Shown here piece after piece: positions 1-64,000 of a stretch of 64,000 nt of DNA. The position numbers were made by a program, and so were the translations under genes. Under the pieces are notes generated by a model that worked only from the letters and a program-made list of their open reading frames with translations, had not been told where the DNA came from and searched no databases. The stretch spans positions 24,800,001 through 24,864,000 of the forward strand of contig OZ249448.1 in the NCBI GenBank assembly GCA_965235115.1, written 5' to 3'. This stretch comes from Laetmonice hystrix. Its lineage: Eukaryota. The stretch's first letter is position 1. Each line of letters starts with the position of its first letter.

Positions 1-41
1 ATGTAGGTATAACGTATAAATCTACCCCCGCGTCTCGGTGT

Positions 42-63
42 CGCAAAATGGCGGTCACGTGAC
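42..63 (+). promoter_or_regulatory. YY1-like CAAAATGGCGG abutting E-box GTCACGTGAC in a CpG-rich patch
   Basis: Motif match only. Confidence 0.35.
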
Positions 64-173
64 CTTTGTGACAGCGTTCCCACGTCCGCAAACACGACGT
101 CGTGACCATCGGGCTCATCCACTTAACACCATTCCTACCGCTGACACGGTCTGTCACAAATCATGTCAGAAAT

Positions 174-649
174 TTGTCAAAGATTACATTGACCTCAGAC
201 ATTCGGTGGTACCCCAATATAAAAACTTGTCAAAGATTACATTAACCTCAGACATTGGGTGGTACCCCAATATAAAAACTTGTCAAAGATTACATTGACC
301 TCAGACATTGGGTGGTACCCCAATATAAAAACTTGTCAAAGATTACATTGACCTCAGACATTGGGTGGTACCCCAATATAAAAACTTGTCAAAGATTACA
401 TTGACCTCAGACATTCGGTGGTACCCCAATATAAAAACTTGTCAAAGATTACATTGACCTCAGACATTGGGTGGTACCCCAATATAAAAACTTGTCAAAG
501 ATTACATTGACCTCAGACATTCGGTGGTACCTCAATATAAAAACTTGTCAAAGATTACATTGACCTCAGACATTCGGTGGTACCCCAATATAAAAACTTG
601 TCAAAGATTACATTGACCTCAGACATTCGGTGGTACCCCAATATAAAAA
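174..649. repeat. 53-bp minisatellite, ~9 copies
   Basis: TTGTCAAAGATTACATTGACCTCAGACATT(C/G)GGTGGTACCCCAATATAAAAAC; period 181->234. Confidence 0.97.
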
Positions 650-1938
650 GGATTCCCACAATCTGACTGGGAGACCAGTGTATGTATGTGTGTGGGGGTC
701 CTTGCCCCTTACCCTGCCCAATCCCACCCATCTAGAGATGTATAACCATAGCCTACTGCCGAGCTGATCACCCACCCCTACCCGGCCTGGCCCGGCACTC
801 CTGGCCTATATAAACTAACCCCCACAGCCTGCCGCCCATACACAGGCCAAATTGACTATTAGCCCTACGTACATAGAAGAAAAAAATTACATATTGTCAA
901 GTTGGCATTTGGGGTGTGACCCACCCCATCTGACCTTATTACCCTGGCAACACCTCCTGCCTTGTCAACTGCCTCTGAAGTCATCCGGCCACATAATTTT
1001 GGCAGCCTTGGGTCACCAATGAAACCCCTTGTCGGGGGAAGGGTAGGGAGTGGGAGGGACTATCACATTGAAGCTAGGATTCATGCCATAACGTTCAGTG
1101 GGATCCACTCATCCTGTGATACCCGCACAGACCCCTGGTTTATGTGGTTTCTATGGTTACTGATCCCCGACCTCGTGTTTCTGTACCAGCTCCGCTCCGA
1201 TTGGCCTGACCCCTGGCGGCCAAGATTGACAGCCCACGTGGAGTATGCTCTACATGTAGATAGGTCAGAAAGTAAACTCGAAAGTTTCTTCAACCTCCGC
1301 ATAAGATATTTTCACGTTTTCAAGGATTCCAGGCCCAAATTCCGATTTTTCTTTAGTGACTTCCTTCACTCCACATATTGTGTGATACCAAACAACGTGA
1401 CCACTCCCAGACTCCGCCCTAGGCCTTGTGTGTCCCTCCTTCACGGTGGATAACTCGGTTGATATTCAAATTCACCATGACATTCCATTAGCCGCTTCAC
1501 GTCATCACGATTATAGCGACCTCGGCTTATTTACATACTAATTTACATATTAATGCGCCACTGAATGAATAATTCGTGACGATTATTGATCAGCGTGTCA
1601 ATGTTCTCATACCATCTCGCGTCATCCTAATCCCGCGAGTTCTCGTTAGGAGTCTCGCCGGAAGTGGTTTCCCGGGACTGTCTCCTGATATAAATCTCCC
1701 CCCTGGCCCCGATATGTCCATCCACACCTCCGGCCCAATCCGAGTCTGCCTCTTCGTGTACTTCCCACATCAATTTATCGAACAATGACTGTGGCTTACT
1801 TTCACTCACTATTAGACTTTATCTATGTAAAAGCTTCGCTTCTTTATCCTCCTTTAGGGTATTTAGTTAGGCAGTCTCAATATACATATATGTCTCCATT
1901 ATGGCATGGATGCTATCAGAAAGTCCCATCTCACATAA

Positions 1939-2307
1939 CCTACTGCTATCCTAAGATATGAATAAGCCTACTGCTATCCTAAGACATGAATAAGCCTACT
2001 GCTAACCTAAGGCATGAATAAACCTACTGCTAACCTAAGACATGAATAAGCCTACTGCTATCCTAAGACATGAATAAGCCTACTGCTAACCTAAGACATG
2101 AATAAACCTACTGCTAACCTAAGACATGAATAAGCCTACTGCTATCCTAAGACATGAATAAGCCTACTGCTAACCTAAGACATAAATAAACCTACTGCTA
2201 ACCTAAGACATGAATAAACCTACTGCTATCCTAAGACATGAATAAACCTACTGCTATCCTAAGACATGCTATCCTAAGACATGAATAAGCCTACTGCTAT
2301 CCTAAGA
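1939..2307. repeat. 28-bp minisatellite, ~13 copies
   Basis: CCTACTGCTA(T/A)CCTAAGACATGAATAA(G/A). Confidence 0.97.
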
Positions 2308-2407
2308 TTTGAACCTAACTAATACCGTTTTTATCTTAACTTCTGTTCAGCCTCTCTGAATTCACTCCTCTACATTATATTATGTCTGTTTTGGACGCTG
2401 AGTTTGC

Positions 2408-2460
2408 TACTTCCGGTCTGACGACTTGCCATGACGTCAACACCACACCAGGTGGCGCTG
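2408..2460 (+). promoter_or_regulatory. ETS (ACTTCCGG) + CRE (TGACGTCA) + CTCF-like (ACCAGGTGGCGCTG) cluster
   Basis: Three consensus motifs within 55 bp. Confidence 0.35.
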
Positions 2461-4070
2461 TCTTTACGTTGCTTGGTGCCGTTTGTTTCAAGTATGAAAT
2501 GATTCAGTAATCCGTACGTTTCACAATCCGAACAATGGGCACCAAGCTGTTCGGATAAACGAGTCTATATCTATCTCACTTTCAGTTAAACACTCTGAAT
2601 GGTTGAGAAAAACGTTTAAACTCATGATGTGATGGGAGTTGGTCGACTAGACAGAGAGTAAAGCTCTGGTATAAACCTTTAAATCCTTCTACAGGATCGG
2701 ATTCCTTAGATTGTCAAGGATACAGACATTTCCAGAGAAATTATGAGGAGGGAAAAATCAATTGTAGAATCTTTCCATTCAACGAGCTCTGCCAGGTCTA
2801 GACATGTCTTAAAGAGAATACAGGGCAGGGATGAGGGGCTTAGAAGTTGGCATGTCCCTCAACGGCAGTCGACTGATGCCTCAAGAGATTAATAAAACAC
2901 ATTGAAGTACTCGAATTGATCAGGGACTTGAGAAAATTGGTGTCTGAAGTAGCGGTTATTAACGGCGTTAGACGTGCGAATGAATTCCGTGGTTCAGGGC
3001 CACATAGAGATAGCCAACAACATTCGTGGGGCTGGCCCAAAGGGGGCAGTACGAATGGGGGGAGGGGGAGGGGGAGGGTATACAATCCGATATATAAACG
3101 GACGTCTGCTAGAGGAGATAGATTGAGAGTCAGATATAAAACAGTTGAAAATGTACATGGCAATGGAAACATCCCTACCGAGTAACAGATAATTCGCTTT
3201 CCGTTTTTCTCTTCAACTGCATGTTCTTTTTACGAATACAAACTACAGATATACGCCCACGTCCGTAAGTACATGGAACGGTCCTTCTATGGCAATCCCA
3301 AGTTAGCTACTTGCACACAACTCATCCTAGAGACAATCGAAAACAAATGTAAATGTAAAACTTTGAAATGAACATATTGTACAATTACTGAAATCTCTTT
3401 ATACTACAGGGATTCCGTCCGATGTCTTTCTCCGCCCTCATCCTCAGCTTCTAAAGTTGAACCAAATCCTTGTTTTTGCCCTTGCCCGTGATGATAGATG
3501 TACTTGAGCCCATCCCCCAGCGATCATGAATGTTTAATTCATTGTGCCACTGCACAACTCGCTCAATCATCCGGGTATCGACAGTCGTGGGGATAATCTA
3601 ATAAGTCGGAGGTATCTTTAGAGTTAATTACCTCTCGAGCACTCCCAGACACTGGTCCTGTGTTCACACCCAGCCTGTTCGATCCTGTATGCAGCCCTAG
3701 CGCCCCCTGGTGCCCGCCTCCATCATTAAGACGCTGAGATCCCCCACGGACCACAAATTGAGCTAATTGTCTGTCTGAATGCTACGTATGGAGTGTTAAC
3801 ATAGGAAAACAATATTTCGGTTACTCAATCCACGCTGAGCTGAATCTTAGCTCGTCTGGTTGTTAAACGTTATCAAACTGCTCTCACACTGAGCAGGGGT
3901 TAAATGAGTCACCCCAGGGTGTATCAACCATACCCTAGGGGTTCATACCTCCCACACAGTCCTGGTGGATCGGGCTAATTACTCCGGAAACGTCACAGAG
4001 TATGATATATCAAAACATAAAGAGGCTTTTAACGAACTTTGATTACAATAGTCATTGTAACAAAACCGAC

Positions 4071-4610
4071 CAGTGAGGGTTATGTATGTACATTGTTTTA
4101 GTACCAATGGTCAGTGAGGGTTAGGTATGTACATTGTTTTAGTACCAATGGTCAGTGAGGGTTATATATGTACATTGTTTTAGTACCAATGGTCAGTGAG
4201 GGTTATGTATGTGCATTGTTTTAGTACCAATGATCAGTGAGGGTTATGTATGTACATTGTTTTAGTACCAATGGTCAGTGAGGGTTATATATGTACATTG
4301 TTTTAGTACCAATGATCAGTGAGGGTTATGTATGTACATTGTTTTAGTACCAATGATCAGTGAGGGTTATGTATGTACATTGTTTTAGTACCACTGATCA
4401 GTGAGGGTTATGTATGTACATTGTTTTAGTACCAATGATCAGTGAGGGTTATGTATGTACATTGTTGTAGTACCAATGATCAGTGAGGGTTATGCACGTA
4501 CATTGTTTTAGTACCAATGATCAGTGAGGGTTATGTATGTACATTGTTTTAGTACCAATGATCAGTGAGGGTTATATATGTACATTGTTTTAGTACCAAT
4601 GATCAGTGAG
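4071..4610. repeat. 41-bp minisatellite, ~13 copies
   Basis: CAGTGAGGGTTATGTATGTACATTGTTTTAGTACCAATG(G/A)T. Confidence 0.97.
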
Positions 4611-5552
4611 ATATGCATGTACAACCGCTATCACCCATACCACCAGGGCACAGACATGGGAATCATTTCAGATATAAAACTTCTCCAGACGGACCCTGGC
4701 GTCACCTTTATCTCAGACGAGCTATAGACCAGATGTAATCCTCGGTCGAACTTCTGAAGAGACTGTTTGGATAAAAGTCCCCGGATACAAACACGTTTAT
4801 AACTCGAAAGGTAGAACTCACTTTAACTTCCACAAAAAGATATAAATTACCCTAATTAGCTAAAGATTCTCATGCACCGCACAGGTTAGATAAATATGAA
4901 GCAGTATGGGGTGTGTGTTCTGGGACCCTCTCACAGCCTGGGGGGGGGGGGGGCTCGGGCCCATTGGTGGAGAACCAGGATAAATAATGCAGGGGTCCCT
5001 GTGCAGATTCTGGAGTCCCAGTGGCTCTGCCTCAGTCGGCCGTGCCCAGGGGGCAGCGTGCCCCACCTGGCGGCGCCCTGGCACAGCGCTGACAAGTCTC
5101 TAATTGGTGGGAGAGAAAGACAAATAGGGCTGAGGTCTGCGGATGATGAGGGCCACTGTCTGAGGGTACCACTACAGATTATAACCGTCTTCCTCGCCAG
5201 CCACAAGTCAAACCTAACCTTTCTATGGAGACTGTTGTTACCCTTCTTCTCTTTTAGAATATCGTGTAGATTCCGGAGGTAGAGGCCTTTCAAACGTTCA
5301 AGCTGATCTCAGTTCTTTACCACCCCGGGTTATCATACAGAGGTTGAAGAGCTGCGCCCAAGTTACCTGAGGTTTGGTAGAGTAGAGTGGACTGAATAGG
5401 TTTACTGATGTTGATGGTAGTCGACCACTTACCGCTACCCCTCTGTCATGTGAAATCACTCACCTGCAACAACGAAACATTCTGTTAACATTCATGATCT
5501 TAAAAAGGGAGCGAAGATCGCGCAATTTCTCATTTCTACCTAAACATCCCAG

Positions 5553-5702
5553 ATAACTTTTATGGCGGGTAAAACCAGTAGATTATCAGGAGAAAAGAAC
5601 TTAAGAAAACATGTCAAGTGGATGAAGAATGTCTGTAAACTTGTAAAAGCTGCTGATGTCCAGTTAAGGAGTGCACAGGTCACAGGTCAGCCCTGGGTAC
5701 CG
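5553..5702 (+). CDS. Putative coding exon (phase 0-0) ITFMAGKTSRLSGEKNLRKHVKWMKNVCKLVKAADVQLRSAQVTGQPWVP of an uncharacterised gene
   Basis: catcccag| acceptor, cg|gtaagt donor; 150 nt; only one frame open. Confidence 0.55.
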
Positions 5703-6249
5703 GTAAGTTGTATATTTATGAGGATGTAGTTAGCCTATCTACACACACCAGACCGTGTTCACACAACAAAGCCCGCCCGTCGATGTGCACCGTACCAGTC
5801 GCCCTGTAAACGTTACAAGTCGACCAGACCAGACTAATCGAGTTTATCCCGTACACTTACACAGATATCTAATATTGACTGTCCACGGTCGGACGGTGGT
5901 AAGCCAGTCCGTCTGTTGATACACACTGATCCCCGCCCTGATCTCATTGCTGGTCAAACTATCGCTTACCTGACCAACAGGGACCTTAACTATCGCTTAC
6001 CTGACCAACAGGGACCTTAACCCCAGTGTGTTTATCACAAAAACACAATCCTACAGTTATTTAAATCCGTCAGACTGTGTGCAGAGACTGCACGACTGAC
6101 CGGTGGCTGGAGGCCCACCTATCCTGGACAGCAGCTCCGGGAATAACAGATCATCTTATTATAATCAGAATTTCTTTTAAACAATCGGATCCTTTACACA
6201 AAAATAGTGAGAACAATGATTTGATCACTGCAATCTAGCGCTGTTCTTT

Positions 6250-6510
6250 GAGTGAGTGAGTGAGTGAGTGAGTGGGTGAGTGACTGAGTGTGTGGGGGAG
6301 TGAGTGAGTGAGTGAGTGAGTGGGGGAGTGAGTGTGTGGGGGAGTGAGTGTGTGGGGGAGTGAGTGAGTGAGTGAGTGAGTGAGTGTGTGGGGGAGTGTG
6401 TGAGTGAGTGAGTGAGTGAGTGAGTGAGTGTGTGGGGGAGTGAGTGAGTGAGTGGGGGAGTGGGTGAGTGTGTGAGTGAGTGAGTGAGTGAGTGAGTGGG
6501 TGTGTGAGTG
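6250..6510. repeat. (GTGA)n compound microsatellite running into a gap
   Basis: GAGT/GTGG/GGGG variants. Confidence 0.95.
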
Positions 6511-6771
6511 NNNNNNNNNNNNNNNNNNNNNNNNNNNNNNNNNNNNNNNNNNNNNNNNNNNNNNNNNNNNNNNNNNNNNNNNNNNNNNNNNNNNNNNNNN
6601 NNNNNNNNNNNNNNNNNNNNNNNNNNNNNNNNNNNNNNNNNNNNNNNNNNNNNNNNNNNNNNNNNNNNNNNNNNNNNNNNNNNNNNNNNNNNNNNNNNNN
6701 NNNNNNNNNNNNNNNNNNNNNNNNNNNNNNNNNNNNNNNNNNNNNNNNNNNNNNNNNNNNNNNNNNNNNNN
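6511..6771. other. Assembly gap (261 N)
   Basis: N run. Confidence 1.
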
Positions 6772-7529
6772 GTTTCGCCGTGTCGGTAATGAAAACAACG
6801 CTAGAATATTACACAGTAAAAGAGACTTATTTTGTCCAGAGTCCCTTACGAAATTACTGAACTCTTTGTTTTCAGCTAATCATAAGATAAATCAGGGAAA
6901 CGCCACCACAGCCTGATGTGTTCCCTCCCATCCACGATGGCCACCACAACCCGGAGCAGACGGAAGGCCGCAGGGCAGTGTTTAAACGGGTGTCGCCAGG
7001 GGGCGGGGTCCAGTGTTTGACCGCCAGGGGGCGGGGTCCAGTGTTTGACCAGCAAACAGTGGCCGGCAGCAGCAGGTGGCGTGTTAGTTCTCTGAGTGGA
7101 CACTGGCGGCAGCACCCGTCCTGTGTGCGCTCGATGTTGAGAGGATTTCAAGTGGGTGCGGGGCAGGTCCTGGCAGGTCCTGGCAGGTCGGCAGGTTTTA
7201 TGACCTCATTGGGTCGAACCTAAACCCGTCTACGATCTACTCGTACTCACACGGTGCTGCCATCTAGCGACCACTGTGCTACACTTGGTTCCAACACTAA
7301 CATGTATTTATTGTTTTATATTCCATCGTATGATTGCAAATATCTACAGACTCCTGATGTCCAGCTCACCTTGGACTCCTTGTTGTGACTGATTACATTT
7401 ATTACTACAGTTATTAAGAAATTCCGCCCCACGGGGAAGTCTATTATTACCAGTTTTCAATAAGTAATAACTGTGTTCAGACAAAAACTTTTAATGGTCA
7501 TATTAGGTGTGGGCGAACCTTGGGGTCAA

Positions 7530-7619
7530 GGTGTGGTTGATCTACTGGATGAGACAGGTGTGGGTGATCTCCTGGAGGAGACAGGTGTGGGTGATCTCCT
7601 GGAGGAGACAGGTGTGGGT
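7530..7619. repeat. 27-bp tandem, ~3 copies
   Basis: GAGACAGGTGTGGGTGATCTCCTGGAG. Confidence 0.85.
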
Positions 7620-7707
7620 ATAGATGGGGTATAATCTCACGCCCTTCCCGTGGACCCCACCCAGCAGTAAGACTCACACTGAGCACAATGAGAAACTTCT
7701 CGTCCAG

Positions 7708-7796
7708 GTCTCATTGTGTCGGCGTTTACATACGATATGTCACCGGCGTTGTGACCCGATGGCCATGAAAAGGGTGCAGGTGGTGGCCGGATACAA
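7708..7796 (+). CDS. Putative exon (phase 0-2) VSLCRRLHTICHRRCDPMAMKRVQVVAGY
   Basis: cttctcgtccag| and aa|gtgagt; only frame 0 open; phase-compatible with 5702. Confidence 0.5.
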
Positions 7797-8186
7797 GTGA
7801 GTGCGACTGGAACCCGTTTAATCCCCTGATCTGTAACCCAACCCTGGCGGGCGGTGTGAACACCAAACATTGGCTTATCGTGTATCGTTCCGACGCCAGG
7901 TGTCGTTTTTCACAGCCATTCTCGGATAAATCGAACAATGACGATGTAGCCAAATCAGTGAGAATGTACCGTACACTATAATAGAAGGCAGAAAACGTCT
8001 ACAAGTCAATGTGTTCACGTGTAGGCCTATGTACAAACAACCCGAGGATCTCACTGAGGATTTACAGGGGGAGACGTACTTCTCGCATTAAAATCCTGAG
8101 AACGCTATTAGACTCACCCCGATACAGGTCAATGATGACCTCTAACCTTTACGTGTGAACAGTAGTGTGAGGTGATACATTTTCAG

Positions 8187-8229
8187 GTGTAGTAAATCGG
8201 TCAAGTCCCTTGTCGGAGGGACCCTGAAG
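8187..8229 (+). CDS. Putative exon (phase 2-0) CSKSVKSLVGGTLK
   Basis: acattttcag| and aag|gtgagt; the only open frame is the one required by the previous exon. Confidence 0.5.
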
Positions 8230-8550
8230 GTGAGTGAAGAGGCCTGTTCAGAGTGGCCAGCGGAGAATTTACAACACTCCAACCACGATAAAGGCCGCCA
8301 CGGCTGGCGATCAACAGGTACCGAGAGTGTTAGGTTGGCGACATGAAGTCTTCACCTTGCGAACCTTGGGGTCAAATCGGGCACTGTGTGATCCCTTCAC
8401 CCTAACCCCCACCCGCGGGGGTGGGGAGGGGGTGAACCGACAAACCCTGCATGAGCCCACCATTTAGAGTGCAACAAATCAATAACTGCGAGTCTCAATA
8501 AATGTTACTTTATGGCACACCTGTCGTACAACCTCAGTTGCCGGTCCATA

Positions 8551-8826
8551 ATGGTCAAACTATCTCCATCCAAGGTCAGACCGTCTTCTGTCAATAGCAC
8601 GGTCAAACTATCTCCATCCAAGGTCAGACCGTCTTCTGTCAATTGCACGGTCAAATTATCTCCATCCAAGGTTAAACCGTCTTCAGGCAATTGCACGGTC
8701 AAATCATCTCCATCCAAGGTCAGACCGTCTTCAGTCAATTGCACGGTCAAATTATCTCCATCCAAGGTCAGACCGTCTTCAGTCAATTGCACGGTCAAAT
8801 TATCTCCATCCAAGGTCAGACCGTCT
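8551..8826. repeat. 48-bp minisatellite, ~6 copies
   Basis: GGTCAAATTATCTCCATCCAAGGTCAGACCGTCTTCAGTCAATTGCAC; explains ORFs 8505-8829. Confidence 0.95.
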
Positions 8827-9198
8827 TAAGGTACAATCAAACAGACTCACGCCATCCTGTATCTATCGCTGCAATCCTCTAACAGAAAACAAACTTGCAT
8901 ACGACCGAATCTGAGCTAACACAAACACTGCCCTTTCCGGAATTTTAATATAAGGAAAAAAACCGACCACGTTTCCATGGTGACTTTCAGAAAGACAGGA
9001 AAATATCTCAGGAGAGGAGAACTCTTTGCCAGTGTAAAAATAAATGAATACACTGAGGAGTTTTCTAACAGACCACCAAGGGAAGACACTACCATTGATA
9101 AACAACTACTCTTGACATTTGGATCCCTCAAGTTCTGCCGCATCATTTGCTGTCATTTTTTCCGTTTCCGAATTGATTTGTCCCGAGGCGGACATCTC

Positions 9199-9523
9199 CT
9201 CTTACACCTCGCCGTATTTCCGTACTCCTACAAACATTACACAACCATCACCAGCTGCAGCCAAACCTGAACCTCCCGTCCTCTTACACCTCGCCGTATT
9301 TCTGTATTCCTACAAACATTACACAACCATCACCGGCTGCAGCCAAACCTAAACCTCCCGTCCTCTTACACCTCGCCGTATTTCTGTACTCCTACAAACA
9401 TTACACAACCATCACCAGCTGCAGCCAAACCTGAACCTCCCGTCCTCTTACACCCCGCCGTATTTCCGTACTCCTACAAACATTACACAACCATCACCAG
9501 CTGCAGCCAAATCTGAACCTCCA
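9199..9523. repeat. 82-bp minisatellite, 4 copies
   Basis: Starts at 9199, 9281, 9363, 9445. Confidence 0.95.
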
Positions 9524-9981
9524 GTCCCGGCAGGCAAAGCGCGACGGCGGTCGGTCAGAGAACTAATAGCAGGCGGACGGACACTGGGCGAGGGTCCACC
9601 ATATTGATTCAGACCACGGAACAAACCCTTTACACAGCATCCCTCCCACCCCGCCCCCTCCCACCCCCAGCCTCCCACCCCCAGCCTCCCACCACTGGTG
9701 CGGACCATTTCTCTGTCGTCTGCCACTATTTGACAATATGGACGTCACGAGGTTGACGGATGTTCTCTCAGGTGACCTCTGACCCGTAAATGGGGCGGCA
9801 GAGGTTTCCGTCTGGAAGTGGTTGATGTCGATCCAGTGCCTGGTAAATTATGGCTGACACAGGTAGTCCACAGTCAGATAGCTCGATCTCTGTGTAGACC
9901 AGATATATGGCCTGGCCAGACACACTAACAGACCGGCCGAAATCTAATCACTGATGGAGTTGTAACTTACCCTGTGGACAG

Positions 9982-10062
9982 GTGAAAATGACCGTCAACA
10001 AGCAAACATCCAAAGCCCTGTTTTGTACAGAGCTTGATACACAGTCTATATTCACAAGCCTG
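9982..10062 (+). CDS. Putative exon (phase 0-0) VKMTVNKQTSKALFCTELDTQSIFTSL
   Basis: ccctgtggacag| and ctg|gtaata; only frame 0 open. Confidence 0.5.
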
Positions 10063-10423
10063 GTAATATATGGAACATTTTTAAACTGTTTTATCTCCTA
10101 CATGACAGCCTACACAGTAGCTACTGTAGTACATACGGGTGGCAACTGAGCTCACGTTACTCCATAGTTGAAAGTAATAGTTAAGTTATGTAACGGCGTA
10201 CCATAGTCATACTGAGGGCGCCGAGGTTATCGACGACTCTCGTCTATCCTCACGCGAGAATCACATGATCTGGTTTCCTCTATTATCGCTCATACGGTTG
10301 TTTAGGGTTTCGTCCCATATCCTTATATACATTGTAAATACTTTAAAGGTATCATTAGAGGTTCTGGTACGGTGGAGGATATATTTAAAAACTCACTGAG
10401 ATGCTTATGGTGAACAATTTCAG

Positions 10424-10507
10424 TTTGAGAGACTAGACGGGGCATTATCCTCTCGACGTTTCAGGAACGTTATAATATATGACTACGACGTTTTTATGAC
10501 GTTTCGT
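10424..10507 (+). CDS. Putative exon (phase 0-0) FERLDGALSSRRFRNVIIYDYDVFMTFR
   Basis: aacaatttcag| and cgt|gtgagc; only frame 0 open. Confidence 0.5.
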
Positions 10508-10657
10508 GTGAGCCAGATCATTATGTAGTGAAAACCCCGGCTGACAAATGCCCCAGCGTGGCCCTGCAGCAATTATCATAATGGATCTAGGCGACCACAC
10601 TCAATAAACGCCTCTAATTGCCGGCTGGGCGCTTGTTCTGAATGACAACACAGACAG

Positions 10658-10776
10658 GTTTTTATATGGTCATTACAACTGCCACATGACTGCGAGGGCA
10701 CTGTTGTTTACGGAGAAGTAGCAAAAAATGGCGACTTTTGCACGTGTGGATTACAAACTGTCTTGCCCTCAGCTCA
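10658..10776 (+). CDS. Tentative exon (phase 0-2) VFIWSLQLPHDCEGTVVYGEVAKNGDFCTCGLQTVLPSA
   Basis: Weak acceptor, ca|gtgaat donor; bridges the phases between 10507 and 12841. Confidence 0.3.
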
Positions 10777-11174
10777 GTGAATGTCAGCGCGTTTTTTCGG
10801 TTGGTGGGATGATTTGATTGTGTGTACTCAAACAGTTGTGTGTGTGTTTTTGTGTGTGTATCTATCCTCCACTGAACGCTTTGATTTAAACAAGCCATGA
10901 CGAGATATACGTCACAAAACGAGCCTCGATCTGAACCCCGGTCACGTGACGTTACTGACCTGTCGTGTTCTATGATTTCTCACGACCCGTCACCGTCTAA
11001 AGCGTACCAGTTGTGAGTTTGAGCAGAGCATTCTAACTTAATCTCCAAAAAGACACAACAATTCATCTTTTAGACCTTTTTAAAACAAAATTCTATCAGT
11101 ATACTTCCCAGCGCTCGAATCAGTATTCGAAAGAGCTGACTGTGAATTTTTGAGTTTCTAACAATCAGACGGAA

Positions 11175-11324
11175 CCTGCCTACAAACAACCCAGACGTCA
11201 ACCCATACATGCCAACGGTTCGTTACCTGTCTACAAACAACCCAGACATCAACCCATACATCCCAACGGTTCGTTACCTGCCTACAAACAACCCAGACAT
11301 CAATCCTACATCCCAACGGTTCGG
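11175..11324. repeat. 51-bp tandem, 3 copies
   Basis: CCTACAAACAACCCAGACATCAACCCATACATCCCAACGGTTCGTTACCTG. Confidence 0.9.
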
Positions 11325-11390
11325 AGCCTGGAGACAGAGTCCTCACTACACAACTTATGACCTTCTACATCTATGATGACCTCTATTCAA

Positions 11391-11938
11391 CCCTGTGTAC
11401 ACTGCGCACGGTCCCCTGGCCTCCCAGGCCTGGTTAGACTAGAGAAACCCCCACTCCCTATGTACACTGGGCACGGTCCCCTGGCCTCCCAGGCCTGGTT
11501 AGACTAGAGAAACCCCCACTCCCTATGTACACTGGGCACGGTCCCCTGGCCTCCCAGGCCTGGTTAGACTAGAGAAACCCCCACTCCCTATGTACACTGG
11601 GCACGGTCCCTGGCCTCCCAGGCCTGGTTAGACTAGAGAAACCCCCACCCCCTATGTACACTGGGCACGGTCCCCTGGCCTCCCAGGCCTGGTTAGACTA
11701 GAGAAACCCTCACTCCCTATGTACACTGGGCACGGTCCCCTGGCATCCCAGGCCTGGTTAGACTAGAGAAACCCCCACTCCCTATGTACACTGGGCACGG
11801 TCCCCTGGCCTCCCAGGCCTCGTTAGACTAGAGAAACCCCCACTCTCTATGTACACTGCGCACGGTCCCCTGGCCTCCCAGGCATGGTTAGACTAGAGAA
11901 ACCCCCACCCCCTATGTACACTGGGCACGGTCCCCTGG
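11391..11938. repeat. 65-bp minisatellite, ~8.5 copies
   Basis: TATGTACACTGGGCACGGTCCCCTGGCCTCCCAGGCCTGGTTAGACTAGAGAAACCCCCACTCCC. Confidence 0.97.
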
Positions 11939-12840
11939 TATCACAGGCCAAACCTAATTCAGCAAGGATAGATGAGTTGGCACAGAGTTGGCCACTTTCC
12001 TTCAACTGTCCTTCAGTAGGTTAATCTGCCCATCATGTTTGCAGGACCCGCCACTAGGTGGCAGGCCGCACGTCTCGTCCTTCCCTGAGACCGTTCCGTA
12101 GTAATGTGTTACGTAATTTACGGGCGAACGTTTGCAGTTCCGTCTATTGTTCAAGTGGCAAGGTGACGGGACGCTGAAGGCGATAGGATTTTGATCTACT
12201 CCCTTCTGCACCCAGTCTTCCAATTGGCAAGAAAAGACCAGCGAATTCTCAATGAATTCTCAATGGTCTGCAGGGCAGTGGCCTGACAGCAAGATGACTG
12301 GGTCAGCACTTCCAGCCCCAGTGTCACAAGTCAGCAGGCTGGTCGAATAGTGCCGTAGAAGGACTTCCCTTTTCGTAACGCTATGATGTGGAAGTGATCC
12401 AGCCGTGGGGGATTCTATATATTCTTACCGTGACGTCACGGCAGTTCACCGACTTGAGCCCAGCCAGTCATAGCTGTATGGACATGATAGTGATACGAGT
12501 GTCATGTCATTCAATGAGGCCTCGTTTAATTCAATACATTCAGTGATCACCAATTATGTTCAGTTCAATGACAAGAAAATAGCTCAACCCGTCGGAGGCC
12601 ATCAGTTAGCCCACAGTTTGTACTTATGGCAGTCAAACTGACCAATGATCATATGACAGCCTTCCGTGTATAGGCAGGGGGCGGGGGGGGGGGGGGCAAT
12701 CAGCGTCACTGCATCACGCAGCGTCTGTCTGACCTAGTTTTGTAGGACAGGGTAAAGAGCACCCCTGACTGCTCGATAATATTTGATCACTGCTCGTCGA
12801 GAAAAGCAGTGTTTCTGAATATCGGACTATTTTACCACAG

Positions 12841-12889
12841 ATTGTCCACAACTAACAAAGAAAGACGTTTAAGAGTGCTACTACTTGAG
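12841..12889 (+). CDS. Putative exon (phase 2-0) LSTTNKERRLRVLLLE
   Basis: ctattttaccacag| and gag|gtatgc; one frame open. Confidence 0.45.
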
Positions 12890-13245
12890 GTATGCACACG
12901 GCCCGAAGTGATTATATCGTTATTTTGGCCTCAATGGGTCGTTTTGATCGATAATGACATAATTTGTCTCCAGCCTGAGGGGCTGAGCGCCTGGTACCAG
13001 TAGCGCCCTCTTCCGACGTGGTGGCGAACCATTTATCAAACAAATTCGTACGGAAAGCGGTCAACTTCCTATTATGTCTCATATCGAGCAATTATGATAA
13101 ATTGATGCTTTCTCATCATTCAGTATACACAGTGTCCAGTAAACAAGCAGGGAAGTCAGGCAATGTCTGTTTTATCTATGAAATCTATCCATCCACGCTC
13201 TGACGATGGTCTTGATTACAATTGAAAATTCCCCTGTACTTAAAG

Positions 13246-13287
13246 CACGCCGATCTGCCACCCGCATTTCTCTGTCAATCCAAGAAT
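13246..13287 (+). CDS. Putative exon (phase 0-0) HADLPPAFLCQSKN
   Basis: cccctgtacttaaag| and aat|gtaagt; all frames open, so the phase is ambiguous. Confidence 0.35.
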
Positions 13288-13700
13288 GTAAGTTCTCAAC
13301 CAAAAGTCCCTCTCAATTACTTTTTTTTATTTACATAAGATAACGACCAATTCTCCAAGGTGACCTTTCAATTTAATGGTCAATAAAGAGCTGCAGGATA
13401 TAGAGTCTGCTGGGCAGCACAAACTGTGTGTGCCTCGTCCCCACTCGTGTACCAACCAGGACTATCGGGACTTAGGCAATCCGAGTGTGTCAGCAGCCTT
13501 CCTCAGTCACAATGATCTCAACCTCAGACTGTGGGTATCTCTGTATGCTGGGGCCTGGTTGGTTTGGTCAATGTTGAAAGTAGCTCGTCCCTTTTCGAAT
13601 ATTGGCCTACTTAACACATGGCCCATTGGCTGCCCCTGTGTCTCCAGCCAAACCCATACAAGGGCCGCACATGATGGCCCATACATGGGCCATACATGGC

Positions 13701-14402
13701 CCACCAGCAGCTCTATGTATTTGTTACCCCAGTCAGTACCTACCCCACCACCAGCAGCTCTATCTTACCCCAGTCAGTACCTGCCCCACCAGCAGCTCTA
13801 TCTTACCCCAGTCAGTACCTGCCCCACCAGCAGCCCTATGTATATCTTACCCCAGTCAGTACCTGCCCCGCCAGCAGCCCTATGTATTTCTTACCCCAGT
13901 CAGTACCTGCCCCACCAGCAGCCCTATGTATTTCTTACCCCAGTCAGTACCTACCCCACCAGCAGCCCTATGTATTTCTTACCCCAGTCAGTACCTGCCC
14001 CACCAGCAGCCCTATGTATTTCTTACCCCAGTCAGTACCTACCCCACCACCAGTAGCCCTATGTATTTCTTACCCCAGTCAGTACCTGCCCCACCAGCAG
14101 CCCTATGTATTTCTTACTCCAGTCAGTACCTGCCCCACCAGCAGCTCTATGTATTTCTTACCCCAGTCAGTACCTACCCCACCAGCAGCCCTATGTATTT
14201 CTTACTCCAGTCAGTACCTACCCCACCAGCAGCCCTATGTATGTCTTACCCCAGTCAGTACCTGCCCCACCACCAGCCCTATGTATTTCTTACCCCAGTC
14301 AGTACCTGCCCCACCAGCAGCCCTATGTATGTCTTACCCCAGTCAGTACCTGCCCCACCAGCAGCCCGTTATATTTCCTACCCCAGTCAGTACTTGCCCC
14401 AC
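13701..14402. repeat. 44-bp minisatellite, ~16 copies
   Basis: CCAGCAGCCCTATGTATTTCTTACCCCAGTCAGTACCTGCCCCA; explains ORFs 13376-14621. Confidence 0.97.
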
Positions 14403-14855
14403 CCGTTGTGTTTTGACGGCGGACCACCTCCACTGCTGATTTCCACAGGGACGCTAGAATTACCCTGCCTCCGGCAGTTTACCCGACACAAACACTACAA
14501 ATGGCAAGGTACACACTCAGTCGTCGGGTTTTTTTCTCGGTCATGCTCGATTATTGTAGAAATATCCCCGAACGTCCAACAACTTGTTTATAGTTTGCAT
14601 GACAAGATGTCATATTTTTAGACGTCAAGGAAAGCCAGAAACATATTAATGTTTCAAACTAACCAATTTCCCCTTCTTTACTGTGGCCCTATAGCAGTCA
14701 AGCCGTCCCACCCCCATGGTCGCCCTCCAAGCCCCCCACCCCCCAGCCCGAGAAATCAATACCACAGTCTGCAGAGCTCTCCAAGGTGGTGGCAGCTGGG
14801 AGACAACTGATGGGAGTTATCATAACGGGGAGGGAAAAAACCTTACGATATCACA

Positions 14856-15590
14856 TCATCCCATCAAATATAAACTACCCTGTGAGTGACACCATCACAT
14901 CAAACATAAACTACTCTGTGAGTGACACCATCACATCAAACATAAACTACCCTGTGAGTGACACCATCACATCAAACATAAACTACTCTGTGAGTGACAC
15001 CATCACATCAAACATAAACTACCCTGTGAGTGACACCATCACATCAAACATAAACTACTCTGTGAGTGACACCATCACATCAAACATAAACTACCCTGTG
15101 AGTGACACCATCACATCAAACATAAACTACTCTGTGAGTGACACCATCACATCAAACATAAACTACCCTGTGAGTGACACCATCACATCAAACATAAACT
15201 ACTCTGTGAGTGACACCATCACATCAAACATAAACTACCCTGTGAGTGACACCATCACATCAAACATAAACTACCCTGTGAGTGACACCATCACATCAAA
15301 CATAAACTACCCTGTGAGTGACACCATCACATCAAACATAAACTACCTGGTACAGGGGAGTGACACCATCACATCAAACATAGACTACCCTGTGAGTGAC
15401 ACCATCACATCAAACATAAACTACCTGGTACAGGAGAGTGACACCATCACATCAAACATAGACTACCCTGTGAGTGACACCATCACATCAAACATAAACT
15501 ACCTGGTACAGGGGAGTGACTTCATCACATCAAACATAAACTAACTGGTACAGGGGAGTGACTTCATCACATCAAACATAAACTACCTGG
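14856..15590. repeat. 36-bp minisatellite, ~20 copies, with a 42-bp variant at the right end
   Basis: CATCACATCAAACATAAACTACCCTGTGAGTGACAC. Confidence 0.97.
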
Positions 15591-15773
15591 TACAGAGAGC
15601 GGCAGGACTGTTCACATCAAGCTCCGGTCCGCTCCTGGGCGACACCTCCAGTACCCCGCGAGTTTTACTGAGTAACCATTAACGTGACAATATCAGAGAT
15701 GCACTATACAATGTCGTTTATCATCCTCCATCGATAAATACCTTACTGTGGGATCCCCAGTCTTTTCTTGCAG

Positions 15774-15894
15774 ATATTCGCCAGTAATTGACAGCATCTG
15801 TCATCTTGTAATTAAACTGAGTAGTCTGTGGCTTCAGTCGATTAAAAATATCCCACTTAAACTCGATACGTCAATATTGAGAGTTCACCTCCTG
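15774..15894 (+). CDS. Putative exon (phase 2-0) YSPVIDSICHLVIKLSSLWLQSIKNIPLKLDTSILRVHLL
   Basis: tcttttcttgcag| and ctg|gtaaaa; one frame open. Confidence 0.45.
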
Positions 15895-16053
15895 GTAAAA
15901 GATAAAGGAGACGGCTTACACGGAAAGAACTGATTAAATGAACAACCTTTTCTATTACACGATGACAGGCACGGTAAGCCGACCCTGTCATTGAAGGTCT
16001 TATGTTAAGGTTTCAATATCCAACATATCACATTAATACTAACACAATCCTTT

Positions 16054-16710
16054 CTGTCACACCACCTCATCACAGGCAGACTACGCTCCACCACTGACAT
16101 GTCACACCGCCTCACCACAAACCACGCTCCATCACTGACATGCCACACCGCCTCACCACAGACAAACCACGCTCCACCACTGACATGTCACACCGCCTCA
16201 CCACAGACAAACCACGCTCCACCACTGACATGTCACACCGCCTCACCACAGACAAACCACGCTCCATCACTGACATGTCACAGCGCCTCACCACAGACAA
16301 ACCACGCTCCATCACTGACATGTCACACCGCCTCACCACAGACAAACCACGCTCCACCACTGACATGTCACACCGCCTCACCACAAACCACGCTCCATCA
16401 CTGACATGTCACACCGCCTCACCACAAACCACGCTACATCACTGACATGTCACACCGCCTCACCACAGACAAACCACGCTCCATCACTGACATGTCACAC
16501 CGCCTCGCCACAGACAAACCACGCTCCTTCACTGACATGTCACACCGCCTCACCACAAACCACGCTCCATCACTCACATGTCCATGTACTACTCACTCTC
16601 CCAACCTGTCCGTGCTCGTGACCTGCCATAAAACTGTTCTCAAGAACATTTTCTGTCACACCGCCTCATCACCACCACGCTTCATCACTCACATGTCCAT
16701 GTACTACTCA
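16054..16710. repeat. 45/41-bp minisatellite, ~12 copies plus a degenerate outlier
   Basis: CCACCACTGACATGTCACACCGCCTCACCACA(GACA)AACCACGCT. Confidence 0.95.
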
Positions 16711-17450
16711 CATCTTCCTCCTGACTTCCAGTATCTCAGAAGCGACCCCTGGTGGAGCTCTTGATCTCCTCGCACCCAGATGACCTCCCCGATGACCTCA
16801 CATACCACGGGGACCCAGAACCACTACTCACCCTTCCCGCCCACATGATCAAGGCAACTTCCACCTTCAATACGCCAAACCTTGTATCCGACATTTTACT
16901 AAAAGAGCGCCCACGTATCTGGAGTTAACAGTTGAAAGTATCCACATAATTTTAATGGTAGCCACCGACATGCAAGTTGCGCATCAGGTATTTTTTTGTT
17001 TCTCAATATTAGCTTTCTAACAGAAGATTTTAAAACATTTTTCGTACCAACAGAACCAGATTGGCGTCAACACCACCACGACAACCCCACACCACCCCGC
17101 GCCGATCCCCAGTCTTGTATTTACCCTCGACTGTATAACCAAACAAGGACTGGCCACACCAGACATACAGACAGACCACGCACAGCTCGCTCGGCGCACA
17201 TTTTATGCCAACAATGCATCTTTTTCTCTCTATTCCCATCGGTCAATTGGCGCTGAGCTTGATTTAATGTGGCCAGGCTGGAGCGGGGGTCTGTGTGTGG
17301 GAGGTGGCTTGTGTGTGTGTAGGGGGGGGGGGAGTCTGTGTGTGGGTGGGAGCTACAGTGGTAGACGCCGGCGCTAGCGTTCACTCAGCGGGCTCTGAGA
17401 ATGGCTTGAATTAGTTCACATAGAATCTGTGCTAAACAACAGCGAAATAG

Positions 17451-18097
17451 TGGGATCACCCTCAAAAATCAATCTTTTAACACAGGTTCTCTGCAACACG
17501 TCACCTATAGATACTGGGATCAAACTCAAAAATCAATCATTTAACACTGGTTCTTTGCAACACGTCACCTATAGATACTGGGATCACACTCAAAAATCAA
17601 TTATTTAACACTGGTTCTGTGCAACACGGCACCTATAGATACAGGGATCACACTTAAAAATCAATCATTTAACACTGGTTCTCTGCAACACGTCACCTAT
17701 AGATACAGGGATCACACTTAAAAATCAATCATTTAACACTGGTTCTCTGCAACACGTCACCTATAGATACTGGGATCACACTCAAAAATCAATCATTTAA
17801 CACGGGTTCTGTGCAACACGGCACCTATAGATACTGGGATCACCCTCAAAAATCAATCATTTAACACGGGTTCTGTGCAACACGGCACCTATAGATACTG
17901 GGATCACACTCAAAAATCAATCATTTAACACTGGTTCTCTGCAACACGTCACCTATAGATACTGGGATCACACTCAAAAATCAATCATTTAACACTGGTT
18001 CTGTGCAACACGGCACCTATAGATACTGGGATCACCCTCAAAAATCAATCATTTAACACGGGTTCTGTGCAACACGGCACCTATAGATACTGGGATC
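17451..18097. repeat. 64-bp minisatellite, ~10 copies
   Basis: GGATCACACTCAAAAATCAATCATTTAACACTGGTTCTGTGCAACACGGCACCTATAGATACTG. Confidence 0.97.
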
Positions 18098-18546
18098 AGC
18101 AAACACAGGATCTCTGCTAAACGATGCCCAGATCCTAGAATCACACTTCAAAGTCAATCAGCAAACACAAGATCTCTGACAAATAAAGAACAAATCTTTC
18201 ACTAATACGCTCATAAGAACTGGTATTTGATTATTACAAAAACACAAGTCGTATGCGAGGTAGCTAAAGCTCCCACTCTCAGCATATAATCCTACCAAAT
18301 CTTAGGATCTTCACCTAATCTGTTCTATATCTTCTCTCTGCTTCGTGTGTTTATGTCCTCGACAGAAGATCCTATGTATTTCAACATTTTACCTCATGGC
18401 GTCAAAGAAGAAAAATAGCAGTTTGTCTGTGATATTTATGGTGACTGCCTTGATTGGTACTGTTGGCGTGATGGTCAATAAAACAGGTAGAGCTGCGTCC
18501 ACGGCGTGGACTGCAGCAGTACGAGAACAATAAAATTAATGATGAT

Positions 18547-21288
18547 AGAGCCTGCAGCCAACCCGGCACCAGGTCTGATGGAGCCTGGAGCCAACCTGGC
18601 ACAAGGTCTGTGGGTTGTGAGAGCCTGCAGCCAACCTGGCACAAGATCTGAGGGTTGTGAGAGCCTGCAGCCAACCTGTCACAAGGTCTGAAAGTTGTGA
18701 GAGCCTGCAGCCAACCTGGCACAAGGTCTGAGGGTTGTGAGAGCCTGCAGCCAACCTGGCACAAGGTCTGAGGGTTGTGAGAGCTTGCAGCCAACCTGGC
18801 ACCAGGTCTGTGGGTTGTGAGAGCCTGCAGCCAACCTGGCACAAGGTCTAAGGGTTGTGAGAGCTTGCAGCCAACCTGGCACAAGGTCTAAGGGTTGTGA
18901 GAGCCTGCAGCCAACCTGGCACAAGGTCTAAGGGTTGTGAGAGCTTGCAGCCAACCTGGCACAAGGTCTAAGGGTTGTGAGAGCCTGCAGCCAACCTGGC
19001 ACAAGGTCTAAGGGTTGTGAGAGCCTGCAGCCAACCTGGCACAAGGTCTAAGGGTTGTGAGAGCCTGGAGCCAACCTGTCACAAGGTCTGAGGGTTGTGA
19101 GAGCCTGCAGCCAACCTGGCACAAGGTCTGTGGGTTGTGAGAGCCTGCAGCCAACCTGGCACAAGGTCTGTGGGTTGTGAGAGCCTGCAGCCAACCTGTC
19201 ACAAGGTCTGAGGGTTGTGAGAGCCTGCAGCCAACCTGGCACAAGGTCTGAGGGTTGTGAGAGCCTGCAGCCAACCCGGCACCAGGTCTGATGGAGCCTG
19301 GAGCCAACCTGGCACAAGGTCTGTGGGTTGTGAGAGCCTGCAGCCAACCTGGCACCAGGTCTGTGGGTTGTGAGAGCCTGCAGCCAACCTGGCACAAGGT
19401 CTGAGGGTTGTGAGAGCCTGCAGCCAACCTGGCACAAGGTCTGTGGGTTGTGAGAGCCTGCAGCCAACCTGGCACAAGGTCTGTGGGTTGTGAGAGCCTG
19501 CAGCCAACCTGTCACAAGGTCTGAGGGTTGTGAGAGCCTGGAGCCAACCTGTCACAAGGTCTGAGGGTTGTGAGAGCCTGGAGCCAACCTGGCACAAGGT
19601 CTGAGGGTTGTGAGAGCCTGCAGCCAACCTGTCACAAGGTCTGAGGGTTGTGAGAGCCTGCAGCCAACCTGGCACAAGGTCTGAAAGTTGTGAGAGCCTG
19701 GAGCCAACCTGTCACAAGGTCTGAGGGTTGTGAGAGCCTGCAGCCAACCTGTCACAAGGTCTGAGGGTTGTGAGAGCCTGCAGCCAACCCGGCACCAGGT
19801 CTGATGGAGCCTGGAGCCAACCTGGCACAAGGTCAGCCAACCTGTCACAAGGTCTGAGGGTTATAAGAGCCTGTAGCCAACCTGGCACAAGGTCTGAGGG
19901 TTGTGAGAGCCTGCTGCCAACCTGGCACAAGGTCTGAGGGTTGTGAGAGCCTGCAGCCAACCTGGCACAAGGTCTGATGGAGCCTGGAGCCAACCTGGCA
20001 CAAGGTCTGAGGGTTGTGAGAGCCTGCAGCCAACCCGGCACAAGGTCTGTGGGTTGTGAGAGCCTGGAGCCAACCTGTCACAAGGTCTGAGGGTTGTGAG
20101 AGCCTGGAGCCAACCTGGCACAAGGTCTGAGGGTTGTGAGAGCCTGCAGCCAACCTGGCACCAGGTCTGTGGGTTGTGGGAGCCTGGAGCCAACCTGGCA
20201 CCAGGTCTGATGGAGCCTGGAGCCAACCTGGCACAAGGTCTGAGGGTTGTGAGAGCCTGCAGCCAACCCGGCACAAGGTCTGTGGGTTGTGAGAGCCTGG
20301 AGCCAACCTGTCACAAGGTCTGAGGGTTGTGAGAGCCTGGAGCCAACCTGGCACAAGGTCTGAGGGTTGTGAGAGCCTGGAGCCAACCTGGCACAAGGTC
20401 TGAGGGTTGTGAGAGCCTGCAGCCAACCTGGCACCAGGTCTGTGGGTTGTGAGAGCCTGCAGCCAACCTGGCACAAGGTCTGAAAGTTGTGAGAGCCTGC
20501 AGCCAACCTGGCACAAGGTCTGAAAGTTGTGAGAGCCTGCAGCCAACCTGTCACAAGGTCTGTGGGTTGTGAGAGCCTGCAGCCAACCCGGCACAAGGTC
20601 TGTGGGTTGTGAGAGCCTGCAGCCAACCTGTCACAAGGTCTGAGGGTTGTGAGAGCCTGCAGCCAACCTGGCACAAGGTCTGTGGGTTGTGAGAGCCTGC
20701 AGCCAACCTGGCACAAGGTCTGAGGGTTGTGAGAGCCTGGAGCCAACCTGTCACAAGGTCTGAGGGTTGTGAGAGCCTGCAGCCAACCTGGCACAAGGTC
20801 TGAGGGTTGTGAGAGCCTGCAGCCAACCTGGCACAAGGTCTGAGGGCTGTGAGAGCCTGCAGCCAACCTGGCACAAGGTCTGTGGGTTGTGAGAGCCTGC
20901 AGCCAACCTGGCACAAGGTCTGTGGGTTGTGAGAGCCTGCAGCCAACCTGGCACAAGGTCTGTGGGTTGTGAGAGCCTGCAGCCAACCTGGCACCAGGTC
21001 TGTGGGTTGTGAGAGCCTGGAGCCAACCTGGCACCAGGTCTGTGGGTTGTGAGAGCCTGGAGCCAACCTGGCACCAGGTCTGTGGGTTGTGAGAGCCTGG
21101 AGCCAGCCTGGCACACGGTCTGTGGGTTGTGAGAGCCTGGATCCAACCTGTCACAAGGTTTGTGGGTTGTGAGAGCCTGGAGCCAACCTGTCACAAGGTC
21201 TGATGGAGCCTGGGGCCAACCTGGCACAAGGTCTGATGGAGCCTACAGCCAACCTGTCACAAGGTCAGCCAACCTGGCACAAGGTCTG
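18547..21288. repeat. 40-bp minisatellite, ~70 units with interspersed variants
   Basis: GAGCCTGCAGCCAACCTGGCACAAGGTCTGAGGGTTGTGA; explains all ORFs 18402-21227. Confidence 0.98.
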
Positions 21289-21914
21289 AGCGTGAAGCCA
21301 TCCCTGGGGTGGTGCCGGCCTCTGGCTGCACATTCTATGTTTAAGTATAGCGTTATATACACGGATGTCTCAAACACGTACGAATGTCTCAAACACAGAC
21401 GAATGTCTCAAACTGTCACCCTGACCCGTGTCTCAAACTCAGATCCCTCTAAAGTTAGACAGAAGTGCCACAACCATGAACCGTGTACATAGATTCACCC
21501 AGCCACGCTGCTGTCCCAAACAAGGATATGGGCGGGTTCATTTTCTCAGCGCTTTCCTTGAGTCCGGTAACGGAGGCAAGGGTCCTGCCGGTCAACATCA
21601 ATAATTGAAACAACCATTTGTCTCCAGTAGCCTTGCTGTTAGTCACGTGACCTGAATACTTCCGGTAACGGCGTCCCCCACCACGGAGCCGAGGGGACGC
21701 TGCCACTAGGGGGAGCTACCTACAGCTCTGGACGCGTCGGGCCACCTACCTTAGTCAGTATGTGTCGTAACACCTTCGGTCTGGTAGCTGTAAACGTGTC
21801 ATTTCACAAGGTTACTGTGAAATACATCCATAAACAACCCTCAAAAAACCAACCCAACGTTTCATTCGCCTGCGGTCAGTGAATATAGTAGTGTGTAAAG
21901 TTTATCTGACAGTA

Positions 21915-22070
21915 GCCAGGCAACTAGCTAGTACGGAAATGAGCCAGACAACTAGCTAGTAAGGAAAGGAGCCAGCCAACTAGCTAGTAAGGAAAGGAAC
22001 CATCCAACTAGCTAGTAAGAAATGAAGCTCTCCAACTCGCTAGTAAAAAAAGGACTCAGCCAACTAGCCG
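21915..22070. repeat. Degenerate 24-bp tandem, ~6 copies
   Basis: AGCCAACTAGCTAGTAAGGAAAGG. Confidence 0.8.
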
Positions 22071-23030
22071 ACAGTCTGAGAAACAGACAGATTGATGTTA
22101 TCGTGACCTCAACAAGTCAAAATGACAGCAGGATGAACGCCCGTAATAAGCAGTTACATTGCCCTTCATTTCGAGGAATATGGATGAGTACATTGCTTGA
22201 CAACTACACCCAATCAGTGGCACTGCCAATCAGCTTGGTGAATAATAAACCAATTCCCATTACGTAACAGGACTGGATGAGTCCATTATGGGGAAGGGGT
22301 CGCTGGGACTGCTGCGGCAAACCTAGCAATGCAGCCAATACGGACATTCTGAACCCTTCCAAATACCTCTCAGTATACTGTAGAATTCCCGCCCAATTCA
22401 GCCACGCTTGGGTCAGTTCAGCGCTTTAACAACTAACTCTCATCATTAGAGACCTCTTTATTCACCACGTTATTTATTATGAATGCCTGCCAATACATTA
22501 GTATCATTTAGTCTTACAGTATCAATCGATAGCAAATAACAATGGAAATCGATTTAGTCAATACAGGTCTATCTCATTTTTTACCGTTAGAAAAACCATT
22601 TATAGTTTGAAATGGTCGGAGACTTTGGGCCAGGTCTCCTGCATCCTGCCATAACAGGATATTGCCATTCTAGTCCGTCACTAAGATCTGTACACCATGT
22701 GGCAGGCTACACATCAACGTCCTCTACCCATTACAACGCGCGCCAAGTGGCTGGTTCTAAAGGAGACCGGTGCCCATAACTCACGCAGTCGGCAGCCGGT
22801 CTCATTTTGCGCCATTTTCACAGAACGCCGGTCGCGGCACATCAAAGCCAGTTCGCTGTAGAATATTCCTTGACGTGCTTTCTAGGGCGTGTGTTTGTTC
22901 TCTGTTCTCTACGTTCCTGTGCAGCCCAATAGAACGTGTGTTCTTAGCGTATGACAAATTCAGGGTCACAATTTATGGTTCTTGAAAAGGTTTGTTCACT
23001 GTCTCCTGAAGCTCTGTCAAATGTCACATT

Positions 23031-23220
23031 NNNNNNNNNNNNNNNNNNNNNNNNNNNNNNNNNNNNNNNNNNNNNNNNNNNNNNNNNNNNNNNNNNNNNN
23101 NNNNNNNNNNNNNNNNNNNNNNNNNNNNNNNNNNNNNNNNNNNNNNNNNNNNNNNNNNNNNNNNNNNNNNNNNNNNNNNNNNNNNNNNNNNNNNNNNNNN
23201 NNNNNNNNNNNNNNNNNNNN
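23031..23220. other. Assembly gap (190 N)
   Basis: N run. Confidence 1.
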
Positions 23221-23381
23221 TTATCAAAATCGGTGGGTGCAAAATCCCTTATCCGGCCCTGCGTCTGAATAGTCACGTGATCCCAATTATTTTGTTCAAC
23301 CACCCGCACTTAAAGCGGCGTCTTTGAAAACGGCGACGAGTTGCACGTAATCACTACCTCATCTAATGCAAGTCTTCACTA

Positions 23382-23449
23382 CCTCATTGAATGACCTCAT
23401 CATTGAATGACCTCATCATTGAATGACCTCATCATTGAATGACCTCATC
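23382..23449. repeat. 16-bp tandem, ~4 copies
   Basis: CCTCATCATTGAATGA. Confidence 0.9.
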
Positions 23450-24502
23450 AGCAATATTATACAGCACCTGGCCACTTTTGTCCTCTCAAAATGTTATTAT
23501 CCGACCAAGATACGAGGATATCAGATCAGGTGTGTGTAAATGTTATGTGTAACCACGCGGTCGTGTGATGAGAAAGGATAGTGCCCCTCTAACTTTAATG
23601 ACGTTCCCAACACTCGTGCCTGATATAGTCCACCATCCTCTGAACACTGCCCTTAACACAGACCCGCGCCTTGCCGGCGTCTCAAAATATGCTGGTCAGG
23701 CTGTGGCGTCCTCCTGCTGGCACGCAGGAGGAATCTCAACGCCCTGGAGGACGCCACCTCTATGTCCCCCAGCCTCCACTCTCTGGGCAGTCTATACACA
23801 GCGCCTTTAACTTACCATACTGTGATCTGAGACCTGAAACTGGAGGTTGATCCAGAGCACGCAGAGACACAAGGTTCTAGGTCCCAACAAGAAACGTTAA
23901 AAACCTTTAATGAGTGTAATAATGTATTTAAAAACCGTTTTAATCACGTGTAGAGTGAGCTGTGTTTAAATACGGAATAAATCCTGAGATCGTATGGAAA
24001 GAACCCCACCTGTTACTGCTACACCCGTCAAGATTTTGTTTACTGTATGGTGTCGGTTGTATATGAGTATTCCTAATATCTCCACCGAGACGTTGGAGAG
24101 GTCGAGGCCCCCATCCCGGCCTCGGGTCGCCAAGACGCCCCCCGTCACTCCCCCTCTCCCACCATTACCTCCTCCTACTCTCAGAGATAGATCACCTCAG
24201 TTGACCTCAGTCAATACCTACCTACGAGGGTACCTTATATAACGGTGGTTGGGGGCACCTTCGTTTACCCTCTATATATGCACCCCGCATTGATGTGTCC
24301 CGCCGTCTCCTTCCTCATCTGAGGGGGCAGGTAGGGTCAATACAACAGTCCATGGATCCCGGTCAGCATCTTTCCCACCGGTAGATGGCGCCAGCAGATG
24401 TAGAGATGTTCACCGAGATCGGGCTCATCACAACGTAACATCCGGGGATCAGCCTTCCCGGCATGCCATTCGATAACAGTCAGTGGTTACCAGGTCAAAA
24501 TC

Positions 24503-25398
24503 ATCGCCAACCACTGCCATTGTACATCAAACTTCGACCTTTCTTAGAAACCTCGCCAACCACTGCCATTGTACATCAAACTTCGACCTTTCTTAGAAAC
24601 CTCGCCAACCACTGCCATTGTACATCAAACTTCGACCTTTCTTAGAAACCTCGCCAACCACTGCCATTGTACATCAAACTTCGACCTTTCTTAGAAACCT
24701 CGCCAACCACTGCCATTGTACATCAAACTTCGACCTTTCTTAGAAACCTCGCCAACCACTGCCATTGTACATCAAACTTCGACCTTTCTTAGAAACCTCG
24801 CCAACCACTGCCAAACTTCGACCTTTCTTAGAAACCTCGCCAACCACTGCCAAACTTCGACCTTTCTTAGCAACCTCGCCAACCACTGCCATGCATTGTA
24901 CATCAAACTTCGACCTTTCTTAGAAACCTCGCCAACCACTGCCATTGTACATCAAACTTCAACCTTTCTTAGAAACCTCGCCAACCACTGCCATTGTACA
25001 TCAAACTTCGACCTTTCTTAGAAACCTCGCCAACCACTGCCATTGTACATCAAACTTCAACCTTTCTTAGAAACCTGGCCAACCACTGCCATTGTACATC
25101 AAACTTCGACCTTTCTTAGAAACCTCGCCAACCACTGCCATTGTACATCAAACTTCGACCTTTCTTAGAAACCTCGCCAACCACTGCCATTGTACATCAA
25201 ACTTCGACCTTTCTTACAAACCTCGCCAACCACTGCCATTGTACGTCAAACTTCAACCTTTCTTAGAAACCTCGCCAACCACTGCCATTGTACATCAAAC
25301 TTCGACCTTTCTTAGAAACCTCGCCAACCACTGCCATTGTACATCAAACTTCAACCTTTCTTAGAAACCTCGCCAACCACTGCCATTGTACATCAAAC
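24503..25398. repeat. 49-bp minisatellite, ~18 copies
   Basis: CCACTGCCATTGTACATCAAACTTCGACCTTTCTTAGAAACCTCGCCAA. Confidence 0.97.
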
Positions 25399-25402
25399 GT
25401 AC

Positions 25403-26018
25403 ATGGCACACCACAGCAGGTGCCGCCTGTAGAGCCGAGGACCAGGCCAGAATATGGCACACCACAGCAAGTGCCGCCTGTAGAGCCGAGGACCAGGCCA
25501 GAATATGGCACACCACAGCAGGTGTCGCCTGTAGAGCCGAAGACAAGGCCAGAATATGGCACACCACAGCAAGTGCCGCCTGTAGAGCCGAGGACCAGGC
25601 CAGAATATGGCACACCACAGCAGGTGCCGCCTGTAGAGCCGAAGACAAGGCCAGAATATGGCACACCACAGCAGGTGTCGCCTGTAGAGCCGAGGACCAG
25701 GCCAGAATATGGCACACCACAGCAAGTGCCGCCTGTAGAACCGAAGACAAGGTCAGAATATGGCACACCACAGCAAGTGCCGCCTGTAGAGCCGAAGACA
25801 AGGCCAGAATATGGCACACCACAGCAAGTGCCGCCTGTAGAGCCGAAGACAAGGCCAGAATATCGCACACCACAGCAAGTGCCGCCTGTAGAGCCGAAGA
25901 CAAGGTCAGAATATGGCACACCACATCAAGTGCCGCCTGTAGAGCCGAAGACAAGGCCAGAATATGGCACACCACAGCAAGTGCCGCCTGTAGAGCCGAA
26001 GACAAGGCCAGAATATGG
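25403..26018. repeat. 51-bp minisatellite, 12 copies
   Basis: ATGGCACACCACAGCAAGTGCCGCCTGTAGAGCCGAAGACAAGGCCAGAAT. Confidence 0.97.
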
Positions 26019-27209
26019 TCAGACAGAGATAAGAGACCATCTTCTCCCGAGTCCCCACGGGAATACAGTCGGTATAAAATACCGCTCGGTGGGAAGGAGA
26101 CACACAATCTGTCTGGTTTCACAAAACTGTACCATTTGGTGTCTTAGGTTCAGTAGAACTCTCTTACACAATAAACCTAACTGAACCCCAGGTCCCCTTA
26201 TACCTCCTATACCCCTATGCCTGCCACGCTCGCCCTAACCTCAATCCTTGAGGTTAGCATGGGGAAATATTCGTTTGAAGTCACCAAACTCGTGGATTGT
26301 GTCTCTATAGATCTGATCCATTCCAACCTGCCAATCCTCTCGTGACAGGCTATCGCCCCGTCAGTACATCTGTCGTACCCCTATCTCAGAGTAGAGCTAC
26401 TCCTGCATTATCAAGATGTGCTATATATATCCGTACACCAGTAATTACGGCAGCCATCTTTCTTTCCCTTAAGCGAACCTAATTAGTTATGCGTGTCACA
26501 GTTTTATCATATAAATATACGTTCCAGAACTCTACAAATATTGTAAACGGAGTTAATGTTCTTAGAGAATCTGTAGGAACTATTTTCATGAGCTATTTCC
26601 AGGTATTAACGTTTATCCAGCCATATCAAACAATGGCCAACCATGCAGACGTATAGTCTATCAGTGGATTACAACAACGTCCTCAAAAAACCGTTTACAT
26701 TTTCTAGTAGACGATACCCAGAGTACTCTGTGGAGTCTCTGTCATTTCTTAAATGTCCACATGTTATTTGTAAGTTTCTCAGGTTTTAGTTAAGTGCATA
26801 ATTGCCACTTTTTTGTAACTTTTAAACTAAAGGAAAACAAACAACATATTTATTATCAAAGTGTAGCTCTTTGTGCAGAGCATATTTCTAGATTAGTCAT
26901 TTTATCCTATATATTTTATCCAAGCAGTTATTCGACTTGGAAGCTTTTTGTACCTTCTATACCCGTTGATGAGTTATTAATTAGCGTCTCGCGTAACGAG
27001 GGAGCGTCGTCTTCCATCCCAAATTTGGATCTCCATCTTCCTGGAAGATGGGGATGAGCCAATGGGAGGCCGACACGCGTCTGCCGTCTTGGAGGGTTGT
27101 GGATCAGTATATAATCTAAGTGAGTCTAATACTCGCTCTCTCTTACCTCAAACTCAGCAACCAACACACATCAAATATATTTCTCTACGGCTCTGGCTTC
27201 CTACGCCAG

Positions 27210-27280
27210 CGGCCTCCGACACACCACGTGTGTCATCACAAAGAACTTTATCAAGCCTGAGTATCCACAAACTCCAAGCG
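27210..27280 (+). CDS. Tentative exon GLRHTTCVITKNFIKPEYPQTPS
   Basis: cttcctacgccag| and gcg|gtaagt; two frames open. Confidence 0.35.
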
Positions 27281-27612
27281 GTAAGTCCTTCTCGATTAAT
27301 CCAACAGCTCTTGACGATCGTTATATATGTTGTATGGTTCGGTACAATTATTCTGGTTTTCCGAGGTTACATGTATTCTATAACTGGGGACGCGTCCAGC
27401 CACGCCGTCCGCCATTCTTGAAAATTTGTTCAGCATCCCCTGATGCTCAAGCCGCCCACGTGCGCACCATTGTTAATTTTACTCCCCATTAAACTTACTC
27501 CTTTCCTCTTAAAACGTATTGGACTTATTTTTCATTATTGTTAGTTCGTGGTGAGAACCGCTCCACGATACATCACACACAACTTAAATCCTTTACATTT
27601 TTCACATTTCAG

Positions 27613-27665
27613 AAATAACTTGCAAGGTTTTAGAAGTACTTGACTCAGCGCTTAGGATAATGGCC
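27613..27665 (+). CDS. Tentative exon (phase 1-0) ITCKVLEVLDSALRIMA
   Basis: ttttcacatttcag| and gcc|gtatga; the only open frame fits 27280. Confidence 0.4.
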
Positions 27666-29771
27666 GTATGAAAGGGGCGGGCCTACCACAGCCTGAGGAA
27701 GTCCAGTTTTGTATGGCCTGGCCTTGAGCGAAGGTGACCACCAGTCTGACCACCCACGGCCGCCCGGGGGCGGGAGGGAGGTCAGGGAGCGGCTTGACCA
27801 CAAGGCAGCCACAGTCTTGAGAGTGACGCATGACTGGTCAAGCGTTGGTGACCATATATACGGGAGGTGATTGCTCAGGGATCAGGAGACGACTGGACAA
27901 CGGCCAGCGGCAGTCCGACCATGCTGTCCCCAGCAGTGGTCAAGGCCCACCCACTGAGGAGGGCCCACTCATGATCTGAATGGTCCTTCACACTTGATGA
28001 AGTCAGCAGAAAGGTCCCTCAGGTATCCCTCCACGTTCCCACCCCCCTGGGGCCCCGACTCAGCCCAAAACGGCGGGCAGGGGGCCACTGGTAGGGCACT
28101 GGCATCTCCTACACAAATTTACCGATTTTACAACTCATTCATTCAACTGATACACTCCTAGTGGCCTGCTGAGAGATCTAGAAACACCTGTAAACTCTGA
28201 ACTGACAAAGCTTGGCGTAGGTTAACAGGAAGAACCACATGGATTTACAGAAAGGACCAGCGATAGGATCGGGGGAGGGGGAGCGGGAGGGGGCCCTTCT
28301 GTTTGTAACCACAAGCGGTGTGCTGACATCTACAGTTGTATCGAGATTTATTGAAGTGTTTAGAGGCGGACATGTTTGCTGTCTAATGAATCAGTTTAAC
28401 TCATCTATAATTGATTTACATTCGGTATAATTGATTCAAATCCTCTATAATTGATTTAAATCCTGTATAATTAATTTAAGGAAGCCAAATCAGTAAAGTT
28501 TATTAAGCAATAAAGGGCACGGCTGCGTTAGGTAAACTAAAAGAATGACAAAGTGTTTGTTATTTCATGACAGTGAGCCACAATAAGCTCATAGAATCAG
28601 GTCTCTGATGTTGTCATACACTGGATGGTTGTCTTACACTGGAGGGGGGGCTGCCCCCTGGAGAGACGCCTTGGAAGTGACACTTCCGGTTTGGGCCTGA
28701 CGGAACATGACGTCACAATATCACTATAACCTTTTGTCCTTACTGCCTGTTTAACGTTACAATCGTGACGTTGTTCACCGTGATCACTTGTCCGTTTCAC
28801 GTCACAATCGTTATAGTTAACAGTGGCCCATTAATTTGGTATTTAATTAAGAGTCTAATTCACTTCCGCCGGAACAATTTTACCTTTCCTAGAACCCGGT
28901 GCCTCCTGATCTTCCTGACTAGAACCTAGACTCCAGACGATCCACACAGAACCACGTCAGAGAGCCCTGGCACTGAATGAAGCTGACTCAAAGATTTGAT
29001 CGTGTGCGCCCACCATAGGATCACATTCGACTATCTGATACTGAATACTTTAGCTGTCTACCGATTGAGCCTTGCCTTGTTTCCTACGATACCTCTCTGA
29101 CAGTGTTATCAGCGACAGGAGAACTGGGGTCGATGAGCCAGGACTGTGCAGAACATGGGAAGGCCGTTACCGGTTCGGACGGTCGGCTGTTGTCCTTCCA
29201 CCACACTGACTCTAATCATCAGTAATAGATTCAGTGAAAGCCAGTCTGTGGTTGTTGTCGGTGGACCGCAACTCCTACCGTCATATCCTGCCTCCTATAA
29301 TAACACTGGACCACTGTCGGGGACGTCAGCCATTCAGTATCATTCAACTATTGGTCATATGTGAAAGAAAAATGGAGTGAAGATTCGGCCCTCCCGGCCA
29401 TCGTACTCAGTGAAAGCATGGGGTGCAAAGATTTGTTGTTTCACCACCTCGATCGCTCTCCGTCGCCACTTGTTCCCATCGGAACGCGTTTGCAATTTCA
29501 CGCCTTGCCCAAAGGTTTTAGCACTTCATTAGCTGTGAGAGCAATCATAAAAATTAAAAAGTCATTTGCAACGTCGCCGTTAAGAGGTCGGTAGAGACTG
29601 AAGTCGGTTAAGTGCCCTGAGGGGTTAAATTCGGCCACAGTTCCTCTGTAAACTCTTTGGTGTCATTTCGACCGGGCACATTTCCGTAGAAAAAATTAGA
29701 CTAAGCCAATAGCTCTGCCAGACACATTTGGAGCCGAAGCACACAGAAGTTTTAAATCTAATTTCACAGTG

Positions 29772-29902
29772 TCAGTGGTCGGTGGTTTCTTCCGGGCCCT
29801 CCGGTTTCCTCCACAGAGAAAAACTGACTTTCATCATCATCTTCACCGCCGTGATATGACCCTGGCTGTTGCAAGGCGTAAAACCCATAGCCACCCTACC
29901 CA
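29772..29902 (+). mobile_element. SINE fragment with V-domain-like core (5' head missing)
   Basis: GGTCGGTGGTTTCTTCCGGGCCCTCCGGTTTCCTCCAC resembles the conserved GGTTTTCTCCGGGTACTCCGGTTTCCTCC SINE core; followed by a TGACCCTGGCTGTTG...GGCGTAAAACCC 3' end; recognised from memory, not by search. Confidence 0.55.
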
Positions 29903-29984
29903 CAGTGTTAGTGGGGTTCTCAAGACATGCGTTCTGATTAGAAGCTCTGTCTATTGGTGGTGTCTCCTGACATGGCGCCGCGTC

Positions 29985-30268
29985 ATGTAACGTAACGTCC
30001 TACGTGACGCCGCGTGTGCTGTGACATTATCCGTAACAACCATAGTCTTCGTCTGCTCCGCTACATGACGCCGCGTGCGCTCTACTGTGACGTCACGATA
30101 TCCGTAACAATCATAGTCTTCGTCTGCTCCGTAACATGACGCCGCGTGCGCTCTACTGTGACGTCACGATATCCGTAACAATCATAGTCTTCGTCTGCTC
30201 CGTAACATGACGCCGCGTGCGCTCTACTGTGACGTCACGATATCCGTAACAACCACAGTCTTCGTCCG
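29985..30268. repeat. 71-bp CpG-rich tandem, ~4 copies
   Basis: TGACGTCA at 30088, 30159, 30230. Confidence 0.9.
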
Positions 30269-30788
30269 CTCAGCCTGCACCGTTCAACCTGCTCACTGAT
30301 CACGTTAGGGCACAAATAATTCAACATCCGGCCTCTTTAAAACACTGCTGACAGCTGATGGCTTCCGAAGGTAAACGAACGTGTCGCCACTGCTATTGAA
30401 ACGCTGCCGCTGCTAGGGAAACGTGGGGCGCTGCTATAGAAACGACCTGTACACACCGGGACGGGCCCACGACAAACGGGGTTCGGTGGCCGGCGTCTTG
30501 CTCCACTGCACCCTTTGAGGGGAGTGCTCATTGAGAGCAGGGTACAAACCTGCTACCCCCCCCCCCCCCCACACACACACACCAGCGACTGACCACCAAA
30601 CGCGTTCACACGCAGCGTGAACGCTGCCCGGTACGTTAGAAATGAGAGGACGACGGCGACAGCTCCGATAAAAATGCCCAGTTCTAACAGGGCGGCCTCC
30701 CACACACCTGCGCTCCTTTCACGGCCATCTACCCTAACCAGTCCCCTTACACCGACTGCCACACGCCAGAAACTCAAACAACTTTCAG

Positions 30789-30846
30789 GATCATCAGTAT
30801 TACAGAGCTGGACGTGTGCATGGGAATGTTTCTCTTTAGGAAATGG
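30789..30846 (+). CDS. Tentative exon IISITELDVCMGMFLFRKW
   Basis: caactttcag| and tgg|gtaggg. Confidence 0.3.
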
Positions 30847-31631
30847 GTAGGGGGCAACCCTATAGCTACGTATGTGAACGTAATAAACTACTAATAAAGA
30901 AATAAAAAGACCCGAGTCTTTAATCGGAACCAGTTCTCAGTTATGCAGCAACTCTCAGACAATGTGTATCGTCGTATTCATGGACATGAATTTTATCATT
31001 GAGGCTTTTTCAGGGGGTGGGGTGTTACATATATAATCTCGTACTCTTTAATGTTCCCGATCCTGCCCTGTTAACTCTACCACCCTGCCGCAGTCCCAGA
31101 CCGCACCCATAGCACACACCACCGGCCAACCTGGCCGTACTCAATCTCGCCAACAGCACAGAATTCACACGAAAATACAATAACCAAAAACAACTCAGCA
31201 AATATTGCACGGTAATTTTTGAAGGCAAACCTTCTCTTCAGGCAGGCCGTGCCAATATTTGTCGTTCTGGTTAGCAGGCCACCTGGGACCGGCGGGAGGG
31301 GTTTGTGTGTTTGTTTGGTGCTGGTGCTGGGGTATATGACTTGTCAACAAGTATTGTTCACAGTGGTCGAGGTCTGGCCTCCACCGCTACGGTACACAGG
31401 TGCAGGCCAAGGAGGGTCTCAGCGTCTCTAGTATAACGGTACGAGGGTTATTACCCGTGGGTAACATTCCCACGATATAGAGGGTAGGAGTTAGGGTACT
31501 AGGGGAACACTATGGAGAGTGGGATTTTGGGGGAGGCCTGGAGACCAAAGACAGTTAGGGGGCAGGGGTTTGGGGGTCGATTTTTTACTTCCTCCCTCCA
31601 ACCTTCTTGGAGATGTTCCCATGGGCATCTA

Positions 31632-31826
31632 TGCAGTTACAATCGCAGTTACAGGTCAGTTACAATCTCAGTTACAATCTCTGTTACAATCTCAGGTACT
31701 CAGTTACAATCTCAGTTTCAGGTCAGTTACAATCTCAGTTACAATCTCAGTTACAATCTCAGTTACAATCTCAGTTGCAATCTCAGGTACTCAGTTAGAA
31801 TCTCAGTTACAGGTGAGTTACAATCA
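31632..31826. repeat. 12-bp tandem (CAGTTACAATCT)n with variants
   Basis: Direct reading. Confidence 0.9.
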
Positions 31827-32092
31827 TTTACATTCAGTTACGGCCGTTAGAGAGCGTTCTTCACTCAGGCTGACGCCAGGGTTACCATTCTGAGGGTCAT
31901 CCCATGAAATCACCCACTTACTGGAGTTTAGGATGTGCATGATAATTACCTGGGGTCATCGGAACGCTGGCCCACAGGAACTCCTCAAAGAGACCCTAAT
32001 CTCACAGTTACACTAAGGTGAACTCAGTTACAGCAATGTGGAGGAGCGCACTTCCTGGAAAATTAATGACGTTACTTCCCGTTCTCCTATAG

Positions 32093-32170
32093 AAGTGCAG
32101 GTGGATCAGTGCTGTTAGCTCCCAGAAACATCTGCCTGCGATTATGGCCGCAAGGGAAGACTTCCAGAAC
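32093..32170 (+). CDS. Tentative exon (phase 0-0) KCRWISAVSSQKHLPAIMAAREDFQN
   Basis: ttcccgttctcctatag| and aac|gtgatg. Confidence 0.3.
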
Positions 32171-32888
32171 GTGATGAACTGATGGAATGTATTGATTACA
32201 CCCTACATTCCTCAGATGTAGCAACAGGTGATTTCTGTGGGATTCACCCATTAACATCCTGCCGCCAGACTGCGCTGACCGAGGGCCTCTTTAAGATGTG
32301 ACGTTTTGACGTCAATGTATATATGCATGAACAACTGATGTAGAATACTAAAATGTCAAACTCATGCAGCGGAGCGAATACTGTAACAAATTTAATATCT
32401 CCATACGGCAAAAGGCTTCAAGGGTATTACAGTTGTTCGATATCAAGAAAACGGCTAAAGAAGTCCAATATCTCCCTTGGGCGGATCTAGTGGCAACGAG
32501 TGGAAAGTGACACTAGTGAGAGCCTTGGGATTGAGATCATTCAAAAAATATAGTTTATGGGATCTAACGTCCTATCTTGTTCAGATAGCTTGATAAACCC
32601 ATTGTGTTACAGGGTTAGGTAATCACTCAGTCAGGCATGAACCCATTGTAATACAATACAACAATTGAATGTCGTCTGTTGGTATAGCCATCAATGTTAT
32701 CTGTTCACTGTACGAGGGAACGCGTGAACGCCTTGCGAACACAGTCATATTGAGAGCCAACAAACCTCAACGACAGAACTAAAATATTTTTTTTCTTTTC
32801 TTTTTTTATGTTTTATCGTTAGGTTATTACTATTAATCGTCTGTGTGATTTCCCACGGATTTATGGGTACGCTGAGATTGGTTCGCAG

Positions 32889-33284
32889 CGACGCCAAGAG
32901 GCAGTCACCTGGAGGAAGGGACGCCAGTGGTCGCCGACCGCCTCCAGTACCACAGTATACCAGCCGCCGCCGGTTGCCATGACACCCACTGGAGCGCTGA
33001 TCTCAGATGAGACATCAGCGGGAAGAGGATGCTGGAGGAAGCTGGAGGACGCTGAGCCAGAGGCGGTGGTGTCAATCGGGGTCCCCTATTGTATCGAGGT
33101 GTGCAGGGTGGCCACACCTCCGTCAATAAACCTCGCGGGACGCTCACCTCTCACGATAAATCATCCTGGTGGGCGACATCTACCGGCCAGGGGGCGAACC
33201 TCAGGTCAAGGCCGGTCCGAAAACTCTCCCATGCCGACCTCGGACCCAACAGATGAATGGCAGCACGTCGAAACGCTCTCATAA
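32889..33284 (+). CDS. Tentative terminal exon, 131 codons plus TAA
   Basis: ggttcgcag| acceptor; 396-nt open frame in non-repetitive DNA (extends ORF 32979-33284); Ser/Pro/Thr-rich, no motif recognised. Confidence 0.3.
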   Translation, partial: RRQEAVTWRKGRQWSPTASSTTVYQPPPVAMTPTGALISDETSAGRGCWRKLEDAEPEAVVSIGVPYCIEVCRVATPPSINLAGRSPLTINHPGGRHLPARGRTSGQGRSENSPMPTSDPTDEWQHVETLS

Positions 33285-33439
33285 CTAATACTGTCCCATC
33301 TGACCACTTTATCGTTGGTGTATAAATGTCTAATGAATCAAAACAGCATCGTAGACAGTTTTCATATTAAGTAACACGAAAACGTCGGGTCTGAGCTGAG
33401 CGTATTAGTATGGCTATAGGTTCCCGTGTTGGCTGACAA

Positions 33440-34200
33440 CGCAACCGGAAATCGCCCTGGACCACTGCGTGACCTCTGCGTGACCTCTAACAATATCAAA
33501 CATGATGGACATATTACAAATGATGTTTTTTAATATTGGTAGGACGTAAGTCACCAGTGAGAACCTCCATGATGTCACGTGACTGCCACAACATCACGTG
33601 ATCAATGGCACGTGGGCGTGTTCTCCTCGGAGCGGTGTGAGTGAGAACATAATGTGATCTCGTATGGCCGTAAAAAGGCCTGCCGAACGCTGGAACGTTT
33701 AGTAGATGCCATTTAATGTACTCCAGCATCTACCCCACTCAGGGCGAGGCTGGAGTTTAACGCTTCCTGTACGTGAGGCTGACTGCCTGCCGGAAACATG
33801 CGCGAATCATCTATCCGAAGTTTCTCGATTCAGGGACGCTGGGAACTGAACCCTACTTCCGGTTTTCTGGGCACACGGCTTTCGAGGGAAATTTTCGGGG
33901 GATATTATTTACGGCGGCCATCCCACACTGTCAAACCTTAGTGGGGACCCTAAACACCAACGGCCATGCCACCATTCAATGGGGTCCTTTGATTTGTCGC
34001 TGAATGCCCGTATGTTTTACCGCCTGGTCCCCTGCCAAACAGACGCTTCCGCTATGTTAGACCAGGTGCTTGCTAATTTCACTGTTGGAAAACCGCCAAA
34101 CGGAAGGAAGCGATTAAACTCCAAGAACTTCCGCTTCCGTTGCGTTGGTCAGCGTCAACGGAGTGACCGATCTCTGCTTGGAGCGTGGCCAACATGGCCA
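33440..34200. promoter_or_regulatory. CpG-rich promoter-like segment (ETS CCGGAA/CTTCCGG, two TCACGTGA, CAACATGGC)
   Basis: Motif clustering and visibly higher CpG density; no TSS data. Confidence 0.3.
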
Positions 34201-34496
34201 TGCGTGATACAGACCGTAGCCTTTCGTAGGGACCAATGACACTCGAAAGCGCTCTCTTCGATTAGCCTTTACCAGGCTCATTATACGTAGTCAATATAGA
34301 CATGGGGACCAGGCTATTACTGCCTTCGCCAGTAATAATTACCCCTCCCCCCTCACACACAGTCCGAGAGCAGAACGACTGATGCTAACAGATATACTGG
34401 TATACAAAAATCAGAGTTTGGAGCTCGTAGAGGACCGAATGTCTAAACGGACATGTGGAGGACGGAAAGGTTAATCCTAGTCGTTTTGTTGGACGT

Positions 34497-34604
34497 ATTG
34501 AACACAGGACTGAGGGGCCCGTTCAAACTGCTTCAATAAACAGAGAACCTATTGAACACAGGACTAAGGGGCCCGTTTAAACTGCTTCAATGAACAGACA
34601 ACCC
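34497..34604. repeat. 54-bp tandem, 2 copies
   Basis: ATTGAACACAGGACT(G/A)AGGGGCCCGTT(C/T)AAACTGCTTCAAT. Confidence 0.85.
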
Positions 34605-35188
34605 ATTACGATGAACAGTTTATGATATAAGCTCGAGACGTCCCTTGTGTAGGGCAATACGTGACGTCAGATTCTGTGTTGCTATTGGAAACACGTGCCG
34701 AGAACGTGCTTCGTTACCAAAGTATGGCCAGGATGAACATGAAAGCGATACCGAATGACAAGATACGAGAGATCCTGGCATGTCTCAATCAGCGGCTGAG
34801 TCAACAATCATCTCACAGTACCCGCCAATCTGTATCGGTGACTTTTTATCCCAGGTTTTACAGTACAGCGAGCGATAATATAGCACTTCAACAATACCGG
34901 TCCGGCAAACTGTTGATAAAATTGAGTTTTAATTTCTATAGCTGGAAACAAATTCAGCTTTGTCCGCAGGTCCCCCAAGGCAAGCATTAGCCGACCTGGA
35001 CAAATTGAAACCGCCCATTGATCCAATAAACCCTTTCAACATTTTGTTACAATGTGAGCGATTTCATTATTACCACGATACATTAATTACTGCGTCCATA
35101 CTTAAGAAGTAAATTAAGAATGGGTGGCACGCTATTAATTGGGATAGATTTCCATTACTAGCATTAGCCCATGTTTTCAGACACTTAC

Positions 35189-35369
35189 GGCCATATCATG
35201 CGGCCCTAGCCCCAGTTTAGCATGGCAGACATGAGCCAGCCTTGCCATACCACATTGTCTTTCACAAAGCGTTCCAACGGACATGGCAGGATTTCGAGCT
35301 GCACCACTCGTCCCACCAGGGGGCGCTCCATTGCTGTCACTGATTACGTTAAACACTGGAACAATGGCA
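35189..35369 (-). CDS. Tentative minus-strand exon AIVPVFNVISDSNGAPPGG...GLGPHDMA
   Basis: Minus strand: ttttgtatttactaacatccag| (branch-like TACTAAC) and gcc|gtaagt; one frame open. Confidence 0.3.
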
Positions 35370-36425
35370 CTGGATGTTAGTAAATACAAAAAGGGCCAGC
35401 GGGGCCGTCTGGAGGATTTATCATTCGGTCTTGATGGCATCTTACAAACACAGTAACACTCATTGTGTTAGAGTCAGCCAAAGGAAAAGTAGCACCTGTT
35501 GGTTCTCCATTTTCTTCATTAAAGTTCAGAATATGTTCTCAATCTGACATTTTGTTAAATGACATGCTTTCCGCTTCAATGTTCTCTCTGTGAATGAATT
35601 CTCTACAGATGGTCGCAAAATGTTTATATTCAGTTGAATTACAGCTGTCATCCATGCTGCCTCGCTGAAACTTGCGCGGCAAAATAAACGTGATTTCTAC
35701 CATCTCTGAATAAATACAGCAGATGTGGGCCTCCCATACATTTAATATTCGTACGTAGCCAACATAGTAACAAACCACGTAAAAATGTCCCCGCCCGACC
35801 TAAGAAATATCCCCGACCTGGAATTATTTCATGTTTTTTTCATGTTTTAGTTTTCAATTTCTTGCTTGAAATTTTTTTTTGAAAATTTCTATTGTCTTTT
35901 TGTACCTTCCTAACTTGCCTTCTGACCACGAATACCATAGATGTCTTCTTCCACCAGCCACGCCGCCACTCCAGTCATAGAATAAAAACTATTTTAAAAA
36001 CCCTCTCGCCCGACATGGAAATATTGGAAGAGGTGGACGATAGAAAAGTAATTCTTTTTAGACAGAATACACTGACCCCTTAATCTTTCTGAAAGTAGGG
36101 GGAGTGATCCTGACCTCTAAAGTCGTTTCCTTTTAGATATCGTCTCCGAACAATCTCAAATAACTCACAAATGGCTTTCAATATTTCAGAGCGGCAGTAT
36201 TTTAGATTTATTGTCTTTCTTGAACGTTTTAACATTTAAAAAGGGAGGTGACTGTAGAGTAATTACATGGTAATTAACAACAGCAATGTTCTTATCCTGA
36301 GTTTCCTGGAGAGTCTACATGACTTGGAAATAAGCTAAATGATTGATAGTCCAAACTTTCGGGCCTAGATCTGATATTAACCTCTATCAATCATTTATCG
36401 GCAATAAGAATAGAAGGAAATGATG

Positions 36426-36728
36426 AATCCGAGCTCGGCGCCAAAGAGCCGGGATCATTTATGGAGGAGAAACGAGGGGTTTGCGTAGGTATATTAGTAT
36501 AGGTACTCGCACATATGTATCTAGGACCCATGTCGTGTGCTCAGTATGTATTGTCGAGGTAATGTAAACAATAGCTGTACTCCCGTTAACCACCATCTTG
36601 GTTCTCGCCTCTCGCGCGGTCTGGGTCGGAAATGACGAAGGCGACTTGGGAGACGATCCGGAGGGTATAAATACAACCGAGCAGAAGAGTCGAGTTCTCT
36701 ACCTTTGGAAGCTTCGTGGCAATCAGAC
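36426..36728 (+). repeat. Repeat A1 (left terminus of split-direct-repeat element)
   Basis: Identical to 41810-42112; contains TATAAA at 36666-36671. Confidence 0.95.
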
Positions 36729-38267
36729 TGATTCGTTCCCCACACATCGGGTGAGTTCGTTCTATGGTTGGGACTTCGTTTCAAGTATACGGTGGAACGT
36801 GGTTTGTCGACTGTTTCTTATATTTGCCTTGTGTTTGACACCTATATGCAGGTGTTATGTCTAAAACAGTTCCAGTTATTCGTCTTTCGAGGCTGTATTA
36901 TAGACCAGTACCCAGTATTTATGTGTGTCTGAAATAGTCACATGCAGTGTTGCAGGACGCACAGTCGCTTCCACGTGGTCGACCTGACCTTTGTGGTTCG
37001 GGCTCGGCTAGCCTACTTGAAGCTCCTGGTAGACAATTTGTGTTACGAGTTTGTAGTTATTTTAGTTCACCACACATTGAGGGCGACTGACGACGTCGGC
37101 GGTGCTATGTTGTGTAATTTTGTGTACGTATTTGTCCCAGAATGGTAGTGGGGGTACGATAATTTCAGTTTTGTTTTACCGTGGTTTACTCCGTGTTGAG
37201 TAGGGTAATAGCGTTCGGTACCAAGGTTGAGCTTATACAACGGTTTGTCCTGCCACGTGGTGTATCATGGTGGGGGTAGGCTCGTAAAAGTGTGAGGTAG
37301 GCCTACATTGTCGTGGAGTTGGTGTTTTTCGCTAGTCCTCACTATGTGGGGTTGAAGGTTGGTAGAAGTTATGTTGTGTTACTTGACCAGTGAACTGCTG
37401 TGACACGCCGGGTGTTCTTTAATTTTTCTAGTCCCGTCTTATATAGGCGTTTACTGCTGCTCCTAATTGCAACAGTTGGTATGGTTTTCGAAGTGCCCTC
37501 CCTAGATTATGTTAAATACAGTGTTTATCGCTTGGCGGCAATGCTTCTTGCCGTTTGCTTGGGGTGCTTTTTGGATGTGGGTATGCTGCGCTGGTATTCG
37601 AGCGGTACGTGGTGCTGTTATTCGGGTAGAAGTATTTATTTACGGTGGACAGATTAATCTGGATGTATTGGCACCAGCTTTAACCTGATAAGCTTTGGAG
37701 ATGGTTTGATGAATGTAATTTTACCTGACTTGTTGGACTCTAATTTAGTGTCGCTGATAATTTTCTTTCTCTTGTAGCCAACGAGTGGCTTATCCCTGAT
37801 ATTATATCTGGATTTGGACAGGTGCCCACTGTTCAGTGTGGTTCATTGATGCAGTCGCATAGTAGGGGGGATTTCGTCAATGTTATTTTGTATGTAGTAG
37901 TTTGGTATTCACTCCTTGTGGTTGCTTTGTTTTGAGTCTATCCATTTGTAAGTATTTGATTTTGTATTTTTGAGTTTAGTTGTCCCCTGAACCTTACTAG
38001 GCAGACTACCTGTCCCTCTGTTTCAGGATTTACATCATTTAATCTAATTGCCCCTGATTAATAGGCGTGTAGATTTAGCTACCACCTCATCTGAAAGGTT
38101 TTGTCGTTTAAGTATTTTGCCAATAGTTTGTAGACCCACCCCACCCCACCCTTCCTCGTGTTAGTGAGGTGTGTGTGTGTGTTGGAGGAGGGGGGTGTGG
38201 GGGGGGGGGGTGTTGTGTTTACGAATAACGGGGCTCTGCTGATGTGGGCTTAATGTGGTGTAACATA

Positions 38268-38905
38268 CGGTGTGTGGTCCCTTCGGTTCCGCTTTCCCTT
38301 GTGGTTGTGTTAACTTGGTTGGGGGATGGGGCCGTGTTCCGTGGGGTTGACGGTGTGTGGTCCCTTCGGTTCCGCCTTCCCTTGTGGTGGTGTTAACTTG
38401 GTTGGGGGATGGGGCCGTGTTCCGTGGGGTTGACGGTGTGTGGTCCCTTCGGTTCCGCCTTCCCTTGTGGTTGTGTTAACTTGGTTGGGGGATGGGGCCG
38501 TGTTCCGTGGGGTTGACGGTGTGTGGTCCCTTCGGTTCCGCCTTCCCTTGTGGTTGTGTTAACTTGGTTGGGGGATGGGGCCGTGTTCCGTGGGGTTGAC
38601 GGTGTGTGGTCCCTTCGGTTCCGCCTTCCCTTGTGGTTGTGTTAACTTGGTTGGGGGATGGGGCCGTGTTCCGTGGGGTTGACGGTGTGTGGTCCCTTCG
38701 GTTCCGCCTTCCCTTGTGGTTGTGTTAACTTGGTTGGGGGATGGGGCCGTGTTCCGTGGGGTTGACGGTGTGTGGTCCCTTCGGTTCCGCCTTCCCTTGT
38801 GGTTGTGTTAACTTGGTTGGGGGGTGGTGTCGTGTTCCGTGGGGTTCTGTCCTCCCTTGATAGGATTACCTTGGGGTCGACGGTGTGGTCCCTTCGGTTC
38901 CGTCA
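38268..38905. repeat. 83-bp G/T-rich minisatellite inside the element, 7 copies plus a degenerate 8th
   Basis: Unit CGGTGTGTGGTCCCTTCGGTTCCGCC...GGGGTTGA at 38268, 38351, ... 38766. Confidence 0.95.
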
Positions 38906-39726
38906 TCCCCGTTATATTACAAGTTGTTTTACGGCAGATGTGCCTGGTTTCCGCAGGCTGCCACATCCTTTGGTGCATTGTACTTCTAGTCCCCATGATG
39001 GGTGATCGATGGGTACCTATGTATATGGATGCGAGGGGATGTCCCCTCCGCTCTGCCTTTTTCGAGGATTAGGGCTGAATCTTTATTTTCTTGTTTTAAA
39101 GTTGTTCAAGAAGTCATTTTAGGTCGGTAGGTTGTGTTAGTAAGTCAGGTCACTTCTACTGTATTTTAGTGTGTACTATGTGTTTACGCTTTTTGGATCT
39201 GCCTCGCCTTCGGGCTATGGTGGGACCGTCTGCACTTAAATATCTTGTTCATTAACTTTGTAAATTATCTGTCAAATTTTCAATGTACTATTTTGTTAAT
39301 TTGGTAATATTAGGTATCTTCGATAAAATTATTAACAATGTCAGTCAGGGTTGTCACCTTAGTTAAATGTTGCCTATTTAGTTTTTACTTTGTGTTGAGG
39401 GCTATAATTATATTATATATTTATCGTAATTTCGTCTAACTATATAATTTCAATGTTAACTATAAAGGTAATAAGTATTATCGTATTATTGGGTGGTTAA
39501 TTTGATTTGTCATAATGTATAAGCGGAATTTATGCAATTTTTTGATATTGAGTTGATTGTATTTGTCATAGGGCAGTAACTATTATTCCTCTGCCAGATG
39601 TTTCTTCGGTCTTTTGTTATTTTCCATTTTAGGTGGACGACAGGCTGAGCATATGGCTTTGGTGCATGGGTCGTGGGACGTATTCTATATTTACACATTC
39701 ATTTGTACTGATAAGAGCTGATGGAA

Positions 39727-40780
39727 GGCTGAGTATGTGTCTTTGGTAGACTTTGGAGGTTTACTGATGTGGGTAAGGTCAATTCCCCGTGTTTTGAACC
39801 TGTGATGTTGTTCGAAGGCTGAGTGTTGATTTATATTATTCAAGGTTCGGTATGGTTCAGAGGTTGTTTTGGTTTAGAATTTCCTTTAGTTACCATCTCT
39901 ATGGAATGTCTTTCTTGTAGGTATGTGGAATACTTGCCGCGTAGAGGCTTAACCCATGTTTGTGGTTGGTCTCGGATATCAAGGCCTTTAACTTGTTCAT
40001 GTGATCCTGTGGTTATTATGTGTATGTGATGTGGTTATGTGGTTATTATGTGTATAGGCTTAACCCATGTTTGTGGTTGGTCTCGGATATCAAGGCCTTT
40101 AACTTGTTCATATGATCCTGTGGTTATTATGTGTATGTGATGTGGTTATGTGGTTATTATGTGTATGTGTATATACGGAGATCAGTTATCTTTTTAAGTT
40201 TTGGGAACCCTCCCGGGCCCAAGAGATCCGATGTTGGATGTATGTTGGACTCCCAAGCGTGAAGCGTTTCCACGGTTTTTGACTACGACTTTCATGGTTC
40301 CTGATACGTTTGGCTGAGTATGTGTCTTCGGTTGACTTTGGAGATTTGCTGATGTGGGTAGGTCAATTCCCCGTGTTTTGAACCTGTGATGTTGTTCGAA
40401 GGGCTGAGTGTCGAATTATATTATTCAGGGTTCGGTATGGTTCAGAGGTTGTTTTGGTTTAGTGGTTCCTTTAGTTACCATCTCTATGGAATGTATTTCT
40501 TGTAGGTATGTGGAATACTTGCCGCGTATAGGCTTAACCCATGTTTGTGGTTGGTCTCGGATATCAAGGCCTTTAACTTGTTCATATGATCCTGTGGTTA
40601 TTATGTGATGTGGTTATGTGGTTATTATGTGTATGTGTATATACGGAGATCAGTTATCTTTTTAAGTTTTGGGGAACCTCCCGGGCCCAAGAGATCCGAT
40701 GTTGGATGTATGTTGGACTCCCAAGCGTGAACCGATTCCACGGTTTTTGACTACGACTTTCATGGTTCCTGCTACGTTTG
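39727..40780. repeat. Internal direct duplication within the element (39727-40311 vs 40312-40780)
   Basis: Both copies begin GGCTGAGTATGTGTCTT and end CATGGTTCCTG(A/C)TACGTTTG; the first has an extra ~100-bp internal tandem duplication; scattered substitutions. Confidence 0.9.
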
Positions 40781-41540
40781 CGCGTCCTTCACCTCCAGTA
40801 TTTGTTATTCCAGTAGTCTTCCCTTTTTACGTTACCTTATGCTTACGTTACGATCCGTGTATCATTAAATGTTGGGCTCTGTAGCTGTCTGGTGGGTACT
40901 AGTTTGGTACCGTACAAAGTGGTAGGTAAGTGCTCGGGGGCGGCTAGATAGACGAAGCGTTGAAGGAGGTGGATGAAGTAAGCTTTAATTGGAATGTTGT
41001 CCGGTGCAGTGACGAGGCAGCTTTGTCGCCCGGTTCAGTGACGAGGAAGTTTGGATTGTTGCCCGGTTCGGTTATTTATTATTAAATATTTATAGTATGG
41101 TCCCAGGTGGTAGAATGGGATACCGTCACGTTTTTCCACCAGTTTCTCAGTCTATCACAATTTCCCAGGATAAGTAAGTATGGTGTAATGGAGTTTAATG
41201 GTGGGTGCTTCCTGTTTGGTCAAGCAGCTGGGTGTTATAACTTGTTAACCTGACGTTATGATGTTGACTCCAAGGATCTAAGGTCTTCTTCCGTACGTCT
41301 TAGGATTCAAAGCCTTGATATGCTTGTTGCAGGTACACCAGATGCCCCTAATCGGACTGGATGATGATGGGTTCCGCTATCCGTTCGTTTAGGCCAGGAG
41401 ATGATCTGTGCCTAATTTCCAAGTTGTGTCTGACGGTGATGCGTAGATTTGGCTCCTGGTGCGGTGTCAGCGGGTCGCGTTAGGAGTCTTTTCTCCTGCC
41501 TTCTTTGGTGGCTCCAGCTTCATCTTCGATTCCGCTTAGT

Positions 41541-41812
41541 GGCATTGTCTCCACCTAATAAGGCATTACTATACATATATCTATGTATTTTGGACTATGT
41601 ATTTCCATATAATGTATTATCGGTTATGTATTATATTACTTAGTATTGTTATGTTGTTACATATATCAGTTACACCTTATATAGATTTATCATTTACCAT
41701 ATTATAATGTTTGTAGAGTCCCCCATTGCATGGGGTGATCAACGGGTTACTATGTGAATAAAATGTAACCTACAGCAAAGCATTCCCGTTCTCCGAGTTT
41801 GACTGCATAAAT
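41541..41812 (+). repeat. Repeat B1
   Basis: Identical to 42275-42546; AT-rich; CCCCAT-TGC-ATGGGG hairpin 41721-41735; AATAAA 41757-41762. Confidence 0.95.
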
Positions 41813-42112
41813 CCGAGCTCGGCGCCAAAGAGCCGGGATCATTTATGGAGGAGAAACGAGGGGTTTGCGTAGGTATATTAGTATAGGTACTCGCACATAT
41901 GTATCTAGGACCCATGTCGTGTGCTCAGTATGTATTGTCGAGGTAATGTAAACAATAGCTGTACTCCCGTTAACCACCATCTTGGTTCTCGCCTCTCGCG
42001 CGGTCTGGGTCGGAAATGACGAAGGCGACTTGGGAGACGATCCGGAGGGTATAAATACAACCGAGCAGAAGAGTCGAGTTCTCTACCTTTGGAAGCTTCG
42101 TGGCAATCAGAC
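41810..42112 (+). repeat. Repeat A2
   Basis: Second copy of A, overlapping B1 by AAT; TATAAA 42050-42055. Confidence 0.95.
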
Positions 42113-42274
42113 GGCCCACCTCCGCCCCGACTCCTCCATGTTTCAACGCCTTTGCCTGGTTTAAATTATGTTTTTATGTAGACCTACTGGGTTTGGCTTG
42201 GGGTCAGCATGGCTGCCCGAGTTCTTTTCTCAGTTTGGTTGGATAGGGATGTATTTGGGTTCCTGGATGTTGTG

Positions 42275-42546
42275 GGCATTGTCTCCACCTAATAAGGCAT
42301 TACTATACATATATCTATGTATTTTGGACTATGTATTTCCATATAATGTATTATCGGTTATGTATTATATTACTTAGTATTGTTATGTTGTTACATATAT
42401 CAGTTACACCTTATATAGATTTATCATTTACCATATTATAATGTTTGTAGAGTCCCCCATTGCATGGGGTGATCAACGGGTTACTATGTGAATAAAATGT
42501 AACCTACAGCAAAGCATTCCCGTTCTCCGAGTTTGACTGCATAAAT
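42275..42546 (+). repeat. Repeat B2 (right terminus)
   Basis: Second copy of B; AATAAA 42491-42496; ends GACTGCATAAAT. Confidence 0.95.
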
Positions 42547-43191
42547 ACTGTCCTATAAAACAACGATTGCTTGAGAACGTGGGCCCCAGATGTCTGAGAG
42601 GGAGAAAACGCAAGCCACCTCGCTTGCTTTACTCGGCAAACCCGCCACTCAGATCCTGACTGTGCCATGATACATCACCCGGATTATCGGACGTTAATCT
42701 CTTTGTCTGGGACCGACATCTTCCACGTCTGTGCATACGTTGACCTACTTACAGCATAAAACATTGAGGGCGACATCTCAAGGTCACCCCTGCCGCCAGA
42801 TCGACAAATAACCAGACTGTACCTTCCGGGCCACCGTAGTTCCCACGTCACATACAACAGTGGCTGACCATAGTGGCTTTGTTTCTCGTTATATTCGGTT
42901 ATATTGTTAAAAGTGAATCATAACATTGAATTTCTCATAACAAATGTGTATTGTCGTCGGTCCGTTTGGACTGGAAGGTGTCCTATTCTAATCTATTCTA
43001 TTCCTATTCCTATTCTAATTTCCTGACCAGGAAACAACGTTGACCGGTCCAAGCAATAGCGGTTGTATCGCGTGAGCAGTGGAGTGATTTCACGGGTGTA
43101 ACACTACCTGACCTGACTCCTCCCTCCTATAGGTAAAACGTGGCTAAACTCTTGTAAAACGTTCTGCCACACCCACAACAATCACGTCCAC

Positions 43192-43344
43192 NNNNNNNNN
43201 NNNNNNNNNNNNNNNNNNNNNNNNNNNNNNNNNNNNNNNNNNNNNNNNNNNNNNNNNNNNNNNNNNNNNNNNNNNNNNNNNNNNNNNNNNNNNNNNNNNN
43301 NNNNNNNNNNNNNNNNNNNNNNNNNNNNNNNNNNNNNNNNNNNN
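43192..43344. other. Assembly gap (153 N)
   Basis: N run. Confidence 1.
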
Positions 43345-43499
43345 GAGAGGGATTTCCCCGTATAGATGTAAATTCATAAAAAGTAAAAAGAATCGCAGAG
43401 ATGGGTCCTAGCTATGAGTGCGTAATAATATATTCGAGGAGGGTGAAAACCTTTCAATTCCTCGTCCCAACCCTAGCATGCGGCCACAGTGGGGGTGGT

Positions 43500-43530
<31 letters not shown>

Positions 43531-43875
43531 TAGGGGTTCCCCACTGCCGACAATGGGATGAGGGGACAGTGGGGTCCACTGGGAGACACCGCACGACCTC
43601 GTTCCCACAGTCTGAAACTCCCAACACGAGTTGACAGTTCTACTGCAGGGTCTTTAGATGTCACCATCAACACAATAAAGTCTTTACATGTCAACCTCAT
43701 GTCACAACATGTCCATATCGGCAGCCAATCACCACTAATTATTTCATTGGTGGAGTCTGCTAACGAGTGGGTCCCGTCAGGTCACAGTTACTGTGACGTC
43801 ACAACCCTGTGTCCGTCCGTCAAAATGAGTTCAGTCACGTGATCCGTAAATCCGTCCAGTATGGAGATATTCTAG

Positions 43876-44042
43876 CATGGAAACTTAGGAATATCCTGGA
43901 ACAAACTTAACTGCACATTTGGAATGGATTGTTTCAAGGTGCGCCCTCTTTATTGTCCTTTCTTTGAGGTTAAAAGATTATGCATCTCCTTCCTCAAAGA
44001 CACCATGTTTTCTATCACACTGACTGATGTCTCAGACCTTAG
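43876..44042 (+). CDS. Tentative exon HGNLGISWNKLNCTFGMDCFKVRPLYCPFFEVKRLCISFLKDTMFSITLTDVSDL
   Basis: 167-nt single open frame ending ag|gtaatt; alternative acceptor at 43969. Confidence 0.3.
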
Positions 44043-44666
44043 GTAATTTAGTAAATTAATACAGCCTCATTGACATTTTTACTAATTGCTCCAATAAAAC
44101 AATGAACTTTTTCTGTTCATACAACTTGTCAGTATGCCCCCCAGCGCCCCCAAGTGTTGGCGACCCGCCCGGGGTCCTGCAGTTCTGGTATTCCCCCACC
44201 CTCTGACCCCATAGCCCCAGAAAGGTCAGCAGTAATATAGCAGTGCTATTCTGGGTGTCCTATATAACTGGATGACCTCACAGACTCCTGACATGGAAAT
44301 AACGACAGATTCCATAACAACAACTGGGGAGTACAGCGGTCCCACCAACCTCCGTACAGTCGCTCAGGACATCAGTTCATATCTCAACATGTAGCTTCTT
44401 CATTCTCCCCCAACTTACCGACCAAAACCATTTCAGCCATCTCTGAAAGTAATATTTTATATAGATTAACATCTGCCTTTTCTCTGGCATTAGCCGATGC
44501 AATATCTTATCTTAGCACCTGCCTCTGAGACTGACGGCCGTACGTGTATTCTCTGATAACAGACCATGAACCTGGATTCACTCTCTGCCACCACCGAGTC
44601 GGGAACTCAATAAACATTCCGGCATCATTAGTTCATGCTGCAACAGGACAAACTGAACTAATCACA

Positions 44667-45940
44667 TGGACGTCACTAAGACTGCTACAATAGGACAGCT
44701 TGAATCAATCAAATGGACGTCACTAAGACTGCTACAATAGGACAGCTTGAATCAATCAAATTGACGTCACTGAGACTGCTGCAACCGGACAGCTTCAATC
44801 AAATGGACGTCACTGAGACTGCTACAATAGGACAGCTTGAATCAATCAAATGGACGTCACTAAGACTGCTACAATAGGACAGCTTCAATCAATCAAATGG
44901 ACGTCACTGAGACTGCTGCAACAGGACAGCTTCAATCAATCAAATGGACGTCACTGAGACTGCTGCAACAGGACAGCTTGAATCAATCAAATGGACGTCA
45001 CTGAGACTGCTGCAACAGGACAGCTTGAATCAATCAAATGGACGTCACTGAGACTGCTGCAACCGGACAGCTTGAATCAATCAAATGGACGTCACTAAGA
45101 CTGCTGCAACAGGACAGCTTGAATCAATCAAATGGACGTCACTGAGACTGCTGCAACAGGACAGCTTAAATCAATCAAATGGACGTCACTAAGACTGCTA
45201 CAATAGGACAGCTTGAATCAATCAAATGGACGTCACTAAGACTGCTGCAACAGGACAGCTTGAATCAATCAAATGGACGTCACTAAGACTGCTACAATAG
45301 GACAGCTTGAATCAATCAAATGGACGTCACTAAGACTGCTACAATAGGACAGCTTGAATCAATCAAATGGACGTCACTGAGACTGCTGCGACAGGACAGC
45401 TTCAATCAATCAAATGGACGTCACTGAGACTGCTGCAACAGGACAGCTTGAATCAATCAAATGGACGTCACTAAGACTGCTGCAACCGGACACCTTGAAT
45501 CAATCAAATGGACGTCACTGAGACTGCTACAACCGGACAGCTTGAATCAATCAAATGGACGTCACTGAGACTGCTGCAACAGGACAGCTTGAATGAATCA
45601 AATGGACGTCACTAAGACTGCTGCAACCGGACACCTTGAATCAATCAAATGGACGTCACTGAGACTGCTGCGACAGGACAGCTTCAATCAATCAAATGGA
45701 CGTCACTGAGACTGCTACAACCGGACAGCTTGAATCAATCAAATGGACGTCACTGAGACTGCTGCAACAGGACAGCTTAAATCAATCAAATGGACGTCAC
45801 TAAGACTGCTGCAACCGGACAGCTTGAATCAATCAAATGGACGTCACTGAGACTGCTGCAACAGGACAGCTTGAATCAATCAAATGGACGTCACTGAGAC
45901 TGCTGCAACAGGACAGCTTGAATCAATCAAATGGACGTCA
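44667..45940. repeat. 47-bp minisatellite, ~27 copies
   Basis: ATGGACGTCACTGAGACTGCTGCAACAGGACAGCTTGAATCAATCAA. Confidence 0.98.
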
Positions 45941-45984
45941 AAAAGACAGTGTGGATCACTGAGTGATAGAATCGTTCCTACCAG

Positions 45985-46310
45985 CAAAGTTCATGCCACC
46001 ATGGAGGCCACCCCTCCACGACTCAGTCATGAGTCACGTCTTCCGTTGCTACCCTGAGCTGTTTGTGATGAGTCACTGTGACCAGACTCAGACCCTGGAT
46101 GGAATGATTCCCGTCCTGACGATCCCGTCACACAACCCAGACACCCTATCATCACACAGTGATATTCCCCCATGGATGCAGTCAATCGAGGGCTATAGGG
46201 TCGAACAGAGGGGGCCTGCCGAGGTCTGGAGACCGGGCCACAGGATATTGTCGGGCAGAGGGGGCCTTGCCATTTCGTCCAATCAAATGCCGAGTAGGAC
46301 GCACGTGACA
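45985..46310 (+). CDS. Putative large exon (phase 1-0) KFMPPWRPPLHDSVMSHVFRCYPELFV...MPSRTHVT
   Basis: gttcctaccag| and aca|gtaagc; 326 nt open inside unique-sequence ORF 45963-46406. Confidence 0.45.
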
Positions 46311-46924
46311 GTAAGCCTAGCTGCTCTCAACTGTGTTGGAATATCACTATCCTTATCCCTAACTAACCGTAAATCCCTAAGAGTTAATAACCAATGTTAT
46401 CTCTAACTCTAACCTTAACTCTAACCCTTTTTGAACAATTTGACTCCAAGCGTCATGGCAAACCTGTTTGGGGAAAAAATTTCGCGACCGGGCCAAAGGA
46501 TATTAAAGATTACGTTTGAATGGTCACATATATTTTCAGTTTTAGATCTTGCCACCAAAATTCTTGGAGATAGTACTACGGGGGATCGGGGAAAGTTTTA
46601 TTTCTGTCTGTTACAGGAAACGGTCACTGTCCTGTTGGGGGGAAGTGGGCGGATGGAAGGTCTGCCTTGTATGCCCACTTACTAATCTGTATCCACATGT
46701 GAGTCACGCTTTGTGGGCAGGACACTAGACTCTATCCAACGTCTGCTGACTGGTGAGAGTCTATATGCGGACTGCAACTCCCCACTGCCTGAAGGCGTAG
46801 GTTGTCATGACAACGTCACGTGATCAGAACTCTTCATCCGTAGACGGTCCCCGAGGACCTCCTAGAGTTTGGTGGTGGTGGTTGGTGTGAGACCCACGGT
46901 CCTCCTACAGCCCTGGTCCAAGGC

Positions 46925-47890
46925 GATCACTAAGGTCATCACAAAGGACATCACTAAGGTCATCACAAAGGACATCACTAAGGTCATCACAAAGGACATC
47001 ACTAAGGTCGTCACAAAGGACATCACTAAGGTCGTCACAAAGGACATCACTAAGGTCATCACAAAGGACATCACTAAGGTCATCACAAAGGACATCACTA
47101 AGGTCATCACAAAGGACATCACTAAGGTCATCACAAAGGACATCACTAAGGTCGTCACAAAGGACATCACTAAGGTCGTCACAAAGGACATCACTAAGGT
47201 CGTCACAAAGGACATCACTAAGGTCATCACAAAGGACATCACTAAGGTCGTCACAAAGGACATCACTAAGGTCGTCACAAAGGACATCACTAAGGTCATC
47301 ACAAAGGACATCACTAAGGTCATCACAAAGGATATCACCAAGGGGATAACCAAGGAGATCATTGAGGTCATCACTAAGGTCATCACTAAGGTCATCACCA
47401 AGGACATCACCAAGGGGATAACCAAGGAGATCACTAAGGTCATCACCAAGGACATCACCACGGGATAACCAAGGAGATCACTAAAGTCATCACTAAGGAC
47501 ATCACCAAGGGGATAACCAAGGAGATCACTAAGGTCATCACTAAGGACATCACCACGGGATAACCAAGGAGATCACTAAGGTCATCACTAAGGACATCAC
47601 CAAGGGGATAACCAAGGAGATCACTAAGGTCATCACTAAGGTCATCACCAAGGGGATAACCAAGGAATCATTGAGGTCATCACCAAGGACATCACCAAGG
47701 GGATAACCAAGGAGATCACTAAGGTCATCACTAAGGTCATCACTAAGGTCATCACTAAGGTCATCACTAAGGTCATCACTAAGGTCATCACCAAGGGGAT
47801 AACCAAGGTCATCACTAAGGTCATCACTAAGGTCATCACCAAGGGGATAATCAAGGAGATCACTATGAGCGTCACTAAGGACATCACTAA
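46925..47890. repeat. 12/24/48-bp hierarchical minisatellite
   Basis: ATCACTAAGGTC and ATCACAAAGGAC 12-mers; explains ORFs 46862-47896. Confidence 0.97.
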
Positions 47891-48134
47891 GCACATTAAT
47901 GATTCGGTTGTCCGTGGACCTAACCAGCTGGGACAGGGCGTATAAAATAAGAACCAGTCACACCATATACCATCCCTTAGTTACTCTTACACTGTCTCGA
48001 AAAATGAGGTTCCGTCAGATTAATGTCAGAGCGGACCGTCTCTGACAGATTCTGTCCCAACCCGCTGTCGTGTCCACCTGATGAACGAACCGGCCCCTCT
48101 CAGGGACACTCTCCACGCACATTCTTCTTCACAG

Positions 48135-48164
48135 CTCGGTGATGTAGCAGCTGTGTTCCCGGCG
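48135..48164 (+). CDS. Tentative exon (phase 0-0) LGDVAAVFPA
   Basis: cattcttcttcacag| and gcg|gtaagc. Confidence 0.35.
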
Positions 48165-48887
48165 GTAAGCCAACACCTCTGATGGGAAAGCGTTAAAGCT
48201 TGGAGTCTCCACTCGTAAGATGTCGAGGTGTTTCCTGAAGGCCTATTTGATTGGGGGGGGGGGATTCCCCTTTAAATTAGTTACTCCCCGCAAATCTTCT
48301 GGCTTTATTTTTTCGCTCCCCTATATAGGCACTCCCCATCAAAGTGAGTTTAAAAACTCTCCCGAAATGTAAGATCGTAAAGGAAAGCCTAGAATACTCA
48401 CTCATCATCACGATGGCCTTCCATGTGGTTTCAAAGAAACGGGGAAATTTAATCACGTAGAAACCCTCTTTCTTTAAGCCATAAAACATCATTGTGTATT
48501 TGATTTCAACTCTGGTACATTCTGATATTTCACCACATATCGCCATAGCAGCAGGAATCATTAATGTGCTTACTCACCTGATAGAAAGATGAAGAAACAG
48601 AAATATCAGGTTTCCCACGTCGGTCTCACAAACTTCTCCTTAATTGAAAGAACGCCAGAACTGAGAGTCAAGTAAGGACATGCATTAATAATATTTTAAA
48701 GCTCCATGTAAAACGTGTTTTGGGTTGACCGACTTGATTTTATTCCTCTGTTTTTTCTTTCTCAAGTATGTTTTTTGGTGAGGACCATTAACACTTGTTA
48801 ATTGGCCAGGGTCAACTGTTCTGTCCTAGTAACTCAGAGTGTGAGTCGAGCATTGTCCATCTTGACCACGTGACCATGTGGTCAGTT

Positions 48888-49291
48888 TGACCCCCGCATG
48901 GCGGCCTTGACCTGCCGGAAGGATTGTGACCCGAGGATCAGGCCTGACCCCCACATGGCGGCCTTGACCCGCCGGAAGGATTGTGACCCGAGGATCAGGC
49001 CTGACCCTCGCGTGGCGGCCTTGACCTGCCGGAAGGATTGTGACCCGTCGATCAGGCCTGACCCTCGCGTGGCGGCCTTGACCCGCCGGAAGGATTGTGA
49101 CCCGAGGATCAGGCCTGACCCTCGCGTGGCGGCCTTGACCTGCCGGAAGGATTGTGACCCGAGGATCAGGCCTGACCCTCGCGTGGCGGCCTTGACCTGC
49201 CGGAAGGATTGTGACCCGAGGATCAGGCCTGACCCTCGCGTGGCGGCCTTGACCTGCTGGAAGGGTTGTGACCCGAGGATCAGGCCTGACC
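48888..49291. repeat. 57-bp minisatellite, 7 copies
   Basis: TGACCCTCGCGTGGCGGCCTTGACCTGCCGGAAGGATTGTGACCCGAGGATCAGGCC. Confidence 0.97.
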
Positions 49292-49330
49292 CGCCACTGC
49301 TGCCTCACCCTGTTTTTGTACCCCACTCAG

Positions 49331-49367
49331 GCCATCCACGGACGGATGTACGCCGTCTTTAACACGG
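49331..49367 (+). CDS. Tentative exon (phase 0-1) AIHGRMYAVFNT
   Basis: tttttgtaccccactcag| and g|gtaatc; compatible with 48164. Confidence 0.35.
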
Positions 49368-49774
49368 GTAATCAACTCAGCGCCCCCTCACGGTGTCACC
49401 GGCCACGATCGATGGCGAGTTTCCCCTTTTTGCTCTCGTTACAATGTTGAGAGATGCTGATACGGTTTCTAGCTGTAGCCAACGCCACCTGCTGTCGGAT
49501 ACCAACATCTTACCCCCCCCCCCCCACATCATTAAAGTTTTTTTCTGCCAGTACATATGCATTTTTGGCACGTTTTCCTGACTAGTGTGCTCCGTCTAGG
49601 CATCACCCAAGCTCACTGACATTTACACAGGAATCTCTCTCCTCTGACACATTTTTTTTAAATTTCGAGTAAAGACATCCGGTTTGTGAAATGGTTACCT
49701 TAGAGCTTGTAACACGAGTCCCATGGTAACATATGACGTCTCCTCCTGTTTAATATGAATCCTTTTTTCTGTTT

Positions 49775-50103
49775 CCTAATATACGAAACCCGACTCATGA
49801 AGAGGTCTCAGCGGTAGGCGGAACGCAACAAGTACAGACACTGGTCAATATCCCACTCCCACTCATCAGGAGTAGAGAGTGTCTCCTAATATACGAAACC
49901 CGACTCATGAAGAGGTCTCAGCGGTAGGCGGTACGCAGCAGGTGTACAGACACTGGTCAATATCCCACTCCCACTCATCAGGAGTAGAGAGTGTCTCCTA
50001 ATATACGAAACCCGACTCATGAAGAGGTCTCTGCTGTAGGCGGTACGCAGCAGGTATACTGACACTGGTCAATGTCCCACTCCCACCCATCAGGAGTAGA
50101 GAG
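49775..50103. repeat. ~110-112-bp tandem, 3 copies
   Basis: CCTAATATACGAAACCCGACTCATGAAGAGG... at 49775, 49885, 49997. Confidence 0.93.
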
Positions 50104-50392
50104 TAACCGCCTCTTCACTCCCAACTTTATATACTACTCACAAAATGGCACCTGGTAAAATCAATGAATGGCACGATGAATTCTGGTGTCGGAATTGTAC
50201 ATTATGAGACAGTTGGCTCTAATAAAATAAAAATCCTCAACCATTCCATGCATCTCGACAAAATTATACACTTCATAATGTGACATATAATGTGTTATAG
50301 ACGTTCATGTTAGAACTTTAACAATGTAGTATTTACTCATATAAGCATAACAAAACCTCAAGGGTTGGGCAGTACGAGACGAATCTACACAG

Positions 50393-50437
50393 GTTACCAG
50401 GAGGCAGCCAGAGAGAGTTGTGTAGACAAGTGTCTAT
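50393..50437 (+). CDS. Tentative exon (phase 1-1) YQEAARESCVDKCL
   Basis: atctacacag| and t|gtaagg; compatible with 49367. Confidence 0.3.
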
Positions 50438-50824
50438 GTAAGGAGTTACCATAACGTGTGACTCCGGCCGGATGCCGGATGGGGAGATGGAGAAGGCCTG
50501 GACTGCTTACATTAAGGAGCCGACTTGCTGCCGCCATGTTGCATTAAGTGCACATGTTTTTATTATACGGTATATATTTACCGGCGTATAAGAGTTCTTT
50601 ATAGCATTTTTTATATATTCAAATGCCCTTTTCCATTTTTCCTTTCTAAACGATGTCGATCTTATAGATCTGTGTGTAGGCCTACAAGTAACACGCTTCT
50701 TTGGATACAGTCCGCTGTCACGTGATCGCTGTCTCTGAGGGCACGTGCCCGGAAAGAGCCAATCAGCGGCCAGCGTGACAGGCCACTTTATCTGATTAGA
50801 AATTTCTGGTCTTCCTACTTATAG

Positions 50825-50984
50825 GGTCGGAACGCTGGTATCTACGGTCTACTTGATGACGTCACTGGCACTCATTGCCCACTACTGACTACCCCGATCT
50901 CTGCCACTGAGGCTCACAAAGATCGGGAAAGGATGAATACATCGAAAGGCACAATCGAATGTGTGGTTCAGGTCACATCGGTCG
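50825..50984 (+). CDS. Tentative exon GRNAGIYGLLDDVTGTHCPLL...IECVVQVTSV
   Basis: tcttcctacttatag|; candidate donors at 50971, 50984 (gtgagc) and 51021 (gtaagt); one frame open. Confidence 0.4.
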
Positions 50985-51916
50985 GTGAGCCTGGAGAGGG
51001 CTACATCTGTGAGGGAGAGTCGTAAGTGTTCAGTTACTGGCTCTGCTGATTGAGGCCCCATGCGCAGATGTCATGCACTTCTCTGCTCGTAGACCATCCG
51101 TTTTACCCTCCTCAGCTCGGAGCTCACCCATACTGCCGGCGCCGCACATTTCAGCAAACTGATACAGAATAAAAGGTGACAAGCGAACCCGGCTGTCCGC
51201 AGACGTTACCCGAGAAGCCACATACAGCGGGACCATTTGTCCGTGAAGCCATCCATTCTTCCGGCCGACATATTTAGGATAGTCTCTCTAGTTTCACGAC
51301 AGACGCAAGTCCGCATCTTCTCGTGTCACGTGGTGCTCAGCCTCGTTCTCAGCTCTTCCTTCATGGAGATACATTAGACCGGTGACGTCACGCTTGTCTA
51401 ATGGCGTCAGCAAGACTAGAAGAATAGTCAGGCTATTGTTCTGCAGCATTCAGCTAAAGATACATACATATTCATGCGGGTGTCTGTGGTCTAGACCTCT
51501 ATAGGACGCTCAAGGCGTGAATCTGGAGTTACTGAGATCGGAAATGGTGACAGGAATGCTAACAGGGTCCCTGAGGGAGTAAGGATCGTGAACTGACAGT
51601 TCCTATATCGGTGACATATCAGGAACCGGTCAGGATTATGATCGGGATGATGGCCGCTAGAGGGCGGCGACTGTCGGCTAGAGCTGGTAATAGGTGGCGG
51701 CACACTATTTTGCCATTTCTGTGTCTTTCCTCTTGGCTCTGGTGGAGTGTTAAATTGCAGACGGCAGGCCAGGGCCAAGCCCCCCCCCCCCCCCCACAAC
51801 ACCACCCCATGGCAGTTTCCTGGTTTAGCGCTGCCCTGTTGTAAACAGTGTAACGTGTGCGAGTGTAGATCGAGGCTGGAGGGAGGGGACTGAGACAACT
51901 GATACAACTGCCGCTC

Positions 51917-52570
51917 TCTCCCCACGACCAGCACCACTTCAGTAGTGGCCAGGGCCCTCCCCACGACCAGCACATCCTTCAGTAGTGGCCAGGGCCCTCC
52001 CCACGACCAGCACATCCTTCAGTAGTGGCAAGGGCCCTCCCCACGACCAGCACATCCTTCAGTAGTGGCCAGGTCCCTCCCCACGACTAGCACATCCTTC
52101 AGTAGTGGTCAGGTCCCTCCTCACGACTAGCACATCCTTCAGTAGTGGCCAGGTCCCTCCTCACGACTAGCACATCCTTCAGTAGTGGTCAGGTCCCTCC
52201 TCACGACTAGCACATCCTTCAGTAGTGGTCAGGTCCCTCCCCACGACTAGCACATCCTTCAGTAGTGGCCAGGTCCCTCCCCACGACTAGCACATCCTTC
52301 AGTAGTGGCCAGGGCCCTCCTCACGACTAGCACATCCTTCAGTAGTGGCCAGGTCCCTCCTCACGACTAGCACATCCTTCAGTAGTGGCCAGGGCCCTCC
52401 TCACGACTAGCACATCCTTCAGTAGTGGCCAGGTCCCTCCTCACGACTAGCACATCCTTCAGTAGTGGCCAGGTCCCTCCTCACGACTAGCCCATCCTTC
52501 AGTAGTGGCCAGGTCCCTCCTCACGACTAGCCCATCCTTCAGTAGCGGCCAGGGCCCTCCCCACGACCAG
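51917..52570. repeat. 40-bp minisatellite, ~16 copies
   Basis: CCCCACGACTAGCACATCCTTCAGTAGTGGCCAGGTCCCT. Confidence 0.97.
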
Positions 52571-52876
52571 CGCAACCCGCAGCGGTGACCAGGTCCCTCA
52601 CCAAGTCGAAGCCTCAGAGCCCACAGGCGACAGTTTTCATTGCGGACCTGTGCTAAGATTTCATATAAGTTAGATCTTCGGGGGCGGCTTGATCCAAGAC
52701 ACCTCCTGGTCACGTGATCTGGTGGATACCTAAATCGTCGCCAGAGGGCGCGTGGCTTCCTGTCGTTATTTACGTCCGGTCTATGGATGTTGGACCGTCA
52801 CGAACAGCGTCGTGGAGTGGGACGCAGGGTTAGCGGTAGGGACTAATATATATTGATCCAACAATTACTCTCGGAG

Positions 52877-52978
52877 TCTGAGGGAAAAAGCAGCCTTGAA
52901 TAAGGATAGGGAGGATATAACCGATCTAATCGATGATGTTCTAGAGCTGACAACACAGGAAGCGGAAACCCTCTGTCG
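52877..52978 (+). CDS. Tentative exon LREKAALNKDREDITDLIDDVLELTTQEAETLC
   Basis: Open frame with helical-looking composition; cg|gtgaaa donor; weak acceptor. Confidence 0.3.
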
Positions 52979-53154
52979 GTGAAAGTCAGCAGGAATTAAA
53001 GAGAGGTTGTAATCTAACAGCCTCGTTCTGGTTAGGGTGACTCCTGGGGTATTCCCCAGGGTGTATGGTGACTGTGTGGGGCAGGACACGGGGACACTGG
53101 CCGGGGGTTGCTGGCCGGGGGGGGGGGGGGTGCTGGCCGGGGGGGGGGGGGCGC

Positions 53155-53312
53155 TCCAACCTCCAACCCTGTGGTCGTTTTAAAATGAACACCATCCTGA
53201 ACGATATATGTTCAACCTCCAACCATGTGATCGTTTTAAAATGAACACCATCCTGAACGATATATGTTCAACCTCCAAGTCATCGTTTTCAAATAAACAC
53301 CATGCTGAACGA
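53155..53312. repeat. 56-bp tandem, 2 close copies plus 1 diverged
   Basis: AACCTCCAACCATGTGATCGTTTTAAAATGAACACCATCCTGAACGATATATGTTC. Confidence 0.85.
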
Positions 53313-53669
53313 CTCGCGGGCCTTGTATCTCGACGATAACGCCCCGGTATTTTTGGTATCGATTTTATCCACAGGGAGGTAGATATTGCCCCCACCACCA
53401 CCGTGGACATGCCCCCCTGCGGTCTATAGCTGAGCCTGACCGTTGCCGAGACCTTGACACACGGACTGAGAGCTGCTGCTTCCAGTAAGGCCTTCTACGT
53501 CAGACTGTGTCTGCCTGCCCCACAACCTGACCCGAGTCGCCACAATATCTACGTGATAAATCTCCGTACTTAAGTGTCCAGCTCGGCTGATATCTATAAT
53601 TGATTCCCGGCTAATCTCTGCCCAGCTTCAAGCAATATTTTCGCCTGACCACTGCCAGTCTGAAGGCCA

Positions 53670-54345
53670 GCTGGTGGTTGGCTGGTTTGGTGGCCGGTCG
53701 GTTTGATGGACGCGTAAAGCCGGTGGGTTAGTGGTTTGGTGGCCATATTGTTGGGTGGCTGGGCCGGGACCCGGTGGTGGGTTAGTGGTCAGGTGGCCAG
53801 GTTGTTGGGTGGCCGGGTAGTTGGCCGGTGGTGGGTTGGTGGTTCGGTGGCCAGGTTGTTGGGTGGACCGGTAGTTGGTCGGTGGTAGTTGGCCGGTGGC
53901 CAGGTTGTTGGGTGGACCGGTAGTTGGCCGGTGGCCAGGTTGTTGGGTGAACCGGTAGTTGGCCGGTGGTAGGTTGGTGGTTAGGTGCCCAGGTTGGGTG
54001 GCCCGTAGTTGGCCGGTGGTAGTTGGCCAATGGCCGTATATTGGTGAGTGTGCGGTCTGTTGCCGTGGTGGTTTGGTGACCAGGTTGTTGGGTGGCCCGG
54101 TAGTTGGCCAGTGACCAGGTTGTTGGGTGGCCCGGTAGTTGGCCAGTGACCAGGTTGTTGGGTGGCCCGGTAGTTGGCCAGTGACCAGGTTGTTGGGTGG
54201 CCCGGTAGTTGGCCAGTGACCAGGTTGTTGGGTGGCCCGGTAGTTGGCCGGTGGCCAGGTTGTTGGGGGGGGGGGCGCCCGGTAGTTGGCCGGTGGTAGT
54301 TGGCCAGTGGCCGTATATTGGTGAGTGTGCGGTCTGTTGCAGTGT
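53670..54345. repeat. Degenerate G/T-rich ~35-bp array
   Basis: GGTAGTTGGCCGGTGGCCAGGTTGTTGGGTGGCCC; explains ORFs 53628-54515. Confidence 0.9.
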
Positions 54346-55017
54346 GATCGGTGACCGGTCCCGACACGGAGGACATCAGTGAGTCGGCTGACTGTCGGCT
54401 GACTCTCGCTCAATGCTGACCACCTCACCCTCTCTCCCTCCGCCCGACACTCACTCTCTATAGCGTCCCGAGGGATGGCATCTCGATCTTTGCCTAATGG
54501 AATAGCACCCACCAATCTGGACCGGAGGGCGGGCGCTGGGTCAGTGCTGGGTCAGTGCTAGGTCAGTGCTGGCATGGCTGCGGCCCGTCGCTGGCGGCCA
54601 GGGCCTACCCTGACACACACCGAAAGGATTGATATCCCGTAGAGACCCAATCTTCCCACATCCAGCGCCCATTCTCCGGGGGACTGTGAATTGATGTCCC
54701 CTTTAGGGCAATATTCCCTTAATCGCCGAGGTTAAGAACTGCACGGGTTTCTGCACAAGGAACTGCCTGGCTGACTTTAGGTTGAGCTATCCAGATTTAG
54801 CAAAAGCTGGAGCCGCTCAACGTGACATTTTGCTATAACACTCTCTCGTGCCTCATGCCCTAAATACCTGATATAGGCTCTCGGCTCCGGTTCGAGCCCA
54901 GAATGGCGCCCGATTTATTCAATATCCCCTAATTAAAATTTTAAATTGGTAAATACATGCAGTATTCTTGACGTCAGCTATAAACGAATTAAAATATCGA
55001 AGTGAAACTTGATAGGC

Positions 55018-55143
55018 ACTCAGCAGTTCTGGACTAAATATTGCCTTGGAGAAAATGTGATATTTCATTGTCAGGAAGAAACTCAGCAGTTCTGGACTAA
55101 ATATTGCCTTGGAGAAAATGTGATATTTCATTGTCAGGAAGAA
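55018..55143. repeat. 63-bp tandem, 2 copies
   Basis: ACTCAGCAGTTCTGGACTAAATATTGCC... at 55018 and 55081. Confidence 0.9.
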
Positions 55144-55342
55144 TGCTCGTGTTTCAAAATAATCAAACGTTAGCTTCAATAAACTTATTCCCTGAAGATT
55201 GCTGTGGTCAAGTGTTATGTCTATGCGGGAGTATAATAACATTGGATAATTTGTGTCGTTGCTTCATATCAATCTTCGGTGTTTTTACTGAAATTATTGA
55301 GTCCAGCAATTCGTGAGAACAATCAATAAATGAATGACGACC

Positions 55343-56851
55343 GTTTATACCGACAGGGACACTCCTCTAAAGTTGTGTTTATACCGCCCGGGACACTCCT
55401 CTAACTGTGTTTATACCGCCCGGGACACTCCTCTAACTGTGTTTATACCGCCCGGGACACTCCTCTAACTGTGTTTATACCGCCCGGGACACTCCTCTAA
55501 CTGTGTTTATACCGCCCGGGACACTCCTCTAACTGTGTTTATACCGCCCGGGACACTCCTCTAACTGTGTTTATACCGACAGGGACACTCCTCTAACTGT
55601 GTTTATACCGACCGGGACACTCCTCTAACTGTGTTTATACCGCCCGGGACACTCCTCTAACTGTGTTTATACCGCCCGGGACACTCCTCTAACTGTGTTT
55701 ATACCGCCCGGGACACTCCTCTAACTGTGTTTATACCGCCCGGGACACTCCTCTAACTGTGTGTATACCGACCGGGACACTCCTCTAACTGTGTTTATAC
55801 CGCCCGGGACACTCCTCTAACTGTGTTTATACCGACCGGGACACTCCTCTAACTGTGTTTATACCGCCCGGGACACTCCTCTAACTGTGTTTATACCGCC
55901 CGGGACACTCCTCTAACTGTGTTTATACCGCCCGGGACACTCCTCTAACTGTGTTTATACCGCCCGGGACACTCCTCTAACTGTGTTTATACCGCCCGGG
56001 ACACTCCTCTAACTGTGTTTATACCGCCCGGGACACTCCTCTAACTGTGTTTATACCGCCCGGGACACTCCTCTAACTGTGTTTATACCGCCCGGGACAC
56101 TCCTCTAACTGTGTTTATACCGCCCGGGACACTCCTCTAACTGTGTTTATACCGCCCGGGACACTCCTCTAACTGTGTTTATACCGCCCGGGACACTCCT
56201 CTAACTGTGTTTATACCGCCCGGGACACTCCTCTAACTGTGTGTATACCACCCGGGACACTCCTCTAACTGTGTTTATACCGCCCGGGACACTCCTCTAA
56301 CTGTGTTTATACCGCCCGGGACACTCCTCTAACTGTGTTTATACCGCCCGGGACACTCCTCTAACTGTGTTTATACCGCCCGGGACACTCCTCTAACTGT
56401 GTGTATACCGCCCGGGACACTCCTCTAACTGTGTTTATACCGCCCGGGACACTCCTCTAACTAAACTGTGTTTATACCGCCCGGGACACTCCTCTAACTG
56501 TGTTTATACCGCCCGGGACACTCCTCTAACTGTGTTTATACCGCCCGGGACACTCCTCTAACTGTGTTTATACCGCCCGGGACACTCCTCTAACTGTGTT
56601 TATACCGCCCGGGACACTCCTCTAACTGTGTTTATACCGCCCGGGACACTCCTCTAACTGTGTTTATACCGCCCGGGACACTCCTCTAACTGTGTTTATA
56701 CCGCCCGGGACACTCCTCTAACTGTGTTTATACCGCCCGGGACACTCCTCTAACTGTGTTTATACCGCCCGGGACACTCCTCTAACTGTGTTTATACCGC
56801 CCGGGACACTCCTCTAACTGTGTTTATACCGCCCGGGACACTCCTCTAACT
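55343..56851. repeat. 32-bp near-perfect minisatellite, ~47 copies
   Basis: ACTGTGTTTATACCGCCCGGGACACTCCTCTA. Confidence 0.98.
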
Positions 56852-57393
56852 ATGTTGAAACCTACCTTGGATTATGATGATGAAAGACAGAGGTGAAACG
56901 GACACCTGACGTCTGCACACGGAGGCAGGCGTGGCATGTTGTTGCCATGGCAATTATAGAATACATATTCCATTCCCATTTATTACCAGACAACACCACC
57001 TTTCACAACTAAAGATGGACACCCATCAGTTGAGTCACGCTAACAGTATCCAATTCACCACGACCCGGCCAACACATGTCATATCTATATGCATCACGTA
57101 GTTTTGCTTTGGTTTGTTCACTGTGGCATCCCTATTGTGGCAGCTTTACTAGTTCATAAAACACCAAATTAAAGAACCTTTCGTTGCACAAACTAGATTA
57201 GTTCTCATGAGAAGAACCATAAAAAGTTAATTACCTTTGCTTGGATAAGATTCACCTCAGCTGGCTGTCGGTGGCGGCAGTGGAAACCTTTGATGTCACA
57301 TATTATCCTCACGTGACCATGACGTTCTTTCACAGACATGCGCAGTGAGCGGACGCTGATACTCTGTGACGTCACAGTTGACGTTTTGAACAG

Positions 57394-57584
57394 CTCGGCC
57401 CTTGCGCCAGGTGTGTGCCTTCCGCAATGAGTGACAGCTACTCGGAGCTCCGTGAGAGTGTTTTCAATATTGACAACAAAACCCCAGTTTACCTGCGACA
57501 GTGGCAGCCGGGTGTGATAACGCCGGTCGTCCATCTCTATTGTCAGACCTATCCCAGCATGCAATACCGCCCTAACACAGCCCT
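57394..57584 (+). CDS. Tentative exon ...SDSYSELRESVFNIDNKTPVYLRQWQPGVITPVVHLYCQTYPSMQYRPNTA
   Basis: gttttgaacag| and ct|gtgagt; 191 nt open. Confidence 0.35.
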
Positions 57585-57940
57585 GTGAGTGAGGACTACT
57601 CGAGGTCGGGCGTGGCTTGCTCAGATTAGGGGGCGTCCAGTAGATCGGCAGATAACATCACAAAGGGGAGGTTTGTGCACTGGCACAAATATTAGTCGGG
57701 TAAACTAAATCTGAATTAAATAGCTCAACGTTTGTATTTAAGATTAAAATGGCCTGTCATAATTACGTGGTTGTGAATGGTGAAACGGCCACCTGCCCAG
57801 GACGTACTAACTGGTGGTTGCCCACGGTGGGTGGGGAGAGGGGTGAGGGTGGGTGAGTGGGGTTGGGGTCGGGATGGGGTGACGACAATACTTCCTTGCA
57901 ATCTCTTCCCTATCTCTATGTCAACAAAACACGCGTGGCC

Positions 57941-58000
57941 CGTGACGTGACACGTGACCACACGTGACCACACGTGACCGCACGCGACCACACGTGACCA
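57941..58000. repeat. (CACGTGACCA)n 10-bp tandem
   Basis: ~6 imperfect copies of an E-box-containing unit. Confidence 0.85.
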
Positions 58001-58519
58001 AAGACCACCGGACTAGGGATTGTGCAAGCATTCGGCCTAATCCCGTCCCATACAGCGGAGAATGTCGCGAGTAAATGGGCGTCGATCAGTCAGCTTCTAT
58101 TGCTATGATAACAGTAGCGAGCGAGCACCATCAACATGATGTACGCCAAGGATATGGCGCTGGAGAATGTACACTCAGATTTACGATATTTCTGATATTT
58201 CCGTTCAGTTTTTCAATCCCCAGGAAGCCGAGGTGAACGTCCTGATCAGGTGTTATAAGGGACCCTGAGGCCCTAGCCGTCCCTGACGACCCACACTTAC
58301 CTGACCAGCTGGACACTGTCCACCTCCGCGCGTGCCCTGGGGGCATTGTCCAACCCCAGACTGACCAGTGGTCATCCCAGACCATCAATGACCTTTACTG
58401 ACCGTCACTCAAACAAAGGATGCCTTTAGGCACTCGCTCGTGTCTGGACAAAGCACACAGAGTTTCTCGTGCCGTTTCAAATCATCAGTTTATTTTCATG
58501 ATTTATGTCAACCCATGCG

Positions 58520-58752
58520 GATGATTGGCAGTGTCTGTCAGTGGGTATATCTCCATGCTAACATCTGATGATTGGCAGTGTCTGTCAGTGGGTATATCTC
58601 CATGCTAACATCTGATGATTGGCAGTGTCTGTCAGTGGCTATATCTCCATGCTAACATCTGATGATTGGCAGTGTCTGTCAGTGGCTATATCTCCATGCT
58701 AACATCTGATGATTGGCAGTGTCTGTCAGTGGCTATATCTCCATGCTAACAT
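58520..58752. repeat. 47-bp minisatellite, 5 copies
   Basis: GATGATTGGCAGTGTCTGTCAGTGGCTATATCTCCATGCTAACATCT. Confidence 0.95.
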
Positions 58753-58999
58753 ATATACAAATTCTGCACTGATCTATCATTATTCATATCCCCAAACCTA
58801 CCCCTAACTCCTAACCTAGGTCTACAGAAACCCCCTCATACCTAGACAAAGTATCCGTCTCTATACACAGACAACCGCCCCTGTGTGTAAATTTCAGGCG
58901 TACCCGAACAAATCTTCAGGACACTACAAAAATCCCTCTCCTGTCCATGTATCTGGACCTCCACCCCCTATAACCCCATGACACACAACATTCACATAG

Positions 59000-59170
59000 T
59001 CATGAATTTCCAGCCCTAAATCTGAATTCATGAATTCCTCGCCCTGAATCTGATTTAATGAATTCCGAACTTTGAATCTGAATTCATGAATTCCGGACCC
59101 TGAATCTGATTTAATGAATTCCGAACTTTGAATCTGAATTCATGAATTCCGGACACTGAACCTGAATTAA
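59000..59170. repeat. ~56-bp tandem rich in GAATTC, ~3 copies
   Basis: TGAATCTGATTTAATGAATTCCGAACTTTGAATCTGAATTCATGAATTCC. Confidence 0.85.
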
Positions 59171-60259
59171 CCATGAACATTTCACACATCAAACGCTTTG
59201 GTGATAAAGACCTTGACCTTGGCCTCACCGTCATCGTTAACCTGCCGTGGACATGAGGGTTTGTATCAATATTGTCTTTAGATGTAGCGGTTTGTTGCAG
59301 AAATGGGCGGGTTACGACAAACAATGCGCCCTGTAAACAATGCCCAGCGTTCTTGGGTGTTCGCCACCTGGCGGGCCTGAGGAGAACCTCTCAGAACTTG
59401 TTTGTTGTCGTCCCGCATGACTGACAACCTGGAGAGTCGACTGCCCGGCCATCTGGGCCTCCTGGATGACCTCTGACCCCGAGCCACAGTCGGCCCGGGC
59501 CCGTGTGTGTGCGGGAGATGGCCGGTAGGGGGCAGGGCGATCAGTTAGAGCCGTTGTAACCAGATTATGGGACGCTGTGTGCCGATCGATGGAATGACGG
59601 ATCCCAGACCCAACACTGAGCGGAAACGGATCCTGATTGGTTGAGCGGTCTCCATGGAGACGTATTACTGGCGTCGTGCCGTCACCGCCTCTAGTCGTCC
59701 GTCACAGGAAACGCTGTCCCAATAGTTATATCCTCCACAAACATTTCATTTTACACACTCTCATCTGGTATTTGTGACGGAATTTAAATCATGCATCATT
59801 TCTCCCACCCATGACACCATTTGTATACCTGTTTTAGAACTGATATTCCTGTGGATTTTTGTAATAGAGAACAAAGACCAGTAAACCAACCGAAAGTCAC
59901 GTGAGGTCATTCCTATCTCCAGGATCCATCCCCACTAATTATATGACCGGTTTCAGACCCGCTACTCTCACACAGAGACGCCAGTGGTAATGAAATAATT
60001 AGACGCCAGGCTCCGCAGGTCATTAGTATCCAGTGGTAATTATTCCGTAATTGGTGATATATCACTTTCAATATTTGTCTGTCCATGAGGGACGCTGGCC
60101 GCTGAAGTCGACGCAGGTGGTGGTGGTTGGCACCAGTGGCGCCCCCACTTGACCCCATGACCCCAAGCACCTGTCGCTCGCTACCTTAGGGCACCTACCC
60201 CAGTCGCTCTCACCCCTTCAACATAGGCCTTATACGTCCATCCTATGCTAGACTCGATA

Positions 60260-60690
60260 TAGCCCTGTACAGAGCATAAACCAGGGTCATCACGTTTTCT
60301 ACACCTCGATATGGCCCTGTACAGAGCATAAACCAGGGTCATCACGTTTTCTACACCTCGATATGGCCCTGTACAGAGCATAAACCAGGGTCATCACGTT
60401 TTCTAAACCTCGATATGGCCCTGTACAGAGCATAAACCAGGGTCATCACGTTTTCTAAACCTCGATATGGCCCTGTACAGAGGATAAACCAGGGTCATCA
60501 CGTTTTCTACACCTCGATATGGCCTGTACAGAGCATAAACCAGGGTCATCACGTTTTCTACACCTCGATATGGCCCTGTACAGAGCATAAACCAGGGTCA
60601 TCACGTTTTCTACACCTCGATATGGCCCTGTACAGAGCATAAACCAGGGTCATCACGTTTTCTAAACCTCGATATGGCCCTGTACAGAGC
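60260..60690. repeat. 52-bp minisatellite, ~8 copies
   Basis: GCCCTGTACAGAGCATAAACCAGGGTCATCACGTTTTCTACACCTCGATATG. Confidence 0.97.
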
Positions 60691-61110
60691 GCGAACCAGC
60701 TTAAGCTCAAGGTTTTTGGTTGGATAGTATGCTTAGATCAATCAATGAGAATTAAAAGATCAATCAGCAAATGGTCCTGTTTCTATCACGTGAGCCAACC
60801 CCCAACTCACTCCCCTTCAGTGTCCAAAGCTGTGGTCCTTTCTCCCTAAATAACGTGAACTAGCTCGAAATTTACGGTACTAAATAAATAAAAGTTCTCT
60901 TCATAAAATCCCACCCAATCCTTCGGGAATCCTGCCCCACACATTTGTTATTACCATGGTAACGATCACAATCCATCATCCAATATATCAAAATATACTC
61001 AATCTTACGTTTCTATTTACAACATTTATTCTCCTGGGAGTAGAAACAAATTATACAGATTTCGCTGAACCGAAATGAGCTCATTTAGCCGCTATCTCTG
61101 AGGAGACATC

Positions 61111-62110
61111 TGTGTACTACAGCCTGCCTGAGCTCGTGCTGAGGTTGTTTAAACCCGGCTGGTGTACTACAGCCTGCCTGAGCTCGTGCTGAGGTTGTTT
61201 AAACCCGGCTGGTGTACTACAGCCTGCCTGAGCTCGTGCTGAGGTTGTTTAAACCCGGCTGGTGTACTACAGCCTGCCTGAGCTCGTGCTGAGGTTGTTT
61301 AAACCCGGCTGGTGTACTACAGCCTGCCTGAGCTCGTGCTGAGGTTGGTGTACTACAGCCTGCCTGAGCTCGTTCTGAGGTTGTTTAAACCCGGCTGGTG
61401 TACTACAGCCTGCCTGAGCTCGTGCTGAGGTTGTTTAAACACGGCTGGTGTACTACAGCCTGCCTGAGCTCGTGTTGAGGTTGTTTAAACCCGGCTGGTG
61501 TACTACAGCCTGCCTGAGCTCGTGCTGAGGTTGTTTAAACCCGGCTGGTGTACTACAGCCTGCCTGAGCTCGTGCTGAGGTTGTTTAAACCCGGCTGGTG
61601 TACTACAGCCTGCCTGAGCTCGTGCTGATGTTGTTTAAACCCGGCTGGTGTACTACAGCCTGCCCGAGCTCGTGCTGAGGTTGTTTAAACCCGGCTGGTG
61701 TACTACAGCCTGCCTGAGCTCGTGCTGAGGTTGTTTAAACCCGGCTGGTGTACTACAGCCTGCCTGAGCTCGTGCTGAGGTTGTTTAAACCCGGCTGGTG
61801 TACTACAGCCTGCCTGAGCTCGTGCTGAGGTTGTTTAAACCCGGCTGGTGTACTACAGCCTGCCTGAGCTCGTGCTGAGGTTGTTTAAACCCGGCTGGTG
61901 TACTACAGCCTGCCTGAGATCGAGCTGAGGTTGTTTAAACCCGGCTGGTGTACTACAGCCTGCCTGAGCTCGTGCTGAGGTTGTTTAAACCCGGCTGGTG
62001 TACTACAGCCTGCCCGAGCTCGTGCTGAGGTTGTTTAAACCCGGCTGGTGTACTACAGCCTGCCCGAGCTCGTGCTGTACTACAGCCTGCCCGAGCTCGT
62101 GCTGAGGTTG
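61111..62110. repeat. 50-bp minisatellite, ~20 copies
   Basis: GTGTACTACAGCCTGCCTGAGCTCGTGCTGAGGTTGTTTAAACCCGGCTG. Confidence 0.97.
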
Positions 62111-63137
62111 TTTGTGCCTGGTGGTAACCGAGAGCATGCTGGGAAGGGCAGGCGTCCGTGGACCTCAGCCGAGGATTACGGCTGATCCCTAGTTGACGAC
62201 TGTGGGAGATGGAGCAGGTATTGCCGACGTTAGGGACGCTGGTGGCCGTCACACCGTTATACCCCCGCCCCCTTCCCACCCCTTCACGTTGGAACGTCTC
62301 ACTGCCAGCTCCACCCCCAGGGGGCGCTAAACTCAGCCTCTTCCGCTCGCAGCAAACATTTCCATTTCGAGCTTCATGTTTCTAAATGTGGAGTGAGATG
62401 AGGACGGCAGTGGACGACTGGGAGTTAAGGATGACAACTAGGAGTTACTGAGGTCGGGTGGGAGTTAAAGGATTTACGGTGCGGAATGTTCACAACAAAA
62501 ATACAGGGCCGTTAGAGAAGAGGCGTTGTTGCAAAACAAGAGAACCAGAACTTCTGCTCTTACCATCGAGCACGCTCACGATCGCGACGTCCATTTGCTG
62601 AAATGAACGCTCATAGATATCGTACGGGAACCTGGGTAAGGCGCAGGGACGTATGGGTAATGAGGACACCGCGCTTGCCGAATTCAGCCTATTTCTTTTG
62701 AGAAGCTATATGGCGGATTTCCCCGTGACACCAGCCGAACCGCGGTGGTTAATCCAAAGACAAACACGCAGCGTAAGTTTTAATTAAAGAAATATCACTG
62801 GTTGATGCCCCTCTTCGATAGGCCTAGACCTACTTTATGTCACTGGTGTAGTAATCTAACGAGTGAGGGGGCGCACATGTTCCTATTTGGGCCGTCAGTG
62901 ATATGTAATCTGTGAGAGTCCTTTCTACAGAAGGCCGAAGATTGCCGAAAGGACTGGAACGTGAGAATGATCATAGACTTCATTCTAGACTATTTGCCCT
63001 TGCTTGTTTCCAGGGTCTGGTCGTATGATGAATCAAACCAAAAGGCTTCAGTGACTAATTAATATTCATGGTAACGTTTCATTACGAGGTACGATTACTA
63101 GTTTACACGGTCTATAAATAACTGTCCCGCATACCCG

Positions 63138-63317
63138 TGTGAATGTCCTACTAACTGCAATCAATTCCTGACCTTGAGATCATCAAATAGACAAACAGAC
63201 CATCAAAGGCGGTATAAACTATATTATGTGAATGTCCTACTAACTGCAATCAATTCCTGACGTTGAGATCATCAAATAGACAAACAGACCATCAAAGGCG
63301 GTATAAACTATATTATG
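63138..63317. repeat. 89-bp tandem, 2 copies
   Basis: TGTGAATGTCCTACTAACTGCAATC... at 63138 and 63227. Confidence 0.9.
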
Positions 63318-63811
63318 ATTGGTTATAATTAGAGATGTACAAAAAGCCCGAGTGCCTGTTTCTTTGATCTCCGCCGACGTTGCGTCCCTAGCCGCTATTT
63401 ACGTTGTAACAACGCCGTCATACGTCATTTGGCGCATGCGTGCCCGTACCAGGCTAATTCTTACCCCACCCCGCACCCGCCCCTTCTCCCTCACCCTCAG
63501 GGGGTGAAGTCAGGGGTCAGGGTTGGGGTTCAAACCAAACCCACCTCGCAGGTGACAAGTTATCTGTCTGGGCGTCTATCATGAGACGCAGCTGGTGGTT
63601 TCAATCAACAGCAGGCGACCACTAGACCTCCATGCGCATGCGCACATATAATTTGTAGAGTCTTGCTGTAAATGAATGGCCATAGCCATAGTAGTAAATA
63701 ACGATAAATTACGTCATACCAGGATGAAATCATAGCAGGCTTATATAAAGATTGACTAGTGGAAGAAAGATATTTACCTAGATTACCAGAAGTCGAAAAT
63801 AGAAAATAATT

Positions 63812-63877
63812 GTCTTGGGTGGGATTCGAACCCCAGACATTTAGCTTGAAATGCTTAAACTCTACCAATTAGCCATC
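63812..63877 (-). mobile_element. tRNA-derived SINE head / tRNA pseudogene
   Basis: Minus strand GATGGCTAATTGGTAGAG...GGTTCGAATCCCACCCAAGAC has A box TGGCTAATTGG and B box GGTTCGAATCC. The acceptor stem does not pair and the T and D stems are imperfect. An AT-rich body follows toward ~63640. Confidence 0.65.
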
Positions 63878-64000
63878 TATGTACACACATAACGCAATGT
63901 AAACAGATGTTTAAATGGAACTCGCCAGTAACTAATATTTTTGAAAAAAAAATGATTTGATGTTTCTGTAATATCATTGCGCATCTGTCTACACAAGAAT

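Follow-up and report, generated by a model that had tools for sequence, protein, structure and literature searches.

An element of 6121 bp (36426..42546 on the + strand, both terminal AAT trinucleotides included) in the window, the 64,000-nt stretch of DNA that was analysed, is probably a non-autonomous, TOC1-like tyrosine-recombinase retrotransposon. It is built from split direct repeats in the order A1-interior-B1/A2-spacer-B2, carries the same short core at each of its joints, has an empty allele whose match to the window starts at this core, is present in many copies and lacks coding capacity. Its boundaries were set by repeat comparison and, at the right end, by read contigs.

Pairwise comparison of the repeats, all on the + strand, showed that A1 (36426..36728) and A2 (41810..42112) are identical at 303/303 positions and that B1 (41541..41812) and B2 (42275..42546) are identical at 272/272, together 575 of 575 paired bases. 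The identity of A1 and A2 starts at an AAT and extends no further left, that of B1 and B2 ends at an AAT and extends no further right, and the overlap of B1 with A2 is exactly these three bases. This is the split-repeat layout A1-interior-B1-A2-B2, with A1=A2 and B1=B2. A spacer of 162 bp (42113..42274, +) follows A2; it has no homology to the interior, is multi-copy and exists in a second allele type.

The AAT common to all three joints has exactly the positions and letters claimed for it in the first-pass annotation: at the left end (36426..36428, tgatg-AAT-ccgagc), in the B1/A2 overlap (41810..41812, gcata-AAT-ccgagc) and at the right end (42544..42546, gcata-AAT-actgtc), each on the + strand, the last being the first bases in common with the empty allele. 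Given the repeats, the three-joint AAT is one 3-base microhomology between the stored joint and the target. Under homology-free insertion, at least 3 shared bases occur at 5.6-7.6% of flank positions, a chance rate of overlap of about 6-8%. A 3-base overlap is formally equivalent to a 3-bp duplication, and the sole argument that one AAT copy is the element's own comes from the internal joint. The earlier claim of no target-site duplication therefore needs qualifying: no longer duplication was found, but AAT itself borders the element on both sides. Inside the core, the ends of the element read CC...TA. Terminal inverted repeats, TG...CA and CTRR were looked for at these ends and not found, nor were symmetric lox-like arms around AAT.

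The AAT core carried over only in part to the flanks of other copies. In all five right ends among the contig pieces listed, the sequence leaves B at 42545, keeping AA without the T; these five ends probably represent 2-3 loci, all of them diverged copies from one sample. Since the T is absent from each, the family-wide core may be AA rather than AAT. The bases that must strictly match are probably AA (TT on the opposite strand); the third would be free or merely preferred. The annotation had favoured a tyrosine recombinase over a DDE integrase or TPRT. The joints do speak against DDE and TPRT, but on their own they do not single out a tyrosine recombinase. The internal B1/A2 joint may be a stored copy of a circle junction, and the proposed crossover of that circle with a target agrees with the layout, the AAT of the empty allele and the published trinucleotide model; however, the circle is something we infer, and the third base is lost elsewhere. 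A 3-bp junction crossover without duplication is described for the DIRS order in the literature, and the crossover mechanism of the annotation is this published model, hence not new.

We compared positions 41770-43190 of the window with contigs from four runs of one sample in one study, possibly the sample that was the source of the window. In run X1, a 978-nt contig matches the window over 42544-43025 and has 496 unlike letters ahead of this match, and contigs from X2 and X3 begin exactly at 42544; contig depth steps at the right end of the element. The empty site predicted by the annotation, a single AAT directly before the right flank, was thereby recovered on its right side in the same sample, and the 496 letters of the X1 contig would represent the left flank. 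The element is young and polymorphic: the same sample holds the occupied allele and the empty one. The single-copy right flank (42547..43025), present on the empty-allele contig, had a depth of 1.3-1.6 haplotype-equivalents against about 145-197 for B, as for a polymorphic insertion of a dispersed multi-copy element, and the two spacer types stood at about 60 and 50-61; these haplotype-equivalents are rough, and depth does not equal copy number. Given the values for B and for the spacer types, short or solo units may be numerous in the family. As proof of family-wide linkage, a B:spacer ratio of 2:1 was considered and dropped once the second spacer allele had been counted.

At 41940, 41944, 42016, 42309, 42374 and 42475, most contig depth supports a letter other than that of the window. 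The share of the other letter was 76-100% in 17 of the 18 site-by-run values and 45% in the remaining one (42374 in X2). The minority letters are present in both copies of each repeat here, indicating concerted repeats, and this sharing of rare letters within the pairs favours a non-autonomous TOC1-like retroelement. For B, contigs representing two allele types begin in each case exactly at 42275, where the contexts of B1 and B2 diverge.

The interior (36729..41540) is non-coding and G/T-rich on the + strand (T 37%, G 28%), with ORFs of at most 104 aa and no Pfam or Rfam match. Repeat search identified a tandem array of seven copies of an 83-bp unit with 98% matches (38267..38846), and repeat comparison identified internal duplications at 39727..40780 (330 bp at 94%, 261 bp at 96% and a 111-bp unit present twice). 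Six-frame translation gave no trace of YR, RT, RNase H or Gag, and no Pfam family reached its cut-off in any of the six frames; the sole match of this kind, RVT_N (E 0.031), fell under its cut-off. As no Gag, RT/RNase H, tyrosine recombinase or PAT methyltransferase is encoded, the element is no autonomous split-repeat YR retrotransposon and would at most work in the manner of one. No helper element was found in the 90 of 90 other ORFs scanned within the window. The Rfam search returned one match, below cut-off (E 1.1) and located in the flank, and no ribozyme match. Searching with a 20-nt pattern from the start of A returned eight metagenome loci, all chance-like with matches of at most 26 nt, and none in viral contigs; degenerate recombinase-motif patterns aimed at other split-repeat elements returned one unrelated phage locus and nothing else.

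Two putative transcript signals on the + strand are placed as a + strand transcript requires. A candidate promoter TATAAA (36666..36671, with a copy at 42050) is positioned 62 nt from the end of A1, and a candidate poly(A) signal AATAAA (42491..42496, with a copy at 41757) 50 nt from that of B2. Their chance occurrence from composition is about 0.025 and 0.055, respectively, for windows picked after the motifs were seen.

TOC1 of Chlamydomonas reinhardtii has split repeats and an internal 76-bp tandem array. Our element resembles it in being several kb long and protein-less, with split direct repeats, an internal tandem array and no ordinary target duplication, but the host here is of animal type and the likeness is one of description rather than of compared sequence. 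TOC1 is classed as a non-autonomous DIRS-order retrotransposon in PMC9940879. Ngaro, PAT-like and VIPER elements, as described in PMC4157794, PMC9210276, PMC8547959 and PMC6681497, have the same A1-interior-B1A2B2 order at about 6 kb, with repeats of 150-400 bp and up to 100% identity; SIRE and solo AB repeats are short protein-less A-B derivatives. Unlike the Ngaro, PAT and VIPER elements, ours lacks Gag, RT/RNase H, YR and methyltransferase, which leaves affinity to Ngaro and affinity to PAT indistinguishable. DIRS1-like elements have NTT termini in 23/28 cases, a Capitella element included, with ATT commonest and AAT at the junction. The likeness to them lies in a 3-bp core, commonest as ATT/AAT, in a self-complementary junction, and in ends offset by an extension, for which 'divergent ITR' parts 50-85% complementary are described (PMC3266345 and PMC7192593). 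In contrast, the long repeats are direct here, the inverted part is about 45 nt and imperfect, and neither a conserved ITR nor an inverted ICR is present.

For such a retroelement, transcription would likely run from A1 into B2, a borrowed reverse transcriptase would likely copy the RNA and restore the two outer ends from the B1/A2 joint inside the element, and a borrowed recombinase would likely insert the product by crossing over within the AA(T) core. An RNA intermediate, template switching, a joined intermediate, a recombinase and a helper element would all be involved. The identity of A1 with A2 and of B1 with B2 could instead reflect gene conversion or assembly collapse.

What is new here is a predicted off-centre hairpin at the joined B-A junction (41768..41874, +), with 29 Watson-Crick pairs across the B1/A2 joint. 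One arm corresponds to a subterminal segment of A1 (36457..36490, +; copy at 41841-41874), 31 nt inside the left end, whose complementarity to the terminal ~45 nt of B is imperfect. In the predicted fold, 41806-41812 pairs with 41841-41847 in a 7-bp stem, with the AAT at its loop-side end. The junction fold had a z of -5.3, with 0/200 shuffles as good, and was the best of 310 windows; a larger fold of 301 nt was weaker (z -2.2). The hairpin would require joined ends and would form in no other state. No inverted repeats of at least 40 nt were present within the element. Alignment of B with reversed A under four scoring schemes did not rise clearly above shuffles (82/300, 201/500, 402/500 and 15/500), and the idea of a long, degenerate inverted repeat linking A to B was dropped. 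The junction hairpin would most likely be a structure for recognition or for the joining of ends, comparable to the self-complementary junction of DIRS1 type, and the recombinase may recognise this predicted hairpin of joined ends.

Integron attC sites have a GTTRRRY core that is cut at G|TT. The predicted junction resembles them in its imperfect hairpin, with a 7-bp core paired with its inverse, and cleavage behind the first base of the core, A|TT here as against G|TT in attC, would suit all the ends seen; however, this is a eukaryotic element with no integrase in sight and no GTTRRRY, and the comparison is an analogy only (PMC8876359). A broader reading, which we consider unlikely, is that split-repeat elements integrate as folded single strands, the attC-like junction hairpin exchanging one strand with any host TT. 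The cut site would then lie at the loop side of the 7-bp stem, and a borrowed tyrosine recombinase would carry out the exchange. Typical tyrosine recombinase sites have a core of 6-8 bp; folded-strand integration, if true, would explain why the DIRS order needs merely 2-3 bases of homology. It would also fit the single-stranded cDNA reported for DIRS-1. With its perfect split direct repeats and its short, imperfect, offset inverted ends, the element would then be the missing intermediate between PAT-type and DIRS1-type ends, which had not been observed so far according to PMC4157794. We found no paper giving an attC or hairpin reading of such junctions, including in the literature on non-autonomous DIRS elements, in a search of largely open-access literature. 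Details of Ngaro and kangaroo junctions may already have been described (Goodwin and Poulter 2004; Duncan et al. 2002; a 2015 review).

The main rival, which we consider improbable, reads the minus strand as two non-autonomous Helitron2/Helentron elements arranged head to tail, the first of 0.7 kb and the second of 5.4 kb. Both would begin with a 5' T, and a rolling-circle HUH transposase would have placed them immediately upstream of a T, so that AAT would be host A|TT plus the terminal Ts of the elements. Helitron2 elements are defined by asymmetric inverted repeats of 8-15 bp, set 0-2 bp in from the 5' terminus and 20-30 bp in from the 3' terminus; HINEs have an inverted match of 12-15 bp and a variable number of terminal Ts (PMC3627910 and PMC4067079). 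As in these elements (HINE, DINE-1), the minus strand starts with a 5' T, has TT in the target and no duplication, and carries central tandem repeats. Its terminal 10-mer has an inverted partner matching at 9/10 positions; this partner stops 29 nt short of the 3' end, directly ahead of a 7-bp hairpin, an arrangement reached by chance in 13/20,000 shuffles, and the Helitron2 model permits the T missing at 42546 in other copies. However, the perfect inverted match is just 7 bp, against the 12-15 bp of HINEs, and was reached in 64/500 shuffles. Terminal hairpins can be drawn at the 5' and 3' ends, yet they are weak (z -0.32 and -0.18, with 80/200 and 85/200 shuffles as good). Nor does this model predict two concerted 300-bp pairs whose rare letters are common to A1=A2 and B1=B2 beside an old multi-copy spacer, or TATA and poly(A) signals on the opposite, + strand. 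Provided that the 496 letters represent the left flank, the other allele lacks both units together. A canonical Helitron was rejected: TC follows host A on the + strand, but CTRR is at neither end.

Very unlikely is an assembly artefact, in which a repeat-mediated misjoin or collapse made A1=A2 and B1=B2 and joined unrelated flanks. The window's letters at 41944 and 42475 have zero residual depth in X1 contigs, although rare variants get dropped from contigs, and the left junction lies outside the compared region. Against this, kilobase minisatellites in the window are resolved down to single units, the right-end branch is present in three runs, and the A1-to-interior and B-to-interior joints are present in contigs. 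We give still less credence to a Crypton-like tyrosine recombinase moving DNA circles, with a short circle inserted at the end of a long copy to form the tandem. Cryptons have short direct repeats alone at their ends and non-autonomous derivatives, and the joints are compatible with any crossover in AA(T); but Crypton repeats are 4-6 bp, none have been found in animal Cryptons, and the model gives no reason for concerted 300-bp repeat pairs or transcript signals. Hardly probable, too, are two DDE-type DNA transposons in tandem with a 3-bp AAT duplication, or an LTR- or Penelope-type arrangement: a filled AAT...AAT with an empty AAT is the outcome of such a duplication and Harbinger elements with ANT targets are described, but there are neither terminal inverted repeats nor TG...CA, AAT also lies inside the element, other copies have right ends without the T, there is no A tail or ribozyme match, and the interior does not resume past A2 as it should with Penelope pseudo-LTRs.

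With the crossover model already in print, the element is a clean new example of a gene-less split-repeat element that is present at its site in one allele of a sample and absent from the other. It also carries a warning for annotation, since tandem Helitron2 elements on the other strand can mimic gene-less split-repeat layouts. The specificity of DIRS-order recombinases has had no experimental investigation, according to PMC7192593, and the predicted junction hairpin offers a concrete candidate substrate for asking what these recombinases recognise, and whether it is single-stranded.

The element (36426-42546, plus strand) is built from two pairs of exact direct repeats. A1 (36426-36728) and A2 (41810-42112) are identical at 303 of 303 bases, B1 (41541-41812) and B2 (42275-42546) at 272 of 272; the three letters AAT are the whole overlap of B1 with A2, and A2 is parted from B2 by a 162-bp spacer that has no relation to the interior. 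The sequence confirmed the AAT core that the first-pass annotation had placed at the left (36426-36428), internal (41810-41812) and right (42544-42546) joints. Given the repeats, these three AATs amount to one fact, a 3-base overlap of the internal joint with the target, and under a homology-free insertion model at least three shared bases occur at 5.6-7.6% of random flank positions. The proposed lack of a target-site duplication held in part: AAT on both sides of the element resembles a 3-bp duplication, and the internal joint is the sole argument that one AAT is the element's own.

We compared 41770-43190 with reads from four sequencing runs of one sample (X1 to X4); the sample may be the window's own source, and these reads are not independent support. 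A 978-nt contig in X1 fitted 42544-43025, with 496 other letters preceding AAT, which we infer to be the left flank. Flank contigs in X2 and X3 began exactly at 42544, which we read as a graph branch. Together these indicate that an allele without B2 exists. In the X1 to X3 contigs its agreement with the filled allele takes in AAT and ends there, as had been predicted for an empty site with a single AAT. At 42996-43133, X1 to X3 contained two haplotypes, one identical to the window and the other with four substitutions and four gap letters; these served as our one-haplotype depth standard.

By this standard the depth of single B contigs was roughly 145, 146 and 197 times that of one haplotype, and the flank stood at 1.3-1.6; the values are rough, since depth does not equal copy number. 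At six positions within A and B another letter accounted for most of the depth (76-100% for 17 of the 18 values), yet both copies of each repeat in the window's element had the less common letter. Two types of B allele each had contigs that began exactly at 42275, the divergence point of the B1 and B2 contexts. On these two observations A and B repeats seem to evolve together within a copy, as expected if the internal joint is the template for rebuilding the ends. A 2:1 ratio of B to spacer was lost when a second spacer allele was added to the count (about 60 for one type and 50-61 for the other), which makes it probable that the family has many short or solo units. This second, common allele of the spacer (42113-42274) has a 5-base loss at 42268, and loose ends at 42145 and 42167 indicate a longer insert; A and B alleles near half depth occurred at 41874, 42069 and 42300. 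In X4 (a small assembly of 58 million letters) A, spacer and B were covered at a depth of about 300 and the right flank (42547 onward) was uncovered; a 1402-nt contig of depth 327 continued beyond B for 1173 other letters, and is perhaps a short copy carried by an abundant transcript or by another sequence of high depth.

Right ends of other copies speak against the first-pass reading. All five listed pieces leaving B for other sequence (record 5 of X1, 13 of X2, 21 of X3, 30 and 32 of X4), probably two to three loci, all diverged, stopped at 42545, and their consensus past the stop starts with A. The family-wide core may therefore be AA. The tyrosine-recombinase crossover reading is partly supported: it gains from an empty allele sharing AAT only, but is weakened by B exits that stop before T.

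A feature overlooked by the first-pass annotation is a predicted hairpin at the joined B-A junction (41765-41876). Modelled as single-stranded DNA, it folded at -25.2 kcal/mol (z -5.3, 0 of 200 shuffles), and as RNA at z -4.2, while neither filled end folded (z -0.3 each). Among 310 windows across 34.4-43.2 kb it ranked first in both energy and z (12 shuffles each), and its inner 54 nt ranked 5th of 6066. In the predicted fold 29 Watson-Crick pairs span the joint, the final ~45 nt of B pairing with nt 32-65 of A, and a 7-bp stem has AAT at its loop-side end. When B was simply aligned with reversed A, the score did not clearly exceed shuffles in any of four scoring schemes; the complementary stretch is accordingly short and imperfect. 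Among the variants listed, which leave out 8 indel rows, fewer fell inside the fold (2 in 107 nt, compared with 33 in 465; Fisher p 0.043); contig ends bias this count, and conserved termini follow from every model. No prior description of this hairpin was found in the part of the literature that was searched. Weak predicted folding was also seen at the interior/B1 joint (41484-41595; z -2.4, 4 of 200), with none at spacer/B2, and a two-copy 54-bp unit at 34490-34625 folded better than shuffles (z -2.9, 2 of 200).

No ORF in the 4.8-kb interior (36729-41540) exceeds 104 aa, and each frame holds 65-94 stops. Pfam searches of all six frames, read through stops, gave no family at cut-off, with one weak match (RVT_N, E 0.031), and Rfam gave none. 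The interior contains local duplications and an array of seven 83-bp units; it is G/T-rich on the plus strand, a strong strand asymmetry (T 37%, G 28%, A 18%, C 17%; flanks are balanced). TATAAA lies 62 nt upstream of A's end and AATAAA 50 nt upstream of B's end, both on the plus strand. None of the 90 other window ORFs of at least 75 aa outside tandem arrays encoded a recombinase or reverse transcriptase; their sole family match, DUF1908 at 59058-59390 on the minus strand (E 8e-4, below cut-off), is possibly a host-gene exon. The minisatellite load is very high, with 78 Tandem Repeats Finder rows in 1-64000, including units of 40 bp x 67 (18581-21236), 32 bp x 47 (55343-56856) and 47 bp x 28 (44636-45940).

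At most, the element works like Ngaro, PAT and VIPER as described in PMC4157794, PMC8969392, PMC9210276, PMC8547959 and PMC6681497. Lacking their coding capacity, it does not count as an autonomous member and is assigned to no superfamily; among known elements TOC1 (PMC9940879) is its nearest precedent. We consider a non-autonomous route, through the reverse transcriptase and tyrosine recombinase of a helper element, its most likely working mode, with good though incomplete confidence. RNA would be made from late A1 into B2 and reverse-transcribed by the helper's enzyme, template switches copying the B1/A2 joint and rebuilding the outer ends; the helper's tyrosine recombinase would then cross over within AA(T), leaving one core per end. 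Recombination of A1 with A2 would yield solo A-spacer-B units. The crossover model is already in print, and the proposed steps are those of the published DIRS-order model. In PMC3266345, 23 of 28 elements have NTT ends, ATT being commonest, with junction AAT; some ends are mismatched and one junction is AA.

The main rival, a pair of Helitron2-type elements on the minus strand in which the short unit precedes the long one, appears improbable. Such a pair would yield the same three joints and would require no T in other copies, and its ends fit much of the Helitron2 definition in PMC3627910: a 5' T, an insertion site preceding TT, and a terminal 10-mer whose inverted partner (9/10) lies 29 nt from the 3' end, immediately ahead of a hairpin (13 of 20,000 shuffles). 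Terminal T number also varies in known HINEs, according to PMC4067079. However, the perfect inverted match is only 7 bp, the terminal hairpins alone were not better than shuffles, and the concerted repeats and plus-strand signals are left unaccounted for. Crypton-like, DDE and assembly-artefact readings rank lower.

Within the helper-dependent route, the recombinase substrate could, by analogy, be an attC-like folded single strand, the boldest reading and one we regard as unlikely. An intermediate linking split direct with inverted ends has not been observed, according to PMC4157794; if the attC-like reading is true, this element would be such a form.

What the first reader, a model, noticed from the sequence alone, without database searches (positions are those of the whole stretch)
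36426..42546. 6.1-kb split-direct-repeat element (A1...B1A2..B2) invisible to the ORF track
Seen: 303-bp A at 36426-36728 and 41810-42112; 272-bp B at 41541-41812 and 42275-42546; B1 and A2 are fused; a 162-bp spacer separates A2 and B2; both pairs look identical by eye. Established: the A...BA..B layout is the hallmark of PAT-like and Ngaro tyrosine-recombinase (DIRS order) retrotransposons. Inference: a recently active member or derivative of such a family.
Basis: partly seen in the sequence, partly recalled or inferred. Interest (0 to 1): 0.85.

Follow-up and report, generated by a model that had tools for sequence, protein, structure and literature searches.

The report
ORF-less split-direct-repeat retroelement (DIRS-type)
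A 6.1-kb stretch has the repeat layout and 3-base junction signature of tyrosine-recombinase (DIRS-order) retrotransposons but encodes no protein, so it is most likely a young non-autonomous passenger of such elements, a known but rarely described kind.

Summary
A (303 bp) at 36426-36728 equals 41810-42112. B (272 bp) at 41541-41812 equals 42275-42546. Both pairs are 100% identical. B1 and A2 overlap by AAT, and a 162-bp spacer separates A2 from B2.

The same AAT sits at the left end, the internal B|A junction and the right end, and there is no target-site duplication. This matches the published 3-bp circular-junction model for DIRS-order elements. A carries a TATA box 62 nt before its end. 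B carries AATAAA 55 nt before its end. A transcript would therefore lack both tips and need B1A2 to restore them.

The 4.8-kb body has no ORF above 104 codons and a random stop density. It has no Pfam trace of RT, RNase H, tyrosine recombinase or Gag. About 1.8 kb of it is tandem repeat.

So this is not an autonomous Ngaro or PAT member. It is best read as a recently inserted non-coding derivative moved in trans, like TOC1 of Chlamydomonas or SIRE of Trypanosoma cruzi.

I found no second copy and no partner element, in the window or in any searchable collection. Mobility and superfamily are therefore untested. A head-to-tail pair of two elements, a local duplication or a mis-assembly remain possible. 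Interest is moderate to low.

The parts
36426..36728 (+). A1, the left terminal repeat (303 bp; GC 50%, CpG o/e 1.19). Its first three bases, AAT (36426-36428), are the terminal trinucleotide.
   Evidence: Identical to 41810-42112; composition.
36666..36672 (+). TATA-like box (TATAAAT) 62 nt before the 3' end of A1. The inferred transcription start is about 30 nt downstream, still inside A. The same box in A2 is at 42050-42056.
   Evidence: Motif scan; sequence. It is the only TATA match in A on either strand. The start site is inferred, not shown.
36729..41540 (+). Non-coding body (4812 bp), G+T-rich on the + strand (A 18.0, C 17.3, G 27.6, T 37.1%).
   Evidence: No ORF above 104 codons. 63 stop-free pieces of at least 45 aa gave no RT, RNase H, YR or Gag match in Pfam. 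Skew is present in 24 of 24 bins of 200 bp.
38184..38930 (+). 83-bp tandem array inside the body. The core is 38267-38846 (7.0 copies, 98% matches), with degenerate copies on either side. It is preceded by a (GT)n(G)n tract at 38164-38210.
39727..40780 (+). Two tandem copies of a unit of about 585 bp (93-97% identical), containing a 111-bp tandem at 39941-40166.
41541..41812 (+). B1, the internal copy of the right terminal repeat (272 bp, GC 32%). It carries AATAAA at 41757-41762, which a full-length transcript must read through.
   Evidence: Identical to 42275-42546. The motif position is derived (42491 minus 734).
41810..41812 (.). AAT shared by the end of B1 and the start of A2. This is the internal copy of the circular-junction trinucleotide.
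   Evidence: alignment of the three junctions.
41810..42112 (+). A2, the internal copy of A, fused to B1.
42113..42274 (+). 162-bp spacer between A2 and B2. It has the same G+T bias as the body but no sequence similarity to it.
   Evidence: Composition. Smith-Waterman score 13 against a shuffle mean of 12.9. No BLAST hit elsewhere in the window.
42275..42546 (+). B2, the right terminal repeat. AATAAA at 42491-42496 lies 55 nt before its end. The last three bases, AAT (42544-42546), are the terminal trinucleotide.

Best explanation

Proposed mechanism, inferred from the published models for these families:
1. RNA polymerase II starts about 30 nt before the end of A1, downstream of the TATA box at 36666.
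2. It reads through the body, B1, A2 and the spacer, and the RNA is polyadenylated inside B2 after AATAAA at 42491.
3. The RNA therefore lacks most of A and the tip of B.
4. A reverse transcriptase supplied by an autonomous relative elsewhere in the genome copies the RNA.
5. The internal B1A2 copy serves as the template that restores and joins the missing ends into a circle junction, ...CATA-AAT-CCGAG...
6. The partner's tyrosine recombinase then crosses this junction with a genomic AAT.

This leaves AAT at both ends and no target-site duplication, which is what is seen: the left flank reads ...ATGAAT|CCGAG and the right end reads ...CATAAAT|ACTGTC.

Shown directly: the repeat anatomy, the three AAT junctions, the placement of the signals, the lack of coding capacity, and the compositional unity of body and spacer. 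Inferred: transcription, reverse transcription in trans, the circular intermediate, and recent insertion. The insertion age rests on 0 differences in 575 bp of repeat, which gives a 95% upper bound on divergence of about 0.5%.
For: - Exact SDR layout A1-body-B1A2-spacer-B2. The literature gives this as diagnostic of Ngaro, PAT and VIPER.
- AAT is present at the left end, the internal junction and the right end, and no longer duplication flanks the element. Published model: integration recombines the 3-bp circular-junction sequence with an identical genomic sequence and makes no TSD. The commonest junction in DIRS1-like elements is AAT (PMC3266345), and the element ends up flanked by the trinucleotide (PMC7192593).
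- The left flank matches the end of B at 5 of 6 bases (ATGAAT against ATAAAT).
- TATAAAT is the only TATA match in A, on the + strand 62 nt from its end. AATAAA lies on the + strand of B, 55 nt from its end. The reverse complement of A has no poly(A) signal.
- The body and the spacer share a strand bias that stops at the element's borders: 24 of 24 bins have T>A and 22 of 24 have G>C, against 15 of 102 flank bins with both. This points to one unit of separate origin.
- There are precedents for non-coding relatives. TOC1 is called a 'non-autonomous DIRS retrotransposon' (PMC9940879). SIRE corresponds to the A2-unique-B2 part of VIPER (PMC6681497).
Against: - No reverse transcriptase, RNase H, tyrosine recombinase or Gag is present, not even as a fragment.
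- No second copy of A, B, spacer or body occurs in the window. No autonomous YR element occurs in the window.
- Nothing related was found in the protein collections, or in metagenome, prokaryote-genome or viral contigs. None of these collections is expected to hold this eukaryote's non-coding DNA, so the absence is weak evidence.
- A 3-base match has a 1 in 64 chance, and a microhomology-mediated tandem duplication would leave the same three junctions.
- The poly(A) motif in AT-rich B is expected by chance about 0.5 times.
- The G+U-rich sense strand is unusual for a retroelement.
Confidence: 0.6

Rival explanations
1. The locus is a head-to-tail pair of two separate non-autonomous elements that share termini: a long one (A-4812 bp-B, 5384 bp) and a short SIRE-like one (A-162 bp-B, 734-737 bp). 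A circle would have integrated by tyrosine recombination at the end of a resident copy. The chemistry and helper are the same as in the best explanation, but the internal B1A2 would then be a boundary between elements, not a part of one element.
For: The two units have the same ends and unrelated interiors. SIRE of T. cruzi is exactly the A2-unique-B2 unit of VIPER, and its origin is debated (PMC6681497). DIRS-1 inserts preferentially into pre-existing copies (PMC7192593). Each unit carries its own TATA box and poly(A) signal.
Against: Without an internal BA copy, a transcript that starts inside A and ends inside B could not regenerate its ends. The SDR layout as one unit is the documented norm. 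The body and the spacer share the same unusual strand bias, as expected of parts of one element.
Confidence: 0.15
2. The structure is not a mobile element. It arose by a microhomology-mediated tandem duplication in a region prone to tandem repeats, followed by replacement of one interior. Alternatively it is an assembly artefact, such as a mis-join or a collapsed or expanded repeat.
For: About 29% of the window is minisatellite, with more than 30 unrelated arrays, so the region duplicates readily. A duplication through an AAT microhomology would give the same three junctions. An N run lies 646 bp to the right of B2. The structure is single-copy in everything that could be searched.
Against: A tandem duplication gives identical interiors, whereas here they are 4812 and 162 bp with no similarity above shuffles. 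The break points of similarity are exact at both A ends and both B starts, so a precise replacement would be needed. The strand bias marks body plus spacer as one foreign unit with sharp borders. The TATA and poly(A) signals fall where the retroelement model needs them.
Confidence: 0.12
3. The element is a copy of an autonomous Ngaro or PAT element whose RNA or cDNA was hyper-edited (A to G and C to U on the sense strand). Editing would have destroyed the ORFs, while the repeats stayed identical because they are templated from one another.
For: The body is strongly and uniformly depleted of A and C on the + strand. The SDRs are identical although the interior is ORF-less.
Against: About 1.8 kb of the body is tandem repeat (83-bp array, 585-bp duplication), which does not look like former coding sequence. 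A, which is part of the same RNA, shows no bias. No Pfam trace remains in 63 pieces.
Confidence: 0.05
4. The element is a rearranged LTR retrotransposon derivative (LARD or TRIM-like) with BA as the LTR.
For: It has direct repeats of a few hundred bp and a non-coding interior.
Against: The two ends differ (A on the left, B on the right). Both outer 'LTRs' would have to be truncated at the same internal point. There are no TG...CA termini: BA would begin GGCATT and end CAGAC. There is no 4-6 bp TSD. The bases after A1 (TGATTCGTTCC) are not a tRNA primer-binding site. The 20 bases before B1 are only 30% purine, so there is no polypurine tract.
Confidence: 0.03

Closest known systems
Ngaro-like, PAT-like (echinoderm or Toc form) and VIPER-like SDR retrotransposons of the DIRS order
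   Same: They share the A1-internal-B1A2-(short unique)-B2 layout with identical pairs. The internal repeats lie near the 3' end. There is no TSD, and a trinucleotide is shared by the termini and the junction. Repeat sizes are comparable: DIRS-53_XT of Xenopus has A 236 bp and B 152 bp, both 100% identical (PMC9210276).
   Different: Those elements carry Gag, RT/RNase H (plus a methyltransferase domain in PAT) and a tyrosine recombinase in 4-7 kb. This one carries none. Its interior is G+T-rich, non-coding and partly tandem repeat.
TOC1 of Chlamydomonas reinhardtii
   Same: The literature calls it a non-autonomous DIRS retrotransposon (PMC9940879). From my memory of Day et al. 1988 (EMBO J 7:1917; the paper was not held), it is about 5.7 kb with no long ORF. 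Its left end is repeated internally, fused behind a copy of the right end, and a short unique stretch of about 120 bp precedes the terminal right repeat. That is the same A...BA..B plan and a similar size.
   Different: No sequence relation could be tested. The host differs: the window is 47.6% GC and gene-poor, unlike that alga. TOC1 is multi-copy and was caught transposing, whereas this element is known from one copy.
SIRE of Trypanosoma cruzi
   Same: SIRE is a non-coding unit made of the VIPER 5' repeat, about 30 unique bp and the 3' repeat. This is the A2-unique-B2 block (PMC6681497), which corresponds to 41810-42546 here (A2, 162 bp, B2).
   Different: SIRE occurs free-standing and in many copies. 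Here the block is seen only attached to the long unit.
DIRS1-like elements
   Same: The 3-bp junction logic is the same, and AAT is their commonest circular-junction sequence (PMC3266345).
   Different: They have inverted terminal repeats and an internal complementary region. No inverted repeat of at least 40 bp exists here.
LARD, TRIM and SINE-type non-autonomous retroelements
   Same: They work in a similar way: a non-coding RNA keeps only the cis signals and borrows the enzymes of an autonomous partner.
   Different: They use different termini and different integration chemistry (DDE integrase or target-primed reverse transcription, both with a TSD).

Membership tests
DIRS order, SDR type (PAT-like / Ngaro-like / VIPER-like) | Split direct repeats A1-internal-B1A2-B2 with A1=A2 and B1=B2 | tested here: met
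   303-bp and 272-bp pairs are 100% identical, and B1 is fused to A2.
DIRS order, SDR type (PAT-like / Ngaro-like / VIPER-like) | No target-site duplication; the same trinucleotide at both termini and at the internal (circular) junction | tested here: met
   AAT is at 36426-28, 41810-12 and 42544-46, and no longer flank repeat exists. Caveat: the chance of this match is 1/64, and a microhomology duplication would give the same pattern.
DIRS order, SDR type (PAT-like / Ngaro-like / VIPER-like) | Encodes reverse transcriptase and RNase H | tested here: not met
   The longest stop-free stretch is 104 codons. There is no RVT or RNase H match in 63 pieces of at least 45 aa.
DIRS order, SDR type (PAT-like / Ngaro-like / VIPER-like) | Encodes a tyrosine recombinase | tested here: not met
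   No Phage_integrase-type match and no ORF to hold one.
DIRS order, SDR type (PAT-like / Ngaro-like / VIPER-like) | Methyltransferase domain present (PAT) or absent (Ngaro, VIPER), which decides the superfamily | not testable with these tools
   There is no coding sequence in this copy, and the source genome cannot be searched for the partner.
DIRS order, SDR type (PAT-like / Ngaro-like / VIPER-like) | Dispersed copies with the same termini and different flanks | tested here: inconclusive
   There are none in the window and none in the collections searched. Those collections do not cover this genome's non-coding DNA.
Non-autonomous DIRS-order derivatives (TOC1-like, SIRE-like) | DIRS-type termini combined with loss of all element proteins | tested here: met
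Non-autonomous DIRS-order derivatives (TOC1-like, SIRE-like) | An autonomous partner in the same genome with matching termini | not testable with these tools
   Only this 64-kb window of the genome is available. No YR or RT sequence occurs in it.
DIRS1-like | Inverted terminal repeats plus an internal complementary region | tested here: not met
   No inverted repeats of at least 40 bp in 34000-45000.
LTR retrotransposon derivatives (LARD/TRIM) | The same LTR at both ends, TG..CA termini, a 4-6 bp TSD, a PBS and a PPT | tested here: not met
   The ends differ (A against B). There is no TG..CA, no TSD, no PBS-like TGG after A1, and the 20 bases before B1 are 30% purine.
Crypton (YR DNA transposon) | A YR gene and no long terminal repeats | tested here: not met
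   There is no YR and long split repeats are present.

The most novel reading that the evidence does not exclude
This may be one copy of a long-lived, entirely non-coding lineage of split-direct-repeat retroelements in a large, repeat-rich eukaryotic genome. That would be the DIRS-order counterpart of LARDs or SINEs, a class for which only TOC1 and SIRE are on record. Surveys anchored on protein domains miss such elements by design. The element keeps only the cis parts (A, B, the B|A junction and the spacer). Its uniform G+T-rich sense strand would then be the accumulated imprint of RNA- or cDNA-stage mutation without coding constraint.
Probability: 0.3. Interest if true: 0.5.

Novelty: new member of a known kind. 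Interest (0 to 1): 0.33.

Why it matters
The replication of tyrosine-recombinase retrotransposons is still largely a model. Which sequences are needed in cis has been tested only for the internal complementary region of DIRS-1 (PMC7192593). A young element that retains nothing but the split repeats, their junction and a short spacer would define a natural minimal substrate for that machinery. It would also flag a class of repeats that domain-based surveys overlook. For example, PMC3783388 analysed only elements with a detectable protein domain. For annotation, 36426-42546 should be masked as a DIRS-order-like non-autonomous repeat and not treated as unique intergenic DNA. If no other copy exists, the finding is only a local curiosity.

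Tried and rejected
- **Coding capacity.** I tested six-frame stop-free stretches under the standard code and four variant codes. The variant codes lengthen stretches in several frames of both strands at once, which is not the pattern of a gene. Pfam on 63 pieces of the element found nothing beyond chance.
- **Partner element or any gene in the window.** Pfam on 125 further ORFs gave only low-complexity or sub-threshold matches from minisatellite ORFs. There were no tRNA or Rfam hits, and therefore no hammerhead or retrozyme signature.
- **Other copies elsewhere.**
  - Word-indexed protein search with the ORF across the end of A: none.
  - Exhaustive HMMER search of 1.84 billion representatives with the 79-aa ORF inside A: four low-complexity, multi-stretch hits only.
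  - Junction 20-mer in metagenome contigs: one hit, L001, which shares only the 20-mer and is a chance match.
  - Prokaryote genome contigs and viral contigs: none.
  - Exact look-up of two window ORFs to identify the source organism: not on record. The organism stays unknown. It is a eukaryote with GC 47.6%, CpG o/e 0.66 and no telomere-type repeats.
- **Spacer as a deletion remnant of the body.** Rejected.
- **RNA structure** of the 83-bp unit, the spacer, the junction and the end of A1. No z-score was below -1.3.
- **Minus-strand orientation.** Less likely, because the reverse complement of A has no poly(A) signal. However, on the minus strand the termini would read ATT, the commonest DIRS1-like terminus.
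- **Polarising substitutions in the internal repeats.** The sample was too small, and my 83-bp unit comparison included out-of-register flanking units, so I discarded it.
- **Literature not held.** The TOC1 paper, the Ngaro paper and the Poulter and Butler review were not in the library.


Full report
**Observation.**
- A1 36426-36728 and A2 41810-42112 are identical over 303 bp. B1 41541-41812 and B2 42275-42546 are identical over 272 bp (string comparison).
- BLAST carries A three bases further left with one mismatch: ATGAAT at 36423-36428 against ATAAAT at 41807-41812.
- B1 and A2 overlap by AAT (41810-41812). A2 and B2 are separated by 162 bp (42113-42274).
- No other copy of A, B, the spacer or the body, and no similarity of the flanks to anything else, exists in the window.

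**The junctions.** Aligning the three boundaries gives:
- left: ...GGAAATGATG-AAT-CCGAGCTCGG
- internal: ...TGACTGCATA-AAT-CCGAGCTCGG
- right: ...TGACTGCATA-AAT-ACTGTCCTAT

The element therefore begins and ends with the trinucleotide that also sits at the internal B|A junction, and there is no longer target-site duplication. This is the published expectation for DIRS-order elements. Integration recombines the 3-bp circular-junction sequence with an identical genomic sequence and makes no TSD, and AAT is the commonest junction among 28 annotated DIRS1-like elements (PMC3266345). [quoted passage not shown] A 3-base match has a 1 in 64 chance. The 5-of-6 match of the left flank to the end of B has a chance of about 0.005, but I noticed it after the fact. 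A microhomology-mediated tandem duplication would produce the same three junctions, so this feature supports the element reading but does not prove it.

**Signals and orientation.** The only TATA-type match in A is TATAAAT at 36666 on the + strand, 62 nt before the end of A. B has AATAAA at 42491 on the + strand, 55 nt before its end. The reverse complement of A has no poly(A) signal.
- By my arithmetic from the base frequencies, the TATA match is expected by chance about 0.07 times. The poly(A) motif in AT-rich B is expected about 0.5 times. The support comes from the placement of the signals, not from their mere presence.
- A transcript starting about 30 nt before the end of A1 and ending about 30 nt before the end of B2 would lack most of A and the tip of B.
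- It would still contain a complete B1A2. This is the situation the DIRS and SDR replication models were built for (Cappello model as summarised in PMC7192593). Transcription itself is inferred.

**Coding capacity.** In 36423-42546 the longest stop-free stretch in any frame is 104 codons. Stops make up 4.2-5.9% of codons per frame, as expected at random. Sixty-three stop-free pieces of at least 45 aa were scanned against Pfam. The best E-values were 0.0095-0.065, to unrelated families (a phage holin, MASE8, Wzy), with no reverse transcriptase, RNase H, integrase/recombinase or Gag match. About 1.8 kb of the 4.8-kb body is tandem repeat: an 83-bp array (38184-38930, core 7 copies at 98%) and two copies of a unit of about 585 bp (39727-40780) with an inner 111-bp tandem. 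Because the split repeats show no difference at all, the lack of ORFs cannot be decay since insertion. The element was non-coding when it arrived, unless gene conversion keeps the repeats identical.

**Compositional unity.** The body is 18.0% A, 17.3% C, 27.6% G and 37.1% T on the + strand. All 24 bins of 200 bp have T>A and 22 have G>C, whereas only 15 of 102 flanking bins show both. The spacer has the same bias (A 13.6, T 36.4, G 27.2, C 22.8%) but no sequence similarity to the body (Smith-Waterman score 13 against a shuffle mean of 12.9). A has no bias, and B has only T>A. The bias starts and stops at the element's borders, which marks body plus spacer as one unit of separate origin. I cannot explain why the sense strand is G+T-rich. 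One speculative possibility is the mutational imprint of repeated RNA or cDNA stages without coding constraint.

**What it is.** The layout is the one given in the literature for Ngaro ('A1-[ORFs]-B1A2B2', PMC8547959; 'A-pol-B-A-B', PMC3783388). It is also given for PAT and VIPER (PMC4157794; PMC6681497) and in a curation guide that notes the lack of TSDs (PMC8969392).
- The defining proteins were tested for and are absent, so I do not file the element as an Ngaro or PAT member.
- It fits the small known class of non-coding derivatives. TOC1 of Chlamydomonas is called a non-autonomous DIRS retrotransposon (PMC9940879).
- SIRE of T. cruzi corresponds to the A2-unique-B2 block of VIPER.
- From memory of Day et al. 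1988, which I could not read here, TOC1 has the same A...BA-short unique-B plan, a similar length and no long ORF.
- DIRS1-like membership fails because there are no inverted repeats.
- LTR-type membership fails because the ends are unlike and there is no TG..CA, TSD, PBS or PPT.

**Rivals.**
- (a) A head-to-tail pair of a long and a short element sharing termini. This is formally identical in sequence and uses the same chemistry. Only other genomic copies can separate it from a single SDR element.
- (b) A local tandem duplication or a mis-assembly. The window is about 29% minisatellite, with more than 30 unrelated arrays, and an N run lies 646 bp to the right of B2. Against this, the interiors are unrelated, the break points are exact, and the strand bias has sharp borders.
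- (c) A hyper-edited copy of a coding element. The internal tandem arrays, the unbiased A repeat and the lack of any Pfam trace argue against it.
- (d) An LTR derivative. This is rejected on the points above.

**What could not be done.** The source genome is not available to any tool. Two protein-collection searches with ORFs over A found nothing real. A junction 20-mer hit in a metagenome contig was a chance match. Prokaryote-genome and viral contigs gave nothing, and exact look-ups of window ORFs were not on record. The window holds no recognisable gene, tRNA or Rfam RNA. The organism is therefore unknown: a eukaryote with GC 47.6% and CpG o/e 0.66. Copy number, the partner element, the empty site and the superfamily all remain open.

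**Verdict.**
- I read this as a young, ORF-less split-direct-repeat element that works like a DIRS-order retrotransposon using borrowed enzymes (confidence about 0.6; about 0.75 if the head-to-tail pair variant is included).
- It is a new member of a known but sparsely documented kind.
- Interest is moderate to low (0.33).

Noticed in passing
window 1-64000 (e.g. 18581-21236, 55343-56856, 44636-45940, 46926-47891): About 29% of the window is minisatellite, with more than 30 unrelated arrays of period 24-112 bp. Examples are 40 bp x67, 32 bp x47, 47 bp x28 and 24 bp x40. These arrays produce the long overlapping multi-frame 'ORFs' of the ORF list. No Pfam domain, tRNA or Rfam RNA was found anywhere, so the region is gene-free and possibly subtelomeric or heterochromatic.
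   Followed up: partly
window 36336-36349 / 36384-36397, and 36418-36424: A perfect 14-bp inverted repeat, TAAATGATTGATAG / CTATCAATCATTTA, lies 29 bp left of the insertion point. Its core AAATGAT recurs directly against the element's left end, and its complement ATCATTT lies inside A at 36454-36460. This may be a preferred target context or a small foldback element, or it may be chance.
   Followed up: no
window 41806-41847: A 7-bp inverted repeat spans the junction. CATAAAT is the end of B and includes the AAT. ATTTATG lies 29 nt into A. The two arms enclose the 10-bp palindrome CCGAGCTCGG at the very start of A. This could be a protein-binding site at the circle junction. The fold z-score of the region is only -1.3.
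   Followed up: partly
window 36729-41540 and 42113-42274: There is a uniform strand bias (T>A, G>C) in every part of the element body and spacer. It is absent from repeat A and from the flanks. It is unexplained.
   Followed up: partly
window 43192-43344: An N run lies 646 bp to the right of B2. It was left untouched. It means the right-hand context of the element is not continuous in this assembly.
   Followed up: no
window 38164-38210, 43487-43536, 30553-30584, 17295-17332: There are recurrent (GT)n(G)n low-complexity tracts. One lies inside the element just before the 83-bp array, and the others are scattered in the window.
   Followed up: no
window 36751-36757 and 37763-37778: A splice-donor-like GGTGAGT lies 23 nt after A1, and an acceptor-like pyrimidine tract plus TAG lies about 1 kb downstream. 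In a T-rich strand such matches are common, and no exon structure with coding sense could be built.
   Followed up: no
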